Part shown: positions 1 through 24,588 of the stretch, piece after piece
Layout: every line of letters begins with the position of its first letter
Numbering within the stretch: position 1 is the first letter of the stretch
DNA from: Candidatus Thorarchaeota archaeon
Lineage (GTDB): Archaea; Asgardarchaeota; Thorarchaeia; Thorarchaeales; Thorarchaeaceae
Assembly: GCA_048884785.1 (NCBI GenBank)
Contig: JBHLQM010000026.1
Location: forward strand, 15,169 to 39,756
Direction of reading: 5' to 3'
Length of the DNA: 24,588 bases
The notes under the pieces: generated by a model
Told to the model about the DNA's origin: nothing
Seen by the model: the letters and a program-made list of their open reading frames with translations, nothing else
Database searches by the model: none
Made by a program: the position numbers and the translations under genes

Positions 1-103
1 TTTTTAGTACAAGACTCGGATTAAGAGTGACTGCCGATGGCACTTCATTACACCATTGCGTAGAAACCGAGCATTAAGTAATATCTAACTACAAAAAGGA
101 AAC

Positions 104-1039
104 ATGTCACCTGTTGAAAGAAAGAAGAAACGAGAGCGTTTAATATTCGCTTCAATTATGCGTCCGGAGCAAGGGGGTGTAAATGATCTCCTACTTGCAG
201 AGAGCATTCGAGCCTATGCAGGTTCACTCTCACATGCCCCAATTTGGTATTTCGTTCCAGAAACCGGAAGGCAGCTCTTGCCTTCACTGAAGAACCGGCT
301 TCAACAACTAGGTGTGACAACAATTCCCTTTCAAATAAACGGTGACGTTCTAGAGTTCCCCTTTGTGGGACAAGTCTTTGCTCAGGCATTGGCCGAAATA
401 ACTGCATCAGGTCAAACAGATATTATTGCATGGCTAAACACAAACACAGTTGTACTAAAGGAACCAAAAGAGTTCATCCTGCATGGCAATAAGAATCTCG
501 GTTACAGGCCTGTTCATCATGCTCTCATAGGCTCTCGTTATGATGAGCCGCTTGATTCATTCTGGTCCCTGATTTATGAGCTATGCGAAGTCCCCGAAGG
601 GAATGTGTTTCCCATGACAGGGCATATTGATGGTGTCAGGATACGTCCATACTTCAATGCCGGTATTATCATCACCCGACCCGAAAAGCGACTCTTTCGT
701 ACATATCGTGATGTGTTTCTAAAAATATACCAGAAACCCATTATCAAGGACTTCTATCAAAGGAATGAGCTGTATGCGGTTTTCATTCATCAAGCAGTGC
801 TAGCAGGTGTCATTTTGTCTTCAATGCAGATTGAGGAACTGCAAGAACTGTCGGGCACCTATAATTATCCACTTCACTTGCTTGAAGAGGATGTCACAGA
901 GCATCGTCCCCAGAGCTTGGAAGAAATGGTGACATTTCGTCATGAGGGATTTCATCGCGATCCAGATTGGTTCAAGAGAATGCCTGCAGATATCACATTA
1001 AGGAATTGGATTGCGGGCGTAATCCAATCAATTTCATAG
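104..1039 (+). CDS. Hypothetical protein, possibly glycosyltransferase (GT-A/GT8)-like
   Basis: 311-aa ORF with a purine-rich AAAGGAAA just upstream. 'LAESIRAYAG', 'IIAWLNTNTVVL', 'IRPYFNAG', 'HQAVLA' and 'TYNYPLH' resemble the GT8-like layout, but NTN sits where DxD would be. Confidence 0.45.
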   Translation: MSPVERKKKRERLIFASIMRPEQGGVNDLLLAESIRAYAGSLSHAPIWYFVPETGRQLLPSLKNRLQQLGVTTIPFQINGDVLEFPFVGQVFAQALAEITASGQTDIIAWLNTNTVVLKEPKEFILHGNKNLGYRPVHHALIGSRYDEPLDSFWSLIYELCEVPEGNVFPMTGHIDGVRIRPYFNAGIIITRPEKRLFRTYRDVFLKIYQKPIIKDFYQRNELYAVFIHQAVLAGVILSSMQIEELQELSGTYNYPLHLLEEDVTEHRPQSLEEMVTFRHEGFHRDPDWFKRMPADITLRNWIAGVIQSIS

Positions 1040-1187
1040 CAGAAGTTGAATGATTGGCAGAAGATACTAATCAGGCATGATGTTGTTGTCATGGCAATAA
1101 GGAGTGGAGTAATGGTCATCTCGATTGTTGTAGTAGGCATTGTACAAGGAAGAGATATGCATCATAAAGATACAGGAGAGTCTCCAC

Positions 1188-1679
1188 CTATTCTTTTGAA
1201 TAGTAATGGTCGCAACAATCATCGCCTTGCATCAAGGTCTTCGTACGTCGAAATGCTATTCTTGGATTGATAGCTCTCACAATGAAGGGGTCCTCATCAC
1301 ACTGAAAGAGGAGACCATACTCGACCTCTCCAATTGAACGGTATGCATCGGCAATGGGGCATTTAGTGCAATGAATCTGGATGCCTATCTCGGTCCTCTC
1401 AATAGTGAATTCACCCTCTTCCCATCCTTCCCACATGTTCTTTACAATGTCCTCTGCAGTTGAGATTCCCTTTTCTTGCGCCCAGTTGCTTGCAGTCCTA
1501 CAGACATTCTCAGCTAGAATATCTTTGACAAGTTCATTAAACTCAGGCCCATAATCACGTTTCCAGTCATTCAGAAATTTTTTCAATTGTTCGGGATTGC
1601 TACCATTCCGTCGGATTTCGGCGATTCTCTTCCAGATTTCATCACGTTCAATATCTGAAGCTTTGTGGAGTTTCGTCAT
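1188..1679 (-). CDS. L-2-amino-thiazoline-4-carboxylic acid hydrolase (ATC_hydrolase)-family protein
   Basis: Motifs CTKCP..AY, 'C.ED', 'NP.IAFRRTKTLMQGDDCCD' are typical of this family. GGTG SD-like sequence upstream. Confidence 0.8.
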   Translation of the reverse strand: MTKLHKASDIERDEIWKRIAEIRRNGSNPEQLKKFLNDWKRDYGPEFNELVKDILAENVCRTASNWAQEKGISTAEDIVKNMWEGWEEGEFTIERTEIGIQIHCTKCPIADAYRSIGEVEYGLLFQCDEDPFIVRAINPRIAFRRTKTLMQGDDCCDHYYSKE

Positions 1680-1836
1680 TCACCCAACCTTGTTTTTTGA
1701 AACATATTCTTCTGATAATTGATTGCTTCTATGCCAGGATTCTATTTTGTTTTGTTGAACCACTTTATTGATTTCTCATGCCTTCTGTTGTATTTTGCTA
1801 ATATTCGTCCAATTTCATAGTTGAGCCCTTGAGAAG

Positions 1837-2295
1837 TCATGTTCTGTAAAACCGGCGTGAACTTTGAGTAAGCAGTGCGATGATTTCGGCTACTGAAAAA
1901 ATACCAATGGCAATCAATAGAGTCCCTATGCCATTAATTAGTACTGAGAAAACACCAATGACAATTAGTATGTAGAAGGGTAGTAGAAGATTGATTATAC
2001 TCATTATAAGCCCATATCTCCAGCCATTCAAATTCCTTCTCCATACCTGCCTCGTCATGAATAGATCTATGATCCCCATGAAGAAAAAGACTGAGGTAGG
2101 AATTACTGCCATGATGTCAATATATGGCATGATATCGATACTTGGCGTACTCCTAATGATTCCAGTCTCAATAAAAAACGTCCAATTAAAAGCAATAAGT
2201 AGCATCCCTCTGTTTCCCTGAAGCAATGTGCTCAGTACAACGCCATCTGGTCTTTTCTTGTTAGTTTCCGTTATGATTTTAGGGATACTCATCAA
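1837..2295 (-). CDS. Small membrane protein (about 4 hydrophobic segments), function unknown
   Basis: 152-aa ORF with hydrophobic stretches, 'KKRPDGV' near the N-terminus and 'RRFY' at the C-terminus. GGTGG upstream. Confidence 0.65.
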   Translation of the reverse strand: MMSIPKIITETNKKRPDGVVLSTLLQGNRGMLLIAFNWTFFIETGIIRSTPSIDIMPYIDIMAVIPTSVFFFMGIIDLFMTRQVWRRNLNGWRYGLIMSIINLLLPFYILIVIGVFSVLINGIGTLLIAIGIFSVAEIIALLTQSSRRFYRT

Positions 2296-2424
2296 CCACC
2301 AGTATTCTCCTAGTAACGCATTGGCTGACTAATTTTTCGGTTTGTGAGAATCAAGGATGAGGGAGGAATATATTCTTCCTTCAAGAGTATGGTCTTATTT
2401 GGGTTCACCATGAAGGAAAAGATG

Positions 2425-2560
2425 TGGTGGGCCCGACGCGAATTTCAGATAGTATGGAAATCATATCATCTTTTGAACGCGCGACATCCGCCTTATCAGA
2501 GCGGCGCAATAACTGACCGAAATCTCTAACGAGAGTTTCTCCAGTCTATGCCACGGGCCC
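2425..2560 (-). tRNA. tRNA-Ile(GAU) with two non-canonical BHB introns (28 nt at 19/20, coordinates 2513-2540; 30 nt at 59/60, coordinates 2442-2471); CCA encoded
   Basis: The reverse complement folds as acceptor GGGCCCG/CGGGCCC-A-CCA, anticodon arm CCGCT-CTGATAA-GGCGG (GAT at 2495-2497) and T-arm GCGCG/CGCGT. Each insertion is bounded by a strict bulge-helix-bulge. Removing them restores D-loop AGACTGGTTA and T-loop TTCAAAT. Confidence 0.93.
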
Positions 2561-2594
2561 TTGACGTTTGAGGAATCGCTGTGTTCGTGATACT

Positions 2595-2602
2595 GATAAA
2601 AA
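2595..2602 (-). promoter_or_regulatory. Putative TATA box of tRNA-Ile
   Basis: TTTTTATC on the minus strand about 35 nt upstream of the mature 5' end. Confidence 0.5.
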
Positions 2603-2697
2603 GGTTGTGACAAATACAGTTGACCAAAGAAAGCTGTGTGTTTGCTACGTGCACCAGATTCATTCCATTTATTACCTGATAGGTGTGCCCCTAGAGT

Positions 2698-3243
2698 ATG
2701 AAAGCCTTGGTCACATACTTCTCTCAGACTGGAAATACAAAATTGGTGGCAGAAACGATGAAGGAGATTCTATCGACCCGACTTGAGGTAGACTTTCATA
2801 CAATAAGAGCAGTCGACATGGATGCACTCAACAATTATGATCTGCTTGTTGTGGGTGCCCCCTGTCATGATAGTGATTTAGCTCAGCCAGCAAAAGGCTT
2901 CTTGGATAAACTGCCGGAATCTCCACGATTCAAATTAGTTGGATTCTTTACCCACGCGACTACTATGCCTGTTAACGAAAGGAATAGACAGTACTACGAT
3001 AAATGGGCAGGCAGGTGTCTTTCCTCTTTCGAGAGCGCGTGTAAAGATAGGAATATCGAATTCTTGGGGGCATTTCACTGCCAAGGCAAAGCAAGTGAGC
3101 CCATTGAACAATTCATCCATCGAGAGATAATCACTGATGAAGATGAGTGGACCGCGTATTTATCGAATCTTAGAACACACCCGACTTCCGCTGATATTGA
3201 GAATGCTAAGAAATATGCAAAGGAGATACTATCGAAACTATAG
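2698..3243 (+). CDS. Flavodoxin-family protein
   Basis: N-terminal FMN phosphate loop 'YFSQTGNT', 'YDLLVVGAP', 'FFTHA', 'LGAFHCQG'. Confidence 0.88.
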   Translation: MKALVTYFSQTGNTKLVAETMKEILSTRLEVDFHTIRAVDMDALNNYDLLVVGAPCHDSDLAQPAKGFLDKLPESPRFKLVGFFTHATTMPVNERNRQYYDKWAGRCLSSFESACKDRNIEFLGAFHCQGKASEPIEQFIHREIITDEDEWTAYLSNLRTHPTSADIENAKKYAKEILSKL

Positions 3244-3287
3244 AGTATGATCCGATTCAGACTGAGTCTACAAAGTGATATCTTCTG

Positions 3288-3320
3288 AAAATAAGAAAAA
3301 GGAGAGAGTGACTCTCTCCT
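3288..3320 (-). terminator. Hairpin plus U-tract terminator between convergent genes
   Basis: Perfect 9-bp stem AGGAGAGAG-TGA-CTCTCTCCT (3300-3320), followed on the minus strand by TTTTCTTATTTT. Confidence 0.6.
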
Positions 3321-3336
3321 GTGGTACAAAATATTA

Positions 3337-4155
3337 CTACTTGTTCTTCTCGACTATCTTTTGCATACCATAGATGAACAGTATGATCAGGAGAATTGCT
3401 CCAAGATTTGATGAGCCGACAGCCCACATATTGCCGAAGAAGCCAATGGATGTCGTGAATGTTACGGCGCCCCAATGGTAGACTCCTGGATAATATGTGA
3501 CGTTGAATACAATTCCAAGGAGAAACACCAAAACCATCAGGATATAGAAGATATTTGCCAGGTCTTTGAAGTAGCCTCCAACCTTCTCGCCCATAAATCC
3601 TGCCAACAGCTTCAGAAGCCCATACATGAAGATTATGACTCCAAATGCAATAAACAAGCCTCCTCCTAAGAAGATGAATTGCGGCATTGCATGATTGAAG
3701 CTTGTGTTACCAATGAAGTCATCTAAGACCCAGTTGGCATCGAATCCTACGGCAAGAATAATGAACAGACCTCTTAGGATGTGAAGAAGATTCTTGATCA
3801 TATCCCAGTTGTTTGCCATCATCTTTTCAAGGATTGGTCCCAAGAAGAAGAAGAGACCCACCAAGAAGATCATAACTCCTGATAACTGATACGCGGGCTG
3901 CATCATCAAGATTACTGAGTTCAGAATAATCGAGATACCCAGTACATACCAAGCCATATTCTCTTTTCCAATTGCATAGTACAATGGGAATAACAGACCA
4001 AGGACCAGTGTGAAGTAATAGAGCCACAGGGTTGCCGCTGCGGCGGTATTAATGAAAGATAGATATGTCCATGGCATGTAGACCAAATAGAATAGCACTA
4101 ACGCAACTGCTGAGAGGTAGAGTACGAGGTTTTTGAATCCTATTTCCTCTGACAT
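3337..4155 (-). CDS. Multi-pass membrane protein (about 8 TM), function unknown
   Basis: Long hydrophobic ORF. ATG at 4155 is preceded by GGAAGTG; the ORF track starts at GTG 4161. Confidence 0.75.
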   Translation of the reverse strand: MSEEIGFKNLVLYLSAVALVLFYLVYMPWTYLSFINTAAAATLWLYYFTLVLGLLFPLYYAIGKENMAWYVLGISIILNSVILMMQPAYQLSGVMIFLVGLFFFLGPILEKMMANNWDMIKNLLHILRGLFIILAVGFDANWVLDDFIGNTSFNHAMPQFIFLGGGLFIAFGVIIFMYGLLKLLAGFMGEKVGGYFKDLANIFYILMVLVFLLGIVFNVTYYPGVYHWGAVTFTTSIGFFGNMWAVGSSNLGAILLIILFIYGMQKIVEKNK

Positions 4156-4317
4156 GTGCACACTTCCTTGGCGCGGCTATGCGCCAATTCTGTAACCCTT
4201 GACGTATGTTAACTACCATATAAAATTAGTGCAGCGCCGAAGAGATAATCGACAGTAGGCGATTCATATATGAGGCAGGCCCAAGGAAGGAAACCTAGTC
4301 TTAACCAGTAGTCAGGG

Positions 4318-5958
4318 ATGAATATGATACGTGATTCTTGGGCAGGATTGATTAGCGAAACATGGTCCAGAATCGCGTCGAAAGTATCAGACAGTTTTGG
4401 GTTGGGCCCTTTGCGCCGCCCCAATGATTTGAGGCCCTCTGCGGATACTAAAACAGGATATTTCGGAGGGTGGATAGACGAAGACATTTTGTATTTGACA
4501 AATGAATGCTTGAGAGGGGCAATTCCACACATAGGGGTTCTAGCAAGAGAATATATGCGGATGGCCCTATCAAAACAAGACTTTGAGGAAACAGTCCTTG
4601 AAGATTTTTCACTAGCGTATGGCGCGTTTTGGCTTCCTTCAAAGAAAATGGACAACTGGTATACTGAATGGAAAAAGTACTGCCCCTACAAAGGCGATGA
4701 ACTTGGTGGAGTCTTTTTTCCACACTCAGCATTCCAGCTCTTCCAGACATTTTCTGGATCTGATTACTATGGCAAATTGCTGACAGAATACCTGCTAATG
4801 AAAAAAATGGGGTTGGTCCTTTCCGAAAGCGAGTACATACTGCACATGCTAGAGAGAATACGAAGATTTTCAGTAAAACTCAACTTAACTGATTTTGGAC
4901 TTATTCGAAGGCTCATAGAAGTACCTAAGAGTTCCCGCATCGACCTGAGTACGGATACTGGGACTTCTGTCCACTGGGTATCGAGACGACTTGCTTCTCT
5001 TCAGGAGTATGGAATTCTTGAGAAACATCGTGAGATCTTCTATCCAGGACTCGGATTCAAACAGTATCTTCTGTTTCTGAAATGCCCAGAACGTAGAGAT
5101 CCATTAGACTATGTTGTTGACTCTCCTTTCCTATATTCGGCTTCTCGAATCATCTCTGGGAACCAGGATATGGTGGCAACGCTCTTGATACCCGATAATT
5201 CCATGAATGTCAATAGTTTATCAAAATACAGCAGAATCATGAGAAGTCTTGATGTAGAAACCAGTTTCTATGAGGTGCTTTCAACTGGTTCAACACATTG
5301 CTTTGATCATTATTCGACATCTAGAAATGAATGGGAAATTCCGTGGGAACTCTTCGGACCACATCTACGAAGAATCTACGATGAAAGCTTGGGAAACCTC
5401 ATTATACCAGCAACAAAGAGATGTGAGAAGGCTAAACTACGACTTGAAGATGTAGATTTCAGAGTTCTAATCGAATTTCAAAAGGGAGATCCGTTGCGAA
5501 CGATTCGCAGGAAGCTGGGAATCAAATATCAGAAACTAGTGAGCCGCCTTGGCAAATTAAAGGCACTGGGACTTGTCGAAGAAAAATACAGATTGCATCA
5601 CGTTGGATTAAATGAATCTCTTCTACTACATCTGCCCGACTTTGACTTTGGTGAATCAATCACCGCGTGGGCTCAACGACTTCCCTTCGTGAGATATCTA
5701 CTTCATTTGAACGGAGAGATGAGCCTAATCCTGAGCCTCCCAGACGGTGGACTGCAGGGAATGGCTACGGCTCTTCAAAATCTGTCAAAAGGACTAAAAC
5801 CTATGTTGCTCGATTCGTATGAACTGCCAGGGATATGGTATACCGCTCAAAGCTCATGGTATGAGAAGGTGAAGGACCTCTGGGATACCAAGATGCAGAC
5901 ATGGGGCACACCGCAGGACGATATCTCGATGTGGTTCGAGGGTTTATCAGGCACCTAA
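4318..5958 (+). CDS. Large protein with two winged-HTH (Lrp/AsnC/MarR-like) modules and an uncharacterised N-terminal domain
   Basis: 'LNLTDFGLIRRL...DLSTDTGTSVHWVSRRLASLQEYGIL...YPGLGF' and 'LEDVDFRVL...TIRRKLGIKYQKLVSRLGKLKALGLV...HHVGL', each followed by a beta/alpha RAM-like segment. Confidence 0.65.
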   Translation: MNMIRDSWAGLISETWSRIASKVSDSFGLGPLRRPNDLRPSADTKTGYFGGWIDEDILYLTNECLRGAIPHIGVLAREYMRMALSKQDFEETVLEDFSLAYGAFWLPSKKMDNWYTEWKKYCPYKGDELGGVFFPHSAFQLFQTFSGSDYYGKLLTEYLLMKKMGLVLSESEYILHMLERIRRFSVKLNLTDFGLIRRLIEVPKSSRIDLSTDTGTSVHWVSRRLASLQEYGILEKHREIFYPGLGFKQYLLFLKCPERRDPLDYVVDSPFLYSASRIISGNQDMVATLLIPDNSMNVNSLSKYSRIMRSLDVETSFYEVLSTGSTHCFDHYSTSRNEWEIPWELFGPHLRRIYDESLGNLIIPATKRCEKAKLRLEDVDFRVLIEFQKGDPLRTIRRKLGIKYQKLVSRLGKLKALGLVEEKYRLHHVGLNESLLLHLPDFDFGESITAWAQRLPFVRYLLHLNGEMSLILSLPDGGLQGMATALQNLSKGLKPMLLDSYELPGIWYTAQSSWYEKVKDLWDTKMQTWGTPQDDISMWFEGLSGT

Positions 5959-6213
5959 TAATGCAGTTAACAAGATTGTAGCAAAATAGAAAGAAAAATA
6001 CATTCTTGTTATCCATATTTAGAGTGTGCAGTAGAGCCTACTAGAAAGGTGATGAGAAATGACTCAATGCTGCGTTCTAAGACATCTCTGCGTATGAAAA
6101 AAGTGGAGCCATTGTATTATATACTGTCTGTGACTTGATATATACATCCGCACACTTCCGTGTCACCACACACCATCGTGGTGGCGGGGGGAGACCTTAC
6201 CCTCCCCTCGTGT

Positions 6214-7107
6214 TCACACTAGGGCTTCAGGCACGACCTCCTTTATCTTCTTGAGAGAGGCTATAACGCCACTTTCTCCAAGTTCGAAGATTAGGGGCCC
6301 ATTGAACTTGTCTTTGACGAGCTTCATGAGGAACTCTCGGATAGGCATATCACCTATTCCAAGTGGTTTGTGATCAAAATAGCCTCTCTCTCCCGGCTTT
6401 GAGAGTCTTCCATCATGCAGATGCAATTCTACAATCTTGTCGCGATGTTTCCTGTAAAACTCAAGCACTGTTTCATTTCCTGATTGACCTGACAGCAAGT
6501 GACCGGTATCAAAGCAAATTCCGGTTCCGTATTCATCTACTAGATTTCGAGTAATATCAAAGGGAAACTCCAGGTTCTCAATTCCAATCTTGCTAGGATC
6601 CACCTCTGAACCGGTAATTATCTCTTCAACACTCTTGGCTGAGAATAGTCCTGACATCAGGGTGCCTATCATGTGCACAATATGGTCTGGATATTTCAGC
6701 TGAGTGAACTCGGTTGCGAGTGGACCAGTACAATGCAAAACATAGACCTCTGGTTCAAGAGGCTCCACCATCTTGATTGCATCCACCATACATTCCACGC
6801 TGGCTCTCCTTACATACTCGTTGAAGGTGGCGAGTTCAATTGACCATAATGGGAGGTGTACTGTATATGATATTCCCAGTTCATCTCGCAATCCATTCAG
6901 GTCATCAATTTTCTCAGCTGTGAGGACATTTTGAAAGATGCTGTTTATGTCCATAGTGAGTTCCAGCACAGAGATGTGCTCAATCTGTGCACCTCGTTTC
7001 AGGATTTCTAAAATATTGAAATGCGATAAATCCGGAGCACCACCGGAGAATATCTGTTCGACTATCGGTTGAAACTGCAGAGGAGTTAATCCAAATCTCA
7101 TATTCAT
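6214..7107 (-). CDS. AP-endonuclease-2/xylose-isomerase-like TIM-barrel protein (possibly CbiR-like phosphodiesterase)
   Basis: Metal-ligand motifs TVHLP, VLH, IENL, CFDTGH, LHLHD, DH.PLG.G, IFE. Confidence 0.75.
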   Translation of the reverse strand: MNMRFGLTPLQFQPIVEQIFSGGAPDLSHFNILEILKRGAQIEHISVLELTMDINSIFQNVLTAEKIDDLNGLRDELGISYTVHLPLWSIELATFNEYVRRASVECMVDAIKMVEPLEPEVYVLHCTGPLATEFTQLKYPDHIVHMIGTLMSGLFSAKSVEEIITGSEVDPSKIGIENLEFPFDITRNLVDEYGTGICFDTGHLLSGQSGNETVLEFYRKHRDKIVELHLHDGRLSKPGERGYFDHKPLGIGDMPIREFLMKLVKDKFNGPLIFELGESGVIASLKKIKEVVPEALV

Positions 7108-7125
7108 AAGCCTCGGTTAGGAGTT

Positions 7126-7145
7126 TGGGGAGGTCAACCTCCCCA
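7126..7145. other. GC-rich intergenic hairpin between hppA and the TIM-barrel gene
   Basis: Perfect 8-bp stem TGGGGAGG-TCAA-CCTCCCCA with no U-tract. Confidence 0.5.
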
Positions 7146-7156
7146 TATCTCTATCT

Positions 7157-9283
7157 TTAGAATAGTGCAGTGAACCAACTATTCAGTTGTGCAATCACTG
7201 GCAAGAATAGTGTTGCAGTAAGTGAGATGACAACTAGCAGTGTGTTGATAGATGGTCCCGCTGTGTCCTTAAATGGGTCACCCACCATATCACCAAGTAC
7301 TGCATTACCATGTATCTCACTATAACGCTCGTGTTCGTGATCGTATTCAGGGGACTCAATCACCTTCTTTGTATTGTCCCACGCACCACCTGCATTGCTC
7401 ATCAAAAGAGCTCTAATGAACCCGACAATTACTGCACCGCCTAGATACCCTCCCAATGCCTCCAGCCCAAGAACCGCACCTGTCAGAATAGTAATGCCAA
7501 TGGCCATTATTGTGGAAGGCATGAGTTCTCGAATGGCCCCAGATGTTGCAATTCCTATACACTTGTTATAATCTGGTTCCGAAGTGCCTTGAAGAATTCC
7601 TGGGTCGGCATCAAACTGCCTGCGTATCTCTTCAATCATTCGACCTGAATTACGGTCCACACCTAGAATCAACATTGCACTGAATGTTATTGGCACTAAT
7701 GCACCAATGAATGCACCAGCAAGAATGAAGGGATTTGCTAAGTTTACAATCACCTCGGTTCCCAGAAGCAATTCTGCAGCTTCTACAAAGGCGGCAAATA
7801 ACGCCAAGACAGAAATGGCTGCAGATCCAATTGCGAATCCCTTTGTGATAGCTTTTGCAGTATTGCCAGCAGCATCAAGTTTGTCACAGGCCACAACTGC
7901 CTCGTGGGGAGCATTTGCCTGTTCGATAATCCCTCGAGCGTTGTCAACAATTGGACCATATGAATCACTTGACATTGTTAGACCATTGGTTGCAAGAAGT
8001 CCTACTGCAGAGATAGCAACCGCATATATTCCTCCTTCCCATCCTCCTAAGCCAGCAGCTGTGGAACTAGAGCCAAGAATGAAGGATGCTACCAGTGCAA
8101 ATACAACACCGAGAACTGATGGAACTGCGCTCAGAAGTCCATATGAATAGCCTGAGAGAATCAGATTTGCAGCACTCTTCTCAGCATTGTCAACCATGTT
8201 CATCACAGGTTGAAACCTTGAGATGCCCTTATCATTGGTGAATACATCCGAAGTGAATCCGATGAACACTCCTGCAAGCAGTCCAAAGATTGCGGACCAT
8301 GCGATGACGAGATCAATACTAAGCACAAACATTGCAATAAGGACGAAAACACCGAACAGTATCGTTGTAATGTAAGTACCTCTATTCAACGCAGGGCCAG
8401 GGTCGTCATCTCTGTTAGGACGAACTAGATACACGCCAAGCACTGAGGCAATGGTGCCCAATCCTGCAATGAGTAATGGTAGAAGACCATAAACAATTGG
8501 TGGTGAGAAAAGCGCGTCAATTCCTGCGCCAAGAAGTGCTGCTGCCAGAATTGCAGCAACATTACTGTCAAATATGTCAGCCCCCGTGCCAGCAACATCC
8601 CCTACATTATCTCCCACCGCATCAGCAACGGCAGCAGGGTTTCGCGGGTCATCCTCGGGGATGTGTTGTTCTATCTTTCCAACAATGTCAGCAGACATGT
8701 CGGCAGTTTTGGTAAAGATACCTCCGCCAGCCTTAGCAAAAAGCGCTACTGTACTGGCTCCGAATGAGAAGCCTGTAATTATCTCCCACAGTAGCGGGGT
8801 TTCTAATGTCGGAAATATGAGGTCCCAGAGTCCATATAGGGCAGTAATGCCAACCAGTGCGATTCCCGCTATCATGAGCCCCATCACCGATCCTGCCCTG
8901 AAAGCAACCATGAATGCAGGACCAAGACCACCTTCGGCAGCGGCCGCAGCAGTCCGTCGATTTGCTCTTGTGGCCACAGACAGTCCGATGTAACCAGCTG
9001 ACATACTTGCCATTGAACCTAGAACGTATGAGATTGCGATAGGAAGTCCCAAGGAACCAAAGACTATGGCAATTATCACGGCCAAAACGAGAGTAAAAGA
9101 CATGAGAATTCGATACTGTATCTTGATGAAAGAGGCTGCACCGTCTTGAATGAGCTTGCTGACCTCCTGCATGCGATCATTCCCCTCATTTGCTTGGAGA
9201 ACTGTCCGATACGTATACAATGCAACAAATACTGCTAGAAGGCCCGAGAGAAGGCCTACTGACAGAAATAGAATATCTGACAT
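7157..9283 (-). CDS. hppA: Membrane-bound pyrophosphatase, K+-independent H+-translocating type
   Basis: Motifs GGGIFTKTAD..AD.VGK.E..IPEDDPRNPA, GDNVGD, DSYGPIVDNA, LDAAGNTAKA (Lys at the K+-dependence position), NAGGAWDN, GDPFKDTAGP. Likely start is ATG 9283 (MSDILF); the ORF-track extension to 9433 overlaps the upstream gene. Confidence 0.95.
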   Translation of the reverse strand: MSDILFLSVGLLSGLLAVFVALYTYRTVLQANEGNDRMQEVSKLIQDGAASFIKIQYRILMSFTLVLAVIIAIVFGSLGLPIAISYVLGSMASMSAGYIGLSVATRANRRTAAAAAEGGLGPAFMVAFRAGSVMGLMIAGIALVGITALYGLWDLIFPTLETPLLWEIITGFSFGASTVALFAKAGGGIFTKTADMSADIVGKIEQHIPEDDPRNPAAVADAVGDNVGDVAGTGADIFDSNVAAILAAALLGAGIDALFSPPIVYGLLPLLIAGLGTIASVLGVYLVRPNRDDDPGPALNRGTYITTILFGVFVLIAMFVLSIDLVIAWSAIFGLLAGVFIGFTSDVFTNDKGISRFQPVMNMVDNAEKSAANLILSGYSYGLLSAVPSVLGVVFALVASFILGSSSTAAGLGGWEGGIYAVAISAVGLLATNGLTMSSDSYGPIVDNARGIIEQANAPHEAVVACDKLDAAGNTAKAITKGFAIGSAAISVLALFAAFVEAAELLLGTEVIVNLANPFILAGAFIGALVPITFSAMLILGVDRNSGRMIEEIRRQFDADPGILQGTSEPDYNKCIGIATSGAIRELMPSTIMAIGITILTGAVLGLEALGGYLGGAVIVGFIRALLMSNAGGAWDNTKKVIESPEYDHEHERYSEIHGNAVLGDMVGDPFKDTAGPSINTLLVVISLTATLFLPVIAQLNSWFTALF

Positions 9284-9401
9284 AGTTGTCTCATATTCGC
9301 GAGATAGAAGGGTATTATAGAGCTTACTGTTTGGTGAAGTTCCAAAAGCCACAATTGTGTATGCACTCAGATGTATTGTAGTTGCGATTATGCTCAATAT
9401 G

Positions 9402-10298
9402 CTATGAACGACTCTTGAGGTATCTCCACGCAACCAGAATAACTGCGATTACCATACTGACTGCAGCCAAGGCAATAGGTGCCCACCCTACTGGGGTTTC
9501 GAAAGAAAAGACTCCAGCAGTAATCCCATTTGTAGCCTGAAAAACCAGTAGATAGAGATACGGTATAACAACAAGTCCATTCCTGGGCTCTGCAACTACA
9601 TCAACTGTCAATCGGATGGAGCCCTGATTCCTATATCTATAAAGATCAAAGAGAAACACTGTCAATGCACTTGTCAAGACCCAACCCAGAAAGTTGGACA
9701 GAGGAATCCCGGCAAAGGCAAGTCCAAAGAACTCCATTGGCTCTGTCCACACCCAATTCCCCATGCCTACCATGTATGGGTCATTGATGCTGTCCCATAA
9801 TGTCATGAATAATCCAGCAACAATGGACGTTGCAAAAATTCGTGAGATCTTCCCTGAGAATTTCGAGTCTTCAGATGCGCCAGAATCTTGCCCTCCCTCT
9901 ACAATATCCCTTTTTCCAAGAATGATATACGCCATGATATAGCACACATAGAGTGTGTTAAACCACTGAAAGGGTATCACAATGGGGACATCCATAATGA
10001 GAGGGCCGAGCTGGTTGGTGTAGTAGTAGTGCCCAAAGGGAACACCAAAATGAGTGCCAAGCCACTCCATGGCGTAGGTGACCAGAGCAGTGATCCCAAA
10101 GAAGACTGAAATCCCTCCTAGCCCGAGTACCTGTTTTCCATGAGTTATAACAAAGCCAAAGAACATCACAACATAGAGTATGAGCATAATGATCATGAGA
10201 TATAATGGCGGGTTCAGAAAAACAGGCAGAGAAACCGCCATCATGAGAATGAGGAATAAAATGGGAATCACGTCACTTCTATTCATCTCGATTATCAC
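9402..10298 (-). CDS. Carotenoid biosynthesis/CruF-like (DUF422) membrane protein
   Basis: 'EWLGTHFGVPFGHYYY...LGP....VPIVIPFQW', 'WD...DP......W.W', 'GIPLSNFLGW'. Start is GTG 10298 or ATG 10286. Confidence 0.85.
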   Translation of the reverse strand: MIIEMNRSDVIPILFLILMMAVSLPVFLNPPLYLMIIMLILYVVMFFGFVITHGKQVLGLGGISVFFGITALVTYAMEWLGTHFGVPFGHYYYTNQLGPLIMDVPIVIPFQWFNTLYVCYIMAYIILGKRDIVEGGQDSGASEDSKFSGKISRIFATSIVAGLFMTLWDSINDPYMVGMGNWVWTEPMEFFGLAFAGIPLSNFLGWVLTSALTVFLFDLYRYRNQGSIRLTVDVVAEPRNGLVVIPYLYLLVFQATNGITAGVFSFETPVGWAPIALAAVSMVIAVILVAWRYLKSRS

Positions 10299-10540
10299 CC
10301 GACTCTCTATACTGCCATTTGGAAAGTTTTCGTACTCATCAATTACATCACGCGTTATGTCGAATGGAAATTAAATGTTCTCAACCGCTATTTTTGCTGG
10401 GTCATTCTCTGTCTGACTAAGGATTTCCTCAATGCTGGTAGCAGAAAATCCAGCTAGGAATCAATGCAATTTTGAGATAGGTCGAAAGAAAGAATAGCAA
10501 GTGGAACGCACTTCTAAGGCAAAACGGAGGAGAACAAAGA

Positions 10541-11614
10541 TTGGAGATTCCTAGTTTTATCAAGAGAATTGTGAAAGAATCACTTGGTATCAAAGAAAAA
10601 GAAAATGTCATCATTCAAACATACAAGCATACCTTAGATATGGCAGAACAGTTTGCATTAGCGTGTAGGTCATCCAAAGCGCGTACGCATATCCTTGTGG
10701 ATACAGATGACCTATTGTATAATCTAACCATTGATACTCCTATTGAATACTTGAAAAAGCCTGATCCCCTTGAATCGCACCTCTATGATATACCTATTAC
10801 ATCAATCAATTTAGGAGGGCCAGAAGATCCTACTAGACTTGCAAAGATATCTCCCGAGAGGATGGAAGCTTGGTCTAGGGGAAGTGAAGCGGTCTACCAG
10901 AAGATGCTTGAGAAAAAGCCAAAGGCAGTGTACCTTAGCCTAGGACAGATAACTCCACAAAGAGCTAAATCCTATGGATTTGATTATGATTCCTGGATGA
11001 AGAATTCAATGGATGCCCTAGATGTTGATTACAAAACATTGTCAGATTCAGGAAACAGACTCATAGATGTCATCAAGAGTGGAGTTGAGATGGTGATTTC
11101 AAGCGGAAATGATACTCACATGACTGTTTCAATCAAAGATAGTACAACAGCTAACTATGATGGAGTATATGGAGATGAAAGCAGAGGAACGGCATTTATT
11201 CTTCCTGCAGGATACGTGACAATTGTTCCACAAGGCGGATCTGGGAAGTTCGTATCTGATGTACCTTGGGGTCAAATGAGTGTCCTAATTCATGAAATTT
11301 CCTTCTCATTCGAAGATGGGACCTTGAAATCTTTCGATGGTGGTAAGAATATCAATGTGATAAAGGACATCTGGGACAAGGCATCCGGTAGGAAGGATAG
11401 ACTTGGCTACATCATCATAGGAACAAATCCCGCTGCAAAGCCAGGATATCTCAACAATGAGCTAGTTGCAGGATGTGTCACAGTAGGTGTTGGTGACAAT
11501 CGTTGGATTGGAGGAGATATTGAAGCTTCAGGCAATTGGCAAGGATCACTTACCAAAGCTAAAGTAGAGATAGATGGGAGAGTCATCATAGAAGATGGAA
11601 AAATGAAGCTGTGA
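10541..11614 (+). CDS. Peptidase M29 (aminopeptidase T/II)-like protein, probably catalytically inactive
   Basis: Fold motifs present (LPAG.V, 'FEDG', 'IGTNP', 'G.V.VG.GDN...GG', 'IDGRVIIEDGK'), but most metal ligands are substituted. TTG start with GGAGG upstream. Confidence 0.8.
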   Translation: MEIPSFIKRIVKESLGIKEKENVIIQTYKHTLDMAEQFALACRSSKARTHILVDTDDLLYNLTIDTPIEYLKKPDPLESHLYDIPITSINLGGPEDPTRLAKISPERMEAWSRGSEAVYQKMLEKKPKAVYLSLGQITPQRAKSYGFDYDSWMKNSMDALDVDYKTLSDSGNRLIDVIKSGVEMVISSGNDTHMTVSIKDSTTANYDGVYGDESRGTAFILPAGYVTIVPQGGSGKFVSDVPWGQMSVLIHEISFSFEDGTLKSFDGGKNINVIKDIWDKASGRKDRLGYIIIGTNPAAKPGYLNNELVAGCVTVGVGDNRWIGGDIEASGNWQGSLTKAKVEIDGRVIIEDGKMKL

Positions 11615-11635
11615 TTCAAAAAGAATGAGATAACA

Positions 11636-11676
11636 CTGGAGCACAGGTCTTCGGACCTGTGACCAGAGTCTTTTTT
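11636..11676 (+). terminator. C(UUCG)G tetraloop hairpin plus U-tract between convergent genes
   Basis: CACAGGTC-TTCG-GACCTGTG (11642-11661), extended by CTGG/CCAG, then TTTTTT at 11671-11676. Confidence 0.65.
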
Positions 11677-11684
11677 GGAGATAA

Positions 11685-12179
11685 CTATCTCCATGATTTC
11701 AAGGTCTGGAGTTCGTGTGTGTCAATGTTGGGATCAACTTCCAACACCTCGACCTTCAGCATCTTGTCGCCGCCTTTTATGGTTGGAAGTATGTCGAGTC
11801 CCTCGGTAACCTGCCCAAACACTGTATGCTTTCCATCGAGATGCTTGGTCTTTTCCCGCGTGAGGACTAAGAAGAATTGCGAACCGCCGGTATCTCTTCC
11901 AGCGTGTGCCATTGATAATACACCAGGGACATGCTTCTGTCTGTGTCCGCGTGTTTCACAAGGAATTGCGTATCCGGGTCCTCCGGACCCAGTACCAGTT
12001 GGGTCGCCTCCCTGCACAACAAAATCCGGAATCACGCGATGAAACTTCAGTCCGTCATAGTATCCTTTCTGGGCAAGCGTAATGAAATTCTTGACTGTGT
12101 TTATAGCGTCATCGCTGAATAGCTCAATGTGAAGTGTTCCTTTACTTGTTTCCATCTTGACTCTAGTGGTCATGGTCAT
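11685..12179 (-). CDS. Cyclophilin-type peptidyl-prolyl cis-trans isomerase
   Basis: FHRVIPDFVVQGGDPTGTGSGG, LSMAHAGRDTGGSQFF, HLDGKHTVFGQV. Start uncertain (12191 GTG, or ATG 12179, 12173). Confidence 0.96.
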   Translation of the reverse strand: MTMTTRVKMETSKGTLHIELFSDDAINTVKNFITLAQKGYYDGLKFHRVIPDFVVQGGDPTGTGSGGPGYAIPCETRGHRQKHVPGVLSMAHAGRDTGGSQFFLVLTREKTKHLDGKHTVFGQVTEGLDILPTIKGGDKMLKVEVLEVDPNIDTHELQTLKSWR

Positions 12180-12285
12180 CACCGATGCCACTGGGAAACA
12201 TTCAGCACACTTAGAACTTCCGGATAGATGGAATACTGTCTGGCCTATTGGCTTATTAGCAGACCGTCTTGGTGATTAATTGTGC

Positions 12286-13485
12286 ATGACATCACTTAAA
12301 GAATATACTGAAGGCAGGACAACTTTCCTGACAGCAGATGTGGAGCAATATACTGAGAAGAAGGGACAACCATCAACTGATATGCCAGTATTCTATAATC
12401 CACGAATGAGAGTGAATAGAGACCTCTCAGTGATATTTCTAGCGGCATATATGGAGCAAAACAGAGTTGAGAGCATCTGCGAACCCTTGGCTGGCTCGGG
12501 AGTCAGAACACTCCGCTATCTCAATGAGATACCAGGCGATTTCACTGCAGTACTGTTTGATGTAAATCCCCTTGCCATAGAAACGGCACGTAAGAACATA
12601 GATCGCTATAACTTCTCAAATCGTGCCCGCGTAATTCGTGGGGATGCAAAGATACTGATTCTGACCGAATCACGAGAGAAACGGTTTGATTTTGTTGATG
12701 TCGATCCCTTTGGGACTCCTGTGCCCTATCTCAATGCGGCTGTCCAGTCACTAAATCCCCGTGGGGGACTCCTAGGTCTGACAGCGACAGACATGCCAGC
12801 TCTGTGCGGCGTTTATCCTCAAGTTGCTCTTAGAAAATATGGTGGTATTTCAACACGGGCTCACTTCTCACATGAGCTAGCAGTGCGATTACTGCTTGGA
12901 AGGGCCTATTCCATTGCTGCAATGAATGACTGCTCCATTAGACCACTAGCTGTTCTAAGTACGGACCATTATATTCGAGCGTGGATTCATGTAGAATCTA
13001 ATAGAACAGAGGCAAATGAGCAGGTTGACCTCATGGGAACCATGAGGCTCTGTAGGAGCTGCCTTCAGACTGAGGTACATAGTCTGCGGAACCTTGACAA
13101 TACGTTCTCTCACCAAAGAGATGAATGTCCTGCAAATATGTCTGTAGCTGGACCTCTATGGATTGGAGAGCTGTTTAGTAGTGGCTTGTTGGATTCTGCA
13201 AAGAGCTTCTATCAGAAAGATTATGATTCCTATCACAAACGGACAGGGGAACTATTCAATTTCATGATAGAAGAGCAGGACATGACTGGCTATCCATATC
13301 TGGATATCCATGAGGTCTGTGATATCTATAACATGACTCCACCCAAGAGAAGCATCATCATTGAGAGCCTCATTGCCAAAGGATATCAGGTCAGAAGAAC
13401 GCATTTTCAATTAACGGCGATTAGAACAGATGCTCCAGTACGAGAGGTTGTATCAGTTATTAGAGAGTTGACAGGAGACTCATAG
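12286..13485 (+). CDS. trm1: tRNA (guanine26-N2)-dimethyltransferase Trm1
   Basis: VFYNP.M..NRDLS, LAGSGVR.LRY, DVDPFGTP, TATD...LCG, GPLWIG.L, C-terminal RTHF...IRTDAP. Confidence 0.95.
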   Translation: MTSLKEYTEGRTTFLTADVEQYTEKKGQPSTDMPVFYNPRMRVNRDLSVIFLAAYMEQNRVESICEPLAGSGVRTLRYLNEIPGDFTAVLFDVNPLAIETARKNIDRYNFSNRARVIRGDAKILILTESREKRFDFVDVDPFGTPVPYLNAAVQSLNPRGGLLGLTATDMPALCGVYPQVALRKYGGISTRAHFSHELAVRLLLGRAYSIAAMNDCSIRPLAVLSTDHYIRAWIHVESNRTEANEQVDLMGTMRLCRSCLQTEVHSLRNLDNTFSHQRDECPANMSVAGPLWIGELFSSGLLDSAKSFYQKDYDSYHKRTGELFNFMIEEQDMTGYPYLDIHEVCDIYNMTPPKRSIIIESLIAKGYQVRRTHFQLTAIRTDAPVREVVSVIRELTGDS

Positions 13486-13486
13486 A

Positions 13487-14095
13487 ATGGGAAGACCTAG
13501 AGGAGATCCGAGGAAAGAACACTACTATAAGGCTGCAAAGAAGCATGGATACCGGGCTAGGTCAGCCTACAAACTTCGCCAGATAGCAAAGGAATACAAG
13601 CTTCTTAAGAATGTCCGAATTGTTGTAGAATTGTGCAGTAGTCCCGGAGGATGGACTCAGGTTCTCAAAGAAATCGAACGAAGTATTGAGATAATTGCAA
13701 TTGACCTGGAGCCAATGCAACCTATTGAGGGAGTGAAATTCATTCAGGGGGACATCACCAATGAGGATATCATCAATGAGATTGAACGCCTTAGTAGAGG
13801 AGCCGCGGACCTTGTGATATCAGACTGTTCTCCAAAAGTTACGGGAACATGGGACTTGGATGTTGCAAGACAACTGGGTCTCGCTGAAGCAACTTTGAAT
13901 CTGGGACACAGGCTGCTCGGGCCCAATGGAAGAGTCCTAACCAAGGTGTTTCAAGGCCCAGGATTTCAGGAGTTTATGGAACACACTAAATCAAGATTTG
14001 CCAATGTGAAGCTCATCAAACCTGAAGCTTCACGAAGAACGAGTGCTGAGATTTATCTTCTGGCAACAGGCCCTCATAAAAAGGGGCCAGACTAG
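13487..14095 (+). CDS. rlmE: 23S rRNA 2'-O-methyltransferase RlmE/FtsJ
   Basis: YRARSAYKL, ELCSSPGGWTQV, IDL.PM.PI.GV.FIQGD, SD.SP, KVFQG, KPEASR..S.EIY. Confidence 0.95.
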   Translation: MGRPRGDPRKEHYYKAAKKHGYRARSAYKLRQIAKEYKLLKNVRIVVELCSSPGGWTQVLKEIERSIEIIAIDLEPMQPIEGVKFIQGDITNEDIINEIERLSRGAADLVISDCSPKVTGTWDLDVARQLGLAEATLNLGHRLLGPNGRVLTKVFQGPGFQEFMEHTKSRFANVKLIKPEASRRTSAEIYLLATGPHKKGPD

Positions 14096-14478
14096 TTTGG
14101 TATTGCTTTCTCTGTAATCATCCAGCTCTCAAGATTTCTGCATGCTACAGGAGAGTCCGGTTGTCGAACTCCACATCTGCTGATCTTTAGGCAGTGGAAA
14201 CAGGGGCATCCGTTTAGGTCGCTTAGTCTACTTTGCTCTACCTCATCACTCATTTCATCCTGCAAGAAATATCGAGCCTCGTTTGCATCTGATTTTTCCA
14301 TAACTCGGTTCTCCATTATCATCTGATTGACTATTTCAATTATTGTGTCTGAATCAATGTCAAGGCTTTTCGCGAGTTCGTCAACGACTAATCCTTTCCC
14401 ACCTGCAGCGCGCAAGGCGCTGATGATCTGGTTGACCGAATTATTCATTGACATGACCTTCGAGCTAGAGCTAGACAC
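14092..14478 (-). CDS. TFEbeta / RPC34(C39)-like protein: winged HTH plus C-terminal Fe-S cluster domain
   Basis: N-terminal wHTH and C-terminal 'CPCFHC...RC......SPVAC..L..W'. Lies next to trm1, gar1 and srp19, the known neighbourhood of archaeal RPC34 homologs. Confidence 0.8.
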   Translation of the reverse strand: MSSSSSKVMSMNNSVNQIISALRAAGGKGLVVDELAKSLDIDSDTIIEIVNQMIMENRVMEKSDANEARYFLQDEMSDEVEQSRLSDLNGCPCFHCLKISRCGVRQPDSPVACRNLESWMITEKAIPN

Positions 14479-14599
14479 ATGACAACAGCGAAACGATTCA
14501 CGCGGTCGTAGATAAACTCAACGATAACGGTCATTCGAATTCGCTGATTACCGGAGCAAATTGTACACCAATGTATATAATTGTACGCTCATAGGCTAA

Positions 14600-14839
14600 T
14601 TATTTTTGATACAAATAGACAGGTTGCCCAACCAGCTTTTGTGCATTTTCTCGATCTTTTGCGCGAATTGATACATACGGTTTATTCGTGGGACCAAATA
14701 CGTCGTGAATCTGTCCAATTATCTGAGCTTTCTTGTCTGCAACTTTGGCTCCCAAGGGCGGACTCTTGTCTGTTTGTACGATGATTGCACCGCGATTTGT
14801 GATATGTAACACAGTCCCGAGTCTTCTCAAGTACCACAT
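14600..14839 (-). CDS. gar1: H/ACA RNP component Gar1/Naf1
   Basis: 'LRRLGTVLH', 'P.LGAKV.D', 'IGQIHDVFGPT.KPYVSIR'. Confidence 0.9.
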   Translation of the reverse strand: MWYLRRLGTVLHITNRGAIIVQTDKSPPLGAKVADKKAQIIGQIHDVFGPTNKPYVSIRAKDRENAQKLVGQPVYLYQK

Positions 14840-14854
14840 CTCCTGATTAACATG

Positions 14855-15223
14855 CTATTTCCTTCGTCCCTTTTTCGCCTTCTTTGCTTTGGTCTTCTTG
14901 GCTGCTTCCGCCTGTTGTTTTGCAAGACGGTCTGCAACAATACGACGCACTGCCTTGGCTAGCATCAAAAGGAGCCTCTTCTTCTTGTGGCCCTCTGGGT
15001 TTTCAACTATAAGATATCCACCACGATCAACGCCCTGACGGGGATATCGTTTTCCGTGCTCAACCTCCGATTCAAAACCTCGAATATCTGCGGCCTGTTT
15101 CAGGATGTCTACAGTGACATCAGGTGCAGCTAGGTTGACAGGAATCCTTCTCCCCTCTGAGCGAGTCAGTTTTGAATCGAGGTACGCAGGCCATATTATG
15201 AGGGATCCTTTCTTCTGTCGCAT
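14855..15223 (-). CDS. srp19: Signal recognition particle protein SRP19
   Basis: 'IIWPAYLDSKLTRSEGRRIP', 'KRYPR', 'KKRLL', Lys-rich tail. Confidence 0.95.
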   Translation of the reverse strand: MRQKKGSLIIWPAYLDSKLTRSEGRRIPVNLAAPDVTVDILKQAADIRGFESEVEHGKRYPRQGVDRGGYLIVENPEGHKKKRLLLMLAKAVRRIVADRLAKQQAEAAKKTKAKKAKKGRRK

Positions 15224-15372
15224 GGTAGAAGGCGCTCCAATTACCTATCTCTTCTGGATTGTATTTTTCCAGTTCTCTTTTTACCTTTCCCTTCGGGATG
15301 ACGACCAGAGGAGGAACTTCATAAGTGGAATCAAGTTTCCTCGTACTAAGCTAGTAATAGGATTGATGACGT

Positions 15373-15849
15373 ATGACTCGAAAAAGTAAGGATGTATACT
15401 TCTCCGAGATTGCAGACCTAGTGAGTACACGAAGCACATGTCTAAGAAACAATGTTGGAGCTGTCATCGTCAAGGATTCACAGATCCTATCGACTGGATA
15501 CAACGGTGCTCCCAAGGGTCTACCTCATTGTGATGAATTGGGAGGCTGTATGCGGGAGCGTATTGGTGTAAAGTCAGGTGAACGGCATGAACTCTGTAGA
15601 GGTCTTCATGCTGAACAGAACGCAATTATTCAGGCGGCATTTCACGGGGTCAGCGTTAATGGTGCAAAGATGTATTGCACCACCCGGCCCTGCAGCATCT
15701 GCACCAAGATGATAATCAATGCAGGGATTACTGAGGTCATCTATATGGAGGACTATCAGGATGACTTGGCAAGGGAACTCACGAGTCAGTCAAATCTTGT
15801 TTTAAGACAAGTCAAGATAGAGCGAAAACACAGCATAAATGGCAAGTAG
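15373..15849 (+). CDS. dCMP deaminase / ComEB-family Zn-dependent deaminase
   Basis: [31 protein letters not shown]. Confidence 0.92.
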
Positions 15850-15861
15850 CACCCATTTAAC

Positions 15862-16848
15862 TTGCGTCAAGAAGACTTAAAGAGCAGTGATGAGGGTCAA
15901 TCATCCCAGACTGTTACGAGGCGATACGGTTTGGGATCCATCAAGAATCTAATTGGTATTCAGGACCTATCAAGAGAGGACATAGACCTCATTCTTGATA
16001 CGGCGTCAGATATGGAAAAGGTTGCTGTTAATAGAAGCGACACGCTCCGCGGTAAGATCATGGCGGTTCTCTTCTTTGAGGCTTCAACACGGACGAGACT
16101 GTCTTTTGAGAGTGCAATGCTCAGGCTCGGTGGTAGTGTCCTCGGCTTTTCGGATGTGACCTCTACCAGCGCAGGTATGAAAGGTGAAACTCTTGCTGAT
16201 ACAATTCGTACAGTAGAGAGATATGCTGACATCCTTGTCATAAGGCATCCACTTGATGGATCTGCCCGAGTTGCAGCGGAATTCTCCTCCATCCCTGTGA
16301 TAAATGCAGGAAGTGGAGCAGAGGAGCATCCGACTCAAGCATTACTGGATTTATACTCAATCAAGAAGATGAAGAATGCTCTTGATGGCTTAACAATAGC
16401 TCTTTGCGGTGATTTGAAGTACGGACGGACTGCGCATTCCCTTGGTATGGCGCTCTCACATTACAATGTAAAAGTCATCCTAGCAGCCCCACCTTCGTTG
16501 AGAATGAAACCCGCTATAGTTGATGAAATGAAAAGAAAAGGCATTTCAGTGACCCAAGTCGATAGTGTCGAAGAGGCAGTCACCGATTCTGTGGATGTGG
16601 TGTATCAGACACGCATTCAAAAAGAACGTTTCGTCTTAGAAGAAGAATACCAGAAAGTAGCAGGCCAATTCAAAATAACGAAAAAGGACGCAGAGCGACT
16701 GAGAGATGATGCGATAATTCTTCATCCTCTCCCACGTGTTGATGAGATCTCACCTGATGTTGACTTGATGCCACAGGCAAAATACTTCGACCAAGTCTAT
16801 AATGGTGTCATCACGCGAATGGCAATTCTGAAGCTTATATTTGGCTAG
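15862..16848 (+). CDS. pyrB: Aspartate carbamoyltransferase catalytic subunit
   Basis: FFEASTRTRLSFE, KGETLADT, NAG.G..EHPTQALLD, GDLKYGRT, TRIQKER, HPLPR. True start may be downstream (TTG near 15931). Confidence 0.96.
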   Translation: MRQEDLKSSDEGQSSQTVTRRYGLGSIKNLIGIQDLSREDIDLILDTASDMEKVAVNRSDTLRGKIMAVLFFEASTRTRLSFESAMLRLGGSVLGFSDVTSTSAGMKGETLADTIRTVERYADILVIRHPLDGSARVAAEFSSIPVINAGSGAEEHPTQALLDLYSIKKMKNALDGLTIALCGDLKYGRTAHSLGMALSHYNVKVILAAPPSLRMKPAIVDEMKRKGISVTQVDSVEEAVTDSVDVVYQTRIQKERFVLEEEYQKVAGQFKITKKDAERLRDDAIILHPLPRVDEISPDVDLMPQAKYFDQVYNGVITRMAILKLIFG

Positions 16849-17570
16849 TCAGGACCGAACGCACGCAGCTCCCGTATTAGCGAGTCAAGAGAACTGATCT
16901 TGCATACAGCCAGCGGTATACGCATCTGCTCTGATAATTCAGTTGCAAGTCGATCTAGCTTTCCAACGCCGTGCAGTATGACAAGTGTCGGTTTGAACTC
17001 TTGTGACTTTATCGCAATCATTGGTGCTCGTCCAGTGTTCACATTAGTGAAGATTAAGCATCGTTCAGTAGTGGCACCAAATAGCTTGAGAAATGCATCG
17101 CTATCAAGTTCCCTCACTGCCCGCTCAACATCAACAAGTGTGTATCCATAGATTTCCTTGTCAAGATAGTCCTCTCCACTCTTGACAGTGCATTTTAGTC
17201 GATTGCAGAACTCGCGACTGGTCATACTTGTTGAGAAATCACTCATCGCCAAGACGATATTGAGGTCAACAAGACTGACATCCATGAGACGAACGAAAGC
17301 CGATATTACCTGTCCACCATTCCGTTCATCAAGTGCTAGTAATGCCATAACAAAGCGGCGAATTGTAGAAGTTCCTGGGGACTTTCTCCTTCCGGACTCG
17401 TAATCACTTATCACACTTGGGCTAATATCAAGATAGTCAGCCAGTACAATTTGGGGAAGTCTGAATCTTTCTCTCCATACACGCATGGTTTGCCCAGGTT
17501 GGTCTGATAGTGCAATCTCTCCTGCAATACGACGGGCTAGCCGTTCTCTAACAGAAGATTGTACTGACAT
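16845..17570 (-). CDS. Archaeal XRE-family HTH transcriptional regulator (COG1709-like)
   Basis: 'RIAGEIALSD.PG.TMR.WRE.F...Q..LA..L.ISPSVISDYESGRRKSPG', then 'IYGYT', 'T.ER.LIFTNV.TGR.PMIAI'. Confidence 0.85.
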   Translation of the reverse strand: MSVQSSVRERLARRIAGEIALSDQPGQTMRVWRERFRLPQIVLADYLDISPSVISDYESGRRKSPGTSTIRRFVMALLALDERNGGQVISAFVRLMDVSLVDLNIVLAMSDFSTSMTSREFCNRLKCTVKSGEDYLDKEIYGYTLVDVERAVRELDSDAFLKLFGATTERCLIFTNVNTGRAPMIAIKSQEFKPTLVILHGVGKLDRLATELSEQMRIPLAVCKISSLDSLIRELRAFGPD

Positions 17571-17573
17571 GAT

Positions 17574-17620
17574 ACGGCATTAGCCGAACATAAGATGATA
17601 AAGATTTCGACTATTGCCGA
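17574..17620. promoter_or_regulatory. Two imperfect palindromes flanking the putative TATA box of the XRE regulator
   Basis: ACGGC-ATTA-GCCGA (17574-17587) and TCGAC-TATT-GCCGA (17607-17620), 33 bp apart, with minus-strand TTTATC at 17597-17602 between them. Confidence 0.45.
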
Positions 17621-17675
17621 TTGAATGTTCGACTGGAAAAGCCAATCCAAAGCAATTGATGATAGGGGGCCTCAA

Positions 17676-18539
17676 TCAAATCCGGATGTCTTTCGGATAA
17701 CGATTTTCAATCCAATAGGCATAACCCTCTTCTGAACATCCAATATTGTCTATGTTTTCCAAGATATGTACATCAACTTCAGGGAAGTGCTTTGTCAGAA
17801 GGGTCTTCATTGATTGTAAACCGTATCTCTCACTAATGTAATGGTTTATTCCTATCAAAGTCACACCCACTTCTCGAGCAATGGTTTCAACAACCCAGTT
17901 AGGGTCTGATGAAATCAAAGTGTCTACACCGAGATCAGCCATCTCTATAATCATCTGATCCACAAACCCTCCTCCAGGAATATAGCCAATTCTGGATGAC
18001 TTACATTGGGGATTGATGATGACAGAGGGATCAACATTCATCACGGTGAGCCTTTTCACCAAGTTGTCAATTGGAATCTCATGATTGACAATTGCACCAA
18101 GATTCTTGATAGCGTGTCCACGATAAGTCAAATCAACTTTCTGAAAATCGCTTCTTGAAAGCCCAAAAGCCCTCAGAAAAGAGTCCCCAATTCCACCAGG
18201 CATAATATCCCATCCAAGATGGAAATTGAATATGCTGTATCTGTCCTTCCGAGCTTGGTCTAGCATTGTTGAGTATATTCGATTCTTATGTGTAGATATC
18301 TTGTGATGCGTTATTACTAAACTATCTTCAGGAATAAGAGAAAAGTTCAGGGGATCCGGATTAATCACTAAGAAAATTGAATCTATGTTCTCTACGGATT
18401 TGACTTCATACCCAAGATGATCGAAGTCATAGAGCTGGGTACGGCTCTCAAGAAACTCAACGACAGTGTCAGACCGAATGAAATTCCTATCTTTGTCCCT
18501 TTTGAATTCTTGATGATAATCCATTGTTTGACTCAGCAT
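17676..18539 (-). CDS. NIF3/YbgI-like (GTP cyclohydrolase I type 2 homolog) dinuclear metal-binding protein
   Basis: Metal motifs ITHH, HLGWD, PGGG, ISSD, NHYISE.YG. Confidence 0.75.
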   Translation of the reverse strand: MLSQTMDYHQEFKRDKDRNFIRSDTVVEFLESRTQLYDFDHLGYEVKSVENIDSIFLVINPDPLNFSLIPEDSLVITHHKISTHKNRIYSTMLDQARKDRYSIFNFHLGWDIMPGGIGDSFLRAFGLSRSDFQKVDLTYRGHAIKNLGAIVNHEIPIDNLVKRLTVMNVDPSVIINPQCKSSRIGYIPGGGFVDQMIIEMADLGVDTLISSDPNWVVETIAREVGVTLIGINHYISERYGLQSMKTLLTKHFPEVDVHILENIDNIGCSEEGYAYWIENRYPKDIRI

Positions 18540-18552
18540 TATTTATTTCTAC

Positions 18553-18599
18553 TATATATTGGACATCCAATATATATAAACATATTGGACGTCCAATAT
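18553..18599. promoter_or_regulatory. Tandem palindromic operator-like sites flanking a TATA box in the NIF3/acr3 divergent region
   Basis: TATATATTGGA-CA-TCCAATATATA (18553-18576) and perfect ATATTGGACGTCCAATAT (18582-18599). Minus-strand TTTATATA lies between/overlapping them. Confidence 0.7.
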
Positions 18600-18636
18600 T
18601 TTCCTAGGGGAGAGTAGTCTGCCTAAAAATTTAATA

Positions 18637-18652
18637 ATCGGAATTATTCGAT
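18637..18652. promoter_or_regulatory. Putative ArsR operator upstream of acr3
   Basis: ATCG-GAATTATT-CGAT immediately downstream of AAAA-TTTAATA (BRE/TATA-like). Confidence 0.55.
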
Positions 18653-18695
18653 AAACAGAATAATAGCGTGTGATTATTTCTGAGATGTGGTAGCA

Positions 18696-19793
18696 ATGAG
18701 TACCCCCGTTCCGGGTGCCAAAAGGCCAAGACAAGGTCTCAGCACCCTAGACAAACTTCTTCCCCTCTGGATTTTACTTGCTATGGTAATTGGAGTTTTT
18801 CTTGGCTATTTGGTGCCGGGACTTGCTGATGCACTGAATTATTGGAGTATAGGAACAATCTCAATACCGATTGCAATAGGACTTCTCTGGATGATGTATC
18901 CAGTGCTGGCAAAAGTGAAGTATGAGGAAATTGGCAAGTTGAAGAGGGAGTCTAGGATGTTCGGGGTTTCATTAGCTCTAAACTGGATAATAGGACCATT
19001 CTTGATGTTCACTCTCGCTTGGATGCTCCTTTTCGATTTACCAGAATACCGGATCGGTTTGATTCTGGTAGGACTTGCACGATGTATTGCCATGGTTCTA
19101 ATCTGGAATATGATGGCAGGTGGATGCAGTGAGTCATGTGCAGTGCTTGTTGCCCTAAACTCGATTTTTCAAATAATCATGTACAGTTTTGAGGCCTGGT
19201 TCTTCATAACCTACTTACCCTCAATCATATCTCCCGGAGCGGGTTCCATTGTTGAGGTTTCAATCATTGAGATTGCATGGAGCGTAATAATTTTCCTTGG
19301 AGTTCCTCTTGCGGCAGGATTCATTACGAGGATGACTCTAATTAAGAAACGTTCTAAGGAATGGTATGATTCTGAATTCGCACCAAAACTGGGGCCATAC
19401 GCCCTGATTGGCTTGCTCTTTACAATAGTTGTAATGTTCTCTCTAAAGGGTGATGTTATCGTTGCATTGCCTTTCGATGTGCTAAGAATCTCAATCCCGC
19501 TGCTACTATATTTTGTAATAATGTTCTTGGTAGCATTTGGGCTCTCTTACGCCATGAAATTCAATTATGATAAGAATGTGACAATATCATTCACGGCTGC
19601 AAGTAATAACTTCGAACTGGCAATCGCAGTCGCCATTGGTGTATTTGGAATTGGCTCGGGCCAAGCCCTCGCAGCAGTTGTTGGTCCTCTAATTGAGGTT
19701 CCTGTATTAGTTGGGTTAGTCTATGTATCGCTATGGCTTGGTCGCAAGTTTTACGGGCGCAGTCCTGAAGATGCAGTCCAGTGCGATGCGTAA
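18696..19793 (+). CDS. acr3: ACR3-family arsenite efflux transporter
   Basis: LDK.LPLWI, MMYPVLAKV.Y, LNWIIGPFLMF, GLARCIAMV (conserved Cys), VALNSIFQ, SNNFELAIAVA, GPLIEVPVL. Start ATG 18696 (GTG 18687 possible). Confidence 0.96.
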   Translation: MSTPVPGAKRPRQGLSTLDKLLPLWILLAMVIGVFLGYLVPGLADALNYWSIGTISIPIAIGLLWMMYPVLAKVKYEEIGKLKRESRMFGVSLALNWIIGPFLMFTLAWMLLFDLPEYRIGLILVGLARCIAMVLIWNMMAGGCSESCAVLVALNSIFQIIMYSFEAWFFITYLPSIISPGAGSIVEVSIIEIAWSVIIFLGVPLAAGFITRMTLIKKRSKEWYDSEFAPKLGPYALIGLLFTIVVMFSLKGDVIVALPFDVLRISIPLLLYFVIMFLVAFGLSYAMKFNYDKNVTISFTAASNNFELAIAVAIGVFGIGSGQALAAVVGPLIEVPVLVGLVYVSLWLGRKFYGRSPEDAVQCDA

Positions 19794-19839
19794 GCTCCTA
19801 GGATGAGTTTTGCTTACGTAATAATGGAAAAACTGATAT

Positions 19840-19855
19840 ATCGAAATAATCCGAT
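19840..19855. promoter_or_regulatory. Putative ArsR operator upstream of the HdrA-N/ferredoxin/DGC operon
   Basis: ATCG-AAATAATC-CGAT directly after GGAAAAA-CTGATATA (BRE/TATA-like). Nearly the reverse complement of the site at 18637. Confidence 0.55.
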
Positions 19856-19873
19856 AATTCGAACGATAGTGGG

Positions 19874-20257
19874 ATGGTTTTGATGAGATCGGAAAACCCT
19901 GCATTCATCATGTGTGTTTGCACAGGAAAATGCCCGGGATTTGAAAGGATGGATATTTGGGATTTCATTAACACAGTCCGAATGACGCTTCCTGTTCAGC
20001 ATGGCATAATTCACCCTCAATTGTGTGAAGCCGATGGTGATCGGTATCTGGAGAGTGTGCTAAAATCTGGGCAAAAGGTCTTCATTGGTGGATGTGCTCC
20101 AGCGATGCAATACAAGCTCTTTCGTGATGCCTTTCAAAAATCTGGTCTTAATGTGAGGGAGGATTTAGTCCCTATTGATATTAGGAACATGACTACCGAA
20201 GAGGCGGTTGATATGGTATTAGAGGAGTTGAGGCGACATGGGTATGATGTCGAGTAA
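19874..20257 (+). CDS. Stand-alone heterodisulfide reductase subunit A N-terminal-like Cys-rich domain
   Basis: 'CVCTGKC', 'QLC..DG', 'IGGCAP....KLFR......GLN.......IDIR' mirror the HdrA N-terminal pattern (CxC...MCS..GQ...aCSP....FR....GLN...NIR). No FAD-binding domain. Confidence 0.7.
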   Translation: MVLMRSENPAFIMCVCTGKCPGFERMDIWDFINTVRMTLPVQHGIIHPQLCEADGDRYLESVLKSGQKVFIGGCAPAMQYKLFRDAFQKSGLNVREDLVPIDIRNMTTEEAVDMVLEELRRHGYDVE

Positions 20258-20546
20258 GACAGGGTCAAGTACGACCTTTATGGGTGTTGAGAGAAAGAAG
20301 ATACCTTGGTGGCCCAGTATTGATTCGGAAGACTGTGATGGCTGCAACGGTGAATATGATTGCCTGAAGTTTTGTCCTCACGGCGTGTTCAAGCCGCTTG
20401 AGAATACCATTAGAATCTCAGTTGAGAACAAGTACAATTGCGTGGTCTTTTGTCAGGCTTGTAGCAAGATGTGCCCCAAGAGTGCAATTTCATTCCCATC
20501 AAAATCAGATATTCTCAAACTCATCAAGACTGAACGAGCAAAGTGA
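20238..20546 (+). CDS. 2x[4Fe-4S] ferredoxin
   Basis: CDGC-x5-CLKFCP and CVVFCQACSKMCP. Start may be ATG 20244 or 20247. Confidence 0.88.
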   Translation: MGMMSSKTGSSTTFMGVERKKIPWWPSIDSEDCDGCNGEYDCLKFCPHGVFKPLENTIRISVENKYNCVVFCQACSKMCPKSAISFPSKSDILKLIKTERAK

Positions 20547-20557
20547 GGTAGCATGAA

Positions 20558-21394
20558 ATGGGGCGAAAATACATTCTTCCATGCGCAGGGTATGATCGTC
20601 CGGGCGGTGAGCTTTCAAGGGTCTTAGCAGAGCGTATTGTAAAGACTAGTAATGACGTTGTGATAGGAAGCATGGGCGCATTGTTTAGTGAACGGCCTGG
20701 AGAAATGCGTGACTACAGGACATCGGATATTATTTGTCTAAACGGGTGTAGCACCAACTGTGCATCCGAACTTGCACGACAGCGTGGAAAGAATGATCTC
20801 ACGATTATCTCCATTCCTGAAATCAGTGACCCGCTTGAGGCTTTTGAAGAAAAAGTAAAGCGGCTGGCGGAAACAGTGGAAGAAATCATGGAAAGGATGT
20901 CTTCGAAGGCGACCACTGAAATCACCGTGGATTCTTCGTCTGCATTTGAGTACTTCGAAGAAAAATTCGACAAGTTCGTACTCAGAGTAGCCAAGAACCA
21001 CAAATACTCTGATAATGACTTCTGGGTACGAGTCGAAGGAGAGAGTGTTCGGATTGGAGCTTCTGACTTCCTCCAACAGATGATGTCTGACGTGTACTTT
21101 GTGGATCTTGCCGAGCCCGGTACTCATGTGGATATGTTTGACGATGCAGGTGCAATGGAATCAACCAAGATTCTAGTAGAGATTATTGTTCCGGTATCAG
21201 GTACGATCGTCGAATCAAATGAGTCACTTGTGGATAGTCCCGAACTCATCAATGAGAGCCCGTATGACAGGGGGTGGTTGTATCTCCTAAAGCCCGATGA
21301 TCTCGATGAACTTGAAATATTGAGAGATTCACAAGATTACATGACATATGCTCTAGACAAGGCACGAACTGAAATTGGGAAAAAGGTGGTGTAA
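20558..21394 (+). CDS. Fusion of a DGC-like Cys-rich domain and a glycine-cleavage-H (lipoyl carrier) domain
   Basis: N-terminus: 'ILPCAG', 'ICLNGCSTNCA'. C-terminus: 'YSDNDFWVRVEG..VRIG.SDF.Q', 'MESTK' (lipoyl-Lys position), 'PVSGTIVESN..L...PELINESPYD.GWL'. Confidence 0.85.
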   Translation: MGRKYILPCAGYDRPGGELSRVLAERIVKTSNDVVIGSMGALFSERPGEMRDYRTSDIICLNGCSTNCASELARQRGKNDLTIISIPEISDPLEAFEEKVKRLAETVEEIMERMSSKATTEITVDSSSAFEYFEEKFDKFVLRVAKNHKYSDNDFWVRVEGESVRIGASDFLQQMMSDVYFVDLAEPGTHVDMFDDAGAMESTKILVEIIVPVSGTIVESNESLVDSPELINESPYDRGWLYLLKPDDLDELEILRDSQDYMTYALDKARTEIGKKVV

Positions 21395-21781
21395 ATGAAA
21401 AGAAAAGTAGTGGTCCCATGCAGTGGAATTGGAAAGGCTTTCGGTGCAGTTGCGCGAGAAGCAGTATATCAATTAACGGATTTAGAGCACTCAGAAAGCT
21501 ACATGACAATCTGCCTTCCGCTGTTAATGACCGACGATAATGAATCAAAGCAGATCATTCGAGAGTCTGATGTATATGCCATTGATGGATGTCCTAAGAA
21601 ATGCGCATCAGTACTTGTTGCACATGCAGGGGGGAATCTGGCCATGGAATTAATGGTTCCAACAATTTTGGCGCAAAATAGAACACACAAACCAGAAACT
21701 GTGCTCGACATAGGAGAAGGTGGAAGGCTCTTGGCAGAGGACATCAAGGAGATAATCTTGAAAGGAGGAGGAAAGGAGTAG
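21395..21781 (+). CDS. DGC-domain putative zinc-binding protein
   Basis: VVPCSGIG, TICLP, AIDGCPKKCA. ATG directly abuts the upstream stop. Confidence 0.85.
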   Translation: MKRKVVVPCSGIGKAFGAVAREAVYQLTDLEHSESYMTICLPLLMTDDNESKQIIRESDVYAIDGCPKKCASVLVAHAGGNLAMELMVPTILAQNRTHKPETVLDIGEGGRLLAEDIKEIILKGGGKE

Positions 21782-22185
21782 TGTCATTTACACCAAAGGT
21801 AGGTCTGATCTCCTGTAGTGGTGAAGCGTGTTCCGGGGGCAATATTTCAAGGGCTGCAACACTCGAAGTGCTGCACCACCTGAAACCAGGCGAAACAGTT
21901 ACAATATGTCTCCCTCTCTTCTTGGCAGGAGATAAGTCAGAGCGAGAGTTCGCTAGGCACTTCCCCACAGTTACAATAGATGGGTGCAATAAGCTATGTG
22001 CTGCAAAAGGTACTGCAAAATACAGTAGTGAACCTGCCGTGAAAATCAATCTAGAGGATTACGCAGGGACTGCTTGTACGAATTCCAACGAACGGTGGAA
22101 GATTCACGAGAGCGCGAATATCGTTGCCAAAATTGCAAAGGACATTGCAGAGCATGTAGATTTGTTAAGAGAAAAATGGAAGTGA
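21781..22185 (+). CDS. DGC-domain putative zinc-binding protein (extra Cys)
   Basis: ISCSGEAC, TICLP, TIDGCNKLCA. GTG start overlaps the upstream TAG, with GGAGG upstream. Confidence 0.85.
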   Translation: MSFTPKVGLISCSGEACSGGNISRAATLEVLHHLKPGETVTICLPLFLAGDKSEREFARHFPTVTIDGCNKLCAAKGTAKYSSEPAVKINLEDYAGTACTNSNERWKIHESANIVAKIAKDIAEHVDLLREKWK

Positions 22186-22190
22186 TAGAA

Positions 22191-22469
22191 ATGAGTAGTA
22201 AAGTTCCGGTAATGGTGTTTATGGCAGTAGGAGTGTGCGGTTGTAGTCAAACAGGCTTTCTGGGTCGAGTCTATGACGCCGTAAGGAAACATAGAGACTA
22301 TGTGGACTATAAGGAGTATTCAGCTGACAGTGAAACCGCAAAGAGGTTTGGAATAGGGTATCGTGGCGTGGTTGTCGGCACCATATCACTAGGAAGCAAT
22401 CCTACAGCAGGCAGGATTGAAGAAGCAATCCACACAGAGCTGGAGAAGATGGGCATAAAGGCTCAGTGA
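22191..22469 (+). CDS. Small thioredoxin-fold-like protein with a CxC motif
   Basis: 92 aa from ATG 22191: beta strand, 'GVCGCS', helix, then 'AKRFGI...GVVVG', which resembles small redox-active disulfide or ArsD-like folds. Confidence 0.55.
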   Translation: MSSKVPVMVFMAVGVCGCSQTGFLGRVYDAVRKHRDYVDYKEYSADSETAKRFGIGYRGVVVGTISLGSNPTAGRIEEAIHTELEKMGIKAQ

Positions 22470-22651
22470 GGCTTGAACACCATTGCAAGTTGGCGGATTG
22501 CAGAGCCATATATAGAAACATTGATTTATCGAGATATTCAATGAAGAGATAACGATGGAAATGTGTCTAAGACAATGAGCCAACATGGATGCAGCTTGAC
22601 TGTATGCAAAAAAAGTGTGTTCGATTGGTGTCTAATGACTCTAAAATCTGC

Positions 22652-22667
22652 ATTGAACATAGTCAAT
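22652..22667. promoter_or_regulatory. Putative ArsR autoregulatory operator
   Basis: (C)ATTG-AACATAGT-CAAT(G), with the same N8 spacing as the sites at 18637 and 19840, about 60 bp upstream of the arsR ATG. Confidence 0.45.
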
Positions 22668-22725
22668 GGATTGGAAAAATGGGGACATTCCTTCGGTTAG
22701 AATTTGGAAACGTGGTGCGATTATA

Positions 22726-23019
22726 ATGAAGAGCGACAAGCAAACGGATTGGATAGCTCACTTTCATAAAGCTCTCAGTAATCCTGAAAGATTGAAGATT
22801 GTGGAATTCCTAGCTAATGGTGAGCAGTGCCAGTGTGATATTTTCCCTCAAATTGGGATGTCTCAATCCACGGTTTCTTCATACCTCACCCAAATGGTAA
22901 GAGCGGGCATTCTAACATTCAGAAAAGATGTGACTAGAAAAATCTATAGTATTAGTAACCCACGAATTCGTAAACTGATTGAAGATGTTCGTGAAATAGC
23001 TGCTGATATGACAAGTTGA
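22726..23019 (+). CDS. arsR: ArsR/SmtB-family repressor with an alpha3 As(III)-type site
   Basis: 'KALSNPERLKIVEFL', 'EQCQCDI' (compare ELCVCDL), 'SQSTVS..L..M..AGIL...K......YSI'. Likely start ATG 22726. Confidence 0.88.
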   Translation: MKSDKQTDWIAHFHKALSNPERLKIVEFLANGEQCQCDIFPQIGMSQSTVSSYLTQMVRAGILTFRKDVTRKIYSISNPRIRKLIEDVREIAADMTS

Positions 23020-23125
23020 TTCTCTTTCCGGCTCAGAATTGTAGAACAGTCCTTTTGCAATTAGAATGAGAATCACGCGAATTAACAAATGTGTTCAGAT
23101 TTTCAATGAAGAATACGGATTTGGC

Positions 23126-24349
23126 TTACATTCGTGTGGGCTGTGCCTGACTATCTTTTGCTGTGATTCTATCAAGGGCTGATATAGCCCGTTGCCGTAT
23201 GAGGTCACTTTCGTTCAGCTTCATTTTTTCCAAGATGGGGACTGCTCTCTTATCGGCAATCAGACTCAAGGCCTCAATAGCTAATGTCTTTGTGTTTGTA
23301 TTCTGTTGGGATATCGCTGATGCAAAGCTATCAATTGACCTGGGATGACTCGTACCAATGGATTTCATCGCTTGTTGAAAGAAGTCTCCCGAATCTTCAG
23401 TTTCAAGTTTTTCAATCAAATACGGAACTGATGCGGATCCGATAGCAGCAAGTCCAGTGACTGCCTCATTCTGAACTGTTGTATCGAAATCATCAAGTAA
23501 GTGGATTAGAAATGGTATGCTGTTTTTGTGTGCAATTATACCCAATCCTCTTGCACACGCCTGTCGGACCCAAGGATATTCGTCTGATGCTGCTCTTCGC
23601 AAGTATGGTTCAGACCTTCTATCTCCGATACTACCCAGAGTATTTGCTGCTTCGGCTCTCAGACCGGAATTTGATCCTGTCAAATAGAGTATTTCTCTCA
23701 GAACCCTTCTAGTATTGGGCAGACAGTTAATGAAGGAAACTCTCTCTGGAAGGACTTCACCATCTAATTCTATTCGATTCGCTGCGACATCTGCTTCTAG
23801 AAAATCAAAGAATTCGATTGCGTGACTCTTCCAATTCTTTTGTCTTACCTTACTCGTTAATAGGTTGAATCCATAGTATGTCGAGGCTAGAAGGTCTAAT
23901 GTGATCTCTTTCCTCGTCAGGGTTTCTATCTCACTCCTTCTGGCATCAATGATTCGATTGACAAGAATGGCGGCTTGGGTTTCTCCAAGCTTTTCAATAT
24001 CAATGAAGAAAGTATTATTCCGTTCTATTTGTTTCTCCAGCTCATGAAGAGCGTAGTCCACCAAGTCTGTTTCCATTCTGTCAATAGAGCATTCTTCTAG
24101 AGCTCTGAGCAAGTGCAATGGTTCAATGTCTAGACAATAATATTCAGGTATATTCAGACCATCAAGAAGGAGGGTTTTCAAAACGCCCCAACGACAAAGA
24201 TTCTTTTGTAAGGCAGATTGGACGAATCTAACCACTGATGGTAGTTGATTTTTGCATATGGCAGTTTCAATACAGCTCTTTAGTGCTGTAGAAGATCGGT
24301 GATGTAATGATTGCTGTAGGTCATGTATTAGGGTATCTGACGGTTCCAC
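23126..24349 (-). CDS. HEAT (PBS-lyase-like) repeat protein
   Basis: Repeats LRAEAANTLGSIG, VRQACARGLGIIA, VQNEAVTGLAAIG, TKTLAIEALSLIA, IRQRAISALDRI. N-terminal half uncharacterised. Confidence 0.8.
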   Translation of the reverse strand: MEPSDTLIHDLQQSLHHRSSTALKSCIETAICKNQLPSVVRFVQSALQKNLCRWGVLKTLLLDGLNIPEYYCLDIEPLHLLRALEECSIDRMETDLVDYALHELEKQIERNNTFFIDIEKLGETQAAILVNRIIDARRSEIETLTRKEITLDLLASTYYGFNLLTSKVRQKNWKSHAIEFFDFLEADVAANRIELDGEVLPERVSFINCLPNTRRVLREILYLTGSNSGLRAEAANTLGSIGDRRSEPYLRRAASDEYPWVRQACARGLGIIAHKNSIPFLIHLLDDFDTTVQNEAVTGLAAIGSASVPYLIEKLETEDSGDFFQQAMKSIGTSHPRSIDSFASAISQQNTNTKTLAIEALSLIADKRAVPILEKMKLNESDLIRQRAISALDRITAKDSQAQPTRM

Positions 24350-24479
24350 AGGTTATTATGATATCATTGGTTGTAAATATTATTCGATAGAGCGTATGAT
24401 TTGCAACAACTTCACAGGCTCTCTATTCTTGCATCTTTTTTGAAATCCTGCAGGTTGCTTTGCTGAATTCAAAAATGAA

Positions 24480-24588
24480 TGGTGGGCCGGCCCGGATTTG
24501 AACCGGGGATCCCTTGGAGTCTTGACCTAGGAACCTATGCTACTAGGTACCCAAACCAAGAATCATAGCCAAGCTAGACCACCGACCC
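24480..24588 (-). tRNA. tRNA-Pro(UGG) with a canonical 31-nt intron at 37/38 (24519-24549); CCA encoded
   Basis: Acceptor GGGTCGG/CCGGCCC-A-CCA, anticodon stem CTTGG/CCAAG with TGG at 24551-24553, T-arm CCCGG-TTCAAAT-CCGGG. BHB: central helix TTTG/CAAG, bulges GGT and ACT, inner helix ACCTAG/CTAGGT. Confidence 0.95.

Follow-up and report, generated by a model that had tools for sequence, protein, structure and literature searches.

In a Thorarchaeota (Asgard) genome, an arsenite pump and an arsenic sensor flank six cysteine-rich genes that encode iron-sulfur proteins, a lipoic-acid carrier and a thioredoxin-like protein. Five of these, g2 to g6, form a core whose order and content are strictly conserved in Asgard families and in bacteria; such conservation across phyla puts the arrangement far from chance. 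The best explanation, one that we hold with as much confidence as doubt, is that acr3 and arsR make up a minimal arsenite-efflux unit, that the insert between them has two parts, a strict five-gene cassette and a small thioredoxin-fold CxC protein, and that anaerobes widely carry the cassette as an accessory to their arsenic-resistance islands, where it complements the arsenate reductase ArsC and does not replace it.

The window, that is the whole stretch of 24,588 nucleotides that was analysed, holds the locus as eight ORFs, all present on the + strand, in the order acr3, g2 (HdrA-N-like), ferredoxin, g4 (DGC-GcvH fusion), g5 and g6 (DGC proteins), g7 (CxC protein) and arsR (Table 1). An earlier account, drawn from the letters of the DNA and hereafter called the sequence-only reading, had described eight co-oriented genes with a tightly packed centre, and so they are. 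Overlaps, or gaps of up to 11 nt, join the central six: g2 and the ferredoxin gene share 20 nt, 11 nt separate the latter from g4, g4 directly abuts g5, g5 runs 1 nt into g6, and g7 either shares 8 nt with g6 or follows it after 5 nt, depending on the start chosen for g7. The outer gaps are wider: acr3 ends 80 nt before g2, and 256 nt lie between g7 and arsR. The same reading had tied the central genes to acr3 and arsR, a link upheld by conserved synteny, by a common repressor-type palindrome and by the presence of the core in ars islands of unrelated bacteria.

Table 1. Genes and candidate operators of the Thorarchaeota locus, numbered from the first letter of the window.
Feature	Position	Strand	Basis or remark
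Palindrome ATCG-N8-CGAT	18637..18652	.	Candidate ArsR operator; 5' of acr3, just 3' of an AT-rich TATA-like stretch
acr3, ACR3-family arsenite efflux permease	18687 (GTG) or 18696 (ATG)..19793	+	TIGR00832, Pfam SBF
Second palindrome ATCG-N8-CGAT	19840..19855	.	19-34 bp upstream of g2
g2, free-standing HdrA-N-terminal-like protein	19874..20257	+	Weak HdrA N-terminus match
Ferredoxin, 2x[4Fe-4S]-type	20238..20546	+	Fer4_9 and Fer4
g4, DGC domain fused to GcvH-type lipoyl carrier	20558..21394	+	GCV_H, DGC
g5, DGC protein	21395..21781	+	PF08859
g6, DGC protein	21781..22185	+	PF08859
g7, minimal thioredoxin-fold CxC protein	22191..22469 (alternative start 22178)	+	AF2 model, Foldseek
Weaker palindrome ATTG-N8-CAAT	22652..22667	.	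Single site, 59-74 bp upstream of arsR
arsR, ArsR/SmtB repressor	22726..23019 (likely start ATG 22726; ORF opens 22666)	+	HTH_5, NF033788

The acr3 product is a full-length member of the ACR3 family (TIGR00832, 421 bits for a cut-off of 282.8; Pfam SBF, 1.9e-51), and both divergent SBF neighbours that were scored from related loci also exceed this cut-off (288 and 293 bits). The arsR product has the sequence marks of an ArsR/SmtB repressor (HTH_5, 1e-11; NF033788, 66 bits for a cut-off of 55), with a CQC motif in helix alpha3, at the aligned position of the ELCVCDL-type As(III) site; among the ArsRs adjoining the cassette, this site reads CxC in 54 of 85 and CC in 18. Palindromes resembling that of acr3 occur in seven related loci, 52-99 bp ahead of acr3, and in most Thorarchaeota loci, among them loci that lack acr3, the one on the g2 side is kept some 30-40 bp ahead of g2. 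The palindrome common to acr3 and the cassette is of repressor type and a candidate ArsR operator; the cassette is predicted to be under the control of As(III)-type ArsR repressors. In the sister species G325, acr3 is directly followed by arsR, and the cassette is therefore an optional insert.

Within the cassette, g2 is the best-conserved gene (1133 homologues; mean column identity of 71% over archaea and bacteria). Its 127-residue product carries five invariant cysteines (C14, C16, C20, C51 and C74), and its profile found only three sequences in the PDB, all HdrA, with weak scores (E 0.005, 0.029 and 0.21); the match to NF041778 is at 1e-4. The alignment covers HdrA residues 5-93 only, is co-linear and keeps the cysteine-containing motifs, so that CVC, LC and GGC of g2 face vChC, ymC and aaC of the HdrA of HdrABC-MvhAGD (PDB 5odc, 7bkb). 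By contrast with that complex, g2 is free-standing, has a fifth invariant cysteine (CVCTGKC) and, in place of a flavin core, has DGC proteins and a small ferredoxin for partners. It is probably a [4Fe-4S] carrier. The ferredoxin has eight invariant cysteines in clusters of unusual spacing (Cx2Cx5Cx3C and Cx3Cx2Cx3C), and its top NCBIfam matches, below cut-off, are HgcB-like ferredoxins.

In g4, an N-terminal DGC domain (3.9e-8; 33.7 bits for a gathering score of 27) is fused to a GcvH-type lipoyl carrier (GCV_H, 8.5e-32), whose lipoyl motif E201, S202, K204 (E-S-x-K) is invariant in 68 of 68 fusions. The DGC signature reads NGC here, the second cysteine being a glycine in the Thorarchaeota type; it is retained in 48 of the 68 fusions. 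No GcvP/GcvT cluster appears among the recurrent neighbours at 80 loci, hence no linkage to glycine cleavage, and the genome contains further matches, to plain GcvH. In many loci a dedicated LplA gene accompanies the cassette. The two further DGC proteins also exceed the gathering score: g5 (PF08859, 5.1e-15; 55.9 bits for 27) has four invariant cysteines, C9, C40, C66 and C70, and g6 (4.7e-17; 62.4 bits for 27) has C43, C69 and C73 invariant, C12 almost so, and additional cysteines kept in Thorarchaeota. An AF2 model of g6 (pLDDT 87.7) has a generic flavodoxin-like alpha/beta fold, and a fold search with it returned no clear solved relative.

The second part of the insert, g7, was called a CxC protein by the sequence-only reading. 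The CxC stands (GVCGC, with C16 and C18 invariant); a mere CxC peptide it is not, since its AF2 model (pLDDT 91.6) is a thioredoxin fold. The top 50 Foldseek matches in the PDB are all thioredoxins or thioredoxin-like domains (TM up to 0.7), the best being 2ipa_A, the thioredoxin chain of a thioredoxin-ArsC complex (TM 0.69), and CxC occupies the active-site position in place of CxxC. No Pfam family matched g7 at E up to 0.1, and hhalign against Thioredoxin_3 neighbours gave a weak result (probability 22%). An assignment as ArsD metallochaperone was rejected: g7 has no Pfam ArsD match and two cysteines only, as against the Cys12-Cys13-Cys18 site of ArsD. Genes like g7 accompany acr3 without the cassette at three loci (L168, L049 and L053).

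With g2 as a marker, the cassette was traced to at least 306 species genomes, of Asgard archaea, Bacteroidales, Clostridia (including cultured Acetobacterium), Actinomycetota and Armatimonadota. Neighbours were counted within 7 kb at the best 80 loci. The DGC-GcvH fusion is found in 73 of these 80, ArsR in 61, over several phyla, and Acr3 in 31, consistent with the co-occurrence with acr3 and arsR that the sequence-only reading wished to see checked. ArsC of the LMW-PTP type (LMWPc) is present at 12, DsbD_TM at 24, Trx at 18-19, Thioredoxin_3 at 17, rhodanese at 16, LplA at 12, an ArsM-like gene at 6, and dihydrolipoyl dehydrogenase (Lpd) at 5, all clostridial; ArsA, OsmC-like and CMD/AhpD-like genes lie near the cassette in some loci. 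The layout varies with the lineage. Acr3 is directly 5' of the cassette in some 15 Thorarchaeota loci; in Bacteroidales the cassette lies within an operon, with arsR on one side and arsC/acr3 on the other; in Acetobacterium and several other bacteria it comes with arsC, arsA and lpd, with no acr3 nearby. About one third of the Asgard loci have no Acr3 within 8 kb, an observation that we count against the relay considered below.

As for function, pI258-type ArsC requires a thioredoxin-type reductant, and lipoyl proteins are able to reduce AhpD, in the Lpd-DlaT-AhpD-AhpC relay of Mycobacterium tuberculosis, as well as Ohr/OsmC-type peroxidases. We infer, with an even balance of belief and reserve, that the cassette forms an arsenic-induced relay in which ferredoxin, or NADH via Lpd, reduces the lipoyl arm and so delivers dithiol power to arsenic-linked thiol proteins. 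Low-potential electrons would enter via the ferredoxin and the clusters of g2, with NADH as a further input in Clostridia through the adjoining dihydrolipoyl dehydrogenase, then travel via the Cys4 sites of the DGC domains to the GcvH arm, whose lipoyl disulfide they would reduce; the order proposed by the sequence-only reading, from ferredoxin to HdrA-N to lipoyl/DGC thiols, is plausible as far as sequence can tell. The resulting dithiol would pass to the thioredoxin-like g7 in the Thorarchaeota locus and, in bacteria, to Thioredoxin_3 (ArsE-like), Trx with CcdA, LMW-PTP ArsC, or AhpD- or OsmC-like proteins. Arsenate reduction and thiol repair would thus be kept going, while As(III) would exit via Acr3; the reduced arm may additionally bind As(III). 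In the Mycobacterium relay and in the lipoyl-dependent Ohr/OsmC peroxidases, too, a lipoyl protein is the dithiol reductant for thioredoxin-like or CxxC proteins, and some bacterial islands similarly hold Lpd, AhpD-like (CMD) and OsmC-like genes. However, the cassette differs from the Mycobacterium relay by its ferredoxin and Fe-S input (with Lpd in Clostridia only), by a DGC-GcvH carrier where that relay has an E2 subunit, and by its link to arsenic, not peroxide. To be fair, it would be paradoxical to use a lipoyl dithiol, the classic target of As(III), as a reductant under arsenic stress, unless arsenic binding is the point; moreover, the genome already has three TrxR-like genes, so that the need for a second reductase system is not obvious. 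It is also possible, if doubtful, that protein-bound lipoic acid is in anaerobes a working cofactor of arsenic defence, an Fe-S wire made up of the HdrA-N-like protein, the ferredoxin and the DGC Cys4 sites keeping the swinging arm reduced and the arm either reducing As(V) or capturing As(III) for transfer through the DGC/CxC-thioredoxin proteins to Acr3.

Vicinal dithiols, dihydrolipoamide among them, bind As(III) tightly, and ArsD, like g7, is a thioredoxin-fold protein with clustered cysteines. This favours an alternative that we nevertheless find rather unlikely, where an Fe-S-reduced dihydrolipoyl arm, the cysteine sites of the DGC proteins and the CxC of g7 would capture As(III) or Sb(III) and hand it to Acr3, as ArsD serves ArsA, thereby shielding the cell's own lipoyl enzymes. 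The Thorarchaeota loci with Acr3 directly upstream of the cassette speak for it, as do the acr3 genes with a g7-like companion and no cassette. It fits poorly with the acr3-less cassettes of Acetobacterium and several other bacteria, and with a g7 that has just two cysteines and does not match ArsD in Pfam, while the electron-input pair of g2 and ferredoxin, together with Lpd in Clostridia, suggests redox turnover over stoichiometric binding.

The sequence-only reading itself put forward, beside As(III) capture, a ferredoxin-driven reduction of As(V), taken here as an arsenate reductase standing in for ArsC in anaerobes. It was right that the window has no ArsC: PF03960 matches nothing in the whole genome, and none of the six central proteins matches an ArsC family in Pfam or NCBIfam (Grx-type PF03960, LMW-PTP PF01451). 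A chain of low-potential Fe-S centres and dithiols would be thermodynamically able to reduce As(V). The DGC fold even has a weak likeness, within the range of noise, to LMW-PTP ArsC (VIA Z 6.6 with 2l17; Foldseek E ~0.05 with 1z2d), but it has no CX5R loop. Furthermore, the sole LMWPc match in the genome, on another contig (C14), is a pI258-type ArsC-like gene with its cysteine triad; such a gene is found in 19 of 23 cassette-positive as against 37 of 63 cassette-negative genomes of the family, and bacterial cassettes often adjoin one or two copies of LMW-PTP arsC. An ArsC-like gene is therefore at least as frequent in cassette carriers, the anti-correlation with arsC predicted by that reading fails, and a substitute for a missing ArsC is improbable.

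Some ArsR-type repressors respond to sulfane sulfur, not arsenic, and thioarsenates occur in sulfidic sediments, the habitat of these organisms. Rhodanese is present at 16 of the best 80 loci. A role in persulfide or thioarsenate handling, with sulfane sulfur carried by the lipoyl arm and the cysteine-rich proteins, would recall the lipoate-binding proteins and Hdr-like complexes of sulfur oxidation, under ArsR-type sHdrR/SoxR repressors (PMC10451225, PMC12423496). The likeness to the sHdr-LbpA system (PMC10451225) extends to a GcvH-like lipoyl carrier that works outside glycine cleavage, dedicated LplA-type ligases in the vicinity, an Hdr-derived Fe-S element and ArsR-family control. Yet g2 has only the HdrA N-terminal domain, of about 125 residues, and no FAD core; no CCG or DsrE match was found among the cluster proteins, nor HdrB/C or TusA in the cassette; the lipoyl domain is part of a DGC fusion; the regulators carry the As(III)-type CxC or CC in alpha3; and the linked genes, Acr3, ArsC, ArsM and ArsA, are those of arsenic, not of sulfur oxidation. 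All this gives the sulfur alternative little likelihood. Finally, a general thiol or oxidative-stress redox module, present in arsenic islands solely as co-mobilised accessory genes, would account for OsmC-, AhpD- and Trx-type neighbours and for a distribution that is patchy even within the genus (cassette in 3 of 6 genomes), but is very improbable in view of the arsenic-type ArsR near 61 of the best 80 loci in several phyla, the same candidate operator before acr3 and g2 in Thorarchaeota, and the Bacteroidales cassettes enclosed between arsR and arsC/acr3.

Classical ArsR-regulated ars operons (arsR-acr3-arsC; ArsD-ArsA; the ArsT/ArsX thioredoxin system) likewise combine an Acr3 pump, an As(III)-type ArsR and a thioredoxin-fold accessory. 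A lipoyl carrier and an HdrA-N-like protein are, however, absent from every ars operon described, as are a dedicated ferredoxin and a set of three DGC proteins, and the five core genes have neither an ars name nor an assay. We found no published description of the combination, in keeping with the sequence-only reading, which did not know it as characterised. In the ars operon ArsP-ArsE(PF13192)-DGC of Pseudodesulfovibrio mercurii ND132, the function of DGC is stated to be unknown (bioRxiv 10.1101/2022.10.17.512643). Cultured Acetobacterium strains, such as Acetobacterium wieringae DSM 1911, carry the cassette and so allow a direct test of it. If it acts on arsenic, it would be a conserved and widespread resistance component that is absent from the current catalogue of ars genes, and should lipoic acid prove a cofactor of arsenic defence, a new set of ars genes would be defined. 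The DGC domain and the HdrA N-terminal domain in its stand-alone form, both orphan protein types, would then gain a first function, and lipoyl carriers would have a third case outside central metabolism, after sHdr-LbpA and Lpd-DlaT-AhpD. The consequences would be greatest where the speciation of arsenic governs its mobility and toxicity, as in anoxic sediments, digesters and gut-type Bacteroidales.

The eight genes read from the sequence alone as a co-oriented block are indeed eight ORFs on the + strand, from 18687 to 23019 of the window: acr3, g2, a ferredoxin gene, g4, g5, g6, g7 and arsR. The tight packing of the centre is also borne out, all five junctions from g2 to g7 overlapping or leaving at most 11 nt, with outer gaps of 80 nt (acr3 to g2) and 256 nt (g7 to arsR). 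The first gene plainly codes for an arsenite permease of the ACR3 family (TIGR00832, 421 bits; cut-off 282.8), the last for a repressor of the ArsR/SmtB type whose helix alpha3 contains CQC. Profile searches recovered the domains expected between them, DGC in g4, g5 and g6, GcvH in g4 and, weakly, the HdrA N-terminus in g2. The g4 protein joins a DGC domain to a complete GcvH domain. The lipoyl-lysine motif of the latter (E201, S202, K204) is the same in all 68 fusions compared. The DGC proteins g5 and g6 have four conserved cysteines each, all invariant in g5, with C12 nearly so in g6. The g2 protein (127 aa) matches no Pfam family, and its HdrA match, over the first ~90 residues, is weak (NF041778, 1e-4); a profile of 37 homologues matches only three HdrA sequences in the PDB (E 0.005), co-linear with residues 5-93, and the Cys-containing motifs of HdrA are kept in that alignment. 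No homology between g2 and DGC was detected by hhalign, using a g2 alignment that is shallow. The ferredoxin is of the two-cluster type, with eight invariant cysteines in an unusual spacing. Its orthologue in a genome of the same genus, G330 (L054:3851-4156), has an in-frame TGA precisely where the first cluster motif should have its second Cys (CDG-TGA-TGEFDC). This codon, observed in a single contig, may mark a selenocysteine ligand, an error of sequencing or a disrupted gene.

Structure models add fold classes. The g7 protein has no family match, and its model (pLDDT 91.6) shows a thioredoxin fold in minimal form, with thioredoxins or thioredoxin-like domains making up all of the top 50 matches; the first of them is the thioredoxin in the Trx-ArsC complex 2ipa, and the invariant CxC occupies the position of the thioredoxin CxxC. 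By hhalign, similarity to Thioredoxin_3 is weak (probability 22%); this assignment rests on the model. That of g6 (pLDDT 87.7) is a flavodoxin-like alpha/beta domain, where the four conserved cysteines come after strands 1, 2 and 3 and at the start of the next helix; judged from topology rather than from inspected coordinates, they would lie at the edge usual for cofactor binding in this fold type. PDB sequence searches with g6 and with a g5 profile gave nothing meaningful, Foldseek gave zero matches to the DGC fold at E <= 0.001, and the best Z from VIA-align was 9.2, to the uncharacterised Wolinella protein 3pu6_A, after which came generic flavodoxin-like domains. The modelled DGC fold is assigned to a class from which function cannot be read. 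Complex prediction for g2, ferredoxin, g6 and g4, run without controls, reached a median score of 0.30 against a mark of 0.32.

The named homologues of the g4 fusion (45 to 100% identity) belong nearly all to Candidatus Thorarchaeota; one comes from the Sifarchaeia, another Asgard group. Exact-protein look-ups returned six loci with the same gene order and different flanks. In five of them an SBF gene, of the Pfam family to which Acr3 belongs, lies directly upstream of g2 to g6; some add an HTH_5 regulator, a ~207-aa protein without annotation, DUF5714 and one or two genes for lipoate-protein ligase. Among 400 genomes of the phylum, including 86 of the window's family, close orthologues of the fusion (45-72% identity) are found in ~23 of the 86 and in three of the six genomes of the genus, and more distant full-length fusions (30-36%) in seven other Asgard families. 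Mapping 48 loci by tblastn found the g2-ferredoxin-g4-g5-g6 core intact across all these families, in one case in a 6.0-Mb single-contig genome. An Acr3 gene stands directly upstream of this core in ~15 Thorarchaeota loci, from two Acr3 clades (two divergent examples both score above the acr3 cut-off), and 2-5 kb away in seven further loci; about a third of the 48 have none within 8 kb. At loci of Thorarchaeota and Sifarchaeia (L001:463-3967, L003:8141-11580, L046 and L047) a set made up of the ~207-aa protein, a DUF5714 protein with a Cys-rich N-terminus and two LplA-type ligases stands either after or before the cassette. By tblastn, the window's genome (91% complete) has no orthologue of the first two and only paralogues of ~30% identity to the two ligases; four LplA-like genes lie elsewhere in it. 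In one Thorarchaeota lineage (L007/L059:8732-10267) the cassette is immediately followed by a radical-SAM/SPASM gene and, further downstream, by an SBF-like transporter, a SLAC1/TehA-like transporter and a g7-like gene.

The most conserved gene of the cassette is g2, with 1133 homologues at E <= 1e-5, bacterial members being 60-65% identical. A pattern scan in which a single genome stood for each species placed it in 306 species or more, among Thor-, Prometh- (Loki-) and Heimdallarchaea, Bacteroidales, Actinomycetota and Thermoleophilia, Armatimonadota and Clostridia, the last including the cultured Acetobacterium wieringae DSM 1911 and A. malicum DSM 4132; on plasmids, a tblastn search of PLSDB with g2 gave no match. 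All ORFs within 7 kb of g2 were clustered for the best 80 of these loci, and their families are counted below; ArsA, OsmC-like and AhpD-like (CMD) genes also occur among them. Throughout, ArsR is scored as present from Pfam HTH_5 matches and from ORF clustering.

Gene families near g2 in the best 80 of 306 or more g2 loci
Family	Loci
DGC-GcvH fusion	73/80
g6-type DGC	63/80
ArsR	61/80
g5-type DGC	60/80
Acr3	31/80
CcdA-type DsbD_TM	24/80
Thioredoxins	18-19/80
Thioredoxin_3	17/80
Rhodanese	16/80
LplA	12/80
LMW-PTP ArsC	12/80
ArsM-like methyltransferase	6/80
Dihydrolipoyl dehydrogenase (TIGR01350, 511 bits), adjoining the cassette	5/80

An Armatimonadota contig reads ArsR-ArsC-Acr3-methyltransferase ... 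ArsR-DGC-Thioredoxin_3-g2-Fd-fusion-DGC-DGC-Trx-Trx; in Bacteroidales the cassette lies between ArsR-Thioredoxin_3-CcdA and ArsC-Acr3; in Acetobacterium two arsC and arsR stand on one side, lpd and arsA on the other. The two Acetobacterium arsC (L155 in A. malicum, L161 in A. wieringae) are of the LMW-PTP type, and these loci also hold a PF04060 Fe-S protein and a 383-aa protein resembling, by eye, a class-V aminotransferase or cysteine desulfurase. Bacteria often have a Thioredoxin_3 gene just upstream of g2 (e.g. L084, L085, L160), a family equated with ArsE in a preprint (10.1101/2022.10.17.512643). A rough estimate, taking ~14 genes per 14-kb span of ~3000 and Acr3 as roughly single-copy, has chance bring Acr3 to within 7 kb of a randomly chosen gene in ~0.5% of genomes, against 31 of 80 observed. 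The linkage across several phyla is therefore strong, even if related genomes do not count as independent, and the association with acr3 and arsR suspected from the window alone extends well beyond it. Gene content, strict conservation and arsenic-gene linkage are what the data directly support.

Natural variants within the genus show how the block is put together. In a sister species (L167, G325:C122) acr3 (81% identical) is directly followed by arsR (69%), nothing lying between; the six central genes are thus an optional addition to a minimal efflux pair. In G328 (L168, G328:C17) an acr3 of the other clade is followed only by a g7-like CxC thioredoxin-fold gene; the same pair recurs at L049 and L053, and the link of g7 with acr3 thus does not depend on the five-gene core. 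In G326 (L169, G326:C459) a different acr3 clade stands beside the window's neighbours c241 and pyrB, which suggests a variable hot spot. All three genomes keep acr3 without the cassette. The window's own genome has a second acr3 copy, 77% identical and truncated where a 6.5-kb contig ends (L170, G000:C108:5899-6468).

Candidate operator sites in the window
Site	Position	Location
Perfect ATCG-N8-CGAT palindrome	18637-18652	35-50 bp before acr3
Perfect ATCG-N8-CGAT palindrome	19840-19855	19-34 bp before g2
Weaker ATTG-N8-CAAT site		before arsR

Both perfect palindromes lie directly downstream of an AT-rich, TATA-like stretch. Allowing one mismatch, ATCG-N8-CGAT is matched 10 times in the window, where 8.7 matches are expected; by themselves the two sites would not be significant, and their weight comes from conservation. 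The palindrome recurs ~30-40 bp before g2 in most Thorarchaeota loci, those without acr3 included (consensus from 16 g2 sites: ATCGARATWWWYCGAT), and, in seven loci, 52-99 bp ahead of acr3. Of 85 ArsRs adjoining the cassette, 54 have a CxC pair and 18 a CC pair at the position for As(III) binding. It is a well-supported reading of these sites that acr3 and the cassette would form one arsenic-type regulon. An 18-nt palindrome occurs twice at 18556-18599, as ATATTGGACATCCAATAT and ATATTGGACGTCCAATAT; the copies are separated by 26 bp and lie 17-60 bp upstream of a divergent NIF3-like gene (17676-18539, minus strand). Being unlike the ATCG-N8-CGAT sites, they probably serve another regulator.

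The sequence-only reading had seen no ArsC in the window, where none was found, and had predicted that cassette and arsC would avoid each other. Contig C14 of the same genome codes for an LMW-PTP family protein with a pI258-type Cys triad (motifs CTGNSARS and VCDSAKQSCP; TIGR02691 E-value 3e-30, below the curated cut-off). Such an ArsC-like gene is present in 19 of 23 cassette-positive family genomes against 37 of 63 cassette-negative ones, and in bacteria arsC frequently adjoins the cassette, so the expected anti-correlation does not appear. A partnership of the cassette with ArsC is more likely than a replacement.

As to mechanism, the invariant lipoyl lysine, the linked lipoate ligases, g7's thioredoxin fold and the clostridial Lpd are supported by data. 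Low-potential electrons would enter through g2 and the ferredoxin, be relayed by the DGC Cys4 sites and reduce the lipoyl disulfide on g4, which in Clostridia may also be reduced by Lpd with NADH; the dihydrolipoyl arm would then reduce the small thiol proteins of the island. This last step is proposed by analogy, because lipoyl relays of the kind are known: in M. tuberculosis a lipoyl protein reduces AhpD, and lipoyl proteins also reduce Ohr/OsmC peroxidases. Both AhpD-like and OsmC-like types occur in some cassette islands. Counted jointly with the well-supported statement on identity and context, this supply of reductant to thiol proteins seems evenly poised between right and wrong. In the main rival explanation, the dithiol arm and the Cys-rich proteins would bind As(III) and hand it over to Acr3. 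The lipoyl dithiol is arsenite's favourite target, and capture would resolve the paradox of its serving arsenic defence; we consider this rival rather improbable. That the cassette makes up for a missing thioredoxin reductase is ruled out by the presence of three TrxR-like genes.

By family matches and gene linkage, the cassette falls outside the glycine cleavage system, sHdr-LbpA, ArsC and ArsD; lipoyl-based thiol relays resemble it in logic only. Full-text literature searches found no description of it, in keeping with the initial reading, to which no characterised case of this combination was known, the only relevant match being a preprint with an unexplained DGC gene after ArsP-ArsE in an ars operon of a sulfate reducer (10.1101/2022.10.17.512643). 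The two cultured Acetobacterium strains are practical test organisms.
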